Virus record (IMG/VR): IMGVR_UViG_2974586258_000001
Span: 32,001-96,000 of that record
DNA length: 64,000 nt
DNA from: a virus
Lineage: Duplodnaviria > Caudoviricetes
Strand: one strand, 5' to 3'
Positions 1-64,000 of the stretch are shown here, in pieces (the first letter of the stretch is position 1; each line of letters opens with the position of its first letter). The notes under the pieces are model-generated. The model worked only from the letters and a program-made list of their open reading frames with translations, was not told the DNA's origin and did not search any database. Position numbers and translations under genes: made by a program.

Positions 1-1356
1 GATTTCTACTCAATTGGATATGTAGGTGCGGATTGTGATGTGTTCGGAAAAGATGTAACAAAGAATGCAAAACACGTAATCATTTGTGGTGGAGAATTGG
101 ATGCCCCTAGTGCATATCAAATGTTGGTTACTTACTTTCACAAGAAAGGTTATGCAAACAATATCCATGTTGTATCGACAGCAGTTGGTGAATCTGGTAG
201 CGTAAAACATATTAAAAATAACTATGAGTTTTTTGACCAATATGAAAAAATCTATTTATGTTATGATAGTGATGAAGTAGGTAAAGAAGCACAAGAAAAA
301 GTAGCAGAAGTGTTGCCTCTTGGTAAAGTATATTTGATGGATTTGCCAGAGAAAGACCCTAATGATTGTTTGACGAAAGGCAAAGATAAAGATTTTGTTA
401 ATTCTTATTATGCCGCTAAAAAATTCTTGCCAACTGGCATTAAAGATAGTAGTATTATGTATGAGGCGCTGCTTGAACGTGCAGTGATGAAGAAGATACC
501 CCTGCCACCTTTTATGAAAGGTTTGTCTATGTTGTTTTGTGGTGGTATTCCTCTAAAAACAATTATCAACTTCGGTGCAGGTAGTAGTACAGGTAAAACA
601 ACTATTGTAAACGAACTTATTCATTATTGGTTGTTTAATAGTCCTTATAAAGTTGGTGTTGTTACTTTGGAAGCAGACGTTGCAGAATATGCAGAGTGTC
701 TTTTATCTCGTCATATCCAAAACAAACTGCAATTGATTGATGATCCACAAAAGAAACTTGAGTATCTTCAATCTGATTACGTAAAAGAAAAAGCACACGA
801 ACTCTTTTTTGATGAAAATGGAGAACCACGCCTTGGTGTAATTGATGATCGTGATGGTGATGTTAGAACTATACAGAAGAAACTTGAGTACTTGATTGTT
901 GCTGGTTATCAGATTATTTGCCTTGACCCATTTTCAGATTTGATTGCTGGTTTTAGCCCAGAAGATACTGAACTTTTTATGAAGTGGGAAAAGACTATGG
1001 TGAAGGTTCACGATGTATGCTTTTTGAATATCCAACACATCAGGAAATCAAGTAACACTAAAGACTCTGCATCAATTGGAGGTATGATTACTGAAGAAAG
1101 CTTCCACGGCTCAAGCTCAATCTTTAAATCTGCCCATGCTAACGTACTTTGTACTAGAAACAAGATGGCTGAAGATCCAGTAGAACGTAACACTACAAAG
1201 GTTAGTGTAAGTAAATGTCGTTGGTCAGGATTTACAGGTATGGCAGGGTCATGGTACTATTGTAATCAAACACATACATTACATGACCTTGATGATTATT
1301 TTAGCAAAAAATCAGAACAAGTTGTATTGAGTGACGGTTTTGAAATAGAAATGTAA
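1..1356 (+). CDS. DNA primase-helicase (T7 gp4-like), 5' end outside window
   Basis: TOPRIM motifs IICGGELDA, CYDSDEVG and KDPND; SF4 helicase Walker A GAGSSTGKT, LDP Walker B and HIRK motif. The frame is open back to base 1. Confidence 0.93.
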   Translation, partial: DFYSIGYVGADCDVFGKDVTKNAKHVIICGGELDAPSAYQMLVTYFHKKGYANNIHVVSTAVGESGSVKHIKNNYEFFDQYEKIYLCYDSDEVGKEAQEKVAEVLPLGKVYLMDLPEKDPNDCLTKGKDKDFVNSYYAAKKFLPTGIKDSSIMYEALLERAVMKKIPLPPFMKGLSMLFCGGIPLKTIINFGAGSSTGKTTIVNELIHYWLFNSPYKVGVVTLEADVAEYAECLLSRHIQNKLQLIDDPQKKLEYLQSDYVKEKAHELFFDENGEPRLGVIDDRDGDVRTIQKKLEYLIVAGYQIICLDPFSDLIAGFSPEDTELFMKWEKTMVKVHDVCFLNIQHIRKSSNTKDSASIGGMITEESFHGSSSIFKSAHANVLCTRNKMAEDPVERNTTKVSVSKCRWSGFTGMAGSWYYCNQTHTLHDLDDYFSKKSEQVVLSDGFEIEM

Positions 1357-1367
1357 GGAGATATTTA

Positions 1368-4300
1368 TTGGAAAATGTAAACTATAATAGCCTATTTGCA
1401 AGTGATATTGAGGCAAACGGGCTTCTTGACAGTGTTGATAAAGTTTGGTGTATCGTATCTCAGGATATTAATACTGGAGAGTTTTACGTTTTCCATGATT
1501 ATCCTGAATTTGACAATCAGATTGTAATTGACCCAGAAGATAACAAAGAGTATAAAATCCCAGAAAGAAAAGGTAGTTTGATAGATGGTGCCCGATTTTG
1601 GTATAAAATTGGATTGAATAGTGGTAAGATTATTTGTCATAACGCCCTATCTTATGATAAACCTTTGCTTGAGAAGTTTTACCCAAAATGTATTATACCT
1701 GTTGAAACATGGCACGATACACTGATTCAAAGTAAGATTCAATGGTACGACCGCCCTTGCCCTAAAGGGGCACGAGGGACACATGGTCTTCAAGCCTATG
1801 GTGTTCGTCTTGGTGTAGAAAAGCCAGAGATTAACGATTGGTCTTTCATGGATATTATGAAACTGCACCGTTGTATTGAAGACGTTAAAATTCAAGCTTT
1901 AACTTATAAGTATCTTGAAAAAGAGCGTGTGATGGTGAAAGAAAAACTTGGTATTGATTTTTCTGAAGCATTTGAAAACGAAACAAAATACAGAACTAAT
2001 GCTACAAAACAAGAATCAAATGGTGCAATGGTGGATGTTCCTTTTATGCACAAGTGTGTTGTAGAGTTGGACACCATTATTGAAGAACTTCGTGCAGAGA
2101 TTGAACCACAACTACCAAAACAAGTTAAGCCAAAATCTACAAAAGTCACAAAATCAGATCTTGGTATGTCTTTAGGCTTGAATCTTAAAGATTCTCATAG
2201 TATTAAAGACGGTATCGCAGTGGCAGATAAACCTTATTATAAACCAACAACTAATATCTTTAAGACAGAAATTAGAAAAGGGTATCAGGGTTTTTATAAG
2301 GACAGATACAAGACAGGAACTTTTGTAAAACTAAAAGAATGTCGTGATTTTATAAAAGAGCACTACCCTGAAACAAGCCTTAAAGATTGGTTTATTGAGA
2401 AAAAAGAGGATTCTTTTAAGATTTTAACTAAATCTGTTTGTGATTATTTTGAAATAGAATCTACTTCTGATGTTGTAGTTGGCCCTTTTACAAAAGTAGA
2501 ATTCAATGACACTACCCTAACTCAGGGGGAAGTTGTAAAATCTTTCTTAATTTCTCAAGGATGGAAGAATGCACCCGAATGGACCCTGAAGAAAGATAAA
2601 GAAGGGCAGTTTATCAGAGTACAACAAGATACTGAAGTACGCTGGCCTGAAAAACCATTATTTGGTGATCCTAACAATCAACTTGTTCGTATTGTAAAGA
2701 AAGGACAACCTCTGGTTGTAGCTCCTAAATTGACAGAAGAGTGTTATGAAGAGTTGCCCGAAGGGTTGGGTAAAAAGATCGCAGACTACAATACTTACCA
2801 ACATCGCCGTAGGTTTTTGCTTAATGATAAAGATGATGAGAAAGGTTTATTGAATCTCGTAAGACCTGATGGTAGAATTACATGCGGAATCAATAACTCA
2901 GCTACCAGTACACTCAGATCATCACATAGTAATTGGGTTAACGCGCCGGGGGCTGGAGCATTGTATGGTGAACAAATCCGTAGTTGTATTATAGCCCCAG
3001 AAGATAGAGTCTTGGTTGGTGCTGATATGAAATCTGCTCAATTGTCAATTGCCGCTTATTATGCAAACAACTATGATTATTATCTGGCTGTGGCAGATGG
3101 CAAAGAAATTAAGACAGATGAGTTTGGTAATGAGCTTATTCATCCTGTATCAGGAAAACCTTGGTATCTTGGTGAATCAGGGCACTGTGTTAACGCAAGA
3201 GCATTTACATTAGTTTCAGAGGGGGAGTGGAAACGTGCAGTTGAAACGCAAGATCAAGAATTAATTCACCACATTTCATTGCTTCGTAAGAAGAGTAAAG
3301 GTGGTAGCTTTGCAACTATCTTTGGTGCCAGTGGAAAAAAGGTAGCACAAACTCTTGGTATTCCAGAGGCAGTTGGTGAGGCAAAGAAACAAGCGTTCTT
3401 GAGTAACATTGGTTTGGATGAAGTAATTAATATTCTCCAAATGATGGTTAACAAGAATAGCAGGTGTGATGGTGGTTACATCGAGTTACCTTTTGGGTAT
3501 TATGCTTGGTGTAAAGCTCCGCACAAAATCTTTAACTACTTAGACCAAGGCACTGAAGCTGCTTGTCAAAAATGGGCTGTCAACTACTTTGAGGAAAAAG
3601 CTACAAGATTAGGTCTAGATTATAAAAAAATTCTGGATTACCATAGGTAACATTGTGGCCTTGTATGGTGACATACATTGAATAACTCTTTTAATTGCTG
3701 GAAACCCTAAAGCTTCTTGACAAAACTAATTTATTATTATATAATAATGTGTAATGTCATAAAACAGAGGATAATACAATGGGCAATCAGCAGGTAAGCT
3801 TGGAAAATCTATATAGAATTAAACCCTTAGGTGATACACTTTTCCACGATGGATTGGGTAATATTTTCAGTACAAAAAGAGGAAAGTTGAAGAAACTAAC
3901 TCTAATACCGCATGGTGGAAAAACTAAGAAAACATATTATAGGGTTAAAGCTTTGGGTAGGTTGTGGATGGTACACCACTTGGTTTGTATTGAAAAATAT
4001 AATCGTCTAATGTTTTCCGGAGAATCTGTAAACCATTTAGATGGAGATACTGAAAATAACTCACCTGAAAATTTAGAATTTTCAACTCACGAAAAACAAT
4101 GCATTCACGCAAAGCAAAATAAACTCTATTGCTGTGGAGAGGATTGGCATAAAGCTCGTAAGTTGATATAGGTTTTGTCAAGAAACTTCAGAGACTATCG
4201 AAAGGTTAACAACAACCTTATTTGTTGTGAGAACTGAGTAGAGTAGGTGTGTAAGCTTATGACACATCGAAATGGAGAGGTTCTGTTGTAGGTCAACAGA

Positions 4301-4588
4301 ATGTGATATAGTCCGATCCTGCGGGAAACCGTATGGCTGCACGTAACGGTGCGGGGTTAGTGTTGCGACTAACCTGAACTGTTGGATGAATTTGCAGTTG
4401 AGTCCCATAAAGATTGCGCAGAAGAAGTTGGTAAGGTTATGGTTGAAGCTTATCATGAAGCATCTATAGCTTGCTGGGAATGGCACAAAAAACACTCCAA
4501 GTGGTTTACTGGAGACTCATTACCTAATTTCATGTTTGACTTAGCTGCTGGTTTTAAAGTAGGAAAGTCTTACTGGGATATTCACTAA
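1368..4588 (+). CDS. pol: Family A DNA polymerase, spliced join(1368..3644,4385..4588), about 826 aa
   Basis: Exonuclease motifs SDIEANG, CHNALSYD and CIEDV; motif A GADMKSAQL; motif B KKSKGGSFATIFG. Removing the intron restores motif C as ILDYH|DEFAVE. Confidence 0.95.
3717..3745 (+). promoter_or_regulatory. Perfect sigma70 promoter inside the intron, upstream of the HNH ORF
   Basis: TTGACA-17 bp-TATAAT, followed by an AGAGGA RBS and ATG at 3779. Confidence 0.85.
3779..4171 (+). CDS. Intron-encoded HNH homing endonuclease (I-HmuI-like, short)
   Basis: VHHLVC...VNHLDGDTENNSPENLEF...H HNH_3 signature; lies inside the intron. Confidence 0.9.
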   Translation: MGNQQVSLENLYRIKPLGDTLFHDGLGNIFSTKRGKLKKLTLIPHGGKTKKTYYRVKALGRLWMVHHLVCIEKYNRLMFSGESVNHLDGDTENNSPENLEFSTHEKQCIHAKQNKLYCCGEDWHKARKLI

Positions 4589-4626
4589 ACAACAATTTAA
4601 ATTAACAACAAAGAAGGAGACAATTA

Positions 4627-5157
4627 ATGTCTATTAGTAAAGCAAAAGGTAAACTTGGTGAAATGGAAGTGATTGATGGTGTAACTTTTAACTTCATCAA
4701 TCTGCGAATTCCTGTCAACAAATTTGAATCTGATAAAAAAGAGTACAATGTATCTTGTACCATCAGTGAGGATGATTTCGATGAAATCGAGGAACATAAG
4801 TATAAAGTTTCTACAGAAACTGTCAAAAACGACAAATATGAAAGTCGATTCAAGGTTCCTGTTCCTTATCCTGACCAACGCAAACAATGTGTTGTTCGAT
4901 TTGGTTGTTCTAATCTCCGCAAGGATAAGAAGACTGGTGAAATGGTTGAGGTAGATTATGAACTTGAACTTCGCCCCAAGGTATTTCATGTAGTTGACGG
5001 AAAAGAAGTTGACATTACTGACAAGATGTTGTCTAATGGTTGTAAGGGTTCTGTATTCTACCAGACTCACACAAACAGTTTTGGGACTATGTGCTACCTA
5101 AGGAAGATTGTATTGGATGAAGTTGTAGAGTATGTTAAAGAAGAACTAAGCGTGTAA
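4627..5157 (+). CDS. Putative ssDNA-binding protein (gp2.5-like OB fold)
   Basis: Follows the polymerase; KEYNVSCTI, PKVF and LSNGCKGSV pattern; acidic C-terminus; strong RBS. Confidence 0.55.
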   Translation: MSISKAKGKLGEMEVIDGVTFNFINLRIPVNKFESDKKEYNVSCTISEDDFDEIEEHKYKVSTETVKNDKYESRFKVPVPYPDQRKQCVVRFGCSNLRKDKKTGEMVEVDYELELRPKVFHVVDGKEVDITDKMLSNGCKGSVFYQTHTNSFGTMCYLRKIVLDEVVEYVKEELSV

Positions 5158-5225
5158 TTAAATAAAATTATAATAAAGGCATTCATATTATTTGATGTAA
5201 GCCCTTATTTAAATTGGAGAGTAAT

Positions 5226-5453
5226 ATGAAAGTAAAACAACTAATTGAATTACTGAAAGAAATGCCAGAAGATTACGAAGTGTTCAGTATATGTGACCAT
5301 GGACAACAACCTGAACGATCGCAGGAACCAATGATTGCTTGTACCCCACAAGATTATTATAATAGTTATTCTTTTGAAACTTATATGGAACCTCATGAAG
5401 CAGAAGATGAAGGTTATGATGAAGAAGATCTTGTTTATTTTGTATTGCTATAA
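5226..5453 (+). CDS. Hypothetical phage protein (MKVKQLIELLKEMP type)
   Basis: GGAGAG RBS before the ATG at 5226; common phage N-terminal motif. Confidence 0.65.
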   Translation: MKVKQLIELLKEMPEDYEVFSICDHGQQPERSQEPMIACTPQDYYNSYSFETYMEPHEAEDEGYDEEDLVYFVLL

Positions 5454-5465
5454 ACGGAAGATATA

Positions 5466-6440
5466 ATGGCTGTAAAGAAACCAGAGAATTCAGAAGGTTT
5501 TATAGGCAAAACCTTCAATAATGGAAATTTAGAAATAATAGGAGTTGCAGAAAGAAAACACAATAATATAATGTTTAAGGTAATTTGTAAGATTTGTTCT
5601 CCAGATAAAGAGTTATTTCCTGAAGACTATTTTACTATATCAAAAACACATTTATTAAATGGTAAATTGCCTTGTGGTTGTTCTACTGCTCCTAGGTGGG
5701 ATGAGAGCAAGTGGTTAGTTCGGGCAAGAAGGGCTGTAGAGAACAAAACTTTTATCATTCTTGGTCTTGCTGAAAGTTTTAAAGGATATCTTACAAAGGT
5801 GAGTTGTAAGTGTAAAATAGATGGTCATACTTGGACATTATCGCTTGATAATATAACTCGCGGAATAAGTGGTTGTCCCGTCTGTTCCAAGAAATATAGA
5901 CCAACAGAAGAAGAAGCTTTGGATAAATGTATTGTAATTTGTAAAGAAATGAATTATGATCCGATAGGTTTTCTTGCTGGTTATACAAACGCAAATAAAA
6001 CAATATTTGAATATGTCTGCCCACATCATGGATTACAGAGAGTAAGATATAGTTCATTTATTCATAAAGGAAGTAGGTGCTGGGATTGCGCCAAGGATGT
6101 TGGTAACGGTAGAGGTTACTATCCTAAAAGAGCAGAGGAACAAGATTATTTATATGTGATGAACTTTGATGATAAATATATCAAAGTTGGAAGGAGTTTT
6201 GATGCTTACACAAGAGTTGGTCAGTTACAATGGGAATCAGGATGTTCTAATATAAGAACTGACCATATCTATACTGCAACACATAAAGAAGTTTATAATT
6301 GTGAACAAAAGTTACATTCAATACTACGGGATCATGGTTTGCAGTACAATACAACATGGTCAACGGAAACATTTCATAATCATAGCGGGCACGTTTTAAA
6401 TGAATTACTTCCATTCTGCGGACTAGATAAATTTTATTAA
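5466..6440 (+). CDS. Free-standing putative homing endonuclease, zinc-ribbon repeats plus T5orf172/MUG113 GIY-YIG-like domain (copy 1)
   Basis: CxxC/CxxH repeats; C-terminal LYVMNF..YIKVGRS...R...EQKLH...STETF; paralogous to four other ORFs in the window. Confidence 0.75.
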   Translation: MAVKKPENSEGFIGKTFNNGNLEIIGVAERKHNNIMFKVICKICSPDKELFPEDYFTISKTHLLNGKLPCGCSTAPRWDESKWLVRARRAVENKTFIILGLAESFKGYLTKVSCKCKIDGHTWTLSLDNITRGISGCPVCSKKYRPTEEEALDKCIVICKEMNYDPIGFLAGYTNANKTIFEYVCPHHGLQRVRYSSFIHKGSRCWDCAKDVGNGRGYYPKRAEEQDYLYVMNFDDKYIKVGRSFDAYTRVGQLQWESGCSNIRTDHIYTATHKEVYNCEQKLHSILRDHGLQYNTTWSTETFHNHSGHVLNELLPFCGLDKFY

Positions 6441-6465
6441 TTTAAATTAAAATAAGGAATAATAC

Positions 6466-7185
6466 ATGACTAAATTTTCAGGTACAATTGAAAAACTTTA
6501 TGTAAAATATGTTGATAAAGTTAAAAAATATAGCGTTAGTATTGTGAATTCTAATAACTTCTATGGACTGGGTTTGCACAATGATAAATTTGTAAAAGTT
6601 GGCGATGTTGTTCTGAAAGAAGGTATGCAAGTTGAGTTTGAATACGCAGGGCAATTCAAAAATATTGATATGAATACCTTTAAAATTATTCAACAAGAAG
6701 TGCCGAAAGAAGTTAAGAAAGCAAAAAATGACAAAGACTTAGCAATTCGTCTTGGGAATTCTATTACAATCGCAACACACTTGACTAAAAGCAAACTGGA
6801 TATTGTTGCTATTGCTAAACAAGTCATGCCAATGGTCGATGAACTACGTGATAAACTAGCAACCAAACATACAACCATGGACACATATAGTCTGGGAGCA
6901 CGTCTGGGCCAAGCAGCTATAATTGCTGCTCAATACACAGCAAGCATTGATGATTTTATTGGTTTTGCTGAAGAACTGTTTGAAGAGATTTGTCAAGCTG
7001 AAGAAGATCTAAAGAATCCAAAAAAAGTGAAGAAAGAAGAAACTAATAGTGTCCAAAATAATCTTACACAAAGCCAGCATAATGTTGCAACACCTGTCTA
7101 TAATGAGCCGTCGGTTTATTGGGATAACGATATTCCGTTTGCCCCGATTGGTTTGCAATACCCTCAACTATTGTGGAGCATGTAA
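6466..7185 (+). CDS. Putative OB-fold/SSB-like protein with a host SSB-tail-like motif
   Basis: Beta-rich N-terminus; YNEPSVYWDNDIPF near the C-terminus. Confidence 0.45.
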   Translation: MTKFSGTIEKLYVKYVDKVKKYSVSIVNSNNFYGLGLHNDKFVKVGDVVLKEGMQVEFEYAGQFKNIDMNTFKIIQQEVPKEVKKAKNDKDLAIRLGNSITIATHLTKSKLDIVAIAKQVMPMVDELRDKLATKHTTMDTYSLGARLGQAAIIAAQYTASIDDFIGFAEELFEEICQAEEDLKNPKKVKKEETNSVQNNLTQSQHNVATPVYNEPSVYWDNDIPFAPIGLQYPQLLWSM

Positions 7186-7232
7186 TGAAGTGGTGTGGTG
7201 AGTAGACTTACAATGTTAAGAGAGGGATCACT

Positions 7233-7430
7233 ATGCAAAGGAGAGTTTTCTTTAATGGTAACTATTACTGTGTCCAAACCATGGAAGGGTTATTACGGTT
7301 AAAACATAGATGGTGGCATGATGTGAATGTGAAGCCAAATTTTACCGCAGCGGAATTAGCGTTTACTTACAAGTATCGCTTAAATAAGCGGCAAGATTAC
7401 AATTGGACCGATTATCAGATGAAAATTTGA
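7233..7430 (+). CDS. Hypothetical protein
   Basis: ORF with GAGGG RBS; last gene before the terminator. Confidence 0.5.
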   Translation: MQRRVFFNGNYYCVQTMEGLLRLKHRWWHDVNVKPNFTAAELAFTYKYRLNKRQDYNWTDYQMKI

Positions 7431-7505
7431 CTGTGTAAGAAGTAATCAAGACTGAGTAGGTTGATGAAAAACGGTTCCCAATCTCACGAAAGATATACCT
7501 ATAAA

Positions 7506-7530
7506 TAAACCCCTCATTTGAGGGGTTTTA
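7506..7530. terminator. Bidirectional intrinsic terminator between convergent blocks
   Basis: AAACCCCTC-ATTT-GAGGGGTTTT perfect hairpin. Confidence 0.85.
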
Positions 7531-7642
7531 TCCTATTTGCAGTTATTCCAAGAAAAGTCATTGACAGATTACCTGAAACTCCTATTCTATTCTCTGTATA
7601 AAAATTATTAGAGAATGTATGAGACCAAATATAGTAAAGGTG

Positions 7643-10219
7643 TCAATTTATTTGTCTCCATTTATTAGCCACATATACAAACCTAACAGGTTGGTTCAGT
7701 AACAACGCCACATCTGCGTTAGTTTTGGTCTGTATTGTGGCCCCATTCTTGATGGTGATCGCGTTCACACCACTACCATTGAACAGAGTTAGCTCTCGGC
7801 CATTAACCCCACCGGTAATGCCAACAAGGTTAAAGGCCCCCGCTTGCGGACTTAACATAACTACGGTTAACGTATCAGAGACAAGTGTATAATCTGTTGT
7901 TGTTGGGACTGCTACAAATTTATAACCCAAGTTATGTGTTTGGAAATTGTTTCCAAGGCTTGGGCGGGTATTGTCGTATACAAAAGAGTCAGAGAACTGG
8001 TTCCCACGGGTGATATTATTCACTGAAGTGATCGCGGCTGTTTCAATTGAATTAGTACCAAGAACAGGATCTGTAATAGCTTGAACCCATAAGGTTTTAG
8101 CGCTGTCTTTGAAGCTGTTGCCTACTACTTGAATCCCAACACAATTACCTTCTGTTTTTATTTGATAAAAACTTCCAGATGGTGCATCAAGAAATATATT
8201 ATCCTTGATAATAGCAGTACGTACATATGTACCAATAAGAATAGCCTCTCTTTCGTGACTATCGAACTGATTTCCTTGAATAATAATTCCAGAATCTATT
8301 GATTTATCTGTTGGGGTGGCGTTGTCTATTTCAATATGGTTTCTACAATATGCCATACGATTATTTAGTACAGTCACTCTATTGTATTCAAAACCAGCTC
8401 CCCGAGGAGATGAGTTATTAATAAATACATTTCTTGCAAACCCTGATATGTAGTTGTCTCTAATTGTTGCACCTACTGTATATCCTTCGTTGAGGGCCAT
8501 ACCATATGTATCACCACCAGTATATGGGCTAGTAGGATAGGCCCTATTTCCGAATAAACGGTTATTTGCTATTACATCTTCTCTAGACCTTGCAGCTATG
8601 CCCCGCCAACAGTTAATTCCTGTATTTCCAGTAAATACTGACCCATAACTTCCCCCATGAGATGTAGCCATATTAAATTTAGCATTAATTACTGTACATG
8701 TTTTCATAAAACACATAAGACTCGGCATTTCAAAATATGTTATATCAAATGTTTGGGAAGGATTATCAAAATGACATGATATCGCACCACAACCTTGTGA
8801 GCTGATAGTTTTTATGGCATTAAAGGAAAAGTAATTTGGATTTCCGGGGTTTATAGATCCGAATGTAATTTGGGTACTAGCATCAAGAAACACTCTACAA
8901 GACTCTGCTGTGCAATTATGACTATAAACGAATTGTATTGATGCACCAGGTAGCTTCTTGTTATTAAATTTACACCCAGAGACACTAAATTCCCTTCCAT
9001 AATAAATCTCGACTGCTGACCCAGTACCATTCCGTATAAACTTGATACCAGAAATTGAACCAGTGACTCCGTTTATTTTTTTAATGGTGGATATAGTTCT
9101 TACACCTGAATCAGGTTTAGGAGTTAATGGGTACTGGTTGAACACCAAGGGAGATACTGGTGTAATTACTGTGGGTGTTTTTGAATATACCTCAAAAAAT
9201 TCACCGAACCAGCTAGGGGAACCAGATGCTGTAGCAGTACCCAACTGCATAGTTCCAGCATCAGGGGATAAGCACATTGTAGAGCTATGTATAATACCTA
9301 AATCTCCAGCTGCAAATGGAGTTGTATCTCCTATTGTAATAGTTGTTGAAGAGAATGTAGAAATCGGGGATGTTAGTGGGACTTCTGAACCAACTGTACC
9401 TGATAACTTAAAACCAAAGTTTTTGAATGTTACTGTCCCCGTCCCTAAAATTTCGACAGGGGTGGTATACTGTTTATCTACCCCTGTTATGAACAGATAT
9501 TTTCTATTCATGACTAATGGAATTGAATTTGCCACAGCATAATCTAATGCTAGTGCAACATAAGGTGCATCATCATCTATTCCATTGCAAGGTGCATTGA
9601 ACATCTCTGGAGTAACATAAGTAATTGCTGTGTTTAGTAGTAATCTATTGCTCTGGTCTTCCCATGCAGTGGGGCCAAGTCCTCCTGAACTTGCCGGGGT
9701 AGATCCAGCAGGGATTGTTTTTGGTACTGCCCCCTTCCATGCATACCCTTTACCTTCCAATTCAAATAACAGAGCTTGTTTTGAATCAACAATGGTGGCT
9801 CCCTGTTCAAAACTCCCTGCTACAATCGAATACCCAACCTCTGCATAACTTCTCCTCAAAGACTCCCTTATTTGTGGTGTAAGTTTAACAATAGCATCTA
9901 AAGAATAAACTCTCCAATTAACATCCCCTACCGGAGTAACTCCCATGTTAATTGGGTTTGTAGTTGTTGCATTAGGTGCATACCACATTGATCCATCTGT
10001 AAACTTGCGCAGTTGGTTGAAAACAAGTTCCTGCTGTCCTGCTTGCCAATCTAATGGATCTTTAAAATAAAAATTATCAAGAAGTGCTTTACGGACACTT
10101 GGTACTTTACTACCATCTTCTACAATTACTTCTTCTGTTGCAGTACCATTGACAATTTGATGAATTTGTTCACCAGCGGTAATTGTCTTTTCGACTGCGG
10201 CTTGATATGTTAATGCCAT
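7643..10219 (-). CDS. Tailspike / depolymerase 1 (beta-helix)
   Basis: N-terminal anchor; RRSYAEVGYSIVAGSFEQGAT TD-type domain; YVTPEMFNAPCNGIDDDA pectate_lyase_3-type start; Asn/Gly-rich beta-helix. Confidence 0.85.
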   Translation of the reverse strand: MALTYQAAVEKTITAGEQIHQIVNGTATEEVIVEDGSKVPSVRKALLDNFYFKDPLDWQAGQQELVFNQLRKFTDGSMWYAPNATTTNPINMGVTPVGDVNWRVYSLDAIVKLTPQIRESLRRSYAEVGYSIVAGSFEQGATIVDSKQALLFELEGKGYAWKGAVPKTIPAGSTPASSGGLGPTAWEDQSNRLLLNTAITYVTPEMFNAPCNGIDDDAPYVALALDYAVANSIPLVMNRKYLFITGVDKQYTTPVEILGTGTVTFKNFGFKLSGTVGSEVPLTSPISTFSSTTITIGDTTPFAAGDLGIIHSSTMCLSPDAGTMQLGTATASGSPSWFGEFFEVYSKTPTVITPVSPLVFNQYPLTPKPDSGVRTISTIKKINGVTGSISGIKFIRNGTGSAVEIYYGREFSVSGCKFNNKKLPGASIQFVYSHNCTAESCRVFLDASTQITFGSINPGNPNYFSFNAIKTISSQGCGAISCHFDNPSQTFDITYFEMPSLMCFMKTCTVINAKFNMATSHGGSYGSVFTGNTGINCWRGIAARSREDVIANNRLFGNRAYPTSPYTGGDTYGMALNEGYTVGATIRDNYISGFARNVFINNSSPRGAGFEYNRVTVLNNRMAYCRNHIEIDNATPTDKSIDSGIIIQGNQFDSHEREAILIGTYVRTAIIKDNIFLDAPSGSFYQIKTEGNCVGIQVVGNSFKDSAKTLWVQAITDPVLGTNSIETAAITSVNNITRGNQFSDSFVYDNTRPSLGNNFQTHNLGYKFVAVPTTTDYTLVSDTLTVVMLSPQAGAFNLVGITGGVNGRELTLFNGSGVNAITIKNGATIQTKTNADVALLLNQPVRFVYVANKWRQIN

Positions 10220-11217
10220 TAGAAATCCTCCTTTTTTAATTTAGACGTTTTAATTAGATCAAAAACAAGTTGATCAGAGCAAACATTTAGAAGTTCAATA
10301 GATTTAAATGTGGTGTCTTTATGTGAAAGATTTTTATTTTTTGCTTCAGAAATAATCTTTTGCTCAGTTTTAAATACGTCATAATGTGTTCCAGACCATA
10401 CTGAAATAATGGTAGGTACTATGTTATATTGCAATTTCAACTGTCCAAATCTAGTGTTTAATTTAAAAGACCTACCTATTTTTAAATACTCGTTATTGAA
10501 ATTTAAAAGGTATAAAAAGTCTCTATCATCCTTACGTTTAGGATAATACCCAAACAGCCCCGGAGCGACTCCGCAATCTCTGGCACAAGCCATGCAACCA
10601 TTTCTTTTATCTTTAAAATCAGTAAATGTTATGAATTTAACTCCATGTTGTGGACACCTATACTGTAGTTTTGACTTTTGGTTTATGTAGCCGTCAGGAA
10701 ACCCTAAGAAAGTGTAATTTCTCTCTTTACATATTTTTTCGCAGTATGTAAAAACTTCTTCATATGACATTCTTTTCAATACACTTAATTTTTTGTTGCG
10801 ACATATTTTACAACAGGCACCATTATGCATAATATTTACAAGACTAGATTCCCAAATATTACCATCTCTTAGGCATTCACATTTTACTTTTGTATTTTGC
10901 CCGTGAAAAATTTCAGTATAATCGTGAACAATAAAACCTTTTTGTTTTGCTGCTCGTTTTGCTTTTATCAAAAACTCGTAAGCATTCCAGTTACGTTTCT
11001 TAGCACACCCACAAGGTAATTTGCCAGCCCTTAAGTCCGATAGTCCACAAGTAAAATAACCTAAAGGAAACAGTTCTTTATCTAGCGAACATACTTTGCA
11101 AACAACTTTATATTTTGAATGTTTTGATTTTTCCAACAGTTCAACAACTTCCAATCTACCATTATTAAATGTCTCACCTACAAAATCTTCTGCCTTCTTT
11201 CTATAAGTTAGTGACAC
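10219..11217 (-). CDS. Free-standing zinc-ribbon/GIY-YIG-like endonuclease (copy 2)
   Basis: Same N-terminus (F.G.TFNNG.LE..CxxCS.DKELFP.GYF..PCGC) and C-terminus (LYLLNF..YLKIGRS) as copy 1. Confidence 0.75.
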   Translation of the reverse strand: MSLTYRKKAEDFVGETFNNGRLEVVELLEKSKHSKYKVVCKVCSLDKELFPLGYFTCGLSDLRAGKLPCGCAKKRNWNAYEFLIKAKRAAKQKGFIVHDYTEIFHGQNTKVKCECLRDGNIWESSLVNIMHNGACCKICRNKKLSVLKRMSYEEVFTYCEKICKERNYTFLGFPDGYINQKSKLQYRCPQHGVKFITFTDFKDKRNGCMACARDCGVAPGLFGYYPKRKDDRDFLYLLNFNNEYLKIGRSFKLNTRFGQLKLQYNIVPTIISVWSGTHYDVFKTEQKIISEAKNKNLSHKDTTFKSIELLNVCSDQLVFDLIKTSKLKKEDF

Positions 11218-11223
11218 TATGTA

Positions 11224-11484
11224 TTACTCCTCTTTTTCTTTTGGAGAACTAGGTAAAGTGCTTTGTGGTAAGTTACCACCAAATCTGAAGCTTAAAAACT
11301 TACCTAATAAATTTTGATGTGTTACTAAGAACCCATAAGCAAATAGCAGCCATTCATCTATTTTTAAATGGTAACTATACCAACAAAACATAATTGTCAT
11401 ACAAAATAAACCAATATGGTTCCATAATTTTGTATGGGATAATCTGTTGTCTTTAGGATCTGTAAATAAATCTGAAAATTTCAT
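11224..11484 (-). CDS. Putative holin (DUF2644-like)
   Basis: 86 aa, two TM segments, DLFTDPKDNRLSHTKLW motif, charged C-terminus. Confidence 0.55.
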   Translation of the reverse strand: MKFSDLFTDPKDNRLSHTKLWNHIGLFCMTIMFCWYSYHLKIDEWLLFAYGFLVTHQNLLGKFLSFRFGGNLPQSTLPSSPKEKEE

Positions 11485-11524
11485 ATGTTTCTCTTTTACA
11501 AATTGGTGCTATGTTTAAATAATA

Positions 11525-11965
11525 TTAACCTAAGATGTGAGGTGTTATTAAAACTAACGAGAGGGTGTAATATAGTATGGTGAATCTTTCTTGTTGTTTT
11601 ATTGTGAAATAAATATATTCTATCGCCACCATGTACGAAGTTTGAAAATAATAAAATTTGTAGTAATCAAATAAGGACAATAGTGTAGAAAAAACCGCAC
11701 ACAATGCAAAAATTGACATCAATATATGGTAGTTTTTATTTACAATGTTATTTGTAATAACAGAAGATATCATTAGTAAATCAATAAAAGAAAGTACAAC
11801 CAAATAAAACAAAACATCTTGTATTCTACCTGTGCTGGCGTAGTATGATAAGACTAACTGTATTGATAATAGTGTTATAATGACAAAACAAACATACCTG
11901 TATTCTTGCTTTGATATAAAAAATAACAGTACAAAACAGAAAATATAGATAAGAAGGCTTAACAT
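11525..11965 (-). CDS. Multi-pass membrane protein
   Basis: Highly hydrophobic, about 4-5 TM segments; AGGAGG RBS. Confidence 0.65.
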   Translation of the reverse strand: MLSLLIYIFCFVLLFFISKQEYRYVCFVIITLLSIQLVLSYYASTGRIQDVLFYLVVLSFIDLLMISSVITNNIVNKNYHILMSIFALCAVFSTLLSLFDYYKFYYFQTSYMVAIEYIYFTIKQQERFTILYYTLSLVLITPHILG

Positions 11966-11986
11966 AACTTACCTCCTTACCCTGTA

Positions 11987-12307
11987 TTATTTCCTATTTT
12001 GATCTTTAATAAGTTCTTTGATCTCTCTCATAACATCATCGAATTTATCATCTAATTTACTATCTAACCTTGTTATCTGATCTTTTATTGGGCCCATTTT
12101 ACGGTCTAATGTTTCATCAAGCTTATCTTGTGTTACTGCCATAGCTTCAAGCTTTATAAATTTTTGGTTTAGTTGATTAAAGCGTTCGGTGGAATCTTTC
12201 TTAAAATCTTTATAGTCCCCCCACAACTGGGAAAGTAACCAACTCAAACCTGCTGTCAGAAGGAGCCACAAAGCTTTACCAATGGTAAAGAAAATTTCTA
12301 CAGGCAT
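11987..12307 (-). CDS. TM plus coiled-coil protein (holin/antiholin-like)
   Basis: Single N-terminal TM segment followed by a coiled coil; lies in the membrane-protein cluster. Confidence 0.5.
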   Translation of the reverse strand: MPVEIFFTIGKALWLLLTAGLSWLLSQLWGDYKDFKKDSTERFNQLNQKFIKLEAMAVTQDKLDETLDRKMGPIKDQITRLDSKLDDKFDDVMREIKELIKDQNRK

Positions 12308-12315
12308 AAACTAGA

Positions 12316-12726
12316 TTACTCCATGAATTTTGGTTGTTGTGGGAAAACAATATACGGGAAATTTTCAAGTGATGTTATATCACGAAGTGCTTGCCTGTAT
12401 TCAAGAAACTCAGAAATTTGTATGTCAGAATATGTTGTTCCTTTTCCTGACATATTTTCTTCAAAATGACGAGTAGCAATCCAATCAGTATCTTTCAGGA
12501 TTTTATTTCGTTGTTGCAATATTTTGTTTGTTTCTTTTAGTATAACTTCTTCTGGGGTTTCTACAGATTCATAAATTCCACCATATTTTCCACCAACTAA
12601 ACGAAACTGGTCTAATTTTTCATCATTTTTTACTGAATACTCACCACGAGTTTGTAAATCTTCAATATTTGGTTCAAAATCGCACGTACTTAGTAGCTGA
12701 CCTTCTTTATTAAATATATAATACAT
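12316..12726 (-). CDS. Tail fibre assembly chaperone
   Basis: RNKILKDTDW...YRQALRDIT...FP.IVFPQQP signature. Confidence 0.8.
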   Translation of the reverse strand: MYYIFNKEGQLLSTCDFEPNIEDLQTRGEYSVKNDEKLDQFRLVGGKYGGIYESVETPEEVILKETNKILQQRNKILKDTDWIATRHFEENMSGKGTTYSDIQISEFLEYRQALRDITSLENFPYIVFPQQPKFME

Positions 12727-13424
12727 TATTTAACTCCAATGATAAAGTACGTGGCAAAGTTTCCTGGGTAGGCAGTACCATCAACTAATACGGTAACAAC
12801 ACGACCTGATGTGGTTACTTGAAAACTAGCCATATCATTGTTGCCGTCATCAGACATATTGGCTGGACTCGCTATCCATTTACACTGGGCCTCACTATAT
12901 CCAGAGGGTAAAGGTATAGTACCACCATTGGCTACTGTACCTGTCAAAATAGAAATGTTAGATGCTGTCAATGTTAATGCATGACTGTGTGTTGGTGAAC
13001 CACTATTAGTTGCAGAGTTTGTACTACCATTACCTACAGTGCTTGGAGTAGCCATGCTGATTGTTCTATTTAGACTTAGATCACCGCCGCCAGTTAACCC
13101 AACACCGGCAGAGATTGCCTTACTATCTACTTCTGATTTACTAAACACGTCTAAATTAGTTCGTGCAACAACTTTATCTAATAGGTCATTTAAATTCTCA
13201 GATTTTTTTAAGAATTCGTTTATTTTTTCTTCAGCAACCCATTTAATGTATTGCCCATAGTTGTTTAAAAGATAGTTCCACTCATCTGCCGCTGGTTTTT
13301 GAGACTTATCCCATCCAGTTTCAATTAGAGAAGCTTGTGGTAATTTTTTATTCGGTCTCTGTGCATTAGGCAAAATAACATCGTTACTCGCCCATACAAT
13401 CAGAGGGTTTGTTGGTTGTGCCAA
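12726..13424 (-). CDS. Short tail fibre / baseplate fibre protein
   Basis: PAADEWNYLLN, ARTNLDVFSK, GLTGGGDLSLNRTI and HSH fibre motifs. Confidence 0.75.
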   Translation of the reverse strand: MAQPTNPLIVWASNDVILPNAQRPNKKLPQASLIETGWDKSQKPAADEWNYLLNNYGQYIKWVAEEKINEFLKKSENLNDLLDKVVARTNLDVFSKSEVDSKAISAGVGLTGGGDLSLNRTISMATPSTVGNGSTNSATNSGSPTHSHALTLTASNISILTGTVANGGTIPLPSGYSEAQCKWIASPANMSDDGNNDMASFQVTTSGRVVTVLVDGTAYPGNFATYFIIGVK

Positions 13425-13438
13425 AATTTACTCCTTAC

Positions 13439-14053
13439 TCAAATATCATAAGTTGAAACATAAGATGTAAACATCAATCTACCTCCACTTGTAGGTATAT
13501 CATTGTCATCTGAGAAACCAAAACCTCCCCCGTCATCATCCCCATCAAAGACAAAAGGTATACCAACACCATCTACGACTCTTAAATCTGTAATAAGTGG
13601 CATTAATCCAGCGATATCATCAGCGGTAGTTGCAAGATTAAAACAAGGAGATCCAATAGCAATATCAAAACGATATTTGTCTCCTTTGTAAGTAAAAACA
13701 GACTCATTACCGAGCAACTGATAAAGAACATTAATTATATCAGGGCGTGTTCCATGCTTTTGTGCTTCGCCGGTTTTCAAGAACAATGTTGCTCTGTAGT
13801 CATCGTCATCTAACCCGTTACGATAGATTTGAAAACGAGCTCCTATATCATCCAGATAAACACCACTAGCCTCTGACAATAACCTTCTAACTGCTAGTTG
13901 GTATAAAGTATCATCAATAAGCTTCCACCTATCCAAATCAATTTGCAATATTTTTTGAATATTAGGTTTTTGTAAAGCTTCAGGAAGGTAGTCTAATCCT
14001 TCCTGAACAAAACTCTCTTTTATTTGTATATGGTCAACATTTTTTAATTCCAT
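13439..14053 (-). CDS. Baseplate wedge protein (DUF2612-like)
   Basis: A.GVYLDDIG...R.GLDDDDYR motif; follows the J-like gene. Confidence 0.75.
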   Translation of the reverse strand: MELKNVDHIQIKESFVQEGLDYLPEALQKPNIQKILQIDLDRWKLIDDTLYQLAVRRLLSEASGVYLDDIGARFQIYRNGLDDDDYRATLFLKTGEAQKHGTRPDIINVLYQLLGNESVFTYKGDKYRFDIAIGSPCFNLATTADDIAGLMPLITDLRVVDGVGIPFVFDGDDDGGGFGFSDDNDIPTSGGRLMFTSYVSTYDI

Positions 14054-14068
14054 AATTTAGTTGCCTCA

Positions 14069-15568
14069 TTATACAATTTGGTTGAAATATACATCAGACT
14101 CTGCTAAAATTAACACATCTTCAATATCTGTATTGAATGTTGCAGAAGAGTATGCACTATCGGGGTCAGATGCTAATTTTATTTCTACAGTTAGTACTTG
14201 AAATTGAATCAAAGGAACAGATGAGGTTACACTTTGTATTAGTTGAATATTATACAGTGTAGGATTTATAGGATATCCATTAATTGTGTCAAGTAAACCA
14301 GAAGTTATGATATTTCTCGCAGAATCTGCTAACGGCCTATTTTGTACTGTTTTATATGAAACTCTAATTGCTACATCTTTTTCTGTGGCCTTTGTGTGAT
14401 AGATAGTTTCTACTTGACCGTCCTCGGTTTCAATGTTATAGTTAACATTACCAAAAGTTGCATTAGAGCAGGCAATCAGTTCATACAACCTTTGAGAGAT
14501 AGATGGTGTATCTCCCCCATAAACTACCGGTACAAATTTATATGGTGGTATACCAGCAGGGCTTGTGGTTCCAGTAGGATTAGAGAATATTTTAACCTTA
14601 CGAACACCGTCTACACCAGTCAACAGCCCGTTGATAATTGCAGAACGAGTTGCAGCGGCAGGAGAACTAATCTGTGAGCTTGCTCTGGCCCGATACTCAC
14701 TGTCTGATTCAATATTTGCACCACTAAAGAATGCCTCAATATTACCACTAGAAACATAACCGGAAGGTTGAGGAGTGATTGTTGTAACCTGACCGATACT
14801 GACTGGGTTCAACCCTGCATCTTCTGCAATGACATCAAACCTGATTGTTTTGTTTCCAATTTGTGGGGAGATTTTAAAATCAACTTTCTGAGACAAACCT
14901 ACCATCTCTGTTGCAGAAGTATAACCTATATACATAGAGCCAGCAACATTATCGATAAAAATACGACTTAGATTTTCGTTAATTGTATTGTCAATAATAA
15001 ACGTCTTAATACTATTGAAGAAAGAGTTTAACTCTACGCTATTTGGTGTTTTGTTAGTTAGCGTTAGATTAAGTGTAGCAGTAACTGAGGTAGTTGTATT
15101 TAAAATGGTAAAAGTATAACTACCTGTATTTATTTGAGAATTCAATAATGTATGTGCAAAAATATTACCTGCAACCAATACATCTTCTTGTAAAATAAAA
15201 GTAGAATTTACTTTGTAAGTTCCGGCAGAATAGGTAGTATTATAAGGCACTGTACTATTGAGCACCATTTCTACACTACCAGTTGCTTTAGTCAAACCAT
15301 TACGATAAATCCCTCTACGAGAAAACAAATCATCAAGATACTTACCTTCAGCACCTTGATATGTCTGACTATTATAAACTTCTTCCATTTGCATCCAGAC
15401 TTGATTTTCTCTGTCTGCTTCGATTGATACAATCTTATCTATTACACTATTGTCGTTAGTATTAATATTAGAACCAAACAAATCTCGGTAGGCTTGTTTT
15501 CTCTGTTCTACAATTTCTGTTAGAGATGGCCTAAGAAAGCCAAAACTATTTAGACCATAAGTTGCCAA
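14069..15568 (-). CDS. Baseplate J-like protein
   Basis: AEGKYLD...GIYR and GANIESDSEYRAR motifs. Confidence 0.88.
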   Translation of the reverse strand: MATYGLNSFGFLRPSLTEIVEQRKQAYRDLFGSNINTNDNSVIDKIVSIEADRENQVWMQMEEVYNSQTYQGAEGKYLDDLFSRRGIYRNGLTKATGSVEMVLNSTVPYNTTYSAGTYKVNSTFILQEDVLVAGNIFAHTLLNSQINTGSYTFTILNTTTSVTATLNLTLTNKTPNSVELNSFFNSIKTFIIDNTINENLSRIFIDNVAGSMYIGYTSATEMVGLSQKVDFKISPQIGNKTIRFDVIAEDAGLNPVSIGQVTTITPQPSGYVSSGNIEAFFSGANIESDSEYRARASSQISSPAAATRSAIINGLLTGVDGVRKVKIFSNPTGTTSPAGIPPYKFVPVVYGGDTPSISQRLYELIACSNATFGNVNYNIETEDGQVETIYHTKATEKDVAIRVSYKTVQNRPLADSARNIITSGLLDTINGYPINPTLYNIQLIQSVTSSVPLIQFQVLTVEIKLASDPDSAYSSATFNTDIEDVLILAESDVYFNQIV

Positions 15569-15722
15569 TTTTACCTCTTTACTAATAATTGAAAAGCGTG
15601 GTTCCCCTATTAAATTACTGCGGTAGAGTTCTTATGAGTCCCTTGTAAAGAAACATCAACTTATTCACAAGGTTATAAGTTGATGTTTATGATGATTGTC
15701 ATGACTTACCTCGCAATAAGAT

Positions 15723-15743
15723 AAAAGCCACGTAGGGGCTTTT
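15723..15743 (-). terminator. Putative intrinsic terminator after tailspike 2
   Basis: AAAAGCC...GGCTTTT hairpin. Confidence 0.6.
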
Positions 15744-15746
15744 GTT

Positions 15747-17888
15747 CTAACCCAGCAGCCATTCACCCGCATCTGCATCAACTACTGTCAAATGAATAGT
15801 ACCCAGCCCAGGAACGGTAGCAGGGTTGTTTAGCCCAATCCCCAGGATATTCCCCCCTGTATTAGGATACACTTTTTTAGCTGTACCAGTCACGTCAGTC
15901 ACTTGAATTTTGTGCCCATTGCCGACAAAAGCTGAGTTAGGTAATTTCAGGCCAGCATTACTTGCCCCTCCTGATACCCCAACCGTACGTACTGATTTGT
16001 CTATACTAGCTGCGGTAGATTGGGAAGTTCCAGTTGCGGTAATTTTTGCTACTGAGTTTCTTGTCTGGAACATCTCTTGTCGAATGACTTCTAGTGATTG
16101 GCCGTGTACATAGACATCCACATCATTGAGGCTGGGGGGTGTGCCGACCTGCGCAACCCCAGAAGGGTTGTATCCCCGCACAACGACGCGGTTATGTCCA
16201 CCGATACCGCCCCAATCTACCCAGCCCGCTTCCATGCCGCTACCGATCAGCTCAATATCACAGTTGGTTGACCCACCGTAAGTACCGCCGAAACGAATCC
16301 CCTTAGCTAGAGGCAGGCCAATACCTTTATACTCCTCACCAAGCCACGCCTTTATTATGCAGCTTGACCCGTCGTTTATAATGTTATCGCCATTCCACGG
16401 GTAATATATCCGGCAAGAGCCATCAATTATCGTCCCATTAGCGCCGTTGTAAACGTTCACCATCCCACCCTCGAAGTGCGATTCTATGAATTCATTACCA
16501 TCAGCGCCACCGCCGCCCGCGATGTACAGAGCATGCGATACCCTACTGGCTTGGCTTGGCGCACCCTGGTCTGTGTAGAAAAGAGAATATACGTGAACTT
16601 TTGACCAGCGAGCATTACCCTTCTCGACCAAGAGGTTTTTGTAAGTGTTTGTGGCCTTTTGCCCACTCGTGTGGATGATGATGTCGTCGCAATGAGAATC
16701 ATGCGGTCCGCCAAAGCGCCAGCCATTACCACCGCTATACCCGATGGTGATCGAACTAAACCTACCCTCAAGCCCTTCTGCCAAAGCGACTCCTGCGCCC
16801 CACTCAGTGCGCATACCATCATCAGCAGAGTGATAAATTCGCAGGTTTTTGAATTTATTCGTGCGCCCATAGTATTTGAGACATGTTCCTGATGTTATCC
16901 CGCTGGAATTACCTGGGCGTTGGCGGTTTCCGTTCAGTGCAAAATCAGACAATTCTAGATTATGCGCGCCTTCCTCACTACTAGTTCCAAATAGCGAGTC
17001 GGCGTTTTCCGAGCGAATTATATCAGACCCAGTAGATGCGCTATTTGGCGCTTTGAGCTCTGTTAGGTACTCACCAGCACCCCGCAATACTGTATCTTGG
17101 TACACGGTTACTCGTGAGCAATTAAATGGTGCATTACCGGGTGGCATTATAACTGGGTATTTCAGCGTGTGTGCGATATCCACCGCGCGTTGCAAGATAG
17201 GGGCGTTATCTGGGTTGGACAGTTTAAACCCGAGCCATGAGGCATTTAACTCATTACCTGCAATCACCAGAGTTGCCGTTTTTCCAGTTCCAGCATTTAG
17301 GATATCAATGCCGTTCGGAATGCCTCCGGCCACAACATTAAAGCGGGCATTATCACGGTCTGTGATTGTTAGTTTGGCTCCGACACCGTATCCCCCAGCA
17401 GACACCGAGGAAACAGTAGCAAAAAGTTCATTTCGCAACAGTTCACCGCTCCTGTCAACAAAACCACCGCCAGTCGGGTCTGTCCCAGCAATAACATTCC
17501 CAGCAGCTCCGGAGAAGATCTTATTTAACTTTTTGCTCCACAAGGTATCATTATCGTTAACTAGTGTACCACCATCTTCGAAACTGCCCGCTACGAGATT
17601 ATAGCCTGATTCGGCAGCAGATCTTTCCCAAAGAGTTCTGGTAGTGCTATCTTGCATTGCATTAAACATTTCACTATTTGTAACAGTATCGGTATTTCCT
17701 GATGGGACTAGATCTGACCGTGAAAAAGCTGTTTGTTTAAATGCTTCAAAATCATTGCCCCACTCAACATCTAAGGGTGTACCATCACCCATTCCCAATG
17801 TAGTCTCTTGCCTCAAGCTACCATAAGGATATTGAGGAGAAGGTGAGGATGCGTTAGGTTGATATTTTTCCCATGCTTTTACTGACAT
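15747..17888 (-). CDS. Tailspike / depolymerase 2
   Basis: YPYGS...GDGTPL anchor; ERSAAESGYNLVAGSFEDGG domain; DNAPILQRAVD pectate-lyase-like beta-helix start; visibly higher GC in the distal part. Confidence 0.85.
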   Translation of the reverse strand: MSVKAWEKYQPNASSPSPQYPYGSLRQETTLGMGDGTPLDVEWGNDFEAFKQTAFSRSDLVPSGNTDTVTNSEMFNAMQDSTTRTLWERSAAESGYNLVAGSFEDGGTLVNDNDTLWSKKLNKIFSGAAGNVIAGTDPTGGGFVDRSGELLRNELFATVSSVSAGGYGVGAKLTITDRDNARFNVVAGGIPNGIDILNAGTGKTATLVIAGNELNASWLGFKLSNPDNAPILQRAVDIAHTLKYPVIMPPGNAPFNCSRVTVYQDTVLRGAGEYLTELKAPNSASTGSDIIRSENADSLFGTSSEEGAHNLELSDFALNGNRQRPGNSSGITSGTCLKYYGRTNKFKNLRIYHSADDGMRTEWGAGVALAEGLEGRFSSITIGYSGGNGWRFGGPHDSHCDDIIIHTSGQKATNTYKNLLVEKGNARWSKVHVYSLFYTDQGAPSQASRVSHALYIAGGGGADGNEFIESHFEGGMVNVYNGANGTIIDGSCRIYYPWNGDNIINDGSSCIIKAWLGEEYKGIGLPLAKGIRFGGTYGGSTNCDIELIGSGMEAGWVDWGGIGGHNRVVVRGYNPSGVAQVGTPPSLNDVDVYVHGQSLEVIRQEMFQTRNSVAKITATGTSQSTAASIDKSVRTVGVSGGASNAGLKLPNSAFVGNGHKIQVTDVTGTAKKVYPNTGGNILGIGLNNPATVPGLGTIHLTVVDADAGEWLLG

Positions 17889-17901
17889 TCAAATACTCCT
17901 C

Positions 17902-18513
17902 TTAAAATTCTTTCCAGCCGCCCCACGAAATGCCTTGCTGGCTCCATTGCAGCAGGGAGTTCCAACTTATTCTTCTAAAATCTTTGTACAAACCTTGCCA
18001 AGTGTTAATCCAAGTGGAATCACCAGTAAAAGGTAGTCTAAAATTAATAAAATGATAAAGCTTCGCTCCATATTCAACTTCACCTAAAGAAGGGCACAAA
18101 TCTTGTGCAGTTTCATCAGGAGATGGGTAATAATAACCGTCACCAAAGTAGGCAACATTGACTTCTTCAAGCTCTTGTGTTATTACTGTCAAATATGCTT
18201 CATACTGCCTAGTTTGCGTATTGAAACTGGAAGTAAAATCTTGTATTCTTAGCACATCTGGTTCTAGACGTACTGTTTCTCTAATCTTGGCATCAACAAC
18301 TTCTTTAGGTATTTTATTTCCTAAGTAACTTTCATAAGGGAAACCAAAATCTAAATTAAACTGCCATTCATTTTGCCAAATTGAAAATCTGAGCAACAAT
18401 CGTTGCCATAGTGAATTTATGTTCTCAGTAACTAATTGGAAATCCCCTGACTCTGTTATCAAGAGATCTCCGGTAGTTTGGTCTAATTGCAAATCTACAT
18501 ACTCGGTCGCCAC
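17902..18513 (-). CDS. Baseplate wedge/sheath initiator (gp25-like) with C-terminal extension
   Basis: GDL...QRLLLRF.IWQNEWQFNLDFGFPY pattern; position after the spike gene. Confidence 0.7.
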   Translation of the reverse strand: MATEYVDLQLDQTTGDLLITESGDFQLVTENINSLWQRLLLRFSIWQNEWQFNLDFGFPYESYLGNKIPKEVVDAKIRETVRLEPDVLRIQDFTSSFNTQTRQYEAYLTVITQELEEVNVAYFGDGYYYPSPDETAQDLCPSLGEVEYGAKLYHFINFRLPFTGDSTWINTWQGLYKDFRRISWNSLLQWSQQGISWGGWKEF

Positions 18514-18522
18514 ATAGACCTC

Positions 18523-19158
18523 TTATAGTTGGGGAGAAGGAATTACACCTCCTCCGTGTGTATGATTATTATAAACTTGTTTTACATTTCTCAAGCTGAT
18601 ACCATCACTTGTTACGAAGTCGCCGTCAGATGTTACTTTTGCCCCATTGATTTTGAAATATTGATCTGTAATGGCTTCAACACTATCCTTTTTGATTGTG
18701 ATTTTTGTTGTGTTGTGCTGGATAATTAGATTTTCAGGATCAATGGAAACTGGAGTTGTTTCAGTAGACAACTCAGAGATAAAACAAATTCCTTGAAGTA
18801 CGTGAGTATCTACATTCTTTTCTAGATCAATAGAAACTTTTCCACCTTTAAAACCATCCATAGGTTTCTCAGGAAACTTTACGACACCGATGTCACCTGC
18901 TTTAATAGGTACTGTTATTTTAATTGTACCACCTTGGGCACTATATGTATGAACTGGGACATCATATATCGTTGGGTATTTATAGTTTAAAAGTTGATCT
19001 ACAGGAGATACACCTTCATATAATATTTCAACATCAACTGTACCTTTTCCGTAATCTACTGCTACAACTTTAGCAGGCATCTGTGTATGTATTTCCTGCA
19101 TCTGTCTTCCGAGGTACAATGAGAGCGCATCATCAAACCTGTTAGATGTTATCTTCAA
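18523..19158 (-). CDS. Baseplate central spike (gpV/gp138-like)
   Basis: IHTQMPAKVV OB-fold start; C-terminal iron-binding HTH (His-x-His) motif YNNHTHGG. Confidence 0.88.
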   Translation of the reverse strand: MKITSNRFDDALSLYLGRQMQEIHTQMPAKVVAVDYGKGTVDVEILYEGVSPVDQLLNYKYPTIYDVPVHTYSAQGGTIKITVPIKAGDIGVVKFPEKPMDGFKGGKVSIDLEKNVDTHVLQGICFISELSTETTPVSIDPENLIIQHNTTKITIKKDSVEAITDQYFKINGAKVTSDGDFVTSDGISLRNVKQVYNNHTHGGGVIPSPQL

Positions 19159-19222
19159 TTATACCTCCAAGTAAAATATAGCAGAAACATTATGCATAGG
19201 TATTTATTAATAATGTTAACGG

Positions 19223-20137
19223 TTATTGAACAAGAGTCCCTGTTGTTTCTACAAGTTGCAGAGTACTCATCCAGTCCCCACCTTCGTAACTTCCGTTGTG
19301 TGTTACTTTAATTACTTTATAAAATCCATCATAATAGCTGGACTTTAAGTAAATAGTAGATTCTGGAATAATTGCGCCCAATAATTGTGTTTTAACTTCA
19401 AGACCAACATCTTCTTTTGTTGCATCTTGTGCTGCTTTGGCAACTTTGCTCATGTAGGGTTGTTTGGGGGAAGGTGAACCAATCATCCCTGTTTCTTCGC
19501 TTACCTCATAAACAAACTGTTCAAAACGCTTACCAGTTACTGTAACATAACTTGCACCATCTTGGACTGAGAAATTGGCACCAAATTCTTTACAGAACTT
19601 AGAAAGGCTATCTGAACATTTCCCAGAGAATGAACGAGCAGATTGAATTGAACCAGAAACATTAGCAATACGTCCAATCGGAAGTTTCATATCTGAAACT
19701 AGGTCGCTGATAATTTTATTTGCAGAAGTTCCAGCACGATAAGATCTGTTAGTCTTAGCATAAGCTAAATTTTGTTTTGCATCACCAAAGATAAATTTAG
19801 TTTTCCGTGTATGTCTGTCCCAACTATCTTCCATATATTCAACTGCACCCGCAAAGACTTGGACATTATTTCCGTCTTGTCCTGCTTCTAGGATTCCACC
19901 TAATGAATTATCAAGGTTATCTTTTAGATATTGTACAATTGTATCTGGTAAGTTATAGACAGTAACATAGGCTTTGTTTGGTTTGTCTGTATTGTCCTTG
20001 ACAACCTCAAACTCTATCTGTAAACTATCTTTTATTTGGTAAGCATTGTTTTCAGATTTATCAACAGACTCTTGGATATTGATTGTGTTTCCTGTGAATC
20101 TAACTGGCTTACCAATAATAAAATTGTATGTTCTCAC
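19223..20137 (-). CDS. Baseplate hub protein
   Basis: LQIEFEVVK...NKAYVTVYNL, TGMIGSP and YKVIKVTHNG motifs. Confidence 0.82.
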   Translation of the reverse strand: MRTYNFIIGKPVRFTGNTINIQESVDKSENNAYQIKDSLQIEFEVVKDNTDKPNKAYVTVYNLPDTIVQYLKDNLDNSLGGILEAGQDGNNVQVFAGAVEYMEDSWDRHTRKTKFIFGDAKQNLAYAKTNRSYRAGTSANKIISDLVSDMKLPIGRIANVSGSIQSARSFSGKCSDSLSKFCKEFGANFSVQDGASYVTVTGKRFEQFVYEVSEETGMIGSPSPKQPYMSKVAKAAQDATKEDVGLEVKTQLLGAIIPESTIYLKSSYYDGFYKVIKVTHNGSYEGGDWMSTLQLVETTGTLVQ

Positions 20138-20154
20138 AGGGTGTACCTCTAATT

Positions 20155-20487
20155 TTAACTATCAGGACTATTATACCACAACTCAATTTGTTTTGAAGGG
20201 CCCACATTGTATTGCGTAATTCTGGCACTAAAATCAGCTAGTGCGGCGGCAATAATATCCCCAGAAGAAAGATTGAGACTATAATTGTACGGAGTCAGAT
20301 GTTTTGTATAAGATGATAATTTAAAAGAAACTGTAGGGTCAGCACCTACATCACCAATATACATTGTCCAACTTTCTCCTCGTTCATTGTATATGAACCT
20401 GACTTCATATGTTTTATCATCTATAACAATACGTTGAGTTTGGTCTGGGTATCCATCTTCAATGTCGAATACTTGAGAGGTAGCCAT
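20155..20487 (-). CDS. Baseplate/virion structural protein
   Basis: Synteny between the Dit-like gene and the hub; YPDQ...YNER.ESW motif. Confidence 0.65.
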   Translation of the reverse strand: MATSQVFDIEDGYPDQTQRIVIDDKTYEVRFIYNERGESWTMYIGDVGADPTVSFKLSSYTKHLTPYNYSLNLSSGDIIAAALADFSARITQYNVGPSKQIELWYNSPDS

Positions 20488-21215
20488 TAATTACCTCCAA
20501 AACTTAATTTAGATTGGACTTGACTTTGTGGAACAGAGGTTGTTAGTCCTTCATCTAAAAAGATCTTACTAAACGGAGCTGTCAAGTTTTTAGTCTCAGT
20601 AACTGTAACTTCTTTTCTGCGAATTAAATCGGGAACACTACCTTGCTTAGCCCCTTTATTTTGATTTGTTTTTGATGTGTTGTTTAAATCAGCACCAACA
20701 TTTATAGCAAGGACCGTTTTTCCTACAGTAACAGTTCTCATTTCACTAAGTGAAATATTAAATGTCATTTGGTCTGATGGACCTTCACGATTCATATCAA
20801 GCGAGCTGATAACGTAATTACTGATTGCACCTTCTTCAAATTCTAATGATATTCCGGCACGACTATCCCGTGCTGCTTTTAATACTTCATAAGCTTTTGA
20901 AATACGTCCTGAAGATTTTGGAGAATTTGGGTCTGTGTTGGTATCCCATTCTACTTCTTTTCTTACGAGGTATGGTGCAGTAGTAACACGACCAACAAAA
21001 CTAAACTTTCCATCAGGAGAGAATACATGGTCTGTAATGTTAGAGCGTGATTCTATAGGATATTGTGTTTTTTCGTTTTGTAATGAAATATTGTAGTTAT
21101 CTACACTATCAAAAATCATTACAATTTCAGACTCTGGTAGAGCAGAAAGCTTTGAATTTATGTCAGATGCTTTTGTTCCACTCTTTAGGCCAGAGATAAA
21201 CATTGTGTAAGCCAT
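20487..21215 (-). CDS. Tail tube initiator / Dit-like protein
   Basis: TQYPIESRSNITDH motif; lies downstream of the tape measure gene. Confidence 0.75.
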   Translation of the reverse strand: MAYTMFISGLKSGTKASDINSKLSALPESEIVMIFDSVDNYNISLQNEKTQYPIESRSNITDHVFSPDGKFSFVGRVTTAPYLVRKEVEWDTNTDPNSPKSSGRISKAYEVLKAARDSRAGISLEFEEGAISNYVISSLDMNREGPSDQMTFNISLSEMRTVTVGKTVLAINVGADLNNTSKTNQNKGAKQGSVPDLIRRKEVTVTETKNLTAPFSKIFLDEGLTTSVPQSQVQSKLSFGGN

Positions 21216-21266
21216 TATTAATCCCTATGTTATTCATTTATCAATAACATTATAAACTTATAAATA

Positions 21267-21295
21267 ATCTTATCACAAAAACATAAAATATTCAA
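21267..21295 (-). promoter_or_regulatory. Conserved phage promoter (TTGAAT-17-TAAGAT, TGn extended -10)
   Basis: Member of a 9-copy motif; upstream of the baseplate genes. Confidence 0.7.
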
Positions 21296-21342
21296 GAGTT
21301 TAACAATGCTTTAAATATTAAAATTAGAAACAATATTAAAAT

Positions 21343-21367
21343 AAAGGGTTGAATTAACAACCCTTTT
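21343..21367 (-). terminator. Intrinsic terminator after tape measure
   Basis: AAAGGGTTG-AATTAA-CAACCCTTT hairpin. Confidence 0.75.
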
Positions 21368-21386
21368 AATTTGTTTAAGACTATTA

Positions 21387-23537
21387 TTAGTCTGACATCA
21401 AGTTAATCAGCGTATTACCGAAATTAGAAGTCCCTGCATCTACTTCAACTTTAACAGCATCAGCAAACTTAGTGCCATCAGGAACAACTTTTACATTAAT
21501 AGTTTGTGGTGACTGATTCATCAAAGGAGAAGGCCCTGACATTGGTGCAAGTACAGAAGGAACCCTGATACCTGAGACAGAAGATTGCAAACTTGGTCGC
21601 ATATCTGTTCGCATAGTTGGGGCACCAAATATGCTATCAACAACACTCTTTTGCCAAGGGACAAAATAATCTTGGACAAAATTATGGAACAAGTAGAATG
21701 AGCCAGCTCCCATAGCAACAGGTGTTGCCCCAAATCTTGCTGCTCCTGCTGTGGCAGCTCCAGCTCCCCCTGTTGCAGCCGCTGCTGCACCACCTACGGC
21801 GGTTGCTGCTGGAAGCAACTTAGGAATCATTTTAAGAGCTTTGACGATTGACCACAAAAACCCTGAAAGTTTAGCAAAAGCACTAGCTGCAATTAAAACA
21901 CCTGCTGCTTGCGCTACCCAACTACCTTCAATTTCTTTTAGTGCAGGAATTAATTGTGTCAGAGGATCAAGAATATATTTATTAAGATAATGGTATGTCA
22001 ACAATGAAACATCGTGAACTGTTCCACCAAAATACATAAAACCATCAACTAACCCACCAAGAGCAATACCGATTGCTCTAGCTGCACCTTCATTGTTTTT
22101 AAGTGCAAAAGCTAGACTGTTAAATGTGCGAGTCAAAGCCTCACCAAAGCCTGACATGAAGATTACGTTTTGGAAATTAGTCCATGTTTGTTGTAAGCGG
22201 CGCATAGCAACACCATTACTATTGAGCATTTTTTCAAGTGCTCCGCCTTTCTTGGCTGCATCAGACATCATCTTCCCCATCAAAGGTAAGATATCCTCTG
22301 CGAGTAACTGTCCTTTTTCCATCATTTTAAAAAATTCAGGGGTTGTCAACTCTTTTCCTGAAAATTCCGATGCAGCTTTTCTAAAAAGATCTAATGCTCC
22401 GGGGAGCTGCTCGCCGATTTGATTTTTTACTTCTTCGCTCATCAATTGCCCTTTGTTGGCAATTTGTGTAAAACCAAGAAGTGCTTTTTCAAATCTAAAC
22501 TGGTCAAGCCCGAGAGCTGTGGAGTATTCACTAAGACCAGTAAACAATTCTTGGGTTTGTCCACTTGACATGATTTCTTTAGATGCTACGCTCATCTGAA
22601 CGAAACCTTGAGCTGCTGTCTTCAAATCAAGGCCCAATCTATAGGCTTCATCTCTGATAAATTGAATCTTAGAAGCTGTCTCAGAGGTGCTATCAGATGT
22701 CATAGACATTGCAGCATTAATACCTTCAAACATCTGACCTGTGCGCATAACTGCGGCACCACCAGTAAATGCAAGGTTGGCTGCCGTCAAAGCAATAAAG
22801 GCTGAACGGACTTCACGCAATGTTCCAAGGAAATCTCTGCCACCCGCACTAGCTCGCTTGAAATCACGTTCTAATGCTGCTACACTCTGTCTATATACTT
22901 GTAAGCTAATTGCACCAGATTTTAATTGAGCATTTAATGATGCTACCTGTTGACCCATTGCTGCATTTCCAGCACCTCCAAACATACTTGTACGTCTGAT
23001 ATTTCCCGCACTGATTGTTTCTTGGGCTCTTGCAGATCTATTGGCTTCATTTCGTTGATTTCGTATTGCTTCTCTACGAGCAATCAGCATATCACGAGAA
23101 GGCATAGGGCCCATGAATTGCCCTGCAATCTTATTCTTAAATTGTTCTTGTCGTTTTGCTTCAGATTCTTGCCTGCGAGCATCAATCTCTCTTAATTTTC
23201 TAAGGGTATCATTATGCTTTTTTGTTGCTGTTTCTGTTTGTCTTGCAATTCGTGCTTGTTCTTGGACAGCTTTCTTTGCTTCCCGTTGCTGCATTTTAGT
23301 ATTGGTTCCGGGGGAGAATGGCATAGGGCCAACAAATTGACTCCGGCTGCCACCACCTCCCCTGCCAGATGTTCCTGCAATCCTACGTCCGGCAGACATA
23401 GCAGAACTCATCTTTCCCTGCACCTTTGCCCATTCCGAGCCAACTTTTCGTATAGCCATTAATGCACGTTTATACGAGGTGTTGTCAACTTTGAAGGTTA
23501 CAATATTTGTGATTTTGCTCACATTTATTTCTGTCAC
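21387..23537 (-). CDS. Tail tape measure protein
   Basis: Tape_meas_lam_C-type motif QIANKGQLMSEEVKNQIGEQLPGA; Ala/Gly-rich helical sequence; follows the chaperones. Confidence 0.92.
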   Translation of the reverse strand: MTEINVSKITNIVTFKVDNTSYKRALMAIRKVGSEWAKVQGKMSSAMSAGRRIAGTSGRGGGGSRSQFVGPMPFSPGTNTKMQQREAKKAVQEQARIARQTETATKKHNDTLRKLREIDARRQESEAKRQEQFKNKIAGQFMGPMPSRDMLIARREAIRNQRNEANRSARAQETISAGNIRRTSMFGGAGNAAMGQQVASLNAQLKSGAISLQVYRQSVAALERDFKRASAGGRDFLGTLREVRSAFIALTAANLAFTGGAAVMRTGQMFEGINAAMSMTSDSTSETASKIQFIRDEAYRLGLDLKTAAQGFVQMSVASKEIMSSGQTQELFTGLSEYSTALGLDQFRFEKALLGFTQIANKGQLMSEEVKNQIGEQLPGALDLFRKAASEFSGKELTTPEFFKMMEKGQLLAEDILPLMGKMMSDAAKKGGALEKMLNSNGVAMRRLQQTWTNFQNVIFMSGFGEALTRTFNSLAFALKNNEGAARAIGIALGGLVDGFMYFGGTVHDVSLLTYHYLNKYILDPLTQLIPALKEIEGSWVAQAAGVLIAASAFAKLSGFLWSIVKALKMIPKLLPAATAVGGAAAAATGGAGAATAGAARFGATPVAMGAGSFYLFHNFVQDYFVPWQKSVVDSIFGAPTMRTDMRPSLQSSVSGIRVPSVLAPMSGPSPLMNQSPQTINVKVVPDGTKFADAVKVEVDAGTSNFGNTLINLMSD

Positions 23538-23571
23538 TTTTCCTCACATTTATATTGTTGTGAAACAAAAT

Positions 23572-23600
23572 AAGCCGCCACCTTTTCAGGGGCAGCCTAA
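23572..23600 (-). terminator. Bulged-hairpin terminator after the chaperone genes (repeat copy A)
   Basis: Minus strand GGCTGCC-CCTGAAAAGGT-GGCGGCT followed by a T-rich tail. Confidence 0.7.
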
Positions 23601-23615
23601 AAGCTTATCTACAAA

Positions 23616-24367
23616 TTATGACCGTCTAGGTTTGTTGTTCATACGTTCTACTTCGTCATCTTGAACAGCCTGAGCAACATTTTCTACAAATGTTTTCATT
23701 TCAACGTAATCGTTCAACCTAAATAGATCATCCATTGAGATTTCATCCAAAGAGAATATAGTTTCATTAGTAGAACTCAAGACATTAAATCTTAACATAT
23801 CAAACCAGTCGAGATGGGAATTCTCCCCCACATATTGAATAGCTTTTTTAACTATAGGGTTAATTTTGATTTGTTTTGATTTTCTAAGTACTAAGCTTAT
23901 TTCTTCTTTGCTTAACTTTTGGTCTTGTTCAGTTGATTGTCCAGACTTGCTACCTTCAGCGCTTCCTGAACCAATTCTTTGATCTGGTTCAGCGCCTTGC
24001 CGAAAAAACTCTTATAGTAGTGTTCTAGGCACTTAGTAAGAATTTCAAGAACTTCGTGTGGCTCTAGGTCATCCATGTCTAACTTGCCAACACCGCCTGC
24101 ACCAGTGACATCTTCTGTAATCAATGCGAACAGTTTCTCGAAACCTTTATCGTCTAGTTCTTCACAAACAAATAGCAATACTCCGGGCACTACTTCACTC
24201 AACCGTTCACCACCTTGCAGTGCTTCAGTTAATGCAGAGGACATAGGTGCAAACAACTTACCAAGTTTAAACAGGTTCTGATATGTCTTGCGTGTACTCC
24301 AATCTGTGATAAAGTAATCTTTCTTATTAGAGAGTGTGACTTCGTGAGCCATCAATTGTTTTGCCAT
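23616..24367 (-). CDS. Tail assembly chaperone, -1 frameshift product (gpGT-like, about 250 aa)
   Basis: Slippery heptamer T TTT TTC at 24008-24002. The -1 frame is open without stops into ORF 23831-23616. Confidence 0.85.
23912..24367 (-). CDS. Tail assembly chaperone (gpG-like)
   Basis: Lies between tail tube and tape measure; contains the slippery site (KSFFG). Confidence 0.85.
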   Translation of the reverse strand: MAKQLMAHEVTLSNKKDYFITDWSTRKTYQNLFKLGKLFAPMSSALTEALQGGERLSEVVPGVLLFVCEELDDKGFEKLFALITEDVTGAGGVGKLDMDDLEPHEVLEILTKCLEHYYKSFFGKALNQIKELVQEALKVASLDNQLNKTKS

Positions 24368-24430
24368 TATAAAATTCCTTTAGCTTTGTAGTTTAAAATT
24401 GCTTATAATATAGTTATTGTTTTTGTTGCT

Positions 24431-24458
24431 AAAAAGAGGGTGCCGCTACCGACACCCA
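24431..24458 (-). terminator. Intrinsic terminator after tail tube
   Basis: Minus strand GGGTGTCG-GTAG-CGGCACCC-TCTTTTT. Confidence 0.8.
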
Positions 24459-24497
24459 ACTACATAGCAAACTTTATTATATTTTATATTGCTTATT

Positions 24498-24971
24498 TTA
24501 TACGATACCCAAGAAACCTGCTGCCGCGCCAAGAACACCAGTAGCAGTAGAAGGTGCATACCAGCAATCCAAGACATAGAGTTCCCAGTCGAGTGTGCCT
24601 CCTTCCGATCCATAAGTAAGATCAGGTTGGCGTTGAATATTTGCAAATGAAGCAATAGTCGGACCTTGAGAACCTTCAAGCAGGATGGGGAACCACACTA
24701 GACCTGTAGCATCAGCTTGTTTTTGCCAAGCACTCAGATAGTCATTAAATCCAGAGGCATTCTGAAGGCTCAGTGTAAGTACACCAGAACGGTCACGAGA
24801 AAGGGCGGCAGACGCCTCCCCATCAGTACCAGTCATGGTCATAATATTGTCACTGTTACGACTTACAGTGATTTTAGTATCTGGTGCAAAGCCGTATGCA
24901 CGGACACCACCCAAGTAAAGCTTGACGTTCTTAGGGTCATATGCTTGCAAGGAAAGCAGTTGTGTAGACAT
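24498..24971 (-). CDS. Tail tube protein
   Basis: YDPKNVKL...GFA..T.I motif typical of DUF3277-type tubes; follows the sheath gene. Confidence 0.85.
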   Translation of the reverse strand: MSTQLLSLQAYDPKNVKLYLGGVRAYGFAPDTKITVSRNSDNIMTMTGTDGEASAALSRDRSGVLTLSLQNASGFNDYLSAWQKQADATGLVWFPILLEGSQGPTIASFANIQRQPDLTYGSEGGTLDWELYVLDCWYAPSTATGVLGAAAGFLGIV

Positions 24972-24995
24972 TGTTTATTTTCTCCTGTTCAGCAA

Positions 24996-26390
24996 TTAAG
25001 CAGTAATACGGTCAAGTTCAACAAATGCGCGGATCTTGATGAAGTGCAGGCTGTTGTTGTAAACTACCTCGATACGGCAGTTGTCAAGGAAGCGAGCTGC
25101 AAGATCGTTAGTTGGGATTTGATTGCGGGGCGGAATCACAATAATCGGGCTGTAATCTGTCTTACCATCTGAGCTAAACCCATCCAAAATACCACCATTA
25201 CGAATTGCTGGGTTAATTGGGTCATTCAGCCAAATACTGCGCAATACAGGAAGGTCTTGGTCAGACATCTTCATGCTTTGTCCCAAGTTACTACGGCGAT
25301 AGAGATAGCCGAACGTACTTTCGTCCAACTTAGCCTTAAACCAATGGCTAAAGCGGATAGTATCGAAATACTGACCGGATGCTACCTTACCTTCCCAAAT
25401 AACATTCTGACCTTTTACTGTACGATAGACGTTACCATTCTTGTCCCATACAGTCTCACGGTCAGTAACAGAGCTGGCATAGACTGCAATAGATGGCATA
25501 GTCTTCAGGTGCAGTGAATCACCAAAGCTTGGATCTACGGTTGCACATGCCCCTACAATCCCACCTTCACTCCAATCTTCGTCAGCATCAGGATGATAGA
25601 AACCAATGGAGGTATCATATGCCAAAGCTTTCAATTCAGACACAATATCAGTTGTCAATGCAGGATTGACAATATCTGTATCAGCAGAGCTATAAACATG
25701 CATACGATTAGGTTCTGCACTTGCAGCATAAGCAGCAGCGGCTTTGATATCAGTATCAGTATGGCTTTCGGTACTCAGGAAATACCAATTGCTATCTTCT
25801 GCATTAATCAACGGTAGACCAACAGCTACAGTTTCAGAGCTGGTGTTGTTAATGACATACTGGCCTTCCATAGAATAACCGACACTGACTACTTCGGATG
25901 CAGTAGGTGCAATAGTTACAACACCGAGAGCACTAGAAGCAGTGATCAGAGCCCCAATATCAGTATCAGCTTCAAGGGCGGCAGCTACTGCGGTAGCAGC
26001 CTGAGTGGGAGTAGATGCAGCAGACAAGGAAGCAGTCGAGATAACCTTAACAAAAGAACTGGTATTTGTTTTAACGGTAACGTTCAGTGTCAAAACACCA
26101 GAATAAGAAGCTTGATTATAAGTCACAGTTGTGCCAGTATAAGCAAGTCGCCCAACTTTAACTACATCGGGACGGAACTTACCAGCAAAACAGTTTTCAG
26201 CAAAACGATGCACTGGGCTGCCTACTGCAAAACCAGCAGAAACAATACTATCAAGATCGCTGTAAGATTGAACTCGTGTAGTAAAAACATTAGTAGGTGT
26301 AACGAATAGGGGTGTGTCGAAGCCTAGTTGGTCGATTGGACTAGTTCCAAGTGAAACTACTACATCGACAACTTTATCTTTGTATGCCAT
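24996..26390 (-). CDS. Tail sheath protein (DUF3383-like)
   Basis: GFDTPLF, GKVASGQYFDTIR and LHFIKI motifs; 464 aa. Confidence 0.88.
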   Translation of the reverse strand: MAYKDKVVDVVVSLGTSPIDQLGFDTPLFVTPTNVFTTRVQSYSDLDSIVSAGFAVGSPVHRFAENCFAGKFRPDVVKVGRLAYTGTTVTYNQASYSGVLTLNVTVKTNTSSFVKVISTASLSAASTPTQAATAVAAALEADTDIGALITASSALGVVTIAPTASEVVSVGYSMEGQYVINNTSSETVAVGLPLINAEDSNWYFLSTESHTDTDIKAAAAYAASAEPNRMHVYSSADTDIVNPALTTDIVSELKALAYDTSIGFYHPDADEDWSEGGIVGACATVDPSFGDSLHLKTMPSIAVYASSVTDRETVWDKNGNVYRTVKGQNVIWEGKVASGQYFDTIRFSHWFKAKLDESTFGYLYRRSNLGQSMKMSDQDLPVLRSIWLNDPINPAIRNGGILDGFSSDGKTDYSPIIVIPPRNQIPTNDLAARFLDNCRIEVVYNNSLHFIKIRAFVELDRITA

Positions 26391-26426
26391 GAATATTAAT
26401 CCTCTTTATTTGTGGATTGATTAAAA

Positions 26427-27416
26427 TTAAACTAATTTGAGATTAATTAGAGCTGAAATAAATAGATCTTCAAGTATTTCCAAGTCTTTCTCTTCTATTG
26501 TTTCAGTAAAACCATCTTGAAAAATTTCAGGTAATACTACACCGCGCATCAAAGATTTAGACCTTTTTATAAAACTTTCAACGTACTGGGCTATTCTCCC
26601 GTCCTTCCAAGTTTTAATATATAAAATTTCATAGTTAAAATGTGTTTTTGATGCCTGTTCTTCTATTCTCTTTTTAACTTTTAAATTAGTAATTCCAAAT
26701 TTAATAAAGTTGTGGGAATCCTTTGACCACTTTACTATGTAAAATGAGCCAGCTTTGTTTGGCCTGTATCCGTGGCTTGCGCAACTGGGGCACCTAGATT
26801 CTTTGCTTATAAAATCTATGTACCTGACAGTCTGCACTCCATGCGTTGGACATTCGTATTGAAATCTTGCACTAGGTGCAGATTTATAACCATCAACAAA
26901 ACCAATAGGTACGTAATTTTCTGTTTTACATATTTTAACGCACCTCTCCAAGGCTACAGTTTCTTTTGTTTTCAGTCTATCGGCCAATTCCCTGTATTTA
27001 CATTTAGGGCAACCACTAGACCTATTAAGTACATTGTCAGCTCTTGTTATCCAAGTGTGTTTATCAATGTTGCAAAGGAGTTTAATTTTTGTGGACTTAC
27101 CTTTATAATTTTCGGTGAACCCGCAAACCTGAACATCTTTTCCATTTAAATTGCGAGAGATTCTTAGTAAGTATTGCCATGATTTCCACCTATGATTTTT
27201 CGCGCAGCCGCATGGTTTCTTCCCTTCTTTTAAGTGATATTTTGTACTGACGAAATAACCATCTGGAAATAGCTCTCTATCCTTAGAACACTCTGTGCAT
27301 GTAACTTTGAAAGTAGTTTGTTTTCCTTTAATATTCTCATGCACACCTACAACTTCTAACTTACCATCTTTGGATTTCCAACCAATAAAGGTGTTTTCCT
27401 TTTCGCTGTTAGTGAT
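26427..27416 (-). CDS. Free-standing zinc-ribbon/GIY-YIG-like endonuclease (copy 3); probable ATC start at 27416
   Basis: Family N-terminus FIGWKSKDGKLEVVG extends upstream of the GTG at 27344; C-terminal FYIVKW..FIKFGITN...DGFTET. Confidence 0.72.
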   Translation of the reverse strand: MTNSEKENTFIGWKSKDGKLEVVGVHENIKGKQTTFKVTCTECSKDRELFPDGYFVSTKYHLKEGKKPCGCAKNHRWKSWQYLLRISRNLNGKDVQVCGFTENYKGKSTKIKLLCNIDKHTWITRADNVLNRSSGCPKCKYRELADRLKTKETVALERCVKICKTENYVPIGFVDGYKSAPSARFQYECPTHGVQTVRYIDFISKESRCPSCASHGYRPNKAGSFYIVKWSKDSHNFIKFGITNLKVKKRIEEQASKTHFNYEILYIKTWKDGRIAQYVESFIKRSKSLMRGVVLPEIFQDGFTETIEEKDLEILEDLFISALINLKLV

Positions 27417-27431
27417 ACGTCCTCCATAAAT

Positions 27432-27977
27432 TTAAGTAATACTTACATCAGAGACCACTTCCACATCTTGAATGGGACCTCTTATAGTGCTGGTAAGACG
27501 AACACGAAGAAGATCTTCAAATACTCCGTAATCAGAGTCTACGAAAAGGCAGTTAAAAGTAATAACAAATCTAGACCTATCTTCATATTCTTGATAATTT
27601 AGTACTACTCGTTGTTTTATTGCATTTGTGCAAGAAGCAAAAGCGAATCTCGGATCTTTAAAATATTCATAGTTAATCCAAGGAAGATGAAGAGAATGTT
27701 TTATTTTTGCAGCATCATTTAATGTATCACCTTTGCAAACAGTAATGATAAAATTAACTTGGCTATTCCAACTTTGTCTCACAAAACCATTATCATCCAA
27801 TTCTTCATTGGAGTGCCAATTAGGGTCTGCAATAACCGATTGCTCAATCATTACATAGTCATCAGTTTGTTTAGGGATTACAGATTCACCTACCAATATT
27901 AATTTTCTATTTGTTACGGTTTTAATAAAGAAACCTAACTTATTGGTAAGGTCTTGAATTAATGTTTCATCATGCAC
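27432..27977 (-). CDS. Tail terminator / neck protein
   Basis: Synteny; YEDRSRFVITFN motif. Confidence 0.65.
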   Translation of the reverse strand: MHDETLIQDLTNKLGFFIKTVTNRKLILVGESVIPKQTDDYVMIEQSVIADPNWHSNEELDDNGFVRQSWNSQVNFIITVCKGDTLNDAAKIKHSLHLPWINYEYFKDPRFAFASCTNAIKQRVVLNYQEYEDRSRFVITFNCLFVDSDYGVFEDLLRVRLTSTIRGPIQDVEVVSDVSIT

Positions 27978-27986
27978 TAAAACTCC

Positions 27987-28406
27987 TTACTCAAAAGCAC
28001 TTGGTTCTAAGATAACTAAATATTGATAACGCGATACGCCAGTATATGGGAAACTAAGAGCACGTAATACAGTAAACCACAACTGTCTACCTGTAATACT
28101 ATTCAATTGCACTTGGTCACTCATAATTCCTGTACCATCAATGCCAACAATCAAAGGGTCTGATGTCCACAAATAATATGATTCATAACTCTTTAGTCCG
28201 GCTTCAGATAATTGACTTTCAAACTTCTTAACAGCATCGCCAGTCAATGGTTGAACAGAACACTTATTAATTGTTTTGTTTGTAAAAGTTATTGTGTTAT
28301 TATCATTCTCAAACGGACTACTTGGGTCTTTTACCGAGGATCTTGAACGTGCATTCAATATAACTTGAGGTAGGAGTGAATTAGACCCAATTAATGAGTA
28401 ACTCAT
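27987..28406 (-). CDS. Head closure/stopper protein
   Basis: CSVQPL motif; synteny. Confidence 0.65.
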   Translation of the reverse strand: MSYSLIGSNSLLPQVILNARSRSSVKDPSSPFENDNNTITFTNKTINKCSVQPLTGDAVKKFESQLSEAGLKSYESYYLWTSDPLIVGIDGTGIMSDQVQLNSITGRQLWFTVLRALSFPYTGVSRYQYLVILEPSAFE

Positions 28407-28918
28407 TAGAATCTACCTCCTTTGTTGAAGTTGTATTCAGCATTCTGTGTAACTTTATATTTGCAGGAGTCACGAAGATCTCCAAAATGAATCATAGCTT
28501 CATCAAACCCTTTCTGTTTTGCCCAATCTGGACTAACCTTCGGATTAGAGAAAGTTCCTGCATCAATAGTAAATTGGATAGACTCAACATACTTCTGACC
28601 TACAACCTTCAATGCAGTTTCTGGCATCTTTCCTGCAACCACAATACTTCTGTAAACATTCTTAATTAATCTGGGAAGTTCATACTTGAAAGATAAAGAG
28701 CTTGTTAACATCACATTACGTTGAGGAAGGTTCCCGTAACCAAATTCATGGATGTTCATCAACTGTGCTGTGGTCATTCCAGAATAATGTGGATCATCAT
28801 AGAAACCAGCTTCAACTTGTGTTTTAACTAGTTGTTCTAATCGTTTCTCAAATCTTCGTAAACCTGACATATCCATTTTTGTTGTAGCTTTCATTTTAAT
28901 CATAAAATATAACTCCAA
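28406..28918 (-). CDS. Neck / tail completion protein
   Basis: AGF...A.LMNIHEFG..N.PQR and KGF...I..G.LR motifs. Confidence 0.75.
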   Translation of the reverse strand: MELYFMIKMKATTKMDMSGLRRFEKRLEQLVKTQVEAGFYDDPHYSGMTTAQLMNIHEFGYGNLPQRNVMLTSSLSFKYELPRLIKNVYRSIVVAGKMPETALKVVGQKYVESIQFTIDAGTFSNPKVSPDWAKQKGFDEAMIHFGDLRDSCKYKVTQNAEYNFNKGGRF

Positions 28919-28929
28919 GCTACATAAGT

Positions 28930-29433
28930 TTAGTCTTCATAAACAAAAGGGTTTTTAGGGTTTCGATATCGTGAGGTGTAGTCAACAACACCATCAACAC
29001 TATAAGCACCTTTGCTGTTTGGATCTTTACGAACTTCTTCAAATTTATCTTTGCGTACACCGCCGATGATAATGAGGTTATCAAAACCACCAAGGCTTGG
29101 GTCAATGAAGTCTGGATTCTCTGTGATATATTGCAGCAAATCTTTCCAAGCTTGTAATTGTGATCCACCAGTAACAGATATCTGTTCTTGTCCTATCTTT
29201 TCAGTGCGACCTGTTCCTACATTACCAGAACTAACTGTTTTGGATATTAGATACTGAAGACATGAAACTGTGGTGTTCCAAAGGACAAGAGGTTCGTTCT
29301 CAGGTTTATTGTCCACATCGAATTGCAATTCCCACCGAGATAAAAACAAATCAATCGTGGCAGTAGGTAAAAGTTGTTCAGAGATATCCCCGAGGATAAC
29401 TCTAATATAAGCGATTCTTTCCTCGTGAGTCAT
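28930..29433 (-). CDS. Head-tail adaptor
   Basis: IRVILGD and TEKIGQEQISV motifs; synteny. Confidence 0.7.
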   Translation of the reverse strand: MTHEERIAYIRVILGDISEQLLPTATIDLFLSRWELQFDVDNKPENEPLVLWNTTVSCLQYLISKTVSSGNVGTGRTEKIGQEQISVTGGSQLQAWKDLLQYITENPDFIDPSLGGFDNLIIIGGVRKDKFEEVRKDPNSKGAYSVDGVVDYTSRYRNPKNPFVYED

Positions 29434-29516
29434 ATTATCCTCAGAACTTAAATAGTATTAGATATTTCATATCTGTTGCAAAAATTAATAATTAAATAGT
29501 TTTGGTTCATTAACAA

Positions 29517-29545
29517 ATCTTACCACAAATATATAAAATTTTCAA
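29517..29545 (-). promoter_or_regulatory. Conserved phage promoter (TTGAAA-17-TAAGAT)
   Basis: Member of the 9-copy motif; upstream of the neck genes. Confidence 0.7.
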
Positions 29546-29607
29546 TCTGTTAAAGAACTTTATTATTTAAAACTACTAAATATTTACAACTTATAACACC
29601 TAGCCTA

Positions 29608-29922
29608 TTATTTTGCTTTAGTACGACCGCGAGGTTTTGGGGCTTCTTCAGCTTTAACTACTTCTGTTTCAGTTTGTTTTTCTTCTTGGAAACCAAGCAG
29701 TGTTACAAACGGAAGTTCAAAACATTCTTCAACATTTAATTTGGCATTTGCATGTTCAATCAGAGCACGAATAAAGAAGTGGAAGTTAGGGGTCTGATAC
29801 TCATGGCCATCTTTTGTTACAAAACAATAATCAAAAGAAACTAATGTCTTTTCATAATCAATATCAGAGACTTTGGAAATTGCTGACAATACCTCAGCTT
29901 TAGTTACATATTCTTGCTGCAT
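29608..29922 (-). CDS. Hypothetical protein downstream of capsid
   Basis: Clean ORF with RBS; basic tail KPRGRTKAK. Confidence 0.7.
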   Translation of the reverse strand: MQQEYVTKAEVLSAISKVSDIDYEKTLVSFDYCFVTKDGHEYQTPNFHFFIRALIEHANAKLNVEECFELPFVTLLGFQEEKQTETEVVKAEEAPKPRGRTKAK

Positions 29923-29956
29923 TATTAATCCTATTTGCTATGCTATATCATAAACA

Positions 29957-29988
29957 AAGGCCGCCACCCTTAACGGGGGCAGCCTAAG
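29957..29988 (-). terminator. Bulged-hairpin terminator after major capsid (repeat copy B)
   Basis: Minus strand AGGCTGCC-CCCGTTAAGGGT-GGCGGCCT-TTGTTT. Confidence 0.75.
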
Positions 29989-30005
29989 AGCTTACTTACA
30001 AATTA

Positions 30006-30995
30006 TTATACAGAAGTCATCTTGATGACAAGTTCAGGACGAGAGTTTACACACAGTACAGAACTTTCAGTCTCAAGCATCTGGCTACGACCATTCTTAA
30101 CTTCGTTAAGGAACAGGTATGCCTCACGAGCAGTGGTGTTAGCAAATGCAACATGGTCAGCAGGAGCAAAGTGCATGGTGAACATACCTTCAATGCCACG
30201 GGGGAACATGTACGCTTCACCAGTGGGGATATAACCAGAAATATCTTCCATGAAGGTGTAACCCTTGTGGACGAAGTAACGGTTGTTCAGATCACCACCA
30301 AGGCGCTCACGCAGAGGTTCTTGAGTAGAAGCGTAACGATCATATGCTTGCTTAACAAACGGGTTGTCAATCAGCTTTTGGAACCAAGTACGAGAACACA
30401 GAACTACAATGCTATAACCATCAGCACCATTACCAGCTTTATCGATAATAACAGAACGACCTTGTTCTTCGATAGTGGTCAGGGGGTCGATAGTGGTAGA
30501 GGCAAATGCAACAGGAACAGTAGTCTGAGTTTGACCCCAAACAGTGAAATAGTTGTAAGTGCCAGTAGAAGCATCACCACCAGTACCCATGATAGCTTGA
30601 ACCATCAGTTTCTCACGTTGTTCTTGGTGAGTCTTTTGGATCATAGAGGTACGGCGCATAACTACATCTTCTACGGTCTTAGGTGCATTGGGGTCTGCAT
30701 AAGAAACAAAGTTCTGCACATCACCAGCTTGAATAGCGCCATCCAGAGGATAGAATGGGATCTTGAACTGTTTAGCTACAGCGTCTTCGCTTTGAATGAA
30801 GTTACGCTCGCCACCACGCAGGCGACCGGGAATAGCACCACGGTTCCAAGAAACTTTCTTAACTTCACAAATATCAGACTGGTGATATTCTGGAACGAAA
30901 AGCTCCATGTTGGTAACAAGGGTATTCTGACGAGGTGCAACCTCAAGCAGATGGGAAAAATCTAGAAAAGTAAAACCAGTATTAACTACGCTCAT
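30006..30995 (-). CDS. Major capsid protein (lambda gpE-like family)
   Basis: FKIPFYP, FAPAD and TESSVLCVNSRPE motifs; strongly biased codon usage. Confidence 0.9.
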   Translation of the reverse strand: MSVVNTGFTFLDFSHLLEVAPRQNTLVTNMELFVPEYHQSDICEVKKVSWNRGAIPGRLRGGERNFIQSEDAVAKQFKIPFYPLDGAIQAGDVQNFVSYADPNAPKTVEDVVMRRTSMIQKTHQEQREKLMVQAIMGTGGDASTGTYNYFTVWGQTQTTVPVAFASTTIDPLTTIEEQGRSVIIDKAGNGADGYSIVVLCSRTWFQKLIDNPFVKQAYDRYASTQEPLRERLGGDLNNRYFVHKGYTFMEDISGYIPTGEAYMFPRGIEGMFTMHFAPADHVAFANTTAREAYLFLNEVKNGRSQMLETESSVLCVNSRPELVIKMTSV

Positions 30996-31022
30996 TTATT
31001 TTAACTCCGAATTATTAAATTA

Positions 31023-31403
31023 TTAACCGACTACTTTATCAGTAACTTTAATGCCTTTTGCTTCCAGTGCAGTAACACCAGCAGCATTGATAGCACCATC
31101 GCTAAATTTCAGCAGATTCTTATTCAGAGTCAGAGCACGTTTAGCAACGACCAGTTTGTACTGAGTACCAACTACAAAATCTTGTGCTTCACGAGTTACA
31201 CGAGCATCGATAAGAACAGAAGCTACGTTGGCAGCATCTGCAATTGCAGCCCAAGTGCCATCAGCTTTAAGCAGAGCACCAGCAGCCATACTTGCAGCCC
31301 AAGTAACAGAAACTTCTTCTACAGAGTAACCAATGTCAGATGCTTCAACAACACCAAGAACTAGGTCAGAGTAGAACTGGGAAATAGATTCAAGACGATT
31401 CAT
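31023..31403 (-). CDS. Head decoration protein
   Basis: 126 aa between scaffold and capsid; ALEAKGIKV tail. Confidence 0.75.
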   Translation of the reverse strand: MNRLESISQFYSDLVLGVVEASDIGYSVEEVSVTWAASMAAGALLKADGTWAAIADAANVASVLIDARVTREAQDFVVGTQYKLVVAKRALTLNKNLLKFSDGAINAAGVTALEAKGIKVTDKVVG

Positions 31404-31417
31404 TATTTTAACTCCGA

Positions 31418-32518
31418 TTATTTAGATTTGTTTTCAGCAGCCCATTTGGCAGCTTTAGCTTTGATAACTTCTTGGGGGTCTTGGGCATCAACAACTACTT
31501 TGCCATCTTTACCAACTTCGGTAATAGCAAATTGTTCTTTAGTCTTATTGACCTCTTCTTTCATTGCTTCAATTTGTTCTTTAGCAGATTTAAGAATATC
31601 TTGAATCATATCGAACTCAGCAGTCTTACGAGATTTCATCAGGAAATCAACAACTGCATCAGTCTTCTCTTCAACAACAATACCAGTAGATTTTACAAAC
31701 TCAGTAAATTCGTTCTTTTGTACTTGTTCAGCAGCTTTCAGAATTTCTTCTGCTTCAGCAGCCTTGGCTTTTGCTTTTTCAAGTTCTTCTTTCAGCGGTG
31801 CTTGAGCTGCCTCAAGTTGGGCCTTCAGAATATCTTGGAACTCAGCAGATTTCATTAGTTCTTGGATATCCAATGGTTTCTCCGTTTTATCTTTAGTTTT
31901 ATTAACGTTAATAGTACTATCATCAGAAACAGCAACAGGAGTTGAAGCTTTTTCCAAGGATTCTGTTACAGCTTTGAACAATTTAAGTTGTGTGTCAGCT
32001 TTATTAATAGATTTTGAAACAATTTCATATAAACCTGTTTCAAGTTTGTCTTCGGCCTCTTCAGAGAGCTTGACCTTACCCTCAACAATCATGTAATCTG
32101 TAATCTGTACAACAGGACTTGCTGTATCGCCAACCGTTACTGAACCGTCTTCTGTCATAGTGAAAGTAGTGACCATGAAATCCCAGCCTTCGCAGTAGTC
32201 GCCTGTGGTGAAATAGACTTGACCATCTTTCCAGTCTTCAACACAGAGCCACTCATCTTTACCACAGTAAGCTTCTTTAAGTGCATTCTCCAAAAGCATT
32301 TTGGAATTACGCATACTCATTGCTTTCTGGATTTCTTCTGGGAAATTCTCGACACCAAACTTTTCAATTGATTTCATGATTTCATCAGTCAATTCAATAG
32401 TGTCAGATTTCATAAGCAAAGAGATATGGCGGTTGTTTGCACTTCCACCTTGCCCTTCATGACAAATAGCAAGATGAGGTGTCTTTTTATCACCATCTTT
32501 TTTAATATCTAGTTTCAT
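31418..32518 (-). CDS. Scaffolding protein
   Basis: PHLAICH..QGGSAN N-terminus; K/E/A-rich coiled coil; LEKA/ILKA-type repeats. Confidence 0.75.
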   Translation of the reverse strand: MKLDIKKDGDKKTPHLAICHEGQGGSANNRHISLLMKSDTIELTDEIMKSIEKFGVENFPEEIQKAMSMRNSKMLLENALKEAYCGKDEWLCVEDWKDGQVYFTTGDYCEGWDFMVTTFTMTEDGSVTVGDTASPVVQITDYMIVEGKVKLSEEAEDKLETGLYEIVSKSINKADTQLKLFKAVTESLEKASTPVAVSDDSTINVNKTKDKTEKPLDIQELMKSAEFQDILKAQLEAAQAPLKEELEKAKAKAAEAEEILKAAEQVQKNEFTEFVKSTGIVVEEKTDAVVDFLMKSRKTAEFDMIQDILKSAKEQIEAMKEEVNKTKEQFAITEVGKDGKVVVDAQDPQEVIKAKAAKWAAENKSK

Positions 32519-33441
32519 TATTCCTCATCATAAGGGTCGAAAGTCACATCTGTAATTTCACCTGTTTCTTTATTGATAGAGCCACGAGCACCAATACTAA
32601 CTCCTTGGATAACCCCAGCTTTCTTTAAGAGCCACAAATCAGGGTCATTGTATTTTGTCTTGACTACCCATGTACCAGCTTTAATAGGCTGATTAGTAGC
32701 CTCAACAACTACATCAATTTCTTGTTGGATCCACGATTTTTCAATAGAAAACAAATCTGTATTAGCAAAATGGAACAAATTGGGTTTGACATTACCAAGT
32801 TCAAGGTTTTTGTTGAAATTCTCGCAAGCCTTAAGTATAGTCTCTTGTGTCATCCACTCACCGTGAGCGTCTTTGGTATCAGGCTCATAGACCACTTCAT
32901 ATGCAATCATTTCTTCTATGATTTGTGGTTCAGAGGACTTCTTCAAAGTATGGAATTCTTTCGGGCCTTTACCTTTCAACTTACCTTTAGGCCATAACCA
33001 CTTGTGACTCCAGTATTTTGCACTGAAAATATCTGACTCTTCGCCGTGACGAGCATAATAAGCATCATTCGCTTCGGCAGAATAATTATCTTCCATACTA
33101 GGATCACCAAAGTGAACTACTTTGATTTCTTCACCTTTCTTAGCTAGTACCATACCTTGCTTTCCGTCCCTGTTAGAACGGATTGGTTTATTGTATCCGG
33201 GGAATTTTGTGCCTCGATAAACCAGATTACCTTTGTCATCTTTTTCAACAGAATCGGTTGTAGCTTTGGAAATAGTTTTCTTTGTTCTGGTTTTGGCCTG
33301 CTTCAATGCAATAGCTACGGCCCTGCTTTCTTCCATTCCGTCTGAAACTAAAGGATTAAAGACTTCCATGAATTTCTGTTTTTGTTTAATAGTAAGGGAT
33401 TTTGTAGATGGGGGTAGGTCTTTAATGCTAGAATATGGCAT
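32518..33441 (-). CDS. Prohead protease (XkdF-like) with N-terminal ChaB-like and middle accessory domains
   Basis: VVYEPDTKDAHGEWM...H...KAGTWV...GVSIG protease motifs; MPYSSIKDLP ChaB-like start. Confidence 0.8.
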   Translation of the reverse strand: MPYSSIKDLPPSTKSLTIKQKQKFMEVFNPLVSDGMEESRAVAIALKQAKTRTKKTISKATTDSVEKDDKGNLVYRGTKFPGYNKPIRSNRDGKQGMVLAKKGEEIKVVHFGDPSMEDNYSAEANDAYYARHGEESDIFSAKYWSHKWLWPKGKLKGKGPKEFHTLKKSSEPQIIEEMIAYEVVYEPDTKDAHGEWMTQETILKACENFNKNLELGNVKPNLFHFANTDLFSIEKSWIQQEIDVVVEATNQPIKAGTWVVKTKYNDPDLWLLKKAGVIQGVSIGARGSINKETGEITDVTFDPYDEE

Positions 33442-33496
33442 CTATACCTCATTAATTAAATTGTTAACTTTGTATTAAATACATAACATGAAATTA

Positions 33497-33525
33497 ATAT
33501 TAACACAAAAAATAAAAATTTTCAA
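33497..33525 (-). promoter_or_regulatory. Conserved phage promoter (TTGAAA-17-TAATAT)
   Basis: Member of the 9-copy motif; upstream of the head genes. Confidence 0.72.
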
Positions 33526-33605
33526 GAACTTTTTAAAAGAATATGTAAATATTACAAGGATTTAATTAAATTGTACAGAGAAAGAGGCCATTTCTGACCC
33601 TAATT

Positions 33606-34628
33606 TTAAACTTTCTTCTTTGTTAAGATATACAGAGCGTCGGTAATAAGGTTTTCCAAAACAACTAGATTATTAATGTAGGATGTTTCTGTAAATCCAT
33701 CTTGGAACTCTTCTTTGGATACAACACCAATTTCAATTTCAGAGTTTTTAATGAAGTTTTCAATGTACAATGGAATAGATCCATCTTCAAGAGTAGCAGA
33801 CCAGATTCTTTTATATCCGTATTCTGTTTCACGTTTCTGCTTTTTAATTCTTGCAAGTTCTTTTTGGTTTGTTATTCCGAATTTTATAAAACTATGACTG
33901 TCTTTTGTCCACTGATAAACATAGAAAGTTCCATGTTTGCTGGTAGAATACCCATTAATAGCGCAACCATTACAACGACTTCCTTGATTTACAAAACTGT
34001 GATAACTGACATTTTGTTTTCCATGAGTTTTACAGATGTACTCAAACCTAGTTTTGTGGGTAGTTCTATACTTATCAACAAAACCTACAACATCATAATC
34101 CATTTCTTTGCAGATGTCAATGCATTTTTGTAGTGCTTCTTGTTCCGTTGGTTTATAAACGCCCGAGCACTTAGGGCAACCCTTGTCACTATTAATAATG
34201 TCATTAATTCTTGCAATCCATTTATGCCCATCTTTTAAACATTCAAGGTTTAGTTTGGTGTTTTGATTTTTAAACTCTTCTGTAAAACCGTGGACGATGA
34301 ACCCTTTCTTTTCTCCTGCTCTACGAGCTAATATTAAATACTGCCAGTCAAACCACCTTACATTCTTGCCACAACCGCATGGTTTTAAATCATTAACCAA
34401 ATTACTTTTGACACTAACAAAATAGCCATCAGGGAATAATTCAGGATCTTTGGAACATTCAGTACAGGCAACTCTGAATGTAGTATGTGTACCTTGTTTT
34501 CCATCGATACCAATAACTTCTAATCTCCCATCTGGACTTTTCCAACCAATAAAATCTTCTGGTTTTTGTCGTTTTGCTCTCTTCTTCTTTTCTGTCATAT
34601 TTAAATTACCTCTTGAAATTATGTCCAC
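33606..34628 (-). CDS. Free-standing zinc-ribbon/GIY-YIG-like endonuclease (copy 4); start probably ATG at 34598
   Basis: FIGWKSPDGRLEV..CTECSKDPELFPDGYF; FIKFGITN..DGFTET; own TTGACT-16-TAAAAT promoter at 34662-34635. Confidence 0.75.
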   Translation of the reverse strand: MDIISRGNLNMTEKKKRAKRQKPEDFIGWKSPDGRLEVIGIDGKQGTHTTFRVACTECSKDPELFPDGYFVSVKSNLVNDLKPCGCGKNVRWFDWQYLILARRAGEKKGFIVHGFTEEFKNQNTKLNLECLKDGHKWIARINDIINSDKGCPKCSGVYKPTEQEALQKCIDICKEMDYDVVGFVDKYRTTHKTRFEYICKTHGKQNVSYHSFVNQGSRCNGCAINGYSTSKHGTFYVYQWTKDSHSFIKFGITNQKELARIKKQKRETEYGYKRIWSATLEDGSIPLYIENFIKNSEIEIGVVSKEEFQDGFTETSYINNLVVLENLITDALYILTKKKV

Positions 34629-34675
34629 TTTATTATTTTACTACTTATAGTCGTAAAGTCAAGAGGTTTTGTTAC

Positions 34676-36244
34676 TTATGCTGTAGTTTGGGCATTATTG
34701 GAAACCGAGGTATCCGAATCTGATACACCATCACCAGTTCCATTATTCAGTCCAGATTCCATACCATCACCAGATCTAGTGGTTGGTTTACCTACAAGAG
34801 CTAGAACCTCCTCTGGGGTTTCATCTGTCAACTTCCAATCAACACCAAGCACACTGAGAATGTGGTTGATCACTTCCTTGTTGCGAGGGATAAAACCAGT
34901 AGCCCCCATACGTTGAACCGCAGCAGAGAAAGCATTCAAATCAACTTCATCGGTTTCATCAAACCCGAGCGTTGGCATTTCGTCATCTTCTAGATAAATT
35001 TCATTTAATGCTAAAAGTTGAGGGATGATGTCTGTGTTGAATGTCTCTAAAATGATATTAACGTTTCGTTCAACAAATAATGAGTGAAGGTTTTGTTTGC
35101 CTTCAGAAAGAGCATATGAACCAACTCCTTCGTTGCCGAGATTGATGAACCCACAACCGAATAGATCAAGAATGACTTTCTTACGCTCATTAATGAGTGT
35201 TGTGGTGTTCTTGTCTCCACTACCACCATCTACTCCTTTAAGAGTCATCTTGTACTGCTCTTGGCCTCCGGGCTGTGTATCAGAAGGAAGGATAAAGAAG
35301 CTTTGTTCACCAGCAGCAGAGTTAGCAGCATCTTGCATCAATTGATTTAGGAATTGTGCTTCTTTGCCGCTTGGGTCAAGTGCTGCCTTTTGCAGGATCA
35401 TTGAAGGAATCTTAAGTTCAAGAACACCAGATAGGTTTTTGTTAGCACCTACAATTTCAAGATTCTCAATGACAACCTTCTCACGATATGCCTTATATGC
35501 AGCATTTAAAGGACTAACACCTGTTGGGTTAGCACTACTAGCGTTCATGGCAAACAATGCAATCTTGTTAATGGGGATGAAAACACTACCAACTTGAGGA
35601 TCTTGATTCTTCAGATAATCAACATAGAAAACGCCATTCATTGTATCGAAAGCATTATTGTTTTGCCAAAGACCTACAAGTTCTCTTGAATCATCTGAAA
35701 ATTTAAATGGCTGACGGATATCCAATGAACCTTGTGGTCTAAAAGCTAATTTACTAAGACGATATTGGTATTTATCTTTGTACTTACCTCGTGTTATCTT
35801 GCTGAATACTTTTTCAAATGCGGCAAAACCATATTCATTCATTGTAGCTGCTGAACGTGCTACTTGACGCAAGGTTTGATTGTCAAGGTTTTTAAAGCAA
35901 TATTCAATGAATTCTGCTGCTTCTTTTGATCTAGCAGAACCTTTTTTATGGCGAATAAAGAAATCGTTAAACGGTTTCTCAACCAGCATATAAGTTGTAT
36001 TTAGAGCGGTAGCAACCGTAGCATCTAATTTCATACTTTCATATGTCATGATGCAATTAGGCCACTTCAGCTCTTTGTTTTTCATCCTCTCGCTATCATC
36101 ACGGATCCTTTGGAGAGCAAGTGAACCTATCTCCCCCATCCTTAGTCGAGAAACAGCAAGCCCTTCCGAGCTTGCCTTTTCAAGATCAACTTGTTGATTT
36201 TTTCTTGGGCGGCCCCTTGGACGCTTAACTGTTTGCTCTGTCAA
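34676..36244 (-). CDS. Portal protein
   Basis: RLRMGEIG, NEYGFAAFEKV, NPTGVSPL and GSYALSEGK motifs; follows the terminase. Confidence 0.9.
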   Translation of the reverse strand: MTEQTVKRPRGRPRKNQQVDLEKASSEGLAVSRLRMGEIGSLALQRIRDDSERMKNKELKWPNCIMTYESMKLDATVATALNTTYMLVEKPFNDFFIRHKKGSARSKEAAEFIEYCFKNLDNQTLRQVARSAATMNEYGFAAFEKVFSKITRGKYKDKYQYRLSKLAFRPQGSLDIRQPFKFSDDSRELVGLWQNNNAFDTMNGVFYVDYLKNQDPQVGSVFIPINKIALFAMNASSANPTGVSPLNAAYKAYREKVVIENLEIVGANKNLSGVLELKIPSMILQKAALDPSGKEAQFLNQLMQDAANSAAGEQSFFILPSDTQPGGQEQYKMTLKGVDGGSGDKNTTTLINERKKVILDLFGCGFINLGNEGVGSYALSEGKQNLHSLFVERNVNIILETFNTDIIPQLLALNEIYLEDDEMPTLGFDETDEVDLNAFSAAVQRMGATGFIPRNKEVINHILSVLGVDWKLTDETPEEVLALVGKPTTRSGDGMESGLNNGTGDGVSDSDTSVSNNAQTTA

Positions 36245-36267
36245 TTTATCTCCGAATATTCTTTATA

Positions 36268-38109
36268 TTAAAAGTAGCGACTTTTATTTAAACCTGATAT
36301 CATTGTAGGTGCATTGATTGTTGGCATTGTTACTGCTGAAACACTCATTGTTTTAGCAAGATAGGAGAAAACTGAAGCACAAGCATCAGGCCAGTCATCT
36401 TTTCTGTCTGCCGTGGACCTTTCTCCATCGAAACTTTCAAGCTCTTTATAGAAAGCTGCAAGTGTTGCAGGTTCAAAAGTATCTTCAACAATTGATACTA
36501 ACCCATTCTGGCAAGCAGAACTGAACGCCTCAAACCGTTTTAGTTTTGATTTATTAGATGGATTGGGGTCTTCTTTTACAATAAAACCCTCATTAGTAAA
36601 CATTTTAGCCATCTCGTTAAACGCAAACGCACCAGCTTGTCCTGGATCTTTAGGTAAAACCACAATAGTATCTGAGCCATCATGTTTGGCCTGTAACAAC
36701 ATCAAAGTATCACGAACACCGGGGCGTTTTCTAAACCTACCGTTCTGTCTAGTTAATTCATCAAGAGTCTCTTGAATATAATCCCCAACAATAATATAAG
36801 TATCTTGATTTGTTTTTAGCATTTTGATACTTGCAGTATAGTCAGGATATCTATTCTTATCAGATGGTTCAGCCGAAGCTAAGTCCCATCCTCGTGCTTC
36901 TGTACAGTTCAATGGTACTTTGTCTAGTTTATTTAACCAACTTCGCTGGAAATAGTTAGAACCTTCTGGACGAGCATACCAGTTACCGTCCAATAGTCTG
37001 GCGCGGTTAATTGGTGACTGAGCTTTCAGTGCAGACAAATACTTTGGGTTAGATTTTATTAGTGCTGGGTTATCGAAGATAGTTCCGCTGATAAAAGTAA
37101 ATGACATAGGGGGAATATAAATTCTTTCACCATCATTTTCTTGATAACAAATATCAGGGTACGCTTCTGCTAACTCTTCCTCTGTATTAGCAAAAATAGG
37201 TTTATCATCAACAATAACGAAGTACCTAATAACTCCGTCTTTACTCTGGTCTGGATAGCCTTCTGGATCCAAATACCACTCAACGAACGATAACACCCAA
37301 CTGTCCGGTGATGGATTACAAGTACCCATACAGAAACTATCGCATTCTGCTTCAGAACGGAGACGACCTATTAGATATAAAAATTGAGATTGTGAGAAAT
37401 GTGTTAATTCGTCGAAACCAACAAAAGAATATTGTACTTTTATGTTCGGAAAGGCTCGCTAGACCTATCCCGCATCACTTATGTTTATCAACATTAGCTG
37501 CTGCTCTATGTCTCCATAGAAGTTCAGACTATATCATCCACAACAATATGTTGCGGCCTACCGTTTCGAACACCATTAGCTTGTGTCCTACACCGCTACA
37601 TTCATCACGGCTAGTCGTTGGGCATTTAGAAACAAATGTTTCATTTAGCACAGGATTGTCCTTAACTTAATACTAGGAGTTTCCCTGTTTAGGTAGGTTT
37701 GCTACACTAATCACTTAATGTAGGGGCTACAATTTAACCCTTGATGGTTGGCCTCGGCTGTATCTTCGTGCTCTAAGTGGGTGTATTTAAGGTTCCCACC
37801 ACCTGTTCCTTCGAAAATAATCTCCATGTCTTTTTCACGGATTCTCGGATTAAGTGGTCTGAAAAGTTTCTTGCTTTCTGTAAACAATCCTCCGGCACCT
37901 TTAAGGGGGCCAGTTGTTCTTCGAAACATTACACCTTCAAAATTAGGGTCTTGATATGCGTGTTTTAATGCTTTTATTAACAGAAGTCTCGACTTGCCAC
38001 TACCTGCGGCACCGCCGTATATCATTACATCTACTTTTGTATCAAAAGCTTTTCGTTGTTTTCCCTCTTGAGGGGCTAAATTAACAACATTATTTTGTTT
38101 AGTTGCCAA
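36268..38109 (-). CDS. terL: Terminase large subunit, spliced complement(join(36268..37436,37737..38109)), about 513 aa
   Basis: Walker A YGGAAGSGKS. Splicing restores HQG|LQYSFVGFDELTHF (Walker B). TCNP coupling motif; RGWDLA and DDWPDA nuclease motifs. Confidence 0.95.
37437..37736 (-). mobile_element. ORF-less group I intron (IA2-like, 300 nt) in terL
   Basis: 5' exon GGGU pairs with IGS GCCC; P10 AUUGUA/UACAAU; R CCCAACGACUA; S GAUAUAGUCUGAA; terminal G at 37437. Splicing restores the frame. Confidence 0.93.
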
Positions 38110-38457
38110 TTAACCTCCAAAATTAACTACAATACCTTTCTCTTGTTCATTTTCTTCAATTTTATCTTCGGTTACTTCAACAGATTCTTCCAACTCTGCT
38201 GCCTCAGACTCGATTAGTTGTTTGTGAAGTTCAGCGGCCATCTCCAAGACCATGCGTGCTGACGCATTTTGGACCTGAGGGGGTGCGCTTTTATCTGTCA
38301 TCAATCTGTAGACAGTTTCTAATGCTTCCTCAGATATATTGATTATCTTGCTTTTTAAACGGAACTGTGCTCGCTCAGAGTCGATTAACAACTTATCTTC
38401 TGATTTGGGGCGACCTCTCCCACGTTTCTTAGTTTTGTTTATTGCTACTGTACTCAT
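38110..38457 (-). CDS. Putative terminase small subunit
   Basis: Immediately upstream of terL; AT-hook KRGRGRPK; helical core EALETVYRLM..SAPPQVQ.ASARMVL. Confidence 0.65.
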   Translation of the reverse strand: MSTVAINKTKKRGRGRPKSEDKLLIDSERAQFRLKSKIINISEEALETVYRLMTDKSAPPQVQNASARMVLEMAAELHKQLIESEAAELEESVEVTEDKIEENEQEKGIVVNFGG

Positions 38458-38526
38458 GTTTATTTCCTTTTAGAAATATAAAAATGAGGAATTAACAAAC
38501 GTCAATTCCTCTGATTACTATAAAAT

Positions 38527-38555
38527 ATATTACCATATTTTTGTAAAAATATCAA
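38527..38555 (-). promoter_or_regulatory. Conserved phage promoter (TTGATA-17-TAATAT)
   Basis: Member of the 9-copy motif; upstream of the terminase. Confidence 0.68.
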
Positions 38556-38570
38556 ATAAAAATTTAAATA

Positions 38571-39809
38571 TTAATATTTACTATGTAAATCAACCTCTTG
38601 GAATTCACAATTATCTAATAATTTATTTAAAATATATAAAGAATCATTTTCAAAACACTCTGTTGACCAACCTACAGGATATTGGAAGTTGCGTTCACGA
38701 AGTTCTTTATGCAATTCTTGCTCATAATCGTAGATTTCCTGATGTGTTGCAGTAAAGATCCGTAACTTCTTGATATTCCTGATTCCAGACATAGATGGTA
38801 TCCTCAAATCTTTAATTCTCTCATCTACATCAAAAGATCTTCCCACCTTAATAAACCTATTATTGAAATTTAAAACGTAAAGGAAATCTTGTTCATCTTT
38901 TCTTTCTGGAAAATAACCATTACCATTTCTCAACTCCCTGTGTCTATCTTTAGAACAACCCATACAACGGTTGCCGTTATGCACAAAGTTACTATAAGAT
39001 ATAGACTGCTTACCATGGACAGGACAAATATATTCGAAATAAGATTTTTGAGTTTTGTACCCGTCAGGAAACCCTTGTGGTTCGTAATTCATTTCTCTAC
39101 AAATGACTATACAACGTTCTAATGCAATGCCCTCTGGTAATCTGTACAACGCAGCTATCCTATCTTTAGAGCAATAATTGCATCTACTACCTTTGTAGAA
39201 AAAATCAGCATATTTTACATTTTGCTTCCCGTGTTTTGGGCAAACATATTCAAAACGAGACTTGGCATTTTTATACCCTCCAACAAAACCAATCGCAATA
39301 TAACCCATCTCTTGGCATATTAAACTGCAATTATTCATTGCTATTGCGTTATCCAACTTACACCTTTTAGCAGTACTACTATTTTTACACTCTGGGCAAC
39401 CACTCTTACCATTAATAACAGATGTAATAGATGTAGATTGCCATCTGTTCCCATCTTTCAGACACTCCAGATCCAATTTCGTATCTTGTCCTTGATAATC
39501 CTCTGCAAATCCGTGAACTATAAATCGACCTACTCCTAATCTCTCAACTATAATTATATATTGCCAATCTTCCCATTTATAAACAGAGCACCCGCAAGGC
39601 TTTTTATCGGCCTTTAAATTATACTTAGTACTAACAAAATAGCCATCTGGAAATAGTTCTTTATCTTTGGAACATTCAGTGCAAGTAACTTTATACTTTA
39701 TTGACTCATTTTTATTGATTGAGTAAACATCAACAACCTCCAACTTCCCGTCTCCAGATTTCCAACCTATGAACTCTTTTGCTTTTTCTAGTTTACCACT
39801 ATTTTCCAA
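38571..39809 (-). CDS. Free-standing zinc-ribbon/GIY-YIG-like endonuclease (copy 5, extra repeat)
   Basis: Family N-terminus; two tandem C...C.EM.Y...GF..GYK..KS.FEY.CP.HGKQ repeats; LYVLNF..FIKVGRS..STECF. Confidence 0.75.
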   Translation of the reverse strand: MENSGKLEKAKEFIGWKSGDGKLEVVDVYSINKNESIKYKVTCTECSKDKELFPDGYFVSTKYNLKADKKPCGCSVYKWEDWQYIIIVERLGVGRFIVHGFAEDYQGQDTKLDLECLKDGNRWQSTSITSVINGKSGCPECKNSSTAKRCKLDNAIAMNNCSLICQEMGYIAIGFVGGYKNAKSRFEYVCPKHGKQNVKYADFFYKGSRCNYCSKDRIAALYRLPEGIALERCIVICREMNYEPQGFPDGYKTQKSYFEYICPVHGKQSISYSNFVHNGNRCMGCSKDRHRELRNGNGYFPERKDEQDFLYVLNFNNRFIKVGRSFDVDERIKDLRIPSMSGIRNIKKLRIFTATHQEIYDYEQELHKELRERNFQYPVGWSTECFENDSLYILNKLLDNCEFQEVDLHSKY

Positions 39810-39834
39810 CTATCCCTCCTCTCAAAAGCAATAA

Positions 39835-39865
39835 CAGCCAGATACCTTTGAAAGATATCCAGCCA
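39835..39865 (-). terminator. Putative intrinsic terminator
   Basis: Minus strand TGGCTGGATATCTTT-C-AAAGGTATCTGGCTG hairpin with T-rich tail. Confidence 0.6.
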
Positions 39866-39875
39866 ATAATTAAAT

Positions 39876-40241
39876 TTAAATATTTAAACTACTGACTCTT
39901 CCTGTCTCTCTATCAATTACTAATCCGTATTTCGCAAAGACAGCATCAATTTCTTCGTCTGTGCAAGGTTTTCTGTTAATTTGCTCTAGATAACCTAACC
40001 AACGTTCTTCAAGAAACACATCAGGTGTATCATCGAACTTCTTATGAGCTTCTTGGCAGATTTCACAATCGCAATGAGGATGTAAAGCATCTTGTTCCAT
40101 TCTATATCTCAAATCTTCTTTGAATTCTTGTTCTGTCACATTATTTTCATAATCCTCTCGGCGTTGCTTGGCAACTAATCTTTCCTCTTCTGTCATTTTA
40201 CTTCGTGGTTTTCTAATTTCTAATTTATTTTCAGTCAACAT
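39876..40241 (-). CDS. Hypothetical protein
   Basis: ORF with AGGAG RBS; HxHCxCxxC metal-binding motif. Confidence 0.65.
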   Translation of the reverse strand: MLTENKLEIRKPRSKMTEEERLVAKQRREDYENNVTEQEFKEDLRYRMEQDALHPHCDCEICQEAHKKFDDTPDVFLEERWLGYLEQINRKPCTDEEIDAVFAKYGLVIDRETGRVSSLNI

Positions 40242-40345
40242 AGTCTCCTTTTGCGCCCTCTTTATAAAACCAACAATCTCTGTTCACCGAGTAAACCATA
40301 TCTTTATAAATATAATCGTGAATTTTCATAAATAAATTAAACATA

Positions 40346-40669
40346 TCACTCTTCCTTGTTATTATAATTCAATAGCCATTCCATAATCTCTCCTTTTTCT
40401 TTTATTCCTTTAGGAAGATAAACTGTCTCAGATTCTACAGCTTGTTTCATACGTTCAAGATCGTAGTTGAATTCATAATCGGGTTCAAGTTTAATTTCTT
40501 CATCTGATGTATAACCTGTTATTTCTTTATCATTAACAACCAACCTATATTTGTCTGGACTGTATTCCAATTTATTTCTCCTTCTTTTTCTTGACTCTTC
40601 TATTGTCATAAACACACCTTGTCGTTCTTCCTTTGTAAAAGGACTTTTAACTTCTCTTCTTTGTATCAT
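40346..40669 (-). CDS. Hypothetical protein
   Basis: Packed ORF; C-terminal motif shared with the neighbouring gene. Confidence 0.6.
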   Translation of the reverse strand: MIQRREVKSPFTKEERQGVFMTIEESRKRRRNKLEYSPDKYRLVVNDKEITGYTSDEEIKLEPDYEFNYDLERMKQAVESETVYLPKGIKEKGEIMEWLLNYNNKEE

Positions 40670-41018
40670 AATTCATAATCCACTCACAAAACTCTTCTGG
40701 TGTCTTAATATATTCAGGAACAGCAATAGGATTTTCATGTGCATTCTTGATTCGTCTATCCATTTCTTCAATATCATAATAGAAACCTGAATCTTCCTCA
40801 AGATCATCTTCATAATCTTCTATATGATTATCCCAGAACTCTCTATGGTTACTTCCATCACCATACAACCTCATACTGCAAACTGGGCACTTCTCATAGT
40901 ACACCCATCCACCATTAAGATAAATAAAGTTTTTGAAGTCTTCATTTTTAACTTTACAATGATTCACTTCCAGAGCCCTCAAAAGAGACCTTATTCGGCT
41001 TATAATTGAATGTTCCAA
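40647..41018 (-). CDS. Hypothetical zinc-finger protein
   Basis: CPVC...H...H motif. Confidence 0.6.
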   Translation of the reverse strand: MEHSIISRIRSLLRALEVNHCKVKNEDFKNFIYLNGGWVYYEKCPVCSMRLYGDGSNHREFWDNHIEDYEDDLEEDSGFYYDIEEMDRRIKNAHENPIAVPEYIKTPEEFCEWIMNYDTKKRS

Positions 41019-41163
41019 AACCTAGAACTCTGAACAATGAAGGGTCATTATTTACCAACTCCATAATTTTGTCATTCTGTTCTTTATACTTCACTAAAGG
41101 ACCTCTACCTTCTGCATACTCTGTTACTATTGCTAACAGGGCTTTATAGATATCATTTTTCAT
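40954..41163 (-). CDS. Hypothetical protein
   Basis: GAGG RBS; packed operon. Confidence 0.55.
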   Translation of the reverse strand: MKNDIYKALLAIVTEYAEGRGPLVKYKEQNDKIMELVNNDPSLFRVLGFGTFNYKPNKVSFEGSGSESL

Positions 41164-41176
41164 GTTAACCTCATTA

Positions 41177-41527
41177 TTATCTGAATTTTACAAACTCTGT
41201 ATATGGTGGTACAACAGGATCTTCTATAATCTTTTCTATAACATCCTTATTAGAATATGTACTAACAACTTGATTCTCTCCCCAACGTTCAATTTGTTCT
41301 TGTGTCATCTCTTTAGGGCAGAACTCTAGCATAAGGCTATCAATCTTAGCTTGTAATGCACAATTGCGTTTAGCGAGGTCAACAATAGTCTCGTTGGTTT
41401 TCCTTGTTGCAAATTGAACACCTACCCTAAATGTGTCACTTAATTGGCTGGGTTTTCCGATAGGTAATCTATGTAATTCAAGACCTTCTCGTTCCCATTC
41501 TGTCAACTCAATCTTGTGCATACTCAT
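41177..41527 (-). CDS. Hypothetical protein
   Basis: AGGAG RBS; LQAKIDSLMLEFCPKEMTQEQ..W phage motif. Confidence 0.65.
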   Translation of the reverse strand: MSMHKIELTEWEREGLELHRLPIGKPSQLSDTFRVGVQFATRKTNETIVDLAKRNCALQAKIDSLMLEFCPKEMTQEQIERWGENQVVSTYSNKDVIEKIIEDPVVPPYTEFVKFR

Positions 41528-41540
41528 AACAATCTCCTAA

Positions 41541-41885
41541 TTATTCACTACAACCATTCAATGCTTTCTCAAGCACCCCAATATAATTACTCTGCTGTTG
41601 TGTCAGTTTATCAAGTTTACGCACCTTCACAACAGGGTTGTCATTCTTCTTGATATTGATAGTAACATAATCTGTTCTGACAGGCAAACCCTTTTTACTG
41701 AGACAAGGCATGTAAACTGGCACTTTTACTTCCTGCGTTACTACCTTGATAGCAGGTTCAGGTTTATATGAACATCCTGACAAAATCAACAGAGCAAGTA
41801 GCAAGACAACAACAATATTAACTGGTGTCAGTAGATACCTCACCCACATACCTATACCCTTTAAAATTTCCATTAAATCTTTCAT
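41541..41885 (-). CDS. o-spanin (Rz1-like lipoprotein)
   Basis: Hydrophobic stretch ending in lipobox LSGC; EVKVPV..PC motif; follows the i-spanin. Confidence 0.75.
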   Translation of the reverse strand: MKDLMEILKGIGMWVRYLLTPVNIVVVLLLALLILSGCSYKPEPAIKVVTQEVKVPVYMPCLSKKGLPVRTDYVTINIKKNDNPVVKVRKLDKLTQQQSNYIGVLEKALNGCSE

Positions 41886-41977
41886 ATTTTAATCCTTGTA
41901 AAAGTAACCAACATTACACTTTTTGTATATAAACTAATCACATTTAATTAAATGTGTAGCATTGTACACTATAATCC

Positions 41978-42382
41978 CTACTCTCCAATCTTACCTAGTT
42001 CATTAAGAGTATCAACGCACACATCATTTGTCAACCCTGCTTTTGAATTTATATACTCTTCCAGATTTTGATTTGCAATGTCAGCTTTTTGTTTTTCTTT
42101 ATCAAGCAACTCTTTCAGTGATTCTTGTTTTTCTTTTGATTTGTCGGACAACTCTTGTAGTCTAATATTCTGTTCATTTAATTTAATCTGAAGTTGTTCA
42201 ATAGAAGCATTGCTAACTTTAAGGCGTTCTTCAACCTGAACATTCTTCTGCTCTGCAAGAGCTAGTTCTGATTCAAGGAGACTGGTACTGACATTTAGAT
42301 AAAATATTGTGGCTATCAAGATTGCAATCAAAGATTGAACCCAGTATTTTTTAATAAATTCAAGTACAAGTTTTAGTTCCAT
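41978..42382 (-). CDS. i-spanin (Rz-like)
   Basis: Single N-terminal TM segment, long coiled coil, C-terminal Cys. Confidence 0.75.
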   Translation of the reverse strand: MELKLVLEFIKKYWVQSLIAILIATIFYLNVSTSLLESELALAEQKNVQVEERLKVSNASIEQLQIKLNEQNIRLQELSDKSKEKQESLKELLDKEKQKADIANQNLEEYINSKAGLTNDVCVDTLNELGKIGE

Positions 42383-42457
42383 ATGCTTTCCTTGTGTTGT
42401 GGGTAAAATAAAAGCCCCGAATCACGAGGAAACGAGGCTTGTTGGTTAAATTTGAAT

Positions 42458-42547
42458 TGGTAGCCCTGTTCGGTAACGATCCGAAGTAACCCACTTATCT
42501 GGTGTACGAGTTTATAAATCTCGGTACTTTCCTTAAGCTACAGGGCC
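42458..42547 (-). tRNA. Atypical tRNA with anticodon UAU (Ile) and long variable arm, 90 nt
   Basis: Acceptor GGCCCTG/CAGGGCT-A-CCA; anticodon loop TTTATAA; T stem TTCGG/CCGAA with unusual loop ATCGTTA. Confidence 0.8.
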
Positions 42548-42557
42548 ATTAAATTAA

Positions 42558-42884
42558 TATAAAAACAAAGGATGGTAGGCCATCACCCCGCAACAAAGAC
42601 AGGAATCAAAAGATTATGTGTCTACGCCCTAGTTGTGTTATATCCGCATGATTTCTCAGAGGGAGATATAACAAATGATAATAATTCACTTAGACGGATC
42701 ACTCTTCCTTGTCTCTTGGCTTTCAGTGATCGATTAAAGAGACAGCAGTCTACATTTTATGCCGATAATAGATATGCAACCTTTCTTTATTCTTGTAAGG
42801 CTCAAGTTTACCAGTCTCTCTTTTATCTTGCAGAGACCAACAAGAACCTATTCTTAGCAAGGTCATAGGATTTTAAAACCTATA
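42558..42884 (-). ncRNA. Putative ~320-nt structured RNA with an H-type pseudoknot
   Basis: Own promoter, dense nested helices, pseudoknot and terminal hairpin with U-tail; no credible ORF on this strand. Confidence 0.65.
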
Positions 42885-42889
42885 TGTTT

Positions 42890-42918
42890 ATATTATCAAA
42901 ATTATCTTGAAATTTCAA
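42890..42918 (-). promoter_or_regulatory. Conserved phage promoter (TTGAAA-17-TAATAT) driving the ncRNA/tRNA
   Basis: Member of the 9-copy motif. Confidence 0.72.
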
Positions 42919-42954
42919 GTACAAAATTAAATATCAATACAAATACCCTACATA

Positions 42955-43377
42955 TTACCACCAAAGATTATTGTAATGTTTTGCAAACAAATCTAAACCT
43001 TCTCGTTTCTTTTTATCCCAATCTTCCATATCTTTACGATATTTATCGTACCCTTCTTGATTTGAAACTAAACAAAAACCCTCTGACTTATCAGATGACA
43101 ACTCAAATCCAATTTTGTATGATGAAACGTCTGGTTCATTTTTATCATCAAATGCAAAAATCATCTTATCCAAGATTTCAAACCATTTATCTGATTGTGG
43201 TCCATCATCGTAATTATCATCAAAAATAGGAACACCGTAAGCCTTTCCGTTAATATCCCGCTCTTTCAGTGTATCCCGAAACTTTACAAGTCCAGCAAGG
43301 ATAATCGTGGAAAGTGTGTTATCAAGAGAGTAAGTATCTTTATAACTAAAAACTGGCTTACCTTTGTGGATACGCAT
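42955..43377 (-). CDS. Conserved hypothetical phage protein
   Basis: WFEILDKMIFAF...GLDLFAKHYNNLW motif. Confidence 0.7.
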   Translation of the reverse strand: MRIHKGKPVFSYKDTYSLDNTLSTIILAGLVKFRDTLKERDINGKAYGVPIFDDNYDDGPQSDKWFEILDKMIFAFDDKNEPDVSSYKIGFELSSDKSEGFCLVSNQEGYDKYRKDMEDWDKKKREGLDLFAKHYNNLWW

Positions 43378-43400
43378 TCAATATTCTCCTTAAATTAAAA

Positions 43401-43880
43401 CTATTTAACATCTCTATCAAACAATTGAAAATCTACTTCATCGCAGTCATTAAGATCATAATATACTGGTCCGAATTTGTAAAGTGCCTTGCAAACAATT
43501 TGGGCAATTTCTTTGTTAGAACCCCAGCAACCCCAGCTAAAAATAATCTTGTTTCCTTCGATAATTTCTTTGTAATCACAACTGTTTTGTGAGCACCAGA
43601 CTATCCGATCATTATTGTCACCACAACCAAATACAATTTGGAAGGATGGGCAATCAGCAAGGAAACTTACATAGGTGTTCTTGACACCATTGGAAAAACT
43701 AACCTCATGGTCTTCTTTACAGTTCCTTATTGCATTAAATAGGTTATTGTATCCCTTATCTTCCACAAATGCATCAAGATTGGTGCGAATAAAAATATCC
43801 AAATGTTTATTGACTTCCCCAACAACTTCAAGAAGTTTAGATTTGTCAGCAACTACAAAAACTTTAGTGTCTACGCCCAT
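43401..43880 (-). CDS. Hypothetical protein (true start likely ATG at 43880)
   Basis: AGGAGG RBS before MGVDTK. Confidence 0.7.
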   Translation of the reverse strand: MGVDTKVFVVADKSKLLEVVGEVNKHLDIFIRTNLDAFVEDKGYNNLFNAIRNCKEDHEVSFSNGVKNTYVSFLADCPSFQIVFGCGDNNDRIVWCSQNSCDYKEIIEGNKIIFSWGCWGSNKEIAQIVCKALYKFGPVYYDLNDCDEVDFQLFDRDVK

Positions 43881-43905
43881 TTTATTTACCTCCTTAAAAT
43901 TAAAA

Positions 43906-44277
43906 CTATTTCCAACCCATCTCACTATAAAATTTATGAAGATAGTTTTCAAACTCTTGTTTGTATTCCTTTTCTTCAGTTCCAGTAGTTTGAACCAAAT
44001 CATTGAGCTTGTCAACAACAAAGTGTAGTTCTTGCGGAACATCGATATTTACTGTTGTGTTGGCTGAAATTGGGTATGCCATATAAGTTCGGTTTTTAGA
44101 GGATGTATATTCTTTCATACAATCAATAACCTTATGAACCCATATCTTGTATTCAAAACCGTTAGCATAGATAACAGATACCGAGGCTTATTTTGTTGTC
44201 ATCCCTGATACTTTAACTTCAGGGATAGCCTCTTGAAAACGTTTAATTAGCTGTTTTGTGATCTTGTATTCTGGCAT
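43906..44277 (-). pseudogene. Hypothetical gene interrupted by an in-frame TAA
   Basis: RBS plus ATG at 44277; TAA at 44190-44188; same frame continues to 43906. Confidence 0.6.
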
Positions 44278-44286
44278 AGTTCATCC

Positions 44287-44691
44287 TTACTGAAATTTAA
44301 TTCTCAAATTAATAGCCTGTTGTTCAATTTGGCTACAGAATGTTTTAAGCACCTCTACTTGCAATGGATTATTGCGGTCAGGAGCTTTATTGTAAACTTG
44401 AACGCCTTCGTCTACATAAGAGTAATAGTGTTCACTTGTAATATAATGCTTCTTGCCATCTACAATAAAATACAACTTGCTAATAGTAGATTTATACAAT
44501 TCAGAATCTTCTGACGTTGTAAAACCAAGGATATTGCAATAATCTCGCTTGCTACTAACTCCACCTAGAAGTTCCATTTGATGCGTAGATATTTCTTTAT
44601 GTGCAAATTTAGATTGATAATTAGCATAACCACCAACCACACAAACAACAAGTGCCAAGAATGCACCAATAATCAAAATTTTATTTTTCAT
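44287..44691 (-). CDS. Membrane-anchored/exported hypothetical protein
   Basis: N-terminal signal/TM segment; AGGAG RBS. Confidence 0.65.
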   Translation of the reverse strand: MKNKILIIGAFLALVVCVVGGYANYQSKFAHKEISTHQMELLGGVSSKRDYCNILGFTTSEDSELYKSTISKLYFIVDGKKHYITSEHYYSYVDEGVQVYNKAPDRNNPLQVEVLKTFCSQIEQQAINLRIKFQ

Positions 44692-45075
44692 TTGTTTTCT
44701 CCTTCAACATTAAAACCATTGTCTTTCAAAAGTGAAAGTGCAACAGCATAGCTTGTATAATCAGCAGGAGGAACATTCTTGTTATCTTTATGTTTCTCCT
44801 TCCATTGCTTCATGTTTTCTACAATGCTAATTGCTTTAGTAATTGTCAAGTGTTTTCCATATTTCATTTAAGTTCTCCTTCTCTTATTAATTTAAGATAT
44901 TGTACAACAGCCTCTAACTGAAAGTCAAGTGCTTTCTTTACTTCTTTCCTGTGCTCATGTTCAACAGACCCCATATAATATCCTTGGTACTTCTTAAGTT
45001 CAGTGATAAACATTTTATCACGAAGATCTTTATCCCAGCAATAGACATAGTTGAAGTCAAGATTTAACATTAGAG

Positions 45076-45348
45076 TTATTCCTCCACAAAACCACAAACT
45101 GTAACAGTTCCTTCTGGAACCTCTGTCAAACCATCATCAACTTGAAACCAAACAAGATTGTCTGAGTATATTAACTCATCAACTTTTTCTTTAAACTTTG
45201 TTGCACTTAATCCAAGAACAATAATCATATCTTCTTGTGGAATAGATTCGGTCATTCTACCAAATTCTTTGCTAATATGTGCAACTTGAGCTGCAAGTTT
45301 ACCTTCTGACATTTTCAAATTCTTGTTGTAGTAAATTTTAAATTTCAC
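45076..45348 (-). CDS. pth2: Peptidyl-tRNA hydrolase, Pth2 family
   Basis: NLKMSEGKLAAQVAH and D.GLTEVPEGTVT signature motifs. Confidence 0.85.
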   Translation of the reverse strand: MKFKIYYNKNLKMSEGKLAAQVAHISKEFGRMTESIPQEDMIIVLGLSATKFKEKVDELIYSDNLVWFQVDDGLTEVPEGTVTVCGFVEE

Positions 45349-45583
45349 TATCTACCCCTTTAAAATGATTAACAATCAACTCTTCATTGTCAAGATAGTA
45401 ATGAATATAATCATAAAATCCTTTACAATAGTCTTTTCCATCATAGTAATATGAAGGTTCACTTCCTGAGCGAATACCCTGACGAAATCTTTCAGAAGGA
45501 TCTTCTCCTGCTTCTAAAGATTTTTCCAGTAAGCTTTCGGCATATTTTACTCCTTGGATATAAGTACCTTTGCTGCGATTCAT
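45338..45583 (-). CDS. Hypothetical protein
   Basis: GAGGAGG RBS; packed operon. Confidence 0.6.
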   Translation of the reverse strand: MNRSKGTYIQGVKYAESLLEKSLEAGEDPSERFRQGIRSGSEPSYYYDGKDYCKGFYDYIHYYLDNEELIVNHFKGVDSEI

Positions 45584-46050
45584 TTTATTTCCTCCTCAAA
45601 TACCCTAAAACTCGAATGCAAGTACACATTATCAGGAATCTTGTATGATGTCAACATCTCAAACATTTCTTTTGATGAATAACCATTTAGATTTTTGCTA
45701 TCAGCTTTATTATAAGCAACAAAGAACTTCAAATGCTTGTTTTGTTCAGCACAATCATAAAACTCTTTGATATTATCAATCAAATCTTCTTTGCTGATGC
45801 TACGATAACCTGCTTTAGGGTAAGTTTTAGTTGTTCCGTCTGATAATTTCTCAACAAAACCTTCTTTCAGATTCTTTGTCACAAGAGCATAAGTTTGTCC
45901 TTGGAGTCCTCTACCAACACCGTATTTTGCACCAAATTTCAATGCTGCTAAAGCAGCGCCTGCTCCATGCCTTCCTTCTGGGTTAGAACCGAACACAAAA
46001 ATATAATCAGGTTCAAGTTTTGTTATTGTTTCACCAGTCCAACACCGCAT
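45580..46050 (-). CDS. A1S_2505-family phage protein (macrodomain-like)
   Basis: IFVFGSNPEGRHGAGAA.AA..FGA.YG.G.GLQGQTYA signature. Confidence 0.8.
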   Translation of the reverse strand: MRCWTGETITKLEPDYIFVFGSNPEGRHGAGAALAALKFGAKYGVGRGLQGQTYALVTKNLKEGFVEKLSDGTTKTYPKAGYRSISKEDLIDNIKEFYDCAEQNKHLKFFVAYNKADSKNLNGYSSKEMFEMLTSYKIPDNVYLHSSFRVFEEEIK

Positions 46051-46059
46051 ATAACTTCC

Positions 46060-46242
46060 TTAGCGTTTCTTCCCAATTCGTCTTGTTCGTTCAACAATCA
46101 ATTCTGCATAATGATTTTTAAACTTATGTGTAAAACTAAAATTATGAGTATCTATAAAATCCTTCATACTGATAATGCTTTCTTCTAGTTCTTTCATAGT
46201 CCACTCGGATATTGGATAATTATATTTCCAACGTTTTTTCAC
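46060..46242 (-). CDS. Hypothetical protein
   Basis: AGGAGG RBS. Confidence 0.55.
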   Translation of the reverse strand: MKKRWKYNYPISEWTMKELEESIISMKDFIDTHNFSFTHKFKNHYAELIVERTRRIGKKR

Positions 46243-46666
46243 ATTCCCTCCTTCATTTCACAAAGCATTTCTATTGTCTCTTTATTGTAACTCAGACAAT
46301 AACCATCCAATTGTTCACTCTTACAAGCTTCTTCATCTCCTTCGCAAACTAAGTACACACTAAGAACTTCGTACTCATTGCTTAGTGGATTTTCATAGAA
46401 GTTACCATTTTTGTATTCATAATGCAAGTACTCCTGAACTTGTTTTAGAATCCCTTTCTCACAAATTGGGCAAACAGTTCCTTCTGTATCTTCACAAATA
46501 GATGGATGTTCTAGTCCAATATTATCAGCATGAAGCCTAGCTTTGATAGTTTTTAATCCTAAGTCCTTGTTTTGTGCATGTACCTTGAACTATCGCAAAT
46601 AACTTCGTGTCCTGAAGGAAGATGTTTTACTCTTACACAATTTTTAGAATAACAGGATGTGGACAT
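46239..46666 (-). pseudogene. Frameshifted release-factor-domain-like plus Zn-finger gene
   Basis: MSTSCYSKNCVRVKHLPSGHEVICDSSRYMHK, then NKDLGLKTIKARL...CPICEKG in another frame; one base missing in the A-run at 46573-46570. Confidence 0.6.
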
Positions 46667-46677
46667 ACTTTATCTCC

Positions 46678-48072
46678 CTAGTATTTCTTATCGATCTTGC
46701 AATTCATGTTTGAACCAACAACATGAGTATAAGCTTTGTTCATTGAAGTTTCAAGCTTTTCTTCAAGAGACTTTTTAACAATAAAGCTGTCATGGTACGG
46801 CAGCAACACTTCATCATCAGCAATAAAATCTTGAATAATCAAATCAGCCATCTTGCTATCGAGATTCTGCAACACAACGCCAGAGTCACTAAAGAAGAAG
46901 TGTGCAATTTTATAGTTATGGTCACACAATGCTTGGCACAATTGCTTTGCTGGGAACGGTCTTTCAATACCGACATATTTCTTTTTGATTTCCGGACGTT
47001 TAAGGTCTGTTGCCAACTCATGGGCTACAGCCATAAATGCAGCTTCAATGTTTTTAGCATTAATCGAACACAACAAAGCTTGTTTACATATTGAGCGGAC
47101 TGGTTCATATTTACCCATCCCAAACTTAATTTTATGTTCTTTAATTGCTTTTTCATTAATGTTCAAGAAACTGGTATCACATTCATAGGGTTTGAATCCG
47201 TCTTCCATCTCTTCTCCACTAACGGCATAACAAATAGCAGGGTGAAGGCTACTGTAGTCAAGTTCCACAACTGGCTCATTATCAATGAACAGATGCTTAC
47301 GGATATTCTGACTAACACACTGATATCTTCCGTCAACTGAGTAGTAACGGCCGCCGAAATCTAAAGAGTCAGTAAAAACACGTTTATAAATTGGGGGTGG
47401 AAGTGGGGTTCCGTTTAGATGAAAGACTGTCTGAGCTAGACGTTTGTTAAACTGCATCAAATCTTTCTTTATATTTGCTACACCGTTCACTCTTCTAGTC
47501 TCCTTCTTGATACGTTGCTTAAGCTCTTTTGTTTTAGCTCTGTCAATAATATCTACAATATCGCCGTCACCGTATTTGACATTCTCAAAACCATTCTTAT
47601 TGAACAAATTGATAAACTCTTGTTTAAAAATGATAAATGAACGGATAGACTCTAAATATTCATCGTTGTCATCAAGTTTCATATAACCAATATATATATC
47701 AATCAAACCTGCTTGTTCTAACGAGTCTAAAACTGACCACACACTATCTTTACTAATATCTTGTTTATTTTTAGAGTAATGTGAAGGTTTACGGTAAACA
47801 AACATACCTGTAGCATTGTATTTCACAGCTCTATCTACATTTGTTACTATGCACCTAATACCTCTTACAATACTATCATTTATATCTATATAATTACTAA
47901 CTATGTTTTCTATGTATCTCTCTATTCCAACAAATCTTTTAAGTTTATTATAATAGATATTAGTATGAGTTAGAGATTGTATCATTAATCTAATGTTATC
48001 TTCTTCTAAATCTTCAATCAAATAAATCAAGACAATACTCCTTACTCTAGATAGGGAAAAATTACAGTCCAA
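46678..48072 (-). CDS. TV-Pol-like polymerase (superfamily A / T7 RNAP palm fold)
   Basis: GGRYY, VELDYSSLHP (motif A), R.ICKQALL..IN (motif B), LQNLDS, PYHDSFIV (motif C). Confidence 0.7.
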   Translation of the reverse strand: MDCNFSLSRVRSIVLIYLIEDLEEDNIRLMIQSLTHTNIYYNKLKRFVGIERYIENIVSNYIDINDSIVRGIRCIVTNVDRAVKYNATGMFVYRKPSHYSKNKQDISKDSVWSVLDSLEQAGLIDIYIGYMKLDDNDEYLESIRSFIIFKQEFINLFNKNGFENVKYGDGDIVDIIDRAKTKELKQRIKKETRRVNGVANIKKDLMQFNKRLAQTVFHLNGTPLPPPIYKRVFTDSLDFGGRYYSVDGRYQCVSQNIRKHLFIDNEPVVELDYSSLHPAICYAVSGEEMEDGFKPYECDTSFLNINEKAIKEHKIKFGMGKYEPVRSICKQALLCSINAKNIEAAFMAVAHELATDLKRPEIKKKYVGIERPFPAKQLCQALCDHNYKIAHFFFSDSGVVLQNLDSKMADLIIQDFIADDEVLLPYHDSFIVKKSLEEKLETSMNKAYTHVVGSNMNCKIDKKY

Positions 48073-48133
48073 GTCTCCAAGGAAATCAAGGGATACATTG
48101 AAATTTAACCCTACCCTACTAGCTTACTTAGCC

Positions 48134-48142
48134 TGTGGATAA
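48134..48142 (-). promoter_or_regulatory. Perfect DnaA box TTATCCACA
   Basis: Exact consensus in the intergenic region upstream of the TV-Pol-like gene; single copy. Confidence 0.45.
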
Positions 48143-48144
48143 CT

Positions 48145-48336
48145 TTATGATCCACCCCATTGTTCTTTTAGTTTCTCAAGTGACAAAATGAAGATCGCTT
48201 GTCTATACAATTCAGTACGTGGCTGCTCTTTCTTTTCTGAAGCATAGTACATTCGCTTCAGATTGTCGATAGTTAAGATGCCAGTTTTCACAGCATTAAC
48301 CAAATCTTCTACAGCCTCATATTTAACCTTAGCCAT
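48145..48336 (-). CDS. Hypothetical protein
   Basis: GAGG RBS and its own promoter. Confidence 0.65.
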   Translation of the reverse strand: MAKVKYEAVEDLVNAVKTGILTIDNLKRMYYASEKKEQPRTELYRQAIFILSLEKLKEQWGGS

Positions 48337-48355
48337 TTTTACCTCGCTAATACAT

Positions 48356-48384
48356 ATATTACCATATATTCATAAAATTTTCAA
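48356..48384 (-). promoter_or_regulatory. Conserved phage promoter (TTGAAA-17-TAATAT)
   Basis: Member of the 9-copy motif. Confidence 0.72.
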
Positions 48385-48596
48385 GGTTTAATAGCAAATA
48401 ACCTATCAAACCTTAAAACACTCATAGAAAGCTCTATAATCAATTCTACCTTCTCTAGGCTACCAACATACTCCTATTCTCAAACTATTCAACAGAGAGC
48501 TTCTGGTAGCCCTTAAAATTGATATTCAGAGTTTAATAATGTTTAATATAAGTTAACAACAGACACATTTTGTGTCAGAGCCCGCAAGGGGTTCAG

Positions 48597-48851
48597 TTAA
48601 CACCCCAATTCAGATTGAGATTTAGTCGTATCAATACTCTTTTGCATTTGAAGCCTCTCCAACTCGGCTTGGATAACTTTATGGGCAGCAAGGTAGTCTT
48701 CAAACATCTGATTCAAGTTTTCATACTTTTCTTTCAGTTCTTCTAGTTCCTGTTTTTCTTGCAAGTACATTTTTGCAATTTTATAACCTGTGCTGATAAC
48801 TGATAGGTTCATAGCTTCTTCATGCAGTTCAAAATTGTTGAGTTTATTCAT
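48597..48851 (-). CDS. Hypothetical coiled-coil protein
   Basis: AGGAG RBS; followed by hairpin GAGCCC-GCAA-GGGGTTC. Confidence 0.6.
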   Translation of the reverse strand: MNKLNNFELHEEAMNLSVISTGYKIAKMYLQEKQELEELKEKYENLNQMFEDYLAAHKVIQAELERLQMQKSIDTTKSQSELGC

Positions 48852-48854
48852 AGT

Positions 48855-49187
48855 TCATACTCCTTTTGTCAGTTTTTCGTAGAGTTCCCAAGCTTCTGTA
48901 ATTTCAGTTGGTTGTTCATAAGGGACAAAACCACCTTCATCGTCTGCCCATTTCCTTCCACATTGAGAGCAAATTGTCCAAATTGCACCGCCTCGATAAG
49001 TATCTTCATGTTCGCATTGATACATTTCTGCAAAATTTGTAATCTTTTTAATAGTTTGTTTAACCTGTTCCGTGGTAACTCCTACTGGAAGTTTATCCTC
49101 GTTGCTTTTAGAGCTGATTAGCATTTCTGCAAGTTCAAAGCTCGTATACTGTTTAGCAAGGTTTGTAATTTCATTTTGATTATTCAT
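48855..49187 (-). CDS. Hypothetical Zn-binding protein
   Basis: CEHEDTYRGGAIWTICSQCGRKWADD phage motif. Confidence 0.7.
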   Translation of the reverse strand: MNNQNEITNLAKQYTSFELAEMLISSKSNEDKLPVGVTTEQVKQTIKKITNFAEMYQCEHEDTYRGGAIWTICSQCGRKWADDEGGFVPYEQPTEITEAWELYEKLTKGV

Positions 49188-49456
49188 TTGTTTTCTCCTA
49201 AATATTTAAACAATGGGTCGTTCATATATGACTCTAACATGGTAGTTGCCTCATGTAAAGCATCTTTAAACAGGAAAGATTTTCCTGATTTCATTACTAA
49301 ATGTCCAGCATAAATAGTCCAAGTAACATCCTCAAGAATACCATATCTGGTAACTTTTGCACTCCATCTTGTTTCTGTTGATATTGTTGCAAGTTTAGTA
49401 ATTTTACTATTCTTTTCAAGTTTTGTTTTAATCTCTATATTTAACATGCTCATCAC
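49184..49456 (-). CDS. Hypothetical protein
   Basis: Packed operon. Confidence 0.55.
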   Translation of the reverse strand: MMSMLNIEIKTKLEKNSKITKLATISTETRWSAKVTRYGILEDVTWTIYAGHLVMKSGKSFLFKDALHEATTMLESYMNDPLFKYLGENK

Positions 49457-49650
49457 TTATTAAACCAATGAACATGGGTTGCTTCTTCCGGGGCGGGTTT
49501 AAAAGCTGTAAAATCATAAGAATAGTGTGTTTCTGTTCCCCAATACCCACACCCATCACTTGGGACGAATGCTCCAATTTTTACACAATAGAGCCATTCT
49601 TGTTTCATCATGACTTCACCATAGCTAGTTCTTTCAATATCAAATTTCAT
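49453..49650 (-). CDS. Hypothetical protein
   Basis: F.P.DG.GYW...P..ATHV.WFNK phage motif. Confidence 0.65.
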   Translation of the reverse strand: MKFDIERTSYGEVMMKQEWLYCVKIGAFVPSDGCGYWGTETHYSYDFTAFKPAPEEATHVHWFNK

Positions 49651-50035
49651 ACTTTTCTCCTTTGTTTACATATAGTTTACAATATTCATATAACTCTGGT
49701 TTGACTATTTTAATAAGTTGTAAATCTTCTGGTAGAAGGTTATGAGGATCTTCTACCAAATCACTAACGAGGTTAATATAATCTATTTTCTTTATTTCGT
49801 CAACAACATATTGAGGTGGATTCAAACCGAGACAGTGATAATCAAACATTTCCAGTTGTCTACAGTATTGGCAGTACCTTAATCCGTCTCCTTTAAAATA
49901 GAATGGTGTTTCATACTTATAGGTTCCAGGTGTAGGTTCCTTAATAATTACAAACTCGTGTTTGTGTACAATCTTACACCTTTGTAAACCAATAAAATCT
50001 TTAACTTTATTTAATAGTTTAATAATCACATTCAA
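49640..50035 (-). CDS. Hypothetical protein
   Basis: GGAGG RBS; HCLGLNPP motif. Confidence 0.6.
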   Translation of the reverse strand: MNVIIKLLNKVKDFIGLQRCKIVHKHEFVIIKEPTPGTYKYETPFYFKGDGLRYCQYCRQLEMFDYHCLGLNPPQYVVDEIKKIDYINLVSDLVEDPHNLLPEDLQLIKIVKPELYEYCKLYVNKGEKYEI

Positions 50036-50149
50036 AACCTCCGTTAAACGAACTGTATAGCACTTTAAATCAATTCTGTTAGCTTGTCAATACCATCGTG
50101 GCACTAATGCTGTAAAATTGCTTAGAAACGACTATAAGAGCTTTTGTGT

Positions 50150-50241
50150 ATTGTAATATAGCTTTGTGTGAATGTCAAGAGTAAATTTTCACTGAGTTTT
50201 ATGTAATATGTGTTGACAATAGGTTGTTACCTATTTACTAT
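50150..50241. promoter_or_regulatory. Divergent sigma70 promoters
   Basis: Minus TTGACA-17-TACAAT (50178-50150); plus TTGACA-17-TACTAT (50213-50241). Confidence 0.8.
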
Positions 50242-50273
50242 GATCCAAGTTAACCAAACAAGAGGTAAAGTGT

Positions 50274-50828
50274 ATGACAACAATTATCATTGATGAAAAG
50301 ACAAAGGCAATTTATGCAGACAGTCAAACCACCACAACAGAAACAGCTTCAAACTCTAGTATTATTTTTCCTAAGAATGAGTTTAAAGTAATAACACTTC
50401 AACCAGATGCTGAGAAAGTTTTCTATATTTCTAAAGAGGTGGGTTGGATTACCGCTACAGGTTGCGTAAAAATGCTGAATGAGTGTGTACAATTAAGTGC
50501 AAGGAACAATGAATTTACCTTACCTGATATTTCTAAAGGTTACAATGATGTTAAAATTATCAATGTGAATTACGGCATAGGTAGTAAAATTGATGTTATG
50601 GTGTATCAACCAAAGACAAAGAAAATTTATTGTCTCTTTGAAAAACATTATTGGAAAGATTCTTGGACTCGACTTGGCACAGACTCTATTCTGTTTTATG
50701 GAAGCGGGTCACTGTATGCCGAAGGTGCTTACCGAGCTTGTAACGATCCTGTTCAATCTATTATTGCAGCTTCAAAGTGTGACTTATATACAAACGCAAA
50801 CGTTAAAGTTCATAAACTAGAAGATTAA
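50274..50828 (+). CDS. HslV/proteasome-beta-like Ntn peptidase
   Basis: MTTI...IYADSQTT N-terminal Thr nucleophile; GSGS..A.GA; A.KCD.YT. Confidence 0.75.
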   Translation: MTTIIIDEKTKAIYADSQTTTTETASNSSIIFPKNEFKVITLQPDAEKVFYISKEVGWITATGCVKMLNECVQLSARNNEFTLPDISKGYNDVKIINVNYGIGSKIDVMVYQPKTKKIYCLFEKHYWKDSWTRLGTDSILFYGSGSLYAEGAYRACNDPVQSIIAASKCDLYTNANVKVHKLED

Positions 50829-50837
50829 AATTCAGGT

Positions 50838-51020
50838 AAAAGAAAAGCCACAACCTTTCGGAAGTAGCTTTAATTGTGTTAAGAGAGGAGAGGCTATGAA
50901 AGAAAATAGAAATAAGTTATATTGCATAACTAAAGAGCAAGGAGAGGATAGGGTGGATGTACAACTAGAGAAGGAGGACTCATGATCATTGTACATCACT
51001 TGTGGCTCACAGAGCCTAAT
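50838..51020 (-). ncRNA. Putative CU-rich small RNA with an anti-Shine-Dalgarno loop
   Basis: Downstream of tRNA-Pro; hairpin displaying UCCUCCUU; two more CCUCUCCU tracts; ends in an intrinsic terminator. Confidence 0.55.
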
Positions 51021-51027
51021 CTTAAAT

Positions 51028-51102
51028 TGGTTCGAGTGTGGTGAATCGAACACCAGAATTTTCCGCCCCAAACGGAACGACATACCACTTGCCTACACTC
51101 GG
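51028..51102 (-). tRNA. tRNA-Pro(UGG) with C1:A72 mismatch
   Basis: CCGAGTG/CACTCGA-A-CCA; anticodon arm TTCCG-TTTGGGG-CGGAA; T arm TGGTG-TTCGATT-CACCA. Confidence 0.92.
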
Positions 51103-51126
51103 AATATTTTTGCTAATCTATAAACA

Positions 51127-51155
51127 ATATTAACATGGAAATTATAAAATGTCAA
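51127..51155 (-). promoter_or_regulatory. Promoter for tRNA-Pro (TTGACA-17-TAATAT)
   Basis: Member of the 9-copy motif. Confidence 0.78.
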
Positions 51156-51169
51156 GGTAGTTTATAAAA

Positions 51170-51517
51170 TTATTTTAAATTTTTAGGATATATTGTAATC
51201 CTAAACATGGTATTTGGATTATCAGGGTCTGTTAGCGAGTAATATACCGCAATATCACTGGTAGATACACTCCAGAAGTCAAGAGGCAACCCACTCACTG
51301 TTGTAGCCAGTGTCCGTGAAAACATATCTGCTTCATCTTCCGATACGAATGTCGTATCTTGTTTGTCTATCACAACACCGTTCTTAATCACATTTAAAAC
51401 TACATGAAGGTTTGTTGGGACAGACTTGAAGTATTCTACTTCTTCGTGGGATAAAAGAGCAGCTTCCTTGCTGAGGTTTTCCGTACCAATCGGTTTGTTG
51501 TTGTTTTGTTGTTCCAT
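51170..51517 (-). CDS. Hypothetical protein
   Basis: ORF behind the conserved promoter at 51584-51556. Confidence 0.6.
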   Translation of the reverse strand: MEQQNNNKPIGTENLSKEAALLSHEEVEYFKSVPTNLHVVLNVIKNGVVIDKQDTTFVSEDEADMFSRTLATTVSGLPLDFWSVSTSDIAVYYSLTDPDNPNTMFRITIYPKNLK

Positions 51518-51608
51518 AATTAATAGTTCTTGTTAATAAATTAGTATATGATTTAACTTTATCATAAATATTTTAATTATTCAAGAACTTTATCATGCAA
51601 GTATTCTA

Positions 51609-52181
51609 TTACAGTGGTAAATCTAACAATCCATTATACATTTCTAATCTAGCACTTATATTTTGTGCCGCTTCTAATGATTCTATTTCCAACAATATCT
51701 CTTGATTCGGCTCTATAATCCAACCTGAACCATAAGAAGTTCCGACAGAACCTTTTGATTGATTAGAGGCATTGCCTTCTGCAAATATATCCGCCGCCCA
51801 TTTTGTTCCAAGACTAGCAGGAGCAACAGGGATTGTATAAATATCAAAATCTCTAAATGCTGGTTGACCATGTCTTAATGAGTATACAGGGTCTGGTGTT
51901 GGAAGAGTAACAGGGGTGAATCCAACATAGAACCTAGCAATTACTCCAGCACCTGTAAAAGTAAAGAATCTTGATTTTAAATCGATAGGTAGTGTTCTTG
52001 TTTTAATAATAGAATAAAATTTCTGATTAAGGCCAACATTAATTAATCTCCTACTAGCCTCCCATTGTGAACCTAACTTCTTATTAGATTCCTCATAGAA
52101 TTGAATATTAATAGCTCTGTTACCAGAGAATACTTCAGGAGGTATAATAGTAGATGATTGAGAGGATGATAAAATAGCCAT
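51609..52181 (-). CDS. Hypothetical, possibly virion-associated beta-rich protein
   Basis: Clean ORF under a conserved promoter of the class used by the structural genes. Confidence 0.6.
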   Translation of the reverse strand: MAILSSSQSSTIIPPEVFSGNRAINIQFYEESNKKLGSQWEASRRLINVGLNQKFYSIIKTRTLPIDLKSRFFTFTGAGVIARFYVGFTPVTLPTPDPVYSLRHGQPAFRDFDIYTIPVAPASLGTKWAADIFAEGNASNQSKGSVGTSYGSGWIIEPNQEILLEIESLEAAQNISARLEMYNGLLDLPL

Positions 52182-52474
52182 TATATTCCACCGACTTCTT
52201 GTATGTTAATTATTGCATTATCATAGTCATTAGCACATTTGGCCCAAATCTCTAGGCTGTTTGCTGTAATAATTTTAGTAGAATCTTCATTGAATATATT
52301 TGAAACTAAAACGCCGTCTTTAGATTGTGCTGATGGTTTGGTATTAGATTCAAAGAGGAGGATCATTGCATTTGTTTTTAATTGGATCGCCATTGGTGTT
52401 CCTATTGGCAATCCTGATAAAACATTAACCGAAGACCAATCTGTACCATTTATATTCTTGTCTGGTATTCCCAT
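52181..52474 (-). CDS. Hypothetical protein (start likely ATG at 52474)
   Basis: AAGG RBS; promoter at 52588-52560. Confidence 0.55.
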   Translation of the reverse strand: MGIPDKNINGTDWSSVNVLSGLPIGTPMAIQLKTNAMILLFESNTKPSAQSKDGVLVSNIFNEDSTKIITANSLEIWAKCANDYDNAIINIQEVGGI

Positions 52475-52607
52475 AATATGCCTTTTAGTTTGTTTAAATA
52501 TAATAAAACCCCATTCTGCCACAAGAGCAAAATAGGGTTAATAGTTATTTGATAAACTTATATTATCATATTTCCATAAAATTTTCAATATGTTAACAAT
52601 TTATATT

Positions 52608-52790
52608 TTACAGGATAAGATTTTTAAATTTAATCTTCTGTTGTCCTTTATCTTTGTACCAGACTTCAAGAGACAAAACAGTTTTATCTTGTTTGATATT
52701 CAAATCATGAACAACAATTTTATCAGCCTTGTAACAGAAACAAGAAAGTGAGTGTTCCAATAGTTTCTCAAGGTTCCTACTTGTTTTCAT
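52608..52790 (-). CDS. Hypothetical protein
   Basis: TAATG-coupled operon. Confidence 0.55.
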   Translation of the reverse strand: MKTSRNLEKLLEHSLSCFCYKADKIVVHDLNIKQDKTVLSLEVWYKDKGQQKIKFKNLIL

Positions 52791-53038
52791 TACTTATTGT
52801 ACTCCAAAATAAACATTGAACCAATGTGCTCATCTTTCATCAATTCAATCACATCTTCTTTTGCCGAGGTTGTTGGATCTGAGAGCATATCGTAAACAAG
52901 ATTTGTAAGATCTTCATCATAGAGATTGACAACATCGTCAACAATGAGAGCAAAGATCCTACTCCATGCCACAGAAGTATCAAATACCTCAGTATGGGTG
53001 TAATCATTAATGCGAGATAGTGTGATTTTATTAACCAT
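52790..53038 (-). CDS. Hypothetical protein
   Basis: AGGAGG RBS; translationally coupled. Confidence 0.6.
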   Translation of the reverse strand: MVNKITLSRINDYTHTEVFDTSVAWSRIFALIVDDVVNLYDEDLTNLVYDMLSDPTTSAKEDVIELMKDEHIGSMFILEYNK

Positions 53039-53328
53039 TATATTTCCTCCTTATCAACTCTTTTAAGTTTATCTTCTATAATTCCAATCCAATGTGTACC
53101 ACCATGATAACTGATTATGTCAAAATCAATAGACATATCTTTGTTAATTGCTGCATGATACATAGATATACCGTCAAATTCTTCATTTTCAATTTCAAAC
53201 TCAACCCTATAAAGCCTATTATTGATTTCAACATAATCAGGGAACCATTCATCAAATTCATGATTAATCACATAAGGTTGTTTAGCAACAAAGATCAATT
53301 TACCTTTATTACGTTTAGTGCAGCCCAT
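53038..53328 (-). CDS. Hypothetical protein
   Basis: GGAGG RBS. Confidence 0.6.
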   Translation of the reverse strand: MGCTKRNKGKLIFVAKQPYVINHEFDEWFPDYVEINNRLYRVEFEIENEEFDGISMYHAAINKDMSIDFDIISYHGGTHWIGIIEDKLKRVDKEEI

Positions 53329-53543
53329 TACCTACCTCCCCCCTGATATTTAATAATCATTTATTCCCTCTACTTAATTATAAATAAATTTAGTAATATA
53401 CTGAATTACAAAATCAAAAGCTTGAAATGAATAATACCAGAACACAAATGAAAATGCAAGCAACATGGCCCATACTACACGAATTGTTACTGGATTCCAT
53501 TTAAACTTAGATTTAAGATATTGATACATTATTGTTTCTCCTT

Positions 53544-53999
53544 TTATTCATCTTGATTAATCAACTGCTTTAGAATAGTGTTGCTCAGTCCGTTTGTCAA
53601 TACCTCAAAGCATTCTTTCATCATCTTTTCAACTGGATGATCAACAACAATTGTACTTTTAGAGATGCTTTCAAACTTAATCTTTTCTTCTTGCAACTCC
53701 AACATGAACATCAGACTCGCAAAGTCCTCTGGGAGAAGTAGTAGTTGTGTCTCTTTCTTGTTTTCTGGAATCCAAGCTGGATAATCGGCATACGTAAACT
53801 GTTTGTATTGATCATCTTTATACCAGCTACTAAAGTCATGACCTTCAGGATAGCCTCCGTAATCATTCCATTCATATCCAAAGTTATCATCATCTGATTT
53901 CAGAACAAAACCATTGAGTTTCAACAGGTTGCGAAAGCTATCATTAATTTTGTTGTCCCAGATACCTTTCAATGATACCTTATAAAGCGTTACATTCAT
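53544..53999 (-). CDS. Hypothetical (probably early) protein
   Basis: AGGAG RBS directly behind a sigma70 promoter. Confidence 0.65.
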   Translation of the reverse strand: MNVTLYKVSLKGIWDNKINDSFRNLLKLNGFVLKSDDDNFGYEWNDYGGYPEGHDFSSWYKDDQYKQFTYADYPAWIPENKKETQLLLLPEDFASLMFMLELQEEKIKFESISKSTIVVDHPVEKMMKECFEVLTNGLSNTILKQLINQDE

Positions 54000-54034
54000 T
54001 GCTATATACTCTCCTTTCTTGATTAGATGGGAGC

Positions 54035-54135
54035 ATAGTAGGCCACAACTCTCATGGTGTCAAGAGCGCAATGAAAAACTTTTGAAAGATTTTTGACATG
54101 TTAACTGTTGACATACTTTTCTTACGTGATATACT
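54035..54135. promoter_or_regulatory. Divergent sigma70 promoters at the main strand switch
   Basis: Minus TTGACA-17-TACTAT (54063-54035); plus TTGACA-16-TATACT (54108-54135). Confidence 0.8.
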
Positions 54136-54201
54136 AACAGCAATCAAAGACAAACAGGACAATACTACAAAAATGAAATCGCAGCTAAGGGGGAATAATG
54201 T

Positions 54202-54447
54202 ATGAGTTATCATAAATACCAAACTTATCGGTATAAAAGTTCAAGTGCATACTACATAAGAAACACCATTGTAACTATGAGATTAACTGTCACAATAGAC
54301 ACAAAAGGACAGAAGCAGTATAATTGGGAACGGGCAAGAACATGTGTAGTTGTCAGGGATAGACGGAACAATGATAAAGTAGCTTGGAAATATTCTATAA
54401 ATACTTTATTAAACATCAGATGTGGAGACAATTTGAACTATGATTGA
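54202..54447 (+). CDS. Hypothetical protein
   Basis: First ORF after the promoter; AAGGGG RBS. Confidence 0.55.
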   Translation: MSYHKYQTYRYKSSSAYYIRNTIVTMRLTVTIDTKGQKQYNWERARTCVVVRDRRNNDKVAWKYSINTLLNIRCGDNLNYD

Positions 54448-54718
54448 TAAATTTGAAGATTCATTTAGTGAATTCAGCAAAGATGAAGATATGATGTTCT
54501 GCAAGGATGTGATTCTTAGCCAAGCAGGTGAGTTGCATGATACTTACAAGTACATTTATGACTTTCATCGTCAGCATCCTTGTGAAGAGTTAGCTGTTGT
54601 ACTAAGATATGTAGAGCTTGCACGTATTGGGCTTGAAAATGCATATGATGTTTTAGATAATAAATTGTTTGACAAATCAGAAGCCCAAGATTATACTTGG
54701 ATCCCGAGTAAAGATTAA
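54440..54718 (+). CDS. Hypothetical protein
   Basis: GGAG RBS; packed operon. Confidence 0.6.
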   Translation: MIDKFEDSFSEFSKDEDMMFCKDVILSQAGELHDTYKYIYDFHRQHPCEELAVVLRYVELARIGLENAYDVLDNKLFDKSEAQDYTWIPSKD

Positions 54719-54727
54719 GGAGAAAGA

Positions 54728-55435
54728 ATGGATAAAACGAGTCTAGGTGATCGTATGAAGAAGTACGAAAAGGTAGCAAAAACTAATTTGATGCAAAGAA
54801 CACCTGTAATTATCAGGTTAGATGGTAAAGCATTCCATACTTATACTAAAAATTGCGATAAACCTTTTGACCAAGATTTGCATAAAATCAGAAAAGAGGT
54901 TCTTGAGTATCTTTGTGAAAATATCCAAGGTTGTGTTCTAGGTTATAGTCAATCTGATGAGATTACACTGGTTCTTAAAGATTGGCACACGTATAGTAGT
55001 CAAGCGTGGTTCGACAACAGTGTACAAAAACTATGTTCTATTAGTGCCAGTATGACTACTGCTATGTGGAACAGTTTAGTTTACAAGTATAACCTACAAG
55101 ACAAGTTTTCAGGACTGGCAGTATTTGATGCTAGGTGTTTTAACATTACAATCAACGAGGTTGTTAATTGTTTGATTTGGAGACAGCAAGATTGGGAACG
55201 AAACTCTGTACAAATGTTAGCAAGATCCTTTTATTCACAGAAGCAATGCCACGGTAAGAGCTGTAAAGACTTGGTAACAAAAATAGAAGAAGAACAAGGG
55301 GTTGTATGGGGAAATCTCGCTACTTGGCAGAAGAGAGGTGAGTTTTGGTTTGATGAAATATACGAAGAGACTCCTAAATTTAAAGATGTTCGTCAAGTTA
55401 TTGAGGAACTTTTGTATCTACAAAATGATAACTAA
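54728..55435 (+). CDS. tRNA-His guanylyltransferase Thg1-like protein (3'-5' polymerase)
   Basis: RMKKYE, IIRLDGKAFHTYT, YSQSDEI, FDAR and WRQQD..RNS motifs. Confidence 0.92.
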   Translation: MDKTSLGDRMKKYEKVAKTNLMQRTPVIIRLDGKAFHTYTKNCDKPFDQDLHKIRKEVLEYLCENIQGCVLGYSQSDEITLVLKDWHTYSSQAWFDNSVQKLCSISASMTTAMWNSLVYKYNLQDKFSGLAVFDARCFNITINEVVNCLIWRQQDWERNSVQMLARSFYSQKQCHGKSCKDLVTKIEEEQGVVWGNLATWQKRGEFWFDEIYEETPKFKDVRQVIEELLYLQNDN

Positions 55436-55456
55436 TTAGGTAAAGGGGAGTGACAA

Positions 55457-55714
55457 ATGGATAAAGTACGAGAAGAATTTGAAATGTGGTTGCGATCAAC
55501 AACCGATTTTTATACATATAGGACTAATTACGCTATGACAAAACCCGAAGATCAGCAGTACATGTGTCACAGAACAAACCTAGCTTGGTTCGCATGGAAA
55601 GCATCTCGCGAATCTGTTGTTGTAGATCTTCCTGAACACTGCAAAGGAAATGCTTTGACAGTTTCAGAACTTAAAGAACAGCTTGATAAAGAAGGAATTA
55701 AATATGACTTTTAA
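55457..55714 (+). CDS. Hypothetical phage protein
   Basis: REEFE.W...AW.AWKASR...V.LP motif. Confidence 0.65.
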   Translation: MDKVREEFEMWLRSTTDFYTYRTNYAMTKPEDQQYMCHRTNLAWFAWKASRESVVVDLPEHCKGNALTVSELKEQLDKEGIKYDF

Positions 55715-55985
55715 AGATAAACCAAAACAACTGTTTTCTGCAAAACAACTACTGGAAATTAACAGTGCCGCTACTAATTTGGCAAATACCTCAATATTTG
55801 AGGCGGGGATCTTATCTCTCGGAGGAGATCGTTATGTAGGGCAGGAGGAAGGTGCATTACTACCTCACATGAAACAACTTCTAAGGACACTACCTTTGAA
55901 ATTAATTTTTGAAGTTATGTCAGAACAGGAAAACAAGGAGAAAGTTAGTGGAAAAGAAAGCAACGCAGAAAAAGACAGCAACTAA
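55704..55985 (+). CDS. Hypothetical protein
   Basis: AAGGA RBS before the ATG at 55704. Confidence 0.55.
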   Translation: MTFKDKPKQLFSAKQLLEINSAATNLANTSIFEAGILSLGGDRYVGQEEGALLPHMKQLLRTLPLKLIFEVMSEQENKEKVSGKESNAEKDSN

Positions 55986-56283
55986 AAACACAGCATCAAA
56001 ACCTAAAAAGACAACCAAGAAGAAGTCTGACTTTGATGTTGATGCATTTGTTTTTGAAGTGGATATATCTAAAATTGAAGATTGGGTAAAAGGTATGTGT
56101 ATTGAACTTGATGACCCAGAATTTGAATGGCCATCTTATGATGAACAATATTGGCTAGGTCGTTGGTTGACAGACTTACCTTATTATCGGGCACATAATA
56201 TCCAGAAAACACTTGTTTCTGCACGAGAAAGCGCTATACTTGGACTGTATGATAAAACACAAAAGAAAAAAGAAAGGAGATAA
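55909..56283 (+). CDS. Hypothetical protein (true start likely GTG at 55948)
   Basis: AGGAG RBS; Lys-rich N-terminus. Confidence 0.55.
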   Translation: MKLCQNRKTRRKLVEKKATQKKTATKNTASKPKKTTKKKSDFDVDAFVFEVDISKIEDWVKGMCIELDDPEFEWPSYDEQYWLGRWLTDLPYYRAHNIQKTLVSARESAILGLYDKTQKKKERR

Positions 56284-56286
56284 GAA

Positions 56287-56517
56287 ATGAAAAAATCGAT
56301 TAAGGGTTTGACAATTCTTATTATTGTCAGTAGTATTATGATTGCAGGTACATTTGCACCTAGTGTCAATTCTAGTGAATCTAAGGCATACTCACGATAC
56401 AAACTTGTTTCTGAAAGCATTTCAGGAACATATAAGACTTGTTTGTACCGCAATGTTCGAGGTGAGACCAAGAGTACAAGTATTAACAAAGGTAAGCGTT
56501 GTCCAAGTACATATTGA
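56287..56517 (+). CDS. Small exported protein
   Basis: Signal peptide; two Cys (TCLY...CPS). Confidence 0.6.
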   Translation: MKKSIKGLTILIIVSSIMIAGTFAPSVNSSESKAYSRYKLVSESISGTYKTCLYRNVRGETKSTSINKGKRCPSTY

Positions 56518-56529
56518 TTAAGAGGTATT

Positions 56530-57159
56530 ATGAGAGGTGTTAAATTATTTGGTGTAGGAATAAAGGATAATGATGATATAACCCAACTAGAGAATAAGGA
56601 TAGAAGTTCTGGCAGAAAGGTTGTATGGAGATGTCCTTATTATCAGACATGGATGAGTCTTCTCAGAAGGTCTTATTCTGATATATTTAAAAATAAAAGT
56701 AAAACTTATGTTGGAGTGGTTGCCGACGAAAGATGGCACTATTTTTCAAGCTTTAAGGAGTGGATGCAACAACAAGACTGGGAAGGAAAAGATTTAGATA
56801 AAGACTTGATAGTCAGAGGTAACAAAATATATGGACCAGATACCTGCTGTTTTATAACAGAGAGATTAAATACAGAAATAACTCATCTAAAGAGGAAAGA
56901 TAAAGGGTTACTCGGTGCATCTTTCAAGAAAAAGAATAGAAAATATCAAAGTCAAATACTAATAGAAGGTAAGAAGATATACCTAGGATTATATGATAGT
57001 GAGTTAGATGCACACTTAAAGTGGTTGGATGAAAAGATCAAGAGAATCCTAGAAATAAAACAATATGAAAATAAGGAAGTACACAAGCATGTGGATAAGT
57101 TGCTAGAAGAAATGCAAAGATGTTTGGATAACAAAATTGAATTTTATTGGTATGAATAA
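56530..57159 (+). CDS. Free-standing HNH-type homing endonuclease with AP2 domain
   Basis: W..FS.FK.W, LDKDL...GNKIYGPDTCCFI..RLN and YLGLYD...AH motifs. Confidence 0.8.
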   Translation: MRGVKLFGVGIKDNDDITQLENKDRSSGRKVVWRCPYYQTWMSLLRRSYSDIFKNKSKTYVGVVADERWHYFSSFKEWMQQQDWEGKDLDKDLIVRGNKIYGPDTCCFITERLNTEITHLKRKDKGLLGASFKKKNRKYQSQILIEGKKIYLGLYDSELDAHLKWLDEKIKRILEIKQYENKEVHKHVDKLLEEMQRCLDNKIEFYWYE

Positions 57160-57174
57160 ATAAGGAGAAATAAA

Positions 57175-57852
57175 TTGGATACAATAGTTTTAACATTTCT
57201 AGGCATGTGGTGGGTTCCTGCTGTACTGTTTATGTTTGCAGGGTTGGTGTTGGTGTACACAAAAGGGTATAATACTTCTTTAGACCCAGAGTTTATCCAA
57301 AGAAAATCTGTTAAAGGTGAAGATTCAACAGGACTACTATTTTTGTTAAGCTTTATGTTTCCGTGTCTTGCTCTAGTATTTTATGGGTTTGTTCTGAAAC
57401 AACCAATCTCTTTTGTTGGAGGTGTTGTTTATGTCCTATTTGAGACTTGCGGTAGTTGGTTGATGTATGGAATCTTTACACAATCAGGAACACATTCTTG
57501 GTTCAAAGTTAAAGAAAAACATTTCCGTCAACAATATAGTTTCAATATTAATTTTGATGATGTAGAGATAGGTCAATATGTAGTGCGTACCTTAAAAGAT
57601 GATTGGTATGATTCAAGCACCTATCGTCTACAATTGAAACAAGTACACATGGAAAAAGATTTGACAGGTGAGTATAAGGTACTTCAAAATGTAGAAGAAT
57701 GGGGAAATTCTGAGTTCTGGACAGAAGATCAAATTAAAGATAAATTGAAGGAATATTTTAAAGCACGAAATTTATTTTATATTGACAATGAAAGTGGTTT
57801 TAGTATTCTTAAAGTAGAGAAGAACAAACCTAAAATTATTGTTATTGAATAA
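57175..57852 (+). CDS. Membrane protein
   Basis: Three N-terminal TM segments. Confidence 0.65.
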   Translation: MDTIVLTFLGMWWVPAVLFMFAGLVLVYTKGYNTSLDPEFIQRKSVKGEDSTGLLFLLSFMFPCLALVFYGFVLKQPISFVGGVVYVLFETCGSWLMYGIFTQSGTHSWFKVKEKHFRQQYSFNINFDDVEIGQYVVRTLKDDWYDSSTYRLQLKQVHMEKDLTGEYKVLQNVEEWGNSEFWTEDQIKDKLKEYFKARNLFYIDNESGFSILKVEKNKPKIIVIE

Positions 57853-57866
57853 TCAAGGAAAAAACA

Positions 57867-58094
57867 ATGGAAATTCTAAATGTTTTGCAACAACTATACC
57901 TATTTGATATCTGGGTATTCAGTCAGTGGTGGTTGTATGCACCATTGCTTATTCCGGCTATGTTTTACTTTGCATTCTTTGTTGTTAAGTGGGCAGTATT
58001 AACGTTGCCTGTATGGTGGCCTATTATTGCAATCATCAAAGCAATGAAGACTAAAACAGTTATCCATGTTAAAGAAAAGAAGGAGAAAGAATGA
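57867..58094 (+). CDS. Small membrane protein
   Basis: Trp-rich hydrophobic ORF. Confidence 0.65.
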   Translation: MEILNVLQQLYLFDIWVFSQWWLYAPLLIPAMFYFAFFVVKWAVLTLPVWWPIIAIIKAMKTKTVIHVKEKKEKE

Positions 58095-59464
58095 AAAAGG
58101 TTGTAGATATTATTAAAGAACTTCGTTCGACTTCTTCTCGTAATGAGAAGGAAGCAATCTTGACTACAAATAAAGACAATGAAACCCTAAAGAAAGTTTT
58201 CTACCTTGCTTATGACCCGAGTATCAACTTTTATATTAAAAGTATTCCATATGAAGATAATTGGAAACACGGGGAATATTTTGAGTATGATGAGAATGAT
58301 GAGTTTGAGATTTTGTTTGATGTTCTTGAAACAATTTACTCTCGTGAACTGACAGGGAATAAAGCAATTTCTTTTTTGACTGGTGTTTTGTCAGAACTGT
58401 CAACTGAGATGCAAGAACTAATTTGCAATATTGTCAAGAAAGATTTGGATTGTGGTGTCCAGACAACTACAATTAATAAAATATGGAAAGGCTTGATTAC
58501 CGATCCGCCATATATGGGTTATCAGTTGTTCAGTGAAAAACTAATTAAAAGTTTCAAACTTCCGTGTTACTCACAAATTAAACTTGATGGTCTGTATGCT
58601 GACGTATTTGTAATGAAAGATTCTGTTAGTTATCGTTCACGAAGTGGTATTAATTGCAAGTTCAAACTTCCAGATAATGTAGAAGAAAAACTTCTTAATT
58701 TGTCACAGTTCAGCGATGTTGAATTTGTCCTACACTGCGAGGCTCTTGTCCGCAAAGGTGAGAGTTTTACAGAGTTTGAGGAACGCAAAATTGGCAATGG
58801 ATACTTGAATAGTGATGAATCTGATTCAGAGAAAGTTGTTATTGTTATCTGGGATGTTGTCGGCATTGATGAATATAACAATCGTAAATCAACAGAAGAC
58901 TATATTGAACGCTTTAATCTCGTAGAAAAGATTGTAGAATATGTTGACACACCACACATTCAAATGGTAGAGTCTCGTTTCTGTAATGCAACACAAGAGG
59001 TCATAGACCATTTCGTAGAAGCACGTTCTAAAGGACTGGAAGGAACTGTAGTCAAATCACCTAAACTTAAATGGAAAGATGGTAAAGTCAAAGATGGTTT
59101 GAAGCTCAAAAATGAATTCGAATGTGAAATGAAAATTATTGGTTTCCAAGAACACAGCAAAAAGTCTGGACAAATTGGTGCAATCTTTGTAGAATCTGAA
59201 GATGGTTTCGTGAAGTGCAAAGTTGGCAGTGGTTTGACTGATGCACAACGCAAGAAATTCTTCTTGACACAAGATGAAATGATTAGTAAGATTGTTACAG
59301 TAAAAGGAAATGATCTTGTAACCAACGAATTGAAACAAGACCAATATAGCATTTTCTTGCCACGATTTATTGAAGTACGAGATGATAAGACTGTTGCTGA
59401 TACTTTTGAAAAGATTTTATCAACAAAAGATAGTATCATTGATTTACTAAAACAAATCAAATAA
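58091..59464 (+). CDS. lig: ATP-dependent DNA ligase
   Basis: KLDG adenylation motif; EGTVVK, LKLK, VGSG and FLPRF..VRDDK. Confidence 0.95.
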   Translation: MKKVVDIIKELRSTSSRNEKEAILTTNKDNETLKKVFYLAYDPSINFYIKSIPYEDNWKHGEYFEYDENDEFEILFDVLETIYSRELTGNKAISFLTGVLSELSTEMQELICNIVKKDLDCGVQTTTINKIWKGLITDPPYMGYQLFSEKLIKSFKLPCYSQIKLDGLYADVFVMKDSVSYRSRSGINCKFKLPDNVEEKLLNLSQFSDVEFVLHCEALVRKGESFTEFEERKIGNGYLNSDESDSEKVVIVIWDVVGIDEYNNRKSTEDYIERFNLVEKIVEYVDTPHIQMVESRFCNATQEVIDHFVEARSKGLEGTVVKSPKLKWKDGKVKDGLKLKNEFECEMKIIGFQEHSKKSGQIGAIFVESEDGFVKCKVGSGLTDAQRKKFFLTQDEMISKIVTVKGNDLVTNELKQDQYSIFLPRFIEVRDDKTVADTFEKILSTKDSIIDLLKQIK

Positions 59465-59473
59465 GGAGAACAA

Positions 59474-59851
59474 ATGATTAAACGACAAACTAAATATTCC
59501 GCTGGTGCAGACCTGACTTGTTCAAAGCAGACAACTATTGAACCAAATCAAACTGTGCTTGTACCTACAGACTATTACATTGACAATCATGAGTACCACA
59601 TGTTTTATATGCTTTGTGCCCGCAGTTCAATCGCACTCAAAAAGAACTTGATTTTAATGAATGGGGTTGGTATCATTGATTCAGACTACAAAGACGAAGT
59701 AAAAGTGATGTATCGCAATGTTGGCACTGAACATGTTACCCTTGAAAAAGGTGAACGAATTGCACAAATTATTCCTCTTTCATATCTTCCGTTGTTTGAA
59801 GCATTAGACAATAAACGAGAAGGCGGTTTTGGTTCAAGTGGGACAACATAA
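59474..59851 (+). CDS. dut: Trimeric dUTPase
   Basis: SAGADL, ARSS, GIIDSDY, GERIAQ and REGGFGSSG motifs. Confidence 0.95.
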   Translation: MIKRQTKYSAGADLTCSKQTTIEPNQTVLVPTDYYIDNHEYHMFYMLCARSSIALKKNLILMNGVGIIDSDYKDEVKVMYRNVGTEHVTLEKGERIAQIIPLSYLPLFEALDNKREGGFGSSGTT

Positions 59852-59913
59852 AAGGAGACTCTTAATATGCAGAGAAGCTTCATCCCACAAGTGGACAAAA
59901 GGAGAATTAATTT

Positions 59914-60114
59914 ATGGATCTAGGAACAATTTACAACCTACTTCAGAAAGCACAGACATTTGATGAGTTCATGACGTACAACAACGTAATAGTTCAAATC
60001 GAAGAAGAAAACCTCTTGACTAATTACCGAAACGGTAGTAAAATAGATGAAGTGAAATCAGGAAAAAACAAGATTCTTGGTTTTATTAATAGGAATACAA
60101 AGGAGGATAAATAG
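59914..60114 (+). CDS. Hypothetical protein
   Basis: AGGAG RBS. Confidence 0.55.
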   Translation: MDLGTIYNLLQKAQTFDEFMTYNNVIVQIEEENLLTNYRNGSKIDEVKSGKNKILGFINRNTKEDK

Positions 60115-60383
60115 TGAAACTTAAGAAAATTAATAAAGAAGGTGATTATGTAGTTAAGATGTCACAGGCTGAAATCAATCTTCTCCATGAACTGCTTGGC
60201 TATGTATCTTTTAAGGGAATTAAACATTACCCTTTGATGGAAAAGACAGTGAAAAATATGTTGGATTTTACAGACGATAATGCTTCAATTGTAGATGTCT
60301 ATGAGTGTTTTAAGTTTGTAAAAGATAAAACATTTAAAGATCATGGTTCACTTGAAGTTATTAAAGACCTAAAGACACAGTAA
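60114..60383 (+). CDS. Hypothetical protein (paralogue of the next gene)
   Basis: AGGAGG RBS; similar N-terminus to 60431..60709. Confidence 0.65.
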   Translation: MKLKKINKEGDYVVKMSQAEINLLHELLGYVSFKGIKHYPLMEKTVKNMLDFTDDNASIVDVYECFKFVKDKTFKDHGSLEVIKDLKTQ

Positions 60384-60430
60384 GTTAAATAGTTAATATA
60401 ATTTATCAAATAAACACAAAGGAGAAATAA

Positions 60431-60709
60431 ATGAAAGTAAAGAAAGTAACCACATCAGGTAAGTATACTGTTCAGATGGATCAACTGGAAGTAGATGCAA
60501 TTGGTGAAATGCTTGCATATGTAAATGTGGTTGAAGATAGTGGATATAAACTTACGGATAAAGTTTTTAATCAACTAAAAGATTTTGCTGCCATGTATGC
60601 AGCACTCCACACAGAAGGTGTTCTTCAAATGCAAGAAGCTGGTATTTGTGAGTGTTGTGATTGTCCAATCTATGAACTTGTCCCATGTAAAGATTTTAAG
60701 AAAGTTTAA
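60431..60709 (+). CDS. Hypothetical protein with Cys-rich tail
   Basis: AGGAG RBS; CECCDC motif. Confidence 0.65.
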   Translation: MKVKKVTTSGKYTVQMDQLEVDAIGEMLAYVNVVEDSGYKLTDKVFNQLKDFAAMYAALHTEGVLQMQEAGICECCDCPIYELVPCKDFKKV

Positions 60710-60749
60710 TTAATTTAATAACTTAATAATTTAAAAGGAGAAATAAAAT

Positions 60750-61061
60750 ATGACCAACTCAAATCTAATTTCGATTGTACCGTCCGATCAGGCTGCCCGA
60801 GAAGATCTGGTAAAAGGGCTGAATGAGTATATTAAATTAGAAGAAATTATCGAATCATCAAAGGAAGCTATGAAAAACATTGTAACTTCTCAGTATGAAA
60901 AACATTCTGAACAATTTAGTGAGCCACTTAAAAAGGGAAAATTTTCTAAACAATTTAAACTTGTCGTTAAAGAACATCTCGCTGCGAAAGCTAGTGAAGC
61001 TATTCAGGAGAACGACGAAGCAATTGGTGCTTATGAGGTGATTAAAAATAAACTGATCTAA
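60750..61061 (+). CDS. Small helical protein, possibly DsbA/GapR-like dsDNA-binding
   Basis: All-helical charge pattern; strong RBS and own terminator; weak resemblance only. Confidence 0.4.
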   Translation: MTNSNLISIVPSDQAAREDLVKGLNEYIKLEEIIESSKEAMKNIVTSQYEKHSEQFSEPLKKGKFSKQFKLVVKEHLAAKASEAIQENDEAIGAYEVIKNKLI

Positions 61062-61078
61062 ACTTAATTATGATGTGT

Positions 61079-61105
61079 GAGCCTCTTAACTGAGGCTCTA
61101 TTTTT
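61079..61105 (+). terminator. Intrinsic terminator
   Basis: GAGCCTC-TTAACT-GAGGCTC-TATTTTT. Confidence 0.85.
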
Positions 61106-61115
61106 AGGAGGAATA

Positions 61116-62171
61116 TTGACACAAAAATATAAAATGTGCCACGTAGATTTCGATACATGTTTGTTCAGAGCTGCTAAATCTTGCCAGAAAGATTATATTA
61201 TTGTTACTCACAAAGAGACAGGATGGAAACAACGTTTTGATGGTGTATCTAAATTCTATGGACTTGGTAAACAGAAAAATAAAGGTTGGATTGGTGAACA
61301 AAATGCAATCAGAGAAAAACAAAAGAAACCTCTAATTTCCGCTGATGATTTTATTATTGAAGAATGTGCAGAACTTGTTGATATAGAAGAAGTTGTTTTG
61401 AAACAAGCACTAGATTTGATTGATTTCACAGTAGGTCGTATTAAGAAAGCTTCTGAAGCTGAAGATTATAGACTGTACATAGCAGGAACAGGCAACTGGC
61501 GGTATGATGCTGCTAATATCCTGCCATATAAAGGAAACCGCAAACCAAAGCCCATATTCTTCCTCGAAGTCAAAGAAGCACTGATACAAAAATATAAAAA
61601 TAAAATTGTTATAGTAGATAATGCAGAAGTTGATGACAAAATTGGTGAAATTGGCTGGCAAAATTATTTAAACTTCAGAAAAACTGGAAAGTGGGAACAT
61701 GTTCTTTCTTATATTGATAAAGATTTAAAGATGATTATTTCTCCACACTTCAATTATGATAAATGTGATGAAGGTGTTGAAATAAATACACCAGAGGAAG
61801 CCGCTAAGTGGTTCTGTTTGCAATTGTTGGTCGGGGATAAAACTACAGACAATATTCAAGGTCTTCCTAACCTATCTCCAGAGTTTCAAGAGAAATATGA
61901 ACTCCGTAAGTGTCGTGGTTTAGGAAAAGAAACAGCACTAAAGATTCTAGAAGGTAAAAACATCAAAGAGTCTTTTGAAGTTGTTGTTGAAGCTTACAAA
62001 TCATACTATGGAGAAGATAAGAAAAAACTCTTGACTTTCCGTGGAGAAGAGTTAGAATACAACTGGCTAGATTATTTAAAGGAAAATGGACTACTCTTAT
62101 GGATGAGGAGAGAGCCAGATGAGATGTACAATATTGAAGATACTTTAAAACGGTTAGGTATTGAATATTAA
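61116..62171 (+). CDS. 5'-3' exonuclease (FEN/T7 gp6-like); start TTG at 61116
   Basis: VDFDT, YKGNRK, EVDD, DKDL, GDKTTDNIQGL and GLGKETA motifs. Confidence 0.9.
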   Translation: MTQKYKMCHVDFDTCLFRAAKSCQKDYIIVTHKETGWKQRFDGVSKFYGLGKQKNKGWIGEQNAIREKQKKPLISADDFIIEECAELVDIEEVVLKQALDLIDFTVGRIKKASEAEDYRLYIAGTGNWRYDAANILPYKGNRKPKPIFFLEVKEALIQKYKNKIVIVDNAEVDDKIGEIGWQNYLNFRKTGKWEHVLSYIDKDLKMIISPHFNYDKCDEGVEINTPEEAAKWFCLQLLVGDKTTDNIQGLPNLSPEFQEKYELRKCRGLGKETALKILEGKNIKESFEVVVEAYKSYYGEDKKKLLTFRGEELEYNWLDYLKENGLLLWMRREPDEMYNIEDTLKRLGIEY

Positions 62172-62373
62172 CAAAAGGAGAATAGATGATGGCACATTTC
62201 TTTAGTGAGTGTGGTTATACTGTTATTCAACTATTTGGATATAGGTTTCAAATTGTAGATCGCAAACGCAATCCAATTCTTAGTAGCTCTGAACTTCCTG
62301 TATTTAATCAAAAAGAACTTAGAGTCTGGAGATATGGTATGAGTATTAATAAAGTTTAAACAAGGAGACAAAT

Positions 62374-62586
62374 ATGAATCAAGAACAACTCAAACAACAA
62401 GAAGAGAAAGTAGTAGAATTTATCCAGAATACAATTCCGGTATTTAGATATGATAAACTGAAAGTCAAACGACTCAAGAAATATGATGGTGAACAGCTTT
62501 CACAGGAACTGATGGATGATTTGAAGGAATGTCTTATGAGTAGTGTTGAGTATAAAACTGTTACCAAAACAAAAGAGGTTGAATGA
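62374..62586 (+). CDS. Hypothetical protein
   Basis: AGGAG RBS. Confidence 0.6.
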   Translation: MNQEQLKQQEEKVVEFIQNTIPVFRYDKLKVKRLKKYDGEQLSQELMDDLKECLMSSVEYKTVTKTKEVE

Positions 62587-63182
62587 GAAATGTATTAAGC
62601 ATTGATCAAAGCCTTGCAAAATGTGCGGTTGTTGTTTGGAATGATAATGTACCCGTTTTCTGGGATGTTTTTAAGTCAGGTGGCATTGAGTGCAAGAAGA
62701 AACTTAAAAGTGTCACTTATTTTGAAAAAGAAGTTGACAAGATTGACTTTATATCTGATAATATTATATCGATTGTACACAAATACAATATAGAAAAAGT
62801 CATACTTGAAGGGCTTGCATTAAATGCTGTTGGTAATGCAACAAGGTCTCTTGCTGGGTTGTATTATGTTTTGTTGTATAAATTGAAACAATTAGATTTA
62901 GTTGAACCAGAAGATATAGTCGTTATATCGCCTACGCAAGTTAAAAGCAAAGCTAGATTATTGATGGAAAACAACGGTGAACTTGAAACAATTAACGACA
63001 AAGGTAAGGCTAAGAAGTCTAAGATAAAAATGGATAAGCAAATTATGACTTCCATTGCAGAGCAATATTGGCCTCAAGTTCTTGACGGATACAAGAATAG
63101 TGGTGAAAATGCAGGAAAAGAAGATTTGTCCGATGCCTGTCTGATTTATAATGCTTACTTGCAATTACAAAAGGAAAATTAA
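62583..63182 (+). CDS. RuvC-like Holliday junction resolvase
   Basis: VLSIDQSL, VILEG, SPTQVK and EDLSDA motifs. Confidence 0.82.
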   Translation: MRNVLSIDQSLAKCAVVVWNDNVPVFWDVFKSGGIECKKKLKSVTYFEKEVDKIDFISDNIISIVHKYNIEKVILEGLALNAVGNATRSLAGLYYVLLYKLKQLDLVEPEDIVVISPTQVKSKARLLMENNGELETINDKGKAKKSKIKMDKQIMTSIAEQYWPQVLDGYKNSGENAGKEDLSDACLIYNAYLQLQKEN

Positions 63183-63376
63183 TGAAACTTCAATATGATG
63201 TTAGTGGTTCAAACAATTGCATTGATCTTGTGTTATTGAATCATGCAACTTCTGACGCAATCCGTTATGCAGATGAAGGGAACTATGATATCATTAACAC
63301 TAAGATTGTGCAGACAACAGCAAGCCATGAGTTTGTTATTCTATTCCGAATGGAAGTTTTGTTAAAGGAGAAATAA
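63182..63376 (+). CDS. Hypothetical protein
   Basis: TAATG coupling. Confidence 0.55.
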   Translation: MKLQYDVSGSNNCIDLVLLNHATSDAIRYADEGNYDIINTKIVQTTASHEFVILFRMEVLLKEK

Positions 63377-63540
63377 GTGAAACTAGTTAAATTAGGAGAT
63401 GACAGTATTTTATTTATTCCAGTCACAAAACTAGAAGTTTTAAGCCTTTGGTTCCTGTCGTGGTTTGTCGGCGATTATGGCAAGTGTTGGAATCCTGAAT
63501 CATACCCTATGAATCGAAGATTAAAACTTGAGGGGATTAA

Positions 63541-64000
63541 GTGACAAGAAAATGTAAAAAGAAGACTACAGCAAAAAGAACAACAAACAGGAGAAGAATA
63601 GTTTATAATTTTGTCTACGATAAAGATAAATGGATTAAAGGTTCTGCTCAAATAAAGAAACATCGTGAGATGCTTATTGAAAATACCTCTGAAAGCTCCT
63701 GTATGGCCTCTGGATTGCATTTCAGTAGTGAAGGGTTACAAGGGTACACCCTCGATCATTGCCACGCTACAGGACTGATTAGGGGCGTTTTACGAGCAGA
63801 CATTAACATCTTCCTTGGACGTATTGAGAAATACTTCAATAAAATCTTAGGTAAAACTGGATTATCTTTGACAGAAGTTCTTGAAGGATTGTTAAGTTAC
63901 TTAAAATCAACAGAAGAAGCTAGACAAACTGGAAACTATGCGTTAGACTTCCGTATTGTTGATGCTGAACTCAAGCGAATAAGTAGGTGGAAAACAGAAA
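63541..64000 (+). CDS. Endonuclease VII-like protein, runs off the window end
   Basis: Hand translation from GTG at 63541 gives LDHCHATGLIRGVLRADINIFLG; absent from the ORF track. Confidence 0.8.
   Translation, partial: MTRKCKKKTTAKRTTNRRRIVYNFVYDKDKWIKGSAQIKKHREMLIENTSESSCMASGLHFSSEGLQGYTLDHCHATGLIRGVLRADINIFLGRIEKYFNKILGKTGLSLTEVLEGLLSYLKSTEEARQTGNYALDFRIVDAELKRISRWKTE

Follow-up and report, generated by a model that had tools for sequence, protein, structure and literature searches.

A predicted non-coding transcription unit with exchangeable RNA modules and a candidate pseudoknot beside a tRNA gene of a Plateaulakevirus-like Aeromonas phage

It is well established that tRNA clusters in phages can encode small RNAs without known function. 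The tRNA cluster of phage T4 encodes the small stable RNAs rnaC and rnaD ("species 1 and 2"), the function of which is unknown; both are tRNA-sized and are expected to be released by tRNA-processing enzymes. The large phage RNAs GOLLD and ROOL also lie near tRNAs and are bigger than the stretch analyzed here, the put RNAs of phage HK022 are antitermination stem-loops, and RNA-based anti-defence is an emerging theme. GOLLD and ROOL are described as non-coding RNAs with one multi-domain fold (bioRxiv 10.1101/2024.12.08.627333); ToxI and the phage pseudo-ToxI as phage-borne pseudoknot RNAs that possibly act as host-protein decoys, with the ToxI RNAs being toxin-processed tandem repeats (PMC3475682, PMC5086642); and PeSL promoter-terminator cassettes, which drive modular shuffling in T4-type phages, as short composite motifs, many per genome, in which a conserved promoter and a stem-loop terminator surround ORF cargo that varies between close relatives (PMC2839356, PMC4122927).

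Here we analyze positions 42558-42884 of a 64,000-nucleotide stretch of viral DNA (IMGVR_UViG_2974586258_000001:32001-96000; hereafter, the window), which belongs to a phage genome record of 122,963 bp with direct terminal repeats. The nearest named relatives of this phage are Aeromonas phages of the genus Plateaulakevirus, namely, TS9, DL, phiA009, phiA019, phiA047 and PAc, and PhAER-3 and PhAER-4 are remoter than this named set. The surrounding genes are oriented along the minus strand, and the stretch sits inside a 572-nt inter-ORF gap. A preliminary description had presented it as unannotated, which is borne out by the GenBank records of six relatives, none of which contains a feature beneath the match, and as a single, highly structured RNA of a new class, which is not how we read it. 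We consider it somewhat more probable than any combination of the alternatives discussed below that the stretch forms the first two-thirds, all untranslated, of a non-coding unit of its own with modular cargo. The predicted unit consists of a promoter, the leader S1, variable cargo and an intrinsic terminator, in this order (Table 1); in this phage, the cargo would comprise S2, S3, S5 and one tRNA, and the primary transcript would be about 475 nt long. The sequence comparisons point to a real but narrowly distributed candidate RNA rather than one large ornate RNA, and among known kinds the locus comes closest to the small RNAs associated with phage tRNA operons, of which it would be a novel form with a narrow distribution.

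The likeness to T4 rnaC and rnaD is one of placement, that is, a non-coding segment within a tRNA transcription unit, with promoter, tRNA and terminator on one strand and no conserved ORF. Going by the descriptions of the T4 RNAs, the locus differs from them in combining a constant leader with swappable modules and a pseudoknot. Like the PeSL cassettes, it has a conserved promoter and a stem-loop terminator around content that varies between close relatives; unlike the PeSLs, its leader is single-copy, with the 363-nt query found once in the 122,963-bp genome (the leader predicted to be transcribed is about 75 nt), and its cargo consists of RNA modules and tRNAs rather than ORFs. With GOLLD and ROOL the locus shares its non-coding character, whereas a small chain of independent modules takes the place of one multi-domain fold; membership in these families was rejected, given the lack of an Rfam match, an ordinary fold energy (z -1.18) and modules that are separable over nine loci. 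A phage-borne pseudoknot RNA that might act as a host-protein decoy is proposed here as it is for ToxI, and alternative alleles, such as the modules S3 and S3' described below, would suit an arms race over specificity. However, in contrast to the toxin-processed ToxI repeats, the locus has no repeats, no Rfam match and no adjacent toxin gene. The tandem direct repeat of about 35 nt that marks type III antitoxins was not found, the stretch containing no tandem repeats at a score of at least 30 and no direct-repeat families. The HK022 put RNAs resemble the locus in that a stem-loop RNA directly follows the promoter and could act in cis. No description of this RNA was found in the Plateaulakevirus and phage-name literature, supplements aside, and the main text of PMC11874395 contains no occurrence of "non-coding", "ncRNA" or "small RNA".

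Searches against known RNA families agree with the view, already taken in the preliminary description, that the stretch belongs to none of them. No Rfam family (Rfam 15) is matched there at its gathering score in a search across the whole window, which returned only Intron_gpI, elsewhere (85.3 bits, 37504-37746); nothing resembling a group I intron appears between 42300 and 43100 even at E<=10. Within this interval, the same permissive threshold yields only tRNA and a sub-threshold match to CRISPR-DR34, and at E<=1 the six related loci searched yield tRNAs and two sub-threshold Plastid-ycf2 matches antisense to tRNAs. A CRISPR repeat mimic or RNA anti-CRISPR was considered and, on the Rfam comparison, rejected, the CRISPR-DR34 match scoring 18.4 bits (E 1.3) against a gathering score of 35. 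Over the whole window, ARAGORN finds no tmRNA, its only predictions being two tRNAs.

Table 1. Features of the predicted unit and its flanking genes (window coordinates)
Feature	Coordinates	Strand	Evidence or distribution
Upstream 140-aa ORF	42955-43377	minus	PHROG of unknown function
Sigma-70-type promoter	42918-42890	minus	Scan: 9/12 hexamer matches, TG present
S1a, constant 5' leader, AAAAUCCUAUGA...GGUUCUUG	42840-42874	minus	9/9 loci
S1b, inner hairpin UGGUCUCU/AGAGACUG, conserved 12-nt loop	42811-42840	minus	8/9 loci
S2, closing segment	42776-42810	minus	6/9 loci
Imperfect hairpin GCA-UCUA-UUAU/AUAA-UAGA-UGC	42745-42777	minus	5' side of S3
S3, pseudoknot module			4/9 loci: window, TS9, phiA009, L005
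Candidate H-type pseudoknot, core of S3	42697-42744	minus	Pairing, shuffles, 4 loci
S3', unrelated to S3, between the same flanks			2 loci: phiA047, PhAER-4
S4, hairpin module			Missing from window
S5, tRNA-proximal spacer	42558-42692	minus	4/9 loci: window, TS9, phiA009, phiA047
S5 9-bp hairpin UGUUAUAUC/GAUAUAACA	42673-42665 with 42644-42636	minus	Also reported by repeat finder
S5 stem-loop AGACA/UGUCU	42623-42597	minus	
Terminator-like hairpin GAUGG/CCAUC with U tract, 5-bp stem	42584-42571	minus	Scan
tRNA, anticodon UAU, long variable arm, 90 nt	42458-42547	minus	ARAGORN; Rfam tRNA 34.9 bits (gathering 29)
Unit-closing intrinsic terminator, AAGCCUCG...CGGGGCUUUUAUUUU	42405-42440	minus	Scan; all 9 loci
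Downstream 134-aa ORF	41978-42382	minus	Weak Rz-like spanin match, E 3e-5

Nine distinct loci were compared: those of the window, of TS9, phiA009, phiA047, PAc and PhAER-4, of the IMG/VR contig L005, of the metagenome contig L009, and of L012, which is filed under a Saccharibacteria MAG and is clearly the same phage locus. L005 is identical to a second metagenome contig over 4693 nt, and the PhAER-4 locus is 100% identical to that of PhAER-3 over 376 nt; DL and phiA019, with the same database-match figures as TS9 and phiA009, are outside the nine-locus set. The phage database yielded 6 records when queried with the window sequence and 5 with that of PhAER-4; among the contig collections, the viral one gave L005 alone, the metagenome one L009 and the duplicate of L005, and the genome one L012 and a chance match. 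The chance match was discarded, its alignment being confined to the search pattern itself, and no loci beyond the nine were found in the viral-contig, metagenome and genome collections scanned. The nine loci come from close relatives in one phage clade, and the general importance of the RNA is limited by this narrow distribution.

The promoter, the leader S1a and the terminator form a constant frame that is present in all nine loci. The preliminary description had postulated a dedicated promoter, and the scan recovers it, with a -35 hexamer TTGAAA (42918-42913), a 17-nt spacer and a TG-extended -10 hexamer TAATAT (42895-42890); both hexamers are kept in the five-locus and eight-locus alignments as well as in L012. 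Judging from the promoter spacing, transcription would start near 42884. S1a contains a local hairpin, GA(A/C)C(C/U)U/AGGUUC (42864-42859 with 42849-42844), which is fully paired in eight of the nine loci, has one mismatch in the window sequence and competes with a distal outer helix, GACCUU/AAGGUU. The inner hairpin S1b is paired in 100% of the alignment cells, with one-sided G-U/A-U changes only, and is 26-28 of 28 nt identical between loci; it is unique in the window and is matched in none of 100 shuffles. In PhAER-4, S1b is missing through a clean deletion between CUUG direct repeats, a GUUCUUG/UAAGAAU hairpin is nevertheless retained, and an 85-nt insert with a 23-codon ORF separates the promoter from S1. 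At the other end of the unit, the terminator (consensus over the nine loci, AAGCCUCG...C(G/A)GGGCUUUUAUUUU) is identical at 31-34 of 34 nt in the seven relatives compared and is also present in L012; its stem varies among the loci from U-G to U-A, and 22 nt separate it from the start of the downstream ORF. The terminal GC hairpin with a U-tail that the preliminary description had placed at the end of the RNA does exist, but its stem is short and it is poorly conserved: in TS9 a mismatch falls in the middle of the stem, and in phiA009 the U tract is weaker. Given the tRNA beginning 24 nt further on, the hairpin would be a leaky terminator at best. We read the tRNA as downstream cargo of the same predicted transcription unit.

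Within this frame, the cargo follows the order S1b, S2, S3 or S3', S4, S5, and its composition differs from locus to locus (Table 1). TS9 and phiA009 carry the modules of the window, unchanged in order, and have S4 in addition; L005 has the promoter, S1 through S4 and the terminator without any tRNA; and in PAc, L009 and L012, S1 is followed by tRNAs directly. S5 is lacking in these last three loci as well as in L005 and PhAER-4, and where present, it is identical between the window and TS9, phiA009 and phiA047 at 99-103 of 105-106 nt. The tRNA content varies as well (Thr, Met, Arg, UAU), and some loci carry small ORFs in the unit. No paralogues of S1-S5 were found in the phage's own genome, nor any of S3', S4 or tRNA-Thr (best E 0.34). 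In phiA047, a gene for a 335-aa CapR and T5orf172 endonuclease-like protein is located immediately upstream, and T5orf172 genes are reported to be abundant in Plateaulakeviruses (bioRxiv 10.1101/2023.03.23.533998); taken together, these observations make frequent endonuclease-linked recombination a plausible origin of the mosaic. The cargo would then have been reshuffled among the relatives, probably by recombination in a clade reported to be rich in homing endonucleases.

The candidate H-type pseudoknot at the core of S3 is the best-supported part of the stretch, and we class it as probable. Stem 1 pairs UGUCUCUU (42744-42737) with AAGAGACA (42717-42710), and stem 2 pairs GAUCACU (42731-42725) with AGUGAUC (42703-42697); both are 100% paired in all four S3-bearing loci. 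A blind search for the best interleaved helix pair inside the module bounded by conserved flanks returns exactly the pseudoknot that had been proposed, with scores of -17.8 kcal/mol in the window and TS9 and -20.1 kcal/mol in phiA009 and L005, which are reached by 1, 2, 5 and 2 of 400 shuffles for the window, TS9, phiA009 and L005, respectively; comparable values were obtained when the core boundaries were chosen by hand. One pair of stem 1 is compensatory, being U-A in the window and TS9 and C-G in phiA009 and L005, a single evolutionary event common to the latter two, and the remaining two S3 substitutions are located in loops. The retained stems and the rarity of equally good shuffles support the proposal; the covariation measure on these four close loci is not significant (76 of 500 column shuffles reach it). 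Stem 1 could also pair with the S1b loop over 11 nt, but the compensatory change breaks this match in phiA009 and L005, which favours the pseudoknot stem over pairing with the S1b loop.

At the same site, the unrelated S3' contains an interleaved pair of its own, GGUUGC/GCAACC with GUGGAUCU/AGAUACCAC, with a score of -16.3 that is reached by 16 and 4 of 400 shuffles in the two loci. Among 597 random 95-nt windows of this phage, 4.2%, 2.9% and 1.0% reach -16.3, -17.8 and -20.1, respectively, the pseudoknot being modestly above chance and its scores only moderately rare against the genomic background. The strongest argument that the topology may be under selection is that two unrelated sequences at one site share it.

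Beyond the pseudoknot and the inner hairpin, any proposed fold is tentative, because minimum free energy and RNAalifold predictions give other, mutually exclusive pairings of the same nucleotides, such as AGGUUC/GAGCCU and AGAC/GUCU. Every helix arm named in the preliminary description was located at its minus-strand position, although nucleotide 42840 had been counted in two helices; how well the helices are kept differs. Hairpin 1, AUAGG/CCUAU, the 5' arm of which begins at the predicted transcription start, is present but poorly conserved, being intact in four of the nine loci, carrying one mismatch in two and broken in three. S2 carries ACAAGAAU (42796-42789), the partner of GUUCUUGU (42847-42840), and AAGGUU (42783-42778), the distal arm of the outer helix. 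The GUUCUUGU/ACAAGAAU pairing is complete in the five S2-bearing loci that retain the inner hairpin and keeps 7 of 8 pairs in PhAER-4; a repeat finder independently reports this pairing as well as stem 2 of the pseudoknot. The outer helix is possible, with a 1-nt register shift, in five of the six S2-bearing loci, but fails in TS9 and cannot form in the three loci without S2. The imperfect hairpin on the 5' side of S3 (86% of cells paired) is present in the window, but in the other three S3-bearing loci part of it is removed by a 3-nt deletion.

In S3 (75 nt), 74 positions are identical in TS9, 72 in phiA009 and 73 in L005 (96-99%). The downstream ORF is 85-90% identical, with 81-83% identity at third codon positions (TS9, phiA009), and only 12%, 1.5% and 0% of its 75-nt windows attain the identity of S3. 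For the upstream ORF, the identity to its counterparts in phiA009 and PAc is about 62%. Either selection on RNA or recent lateral exchange could account for the high identity of the modules.

That the stretch is one discrete RNA of about 320 nt (42884-42558) with its own terminator, founding a new GOLLD/ROOL-like class, now appears very improbable, even though all its helices exist, no Rfam family is matched, a weak terminator-like hairpin is found near its end, and TS9 and phiA009 share the module order, with S4 added. The modules occur independently (S1 in 9/9 loci, S2 in 6/9, S3 in 4/9, S5 in 4/9), no helix links one module to another except for the 11-nt S1b-S3 complementarity, which is broken in phiA009 and L005, and the 5-bp terminal hairpin, mismatched in TS9, precedes a tRNA that requires read-through. 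The fold energy is ordinary as well. The 333-nt fold has -78.7 kcal/mol, whereas shuffled sequences average -73.2 (z -1.18; 12 of 100 shuffles as stable), the opposite strand scores similarly (z -1.06), as does the L005 homologue (z -1.14), S1-S3 alone (42693-42884) gives z -0.42, and three individual modules give -1.91, +0.21 and, for S5, -1.65. The stretch contains 5 exact Watson-Crick stems of at least 7 bp, and 2000 dinucleotide shuffles contain 2.2 on average (the fraction with at least as many is 0.067), and an interleaved helix pair occurs in 53 of 2000 whole-RNA shuffles. The claims that the RNA is highly structured and that almost the whole stretch can pair are therefore not supported, since neither rises above chance.

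We give hardly any credence to the view that the stretch encodes a small protein, be it from a sense 38-aa ORF (42866-42750), a 5-codon mini-ORF or an antisense 98-aa ORF (42572-42868). These ORFs exist, the AUG at 42866 is invariant in all nine loci, and the window differs from the other loci by a 3-nt indel that preserves the frame. However, the sense ORF persists in just three loci, those of the window, TS9 and PAc (in PAc as a fusion with tRNA sequence), and a 1-nt indel shortens it to 5 codons in the other six (phiA009, phiA047, L005, L009, PhAER-4 and L012); the differences between the window and TS9 are nearly all non-synonymous; and there is no Shine-Dalgarno sequence at the usual distance. 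The antisense ORF, for which purifying selection would have spoken against an RNA, is not conserved: it is fragmented in all relatives, and what is left of it in TS9, phiA009 and L005 are stretches of 36-75 aa that lie in other frames. On this evidence, we regard the stretch as non-coding. A more serious alternative, which we nevertheless regard as unlikely, is that the locus has no RNA function beyond the promoter, tRNA and terminator, so that the modules are spacer DNA and their helices are due to chance, with the similarity between loci reflecting recent recombination or DNA-level sites (an operator, a homing-endonuclease target or recombination anchors). The ordinary fold energies and the non-significant covariation are compatible with this possibility, as are the mosaic structure with its many joints, the endonuclease-like gene that adjoins the locus in phiA047, and the occurrence of pseudoknot-grade scores in 1-4% of random windows. 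Spacer DNA does not readily explain why interleaved helices are present in each of two unrelated alleles of this site, why the S3 substitutions are all compensatory or in loops, or why S3 and S1b exceed nearly all of the neighbouring ORF in conservation; and L005, which retains the promoter, S1-S4 and the terminator without a tRNA, does not fit well with a locus in which nothing but the tRNA is of importance.

Decidedly less likely than spacer DNA is a cis-acting role of S1, as a 5' stabilizer or a processive antitermination signal in the nascent transcript that would carry the polymerase through both the internal hairpin and the final terminator and on to the genes beyond, with the modules as passengers. 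S1 directly follows the promoter in all nine loci whatever comes next, an untranslated unit would be exposed to termination, and the final terminator leaves no space for a promoter ahead of the next ORF. PhAER-4, however, tolerates both its insert between promoter and S1 and the loss of the inner hairpin, and there is no Rfam similarity to a curated antitermination RNA.

If the stretch is part of a dedicated non-coding unit, as we favour, host RNA polymerase would initiate at the sigma-70-type promoter, host RNase P would cut at the 5' end of the tRNA (42547) and endonucleases would cut the spacers, so that processing would release the tRNA together with at least one small structured RNA; for this transcription and processing by tRNA enzymes, we infer the course from phage tRNA clusters, which serve as the model. 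The pseudoknot module (42744-42697) would be the likeliest functional RNA among the products. It might be a stable protein-binding or decoy RNA, with S3' as an "allele" of different specificity, a role that we propose by analogy and with low confidence. A more specific version, in which the S3/S3' alleles act by decoying or inhibiting a defence protein of the host that binds RNA, such as a ribonuclease toxin, with allele swaps reflecting an arms race over specificity, and S1 ensures termination-resistant, high early expression, is speculative and a little less probable than the cis-acting role of S1 considered above. If the decoy reading were true, the locus would be an RNA-only anti-defence cassette within a tRNA operon. 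More generally, should the pseudoknot RNA accumulate and prove to bind a host factor, it would represent a new family of regulatory or decoy RNAs in phages; otherwise, the locus would be a recombination-scrambled tRNA leader. Either way, it offers a compact test case, with a constant leader, a terminator and exchangeable RNA modules that include two unrelated sequences of the same topology, and the cultured phages TS9, phiA009, phiA047, PAc and PhAER-4, which differ in their modules, constitute a natural deletion and swap series.

Two further possibilities concerning the wider region were examined and rejected. A similar leader at the other tRNA of the window (tRNA-Pro, 51028-51102) is not apparent, this gene having its own promoter and a leader of only about 15 nt. 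A replication origin at 42.7 kb does not fit the cumulative GC skew, which tracks gene direction and turns near 54 kb. Metagenome contigs contain additional joints, at 42547, 42693 and 42777-42813. Among the 24 sequencing runs listed, 20 hold the stretch in part, none with more than 0.25 of its words. The four runs examined (X15, X16, X3 and X1) all consist of assembled contigs, including the RNA-library data, and are silent on transcription, ends and strand, so that the RNA-library gaps over 42570-42760 carry no evidential weight. The contigs from these runs cover differing combinations of modules.

The tRNA of the non-coding unit scores 34.9 bits with the Rfam tRNA model, against a gathering threshold of 29, and the closing position of its anticodon stem is an A-A mismatch. 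The same UAU tRNA is found in Aeromonas phages phiA009 and phiA047 and in contig L012. Phage TS9 carries a tRNA-Met(CAU) at this site, the first bases of the two tRNAs being identical. Recombination joints in L012 and in the metagenome contig L009 carry tRNA remnants: one, a copy resembling tRNA-Met, has had its 5' acceptor strand replaced and falls below the Rfam threshold at 23.6 bits, and the other is a tRNA-Thr with an internal deletion. L012 is filed under a Candidatus Saccharibacteria MAG and contains this Aeromonas-phage locus complete with promoter, constant 5' leader S1, tRNAs, terminator and the ORF downstream; the contig probably comes from a phage and was assigned to the wrong genome bin.

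Coordinates of features in the window and in related loci
Feature	Location	Strand	Details
Group I intron match, full-length	window 37504-37746	-	Intron_gpI match, 85.3 bits, E = 2.7e-20
Intrinsic terminator	window 42382-42440 region	-	conserved
tRNA, anticodon UAU	window 42458-42547	-	90 nt, long variable arm
Hairpin	window 42636-42673	-	9 bp, 20-nt loop
Complementary segments	window 42817-42827 and 42732-42742	-	11 nt, 10/11
Homing-endonuclease-like gene	phiA047 (L003) 439-1446		335 aa
Inserted ORF	PhAER-4 (L007) 1770-1850		23 codons
Additional ORF	TS9 (L001) 2335-2910		191 aa
Additional ORF	phiA047 (L003) 2190-2480		96 aa, shortened by frameshift
Aeromonas-phage locus	L012 6644-7100		
tRNA remnant	L009 1180-1252		at a recombination joint
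tRNA remnant	L012 6770-6830		at a recombination joint

At the edge of the mosaic region, phiA047 encodes, in place of the ORF upstream of the locus, a homing-endonuclease-like protein with a CapR domain (E = 2e-43), a treble-clef zinc finger and a T5orf172 domain. In phage PhAER-4, the promoter and S1 are separated by an inserted ORF that has a strong ribosome-binding site, and the inner hairpin of S1 was lost by deletion between CUUG direct repeats.

Within the unit, the loop and 3' arm of the S1 inner hairpin are complementary to the 5' arm of stem 1 in the pseudoknot, and the two segments might form an alternative pairing; the complementarity is lost in phiA009 and in the IMG/VR contig L005. 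The hairpin with the 20-nt loop matches the repeat model CRISPR-DR34 weakly and below its gathering threshold (18.4 bits against 35; E = 1.3), probably by chance.

The next ORF, which weakly resembles Rz-like spanins, has its start codon 22 nt downstream of the end of the terminator; expression of this gene must therefore rely either on read-through of the terminator or on a promoter within the non-coding unit. TS9 and phiA047 contain an additional ORF beyond the terminator, whose product weakly resembles terminase large subunits in their N-terminal P-loop part (PHROG E ~1e-6). In both phages, a second copy of the sequence from the terminator to the ribosome-binding site is present 3' of the additional ORF.

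What the first reader, a model, noticed from the sequence alone, without database searches (positions are those of the whole stretch)
50838..51020. tRNA-trailer RNA displaying an anti-Shine-Dalgarno sequence in a hairpin loop
Seen on the minus strand between tRNA-Pro and a terminator: stem GAUGUACAA/UUGUACAUC enclosing GAG-UCCUCCUU-CUC (loop at 50978-50971), plus further tracts UCCUCUCCUU and CCUCUCCUCUCUU. Known: 16S rRNA ends in ACCUCCUUA, and C-rich loops of sRNAs such as RNAIII pair with SD sequences. Inference: a phage sRNA that sequesters strong AGGAG(G) RBSs (common in this phage's early and middle genes) or GGA-rich host RNAs such as CsrB, acting as a translational switch late in infection.
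Basis: partly seen in the sequence, partly recalled or inferred. Interest (0 to 1): 0.8.

Follow-up and report, generated by a model that had tools for sequence, protein, structure and literature searches.

The report
Conserved phage small RNA with anti-Shine-Dalgarno tracts
An Aeromonas phage and its relatives keep a folded, non-coding RNA gene of about 190 bases that displays three pyrimidine tracts mirroring ribosome-binding sites, so it probably dampens translation of some messages, though no target or transcript has yet been seen.

Summary
On the minus strand, 51027-50838 lies between tRNA-Pro(UGG) and an intrinsic terminator. It folds into three hairpins, and UCCUCCUU (50978-50971) sits in a hairpin loop. 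Two more CU tracts are single-stranded.

It is more than a tRNA trailer. Nine distinct variants exist, in Aeromonas Plateaulakevirus-type phages and environmental contigs. All nine keep the same TTGACA-17-TAATAT (TG-extended) promoter, the element and a terminator. Five of the nine lack the tRNA.

The fold is supported by covariation: 26 pairs, 223 of 230 cells paired, 7 pairs with compensatory changes. The 16 G-U pairs, the promoter and the U-run all place the RNA on the minus strand. No ORF is conserved on either strand, and no Rfam family matches.

The most likely function is a trans-acting sRNA whose CUCCUU-type tracts pair with AAGGAG-type Shine-Dalgarno regions. This is inferred only. 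No extended, conserved target was found in six phage genomes. Host genomes could not be searched, and no discrete transcript was seen. The promoter looks like an early, host-RNA-polymerase type, so a "late switch" is unsupported. The + strand CsrA-sponge reading is rejected.

This is a new family of a known kind (CU-rich-seed sRNAs), and of moderate interest.

The parts
51127..51155 (-). Promoter TTGACA-17 nt-TAATAT with TG at -15/-14 (extended -10)
   Evidence: Consensus scan, 10 of 12 matches plus TG. Sequence verified. The same -35, spacing and -10 are seen by eye in 9 of 9 variants.
51103..51126 (-). Short A/U-rich leader between the predicted start site (about 51118-51121, inferred from -10 spacing) and the tRNA
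   Evidence: The start site is inferred, not observed.
51028..51102 (-). tRNA-Pro(UGG) with encoded CCA and a C1-A72 mismatch; an optional module of the unit
   Evidence: ARAGORN. Rfam tRNA 47.9 bits. Present in 4 of 9 variants: window, phiA009, PhAER-3, PhAER-4. Absent in 5.
50838..51027 (-). The non-coding RNA body (about 190 nt), from the A/U-rich linker after CCA to the terminator U-run
   Evidence: Covariance model R1 finds a single copy in the 122,963-bp genome (113.2 bits).
51004..51016 (-). P1 hairpin GGCUC-UGU-GAGCC
   Evidence: Five pairs; 44 of 45 cells paired across 9 variants, with no covariation.
50953..50999 (-). P2 long hairpin (11 outer and 3-4 inner pairs)
   Evidence: All cells paired in 9 variants. 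Four pairs show compensatory double changes between the two alleles, and two pairs switch G-U/A-U.
50971..50978 (-). Apical loop UCCUCCUU (7 nt identical to the 16S anti-SD core CCUCCUU); AGUCCUCCUUCU is invariant
   Evidence: Invariant in 9 of 9 variants. P(unpaired) 0.95-1.00 in 8 of 8 folded.
50939..50956 (-). CU tract 2 (CCACCCUAUCCUCUCCUU), single-stranded. Its length and sequence vary between variants, but it is always pyrimidine-rich and contains CUCUCC
   Evidence: P(unpaired) 0.81 in the window and 0.34-0.90 in 6 of the other 7 variants (the script's pattern found no tract 2 in PAc).
50915..50931 (-). P3 hairpin with a CAA triloop
   Evidence: Three of its 6 pairs show compensatory changes.
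50881..50894 (-). CU tract 3 (GCCUCUCCUCUCUU), preceded by UUUCAU. Together they are the mirror image of an SD plus AUG
   Evidence: P(unpaired) 0.89 in the window.
50838..50871 (-). Intrinsic terminator hairpin plus UUUUCUUUU
   Evidence: Folds. Two stem alleles occur in the family, both followed by the same U-run.

Best explanation
This is a self-contained gene for a roughly 190-nt non-coding RNA of Aeromonas Plateaulakevirus-type myophages. Host RNA polymerase transcribes it on the minus strand from a near-consensus sigma-70 promoter, and transcription ends at an intrinsic terminator.

In this phage a tRNA-Pro sits between the promoter and the RNA. The RNA would therefore be released by tRNA processing: RNase P at the tRNA 5' end, and an endonuclease cut in the A/U-rich AUUUAAGAUU linker (inferred).

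The RNA folds into three conserved hairpins. These keep three pyrimidine tracts unpaired: the UCCUCCUU loop, a CUCUCCUU tract and a CUCUCCUCUCUU tract.

The most likely mode of action (inferred) is antisense pairing of these CUCCUU-type tracts with purine-rich Shine-Dalgarno/start regions of the AAGGAG type. Targets could be phage early/middle mRNAs, host mRNAs or both. Pairing would lower their translation, as known CU-rich-seed sRNAs do.

Shown here: the gene architecture, conservation, strand, fold, non-coding nature and exposure of the tracts. Inferred: expression, processing, the targets and the effect.
For: Architecture: promoter, tRNA, terminator and fold (z -3.72).

Conservation: 9 distinct variants. 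The element is about 76% identical between the window and PhAER-4, while the neighbouring 115-aa protein is only 54% identical.

Independence from the tRNA: 5 of 9 variants lack it. In phiA047 the unit is separated from its usual upstream gene by two inverted genes and stays intact.

Structure: 26 pairs, 223 of 230 cells paired, 7 pairs with changes on both sides. Zero of 500 column shuffles reach the observed covariation score, and slid controls give 22-53% paired.

Strand: 16 G-U cells become A-C on the other strand (223 against 208 of 230 cells paired).

Non-coding: no ORF is shared across 8 variants in six frames.

Exposure: loop P(unpaired) 0.95-1.00 in 8 of 8 variants.

SD context: in crude ORF calls, AAGGAG lies upstream of 70 of 235 starts. 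It is commoner in small-ORF and + module genes (26 of 54) than in late structural genes (6 of 37; Fisher p 0.0018).

Precedent: Burkholderia double-hairpin 'toxic' sRNAs and Neisseria NmsRs carry unpaired CU-rich stretches complementary to RBSs, and overexpression slows growth (passages of PMC5688073).
Against: No transcript of this size or strand has been seen. Metatranscriptome contigs cover relatives but also run into the upstream gene, so they could be DNA or read-through.

No extended, conserved target was found. In 5 relatives' genomes the 12-nt loop complement occurs exactly only at the sRNA gene itself; within one mismatch there is one further site, in phiA009, which has no counterpart in the other relatives. 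The window has one additional 1-mismatch site. Complements of tracts 2 and 3 give only the gene itself or 2-mismatch SD-like sites.

The best duplex energies with phage start regions (-21.9 and -21.5 kcal/mol for the loop) are no better than the best random genomic window (-21.5). The one striking 11-nt match (start region at window 7233) lies in DNA absent from relatives.

Pairing limited to a 6-8-nt SD core would also hit the phage's own genes, and it would need very high RNA levels to matter.

The SD statistics rest on my own ORF calls, whose starts were chosen by SD strength.

The covariation comes from one phage genus. Much of it reflects a single allele swap in P2, so independent events are few (about 4-6).
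Confidence: 0.45

Rival explanations
1. Protein sponge or decoy. The G-poor, C/U-rich 95-nt stretch between P2 and the terminator binds and titrates a pyrimidine-preferring RNA-binding protein. Candidates are Rho (whose loading sites are C-rich and G-poor), ribosomal protein S1, or Hfq. The RNA would not act by pairing with mRNAs.
For: The stretch 50966-50872 has 27 C and 41 U but only 6 G in 95 nt, and it is predicted to be largely unpaired. Tract 2 varies in sequence and length but keeps its pyrimidine composition. That fits recognition of composition as well as it fits a fixed seed. No specific mRNA target was found.
Against: AGUCCUCCUUCU is invariant and held in a closed 8-nt loop. That looks like a defined pairing seed rather than a composition signal. 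No RNA sponge for Rho or S1 is known to me (recalled). Rho would translocate off a free RNA rather than stay bound.
Confidence: 0.15
2. Anti-sRNA or RNA sponge. The CU tracts pair with GA/GGA-rich regulatory RNAs of the host (CsrB/RsmZ-like RNAs or purine-rich sRNA seeds) rather than with mRNAs. This would resemble the tRNA 3'ETS-leuZ sponge or the prophage AgvB/AsxR sponges.
For: In this phage the RNA lies in the position of a tRNA 3' external spacer. A precedent exists for such a spacer acting as a sponge, and for phage-derived sponges (passage of bioRxiv 10.1101/2021.04.25.441314). The CU tracts are complementary to GGA-containing motifs.
Against: Five of 9 variants have no tRNA, so the spacer position is incidental.
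Confidence: 0.1
3. No trans-acting role. The region is a structured spacer: a processing and termination cassette for the upstream operon and tRNA, and a landing pad for inserted modules. It would be conserved for cis reasons.
For: There is no terminator between the upstream 115-aa gene and the unit, so read-through transcripts would end here. The site has taken up a tRNA in some variants and a roughly 150-nt module in others. It also borders variable inverted genes.
Against: The unit has its own near-consensus promoter in 9 of 9 variants. Compensatory changes maintain P2 and P3, which are not the terminator. A terminator cassette has no need for an invariant 12-nt loop.
Confidence: 0.12
4. 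Mimic of the 16S rRNA 3' end. The displayed CCUCCUU acts as a decoy for a factor that recognises the anti-SD. Candidates are an rRNA-cutting toxin of a defence system (MazF-mt3 cuts at UCCUU; recalled, not checked here) or a ribosome-associated protein.
For: Seven bases are identical to the anti-SD core and are presented unpaired. UCCUU occurs in the loop and in tract 2 (CTCCTT at two places). Phage RNAs that mimic antitoxin RNAs are known (recalled).
Against: Similarity to 16S does not extend beyond 7 nt. No such toxin is known for Aeromonas from anything seen here. Tract 3 lacks UCCUU in most variants.
Confidence: 0.06
5. The + strand is the functional one. It would be either a GGA-rich CsrA sponge or an mRNA for micro-ORFs that start at the SD-plus-ATG mirror images of the CU tracts.
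For: The + strand carries AAGGAGGACTCATG and GAGAGGAGAGGCTATGAAAG, which look like perfect start regions. A 29-aa ORF exists in the window and 21-34-aa ORFs in PhAER-3/4. The ATG mirror (UUUCAU) is present in 8 of 9 variants.
Against: The peptides are not conserved. Hand translation of the aligned sequences gives 3 to 34 aa, with different frames between the two P2 alleles and the ORF cut short by the 150-nt module. No + strand promoter is evident, and in PAc and L061 nothing converges on the element. The fold is weaker on the + strand (z -2.10 against -3.72; 208 against 223 of 230 cells paired). No Rfam CsrB/Rsm match was found.
Confidence: 0.03

Closest known systems
Betaproteobacterial 'toxic small RNAs' / double-hairpin sRNAs (Rfam RF02278; ncS03, ncS05, ncS27, ncS62 of Burkholderia cenocepacia) and Neisseria NmsRs
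   Same: These have unpaired CU-rich stretches that are reverse complements of ribosome-binding sites. Several such stretches occur per RNA, and each RNA ends in a terminator. Overexpression slows growth, and the family was found because it is toxic when cloned in E. coli (passages of PMC5688073 and PMC4603805).
   Different: There is no sequence-family membership. The window gives no RF02278 match at E<=10. The TS9 relative gives only 20.7 bits against a cut-off of 50. The phage RNA is also two to three times longer, has three hairpins plus a terminator, and is carried by a virulent-type myophage rather than a bacterial chromosome.
C/U-rich-seed sRNAs in general (S. aureus RNAIII and RsaE, B. 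subtilis RoxS, Salmonella CyaR, H. pylori RepG)
   Same: A hairpin loop or single strand rich in C/U pairs with the SD region of target mRNAs.
   Different: Those RNAs are host-encoded and have defined regulons. Here no target is known, and three tracts share the full CUCC(U)U core of the anti-SD.
tRNA 3' external transcribed spacer RNA 3'ETS-leuZ of E. coli
   Same: It is a functional RNA lying between the last tRNA of a transcript and the operon terminator, and it is released by RNase E (passage of bioRxiv 10.1101/2021.04.25.441314). In this window the RNA has exactly that position.
   Different: 3'ETS-leuZ exists only as part of the tRNA operon and sponges sRNAs. The phage RNA keeps its own promoter and occurs without any tRNA in 5 of 9 variants.
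T4 RegB endoribonuclease (a functional analogue, not a relative)
   Same: It is a phage device aimed at Shine-Dalgarno sequences (GGAG) of early mRNAs, and it speeds the early-to-late switch (passages of PMC3014915).
   Different: RegB is a protein nuclease that needs S1. Here the agent would be an antisense RNA, and the effect is unproven.
Small stable RNAs co-transcribed with T4 tRNAs (rnaC, rnaD)
   Same: These are phage small RNAs encoded in a tRNA transcription unit, with function still unknown. This is recalled; PMC3014915 contains the term rnaC, but I did not read that passage.
   Different: No sequence or structural relation was tested.

Membership tests
Rfam RF02278 Betaproteobacteria toxic sRNA | Match to the covariance model at or above the gathering score (50 bits) | tested here: not met
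   Window 50830-51030: no RF02278 match at E<=10. Own genome: none at E<=10. TS9 relative: 20.7 bits, E 0.058, over tract 3 plus terminator only.
Rfam RF02278 Betaproteobacteria toxic sRNA | Two short hairpins (about 57-92 nt in all) with CU-rich unpaired regions complementary to RBSs | tested here: inconclusive
   CU-rich unpaired regions are present. However, the RNA is about 190 nt with three hairpins plus a terminator.
Trans-acting base-pairing sRNA with a C/U-rich seed | Own promoter and intrinsic terminator; not translated | tested here: met
   The promoter is present in 9 of 9 variants. Terminator. No ORF is conserved in 8 variants. Transcription itself was not observed.
Trans-acting base-pairing sRNA with a C/U-rich seed | Conserved fold that keeps the seed unpaired | tested here: met
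   223 of 230 cells paired and 7 compensatory pairs. Loop P(unpaired) 0.95-1.00 in 8 of 8 variants.
Trans-acting base-pairing sRNA with a C/U-rich seed | Complementary target sites beyond a generic SD core, conserved among relatives | tested here: not met
   Phage genomes only: own genome plus 5 relatives. Host genomes could not be reached.
Trans-acting base-pairing sRNA with a C/U-rich seed | Hfq (or other chaperone) binding and regulation of targets | not testable with these tools
   Only the U-run after the terminator and the A/U-rich stretch before it are visible.
tRNA 3'ETS-derived RNA | Exists only as the 3' spacer of a tRNA transcript | tested here: not met
   The tRNA is absent in 5 of 9 variants that keep the promoter and element.
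CsrB/RsmY/RsmZ-type CsrA sponge | Many GGA motifs, mostly in loops, on the transcribed strand; match to the Rfam families | tested here: not met
   There are zero GGA in the 190-nt minus-strand RNA. The strand was assigned by G-U pairs, promoter and U-run. No Rfam match was found.
tRNA (RF00005) | Cloverleaf match above the gathering score, with an anticodon | tested here: met
   ARAGORN calls tRNA-Pro(tgg). Rfam gives 47.9 bits against a cut-off of 29. The whole-window and 701-base scans missed it, so their filters are lossy.

The most novel reading that the evidence does not exclude
The RNA is a phage-made, multi-site copy of the ribosome's anti-Shine-Dalgarno sequence, produced in bulk from a very strong promoter. 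It would compete with 30S subunits for AAGGAG-type ribosome-binding sites. These sites mark host mRNAs and the phage's own early and DNA-metabolism genes. As the RNA accumulates, translation would shift towards the late structural mRNAs, whose SDs are shorter. This would be an RNA counterpart of T4 RegB and a general way for phages to reprogramme translation. Unchecked earlier notes of this scan report CU-rich anti-SD RNAs in several unrelated phages.
Probability: 0.15. Interest if true: 0.8.

Novelty: new member of a known kind. Interest (0 to 1): 0.55.

Why it matters
Very few small RNAs of virulent phages have a known role. One review-type passage calls their function in lytic phages 'less obvious' (PMC8244752).

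This case offers a clean, conserved and easily mutated candidate. It has a strong promoter, three defined pyrimidine tracts, and natural variants with and without a tRNA or a 150-nt insert. The host genus can be cultured.

If the tracts do mask ribosome-binding sites, this would show that a phage controls translation with an antisense copy of the anti-SD. It would also link the scattered CU-rich phage RNAs seen elsewhere into one strategy. If they do not, the RNA is still an undescribed structured family whose binding partner is worth finding.

Tried and rejected
1. Rfam. The whole window at gathering scores and 701 bases at E<=10 gave nothing for the element. Both scans also missed the tRNA, so I repeated them on 201 and 346 bases. 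These gave only chance-level snoRNA hits and the weak RF02278 hit in TS9.

2. Coding. No ORF is shared on either strand. The + strand micro-ORF at the tract-3 mirror varies from 3 to 34 aa and was rejected.

3. Expression. One run search and one lay of 4 runs were made. Three metatranscriptome runs hold contigs of tRNA-less, long-form relatives. Those contigs also cover the promoter and the upstream gene and may be DNA. They give no start, end or strand, so there is no verdict. The lack of cover over 50200-50857 in those runs proves nothing.

4. Phage targets. I computed duplex energies against 235 crude start regions, and ran exact and near-exact complement searches in the window and 5 relatives. 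Nothing beyond generic SD pairing emerged. The 11-nt match at the start region of window 7233-7430 was dropped because that DNA has no counterpart in any Aeromonas phage record.

5. Host targets.

6. Wider homologues:
- blastn 'distant' in 50,697 phage records found 7 Aeromonas phage records. It also found 6 Salmonella phage records that match only the terminator.
- tblastn with the upstream protein found 8 records.
- IMG/VR gave one contig.
- Metagenomes gave 2 loci of the same variant.
- A looser pattern gave 47 IMG/VR loci, of which model R1 accepted only the known contig.
- Genome contigs gave one contig of a MAG labelled Saccharibacteria, probably a mis-binned phage.

7. The 150-nt insert module of relatives has no Rfam match and shows no covariation because it is almost invariant. 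It is unexplained.

8. The Kimelman et al. 2012 paper (PMC3317161) is not held. Its claims are cited only through PMC5688073 and PMC4603805.

Full report
WHAT IS THERE

The window comes from a 122,963-bp phage genome with direct terminal repeats and 35% G+C. Its closest named relatives are Aeromonas phages of the genus Plateaulakevirus: phiA009/phiA019, TS9/DL, phiA047 and PAc. The unclassified PhAER-3 and PhAER-4 are also close.

PHROG matches show a myovirus:
- Structural genes lie on the minus strand from about 7.6 to 40 kb.
- A block of small unknown ORFs lies on the minus strand from 40 to 54 kb.
- A divergent + strand DNA-metabolism block starts at 54.2 kb.

The finding lies in the small-ORF block. 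Reading the minus strand gives, in order:
- a promoter TTGACA-17-TAATAT with TG at -15/-14 (51155-51127);
- a 24-nt leader;
- tRNA-Pro(UGG) with encoded CCA (51102-51028);
- an A/U-rich linker;
- the element (51017-50838).

The element consists of hairpin P1 (51016-51004), a long hairpin P2 (50999-50953) with apical loop UCCUCCUU at 50978-50971, a single-stranded CCACCCUAUCCUCUCCUU, hairpin P3 with a CAA loop (50931-50915), a U-rich stretch, UUUCAU-AGCCUCUCCUCUCUU, and a terminator hairpin with UUUUCUUUU.

IS IT MORE THAN CHANCE?

The 193-nt RNA folds 3.7 sd better than dinucleotide shuffles on the minus strand, with 0 of 200 shuffles as good. On the + strand it is only 2.1 sd better.

More important, the element is conserved. 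I collected nine distinct variants:
- the window;
- phiA009 (identical to phiA019);
- an IMG/VR and metagenome variant (L005/L006/L007);
- PhAER-4;
- PhAER-3;
- TS9 (identical to DL);
- phiA047;
- PAc;
- a contig binned into a 'Saccharibacteria' MAG, which is evidently phage (L061).

The block AGUCCUCCUUCU is invariant in all nine. The window and PhAER-4 elements are about 76% identical, while the adjacent 115-aa protein is 54% identical.

On the 9-sequence alignment, 26 proposed pairs give 223 of 230 cells paired. Seven pairs change on both sides with pairing kept. Zero of 500 column shuffles reach the observed covariation score. Sliding the 3' partners by 1-3 columns drops pairing to 22-53%.

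A caveat applies. All sequences come from one genus, and most of the P2 changes belong to one allele swap (type A in 4 variants, type B in 5). Independent events therefore number perhaps four to six.

WHICH STRAND, AND IS IT CODING?

Sixteen cells are G-U pairs, which would be A-C mismatches in a + strand RNA (223 against 208 of 230 cells paired). The promoter and the U-run after the terminator are also on the minus strand.

In PAc and L061 the next gene downstream is co-oriented and has its own promoter, so nothing converges on the element there.

Six-frame analysis of 8 variants finds no shared ORF.

The + strand mirror images of the CU tracts look like perfect start regions, for example GAGAGGAGAGGCUAUGAAAG. 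The peptides they would start range from 3 to 34 aa, and they change frame between alleles or are cut by an insert. I therefore treat them as mirror images, not genes.

The transcribed strand has no GGA at all. This removes the CsrA-sponge alternative.

IT IS A GENE OF ITS OWN, NOT JUST A tRNA TRAILER

Five of the nine variants (TS9, phiA047, PAc, L006, L061) have no tRNA. In them the same promoter is followed after about 25 nt by P1. Metatranscriptome and metagenome contigs from wastewater also carry this tRNA-less junction (joint 51024/51119).

In phiA047 two inverted genes separate the unit from its usual upstream gene, yet the promoter, RNA and terminator stay intact.

Six variants carry an almost invariant module of about 150 nt between P3 and tract 3. 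The window and PhAER-3/4 lack it.

The unit is thus modular: promoter, optional tRNA, P1-P2-tract 2-P3, optional 150-nt module, tract 3, terminator.

The presence of the tRNA, the P2 allele, the insert and the terminator allele are not congruent with one another. This indicates recombination within the unit.

WHAT IT IS NOT

Rfam holds no family for it. Because the larger scans also missed the tRNA (found only), I rely on the small-window scans.

The only near-hit is RF02278 (Betaproteobacteria toxic sRNA). It scores 20.7 bits against a cut-off of 50 in the TS9 relative, and nothing in the window or the whole genome.

A covariance model of the 5' core (R1) finds one copy in the genome. It finds none among 47 loosely matching IMG/VR loci apart from the known contig.

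HOW IT MOST LIKELY WORKS

Shown: all nine variants keep a near-consensus sigma-70 promoter with an extended -10. Several other such promoters lie in this block. Transcription by host RNA polymerase, hence from early in infection, is therefore the natural expectation. This is inference, since no transcript data exist.

In the window the primary transcript would be about 283 nt. RNase P and an endonuclease cut in the AUUUAAGAUU linker would free the tRNA and a roughly 190-nt RNA (inferred from general tRNA processing).

Shown: the fold leaves three pyrimidine tracts unpaired. Their common core is CUCC(U)U. CUCCUU occurs twice in the window RNA and is the exact complement of AAGGAG.

In my crude ORF set, AAGGAG precedes 70 of 235 starts. 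It is commoner in the small-ORF and + strand modules (26 of 54) than in late structural genes (6 of 37; p 0.0018). In that set the major head, sheath and portal genes have only GGAG- or GAGG-type sites. Starts were chosen partly by SD strength, so this is suggestive only.

Inferred: the RNA pairs with AAGGAG-type start regions and lowers their translation. The Burkholderia double-hairpin 'toxic' sRNAs and Neisseria NmsRs do this with their CU-rich unpaired stretches (PMC5688073, passages). T4 reaches a comparable end with the RegB nuclease, which cuts GGAG in early SDs (PMC3014915, passages).

EVIDENCE AGAINST, STATED PLAINLY

- No discrete RNA has been seen (one search is uninformative).
- No extended target was found. 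In five relatives' genomes the 12-nt loop complement occurs exactly only at the gene itself; within one mismatch there is one stray site in phiA009, not shared by the others. The window has one extra 1-mismatch site.
- The tract-3 complement (22 nt, up to 3 mismatches) and the tract-2 complement (15 nt, up to 2 mismatches) give the gene itself or ordinary SD-like sites.
- The best duplex energies with phage start regions equal the best random window.
- The one striking match is in DNA that relatives lack.
- Host genomes could not be searched.

The pairing model therefore rests on motif logic, exposure and precedent. I give it 0.45. That the locus is a real structured non-coding RNA gene on the minus strand I hold at about 0.85.

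Rivals, with my odds:
- a protein decoy for a pyrimidine-binding factor such as Rho, S1 or Hfq: 0.15 (the 95 nt between P2 and the terminator have 6 G, 27 C and 41 U);
- a sponge for purine-rich host RNAs: 0.10;
- a cis processing and termination cassette with no trans role: 0.12;
- a 16S 3'-end mimic for an anti-SD-recognising factor: 0.06;
- a + strand function: 0.03.

COMPARISON AND NOVELTY

In kind, this is a CU-rich-seed small RNA. Within that kind it is a new, uncatalogued family confined, as far as these collections show, to one group of Aeromonas phages.

It works like RF02278/NmsR-type RNAs but is not a member of that family. It sits like a tRNA 3'ETS RNA in four variants but fails the defining dependence on a tRNA.

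My literature searches found no description of this RNA or of sRNAs in this genus:
- 'Plateaulakevirus': 7 papers hold the term, 5 were listed, and none of those is on RNAs.
- 'phage-encoded' + 'small RNA' + 'anti-Shine-Dalgarno': 1 paper, on Caulobacter.

Earlier notes of this scan list CU-rich anti-SD RNAs in several other phages. One of them lies at the end of a tRNA operon. These notes are unchecked AI leads, and I did not test them. If they are real, the theme is recurrent.

VERDICT

However, the tRNA linkage is incidental, 'late' timing is unsupported, and the targets are unknown. Interest is 0.55.

Noticed in passing
L001:3184-3335, L003:2592-2743, L004:1871-2022, L006:792-943, L058:3087-3242, L061 about 700-850 (absent from the window; it would lie between 50915 and 50894): A module of about 150 nt is inserted in the sRNA of six relatives. 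Its central roughly 70 nt are almost invariant and can form alternative helices (GGCAAC/GUUGCC against CGUUGCG/CGCAGCG). It has no Rfam match and no covariation because it barely varies. Its GA-rich parts can pair with the CU tracts in some predicted folds. Its function is unknown.
   Followed up: partly
window 50274-50828 (+): The gene converging on the sRNA terminator matches the HslV-family peptidase PHROG (phrog_1040, E 1.9e-17) and has its own TTGACA-17-TACTAT promoter. phiA009 carries a different, trypsin-like peptidase gene in the same inverted position. PAc and L061 have no gene there.
   Followed up: partly
window 54728-55435 (+): A phage gene matches tRNA-His guanylyltransferase (Thg1-like; phrog_4717, E 1.3e-89). 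It lies 3.6 kb from the tRNA-Pro/sRNA unit.
   Followed up: no
window 37504-37746 (-) and 37711-38109 (-): A group I intron (Rfam RF00028, 85.3 bits) lies next to an ORF matching part of the large terminase subunit. This suggests an intron-split terminase gene.
   Followed up: no
window 5799-6440, 10219-11217, 26427-26987, 33606-34598, 38571-39809: Five paralogous endonuclease genes (phrog_681, HNH-related) are scattered through the replication and structural modules. They are likely homing endonucleases at mosaic boundaries.
   Followed up: no
window 42458-42547 (-): ARAGORN calls a 90-nt tRNA-Ile(UAU). Rfam did not report it at gathering scores in the whole-window scan, but that scan also missed the genuine tRNA-Pro.
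   Followed up: no
window 50838-50874 (-): The terminator (37 nt) is 89-92% identical to a sequence in six T5-like Salmonella phage records (for example vB_SenS_UTK0010). Nothing else of the element matches there.
   Followed up: no
window 51000-51140: Rfam scans of 64 kb (gathering scores) and of 701 bases (E<=10) both failed to report tRNA-Pro. A 151-base scan scores it at 47.9 bits. Negative Rfam results from the larger scans should therefore not be trusted.
   Followed up: yes
L061 (contig of a MAG labelled Candidatus Saccharibacteria): A 45-kb contig binned as Saccharibacteria carries the complete promoter-sRNA-terminator unit together with the upstream phage gene. It is almost certainly a phage contig mis-binned into the MAG.
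   Followed up: no
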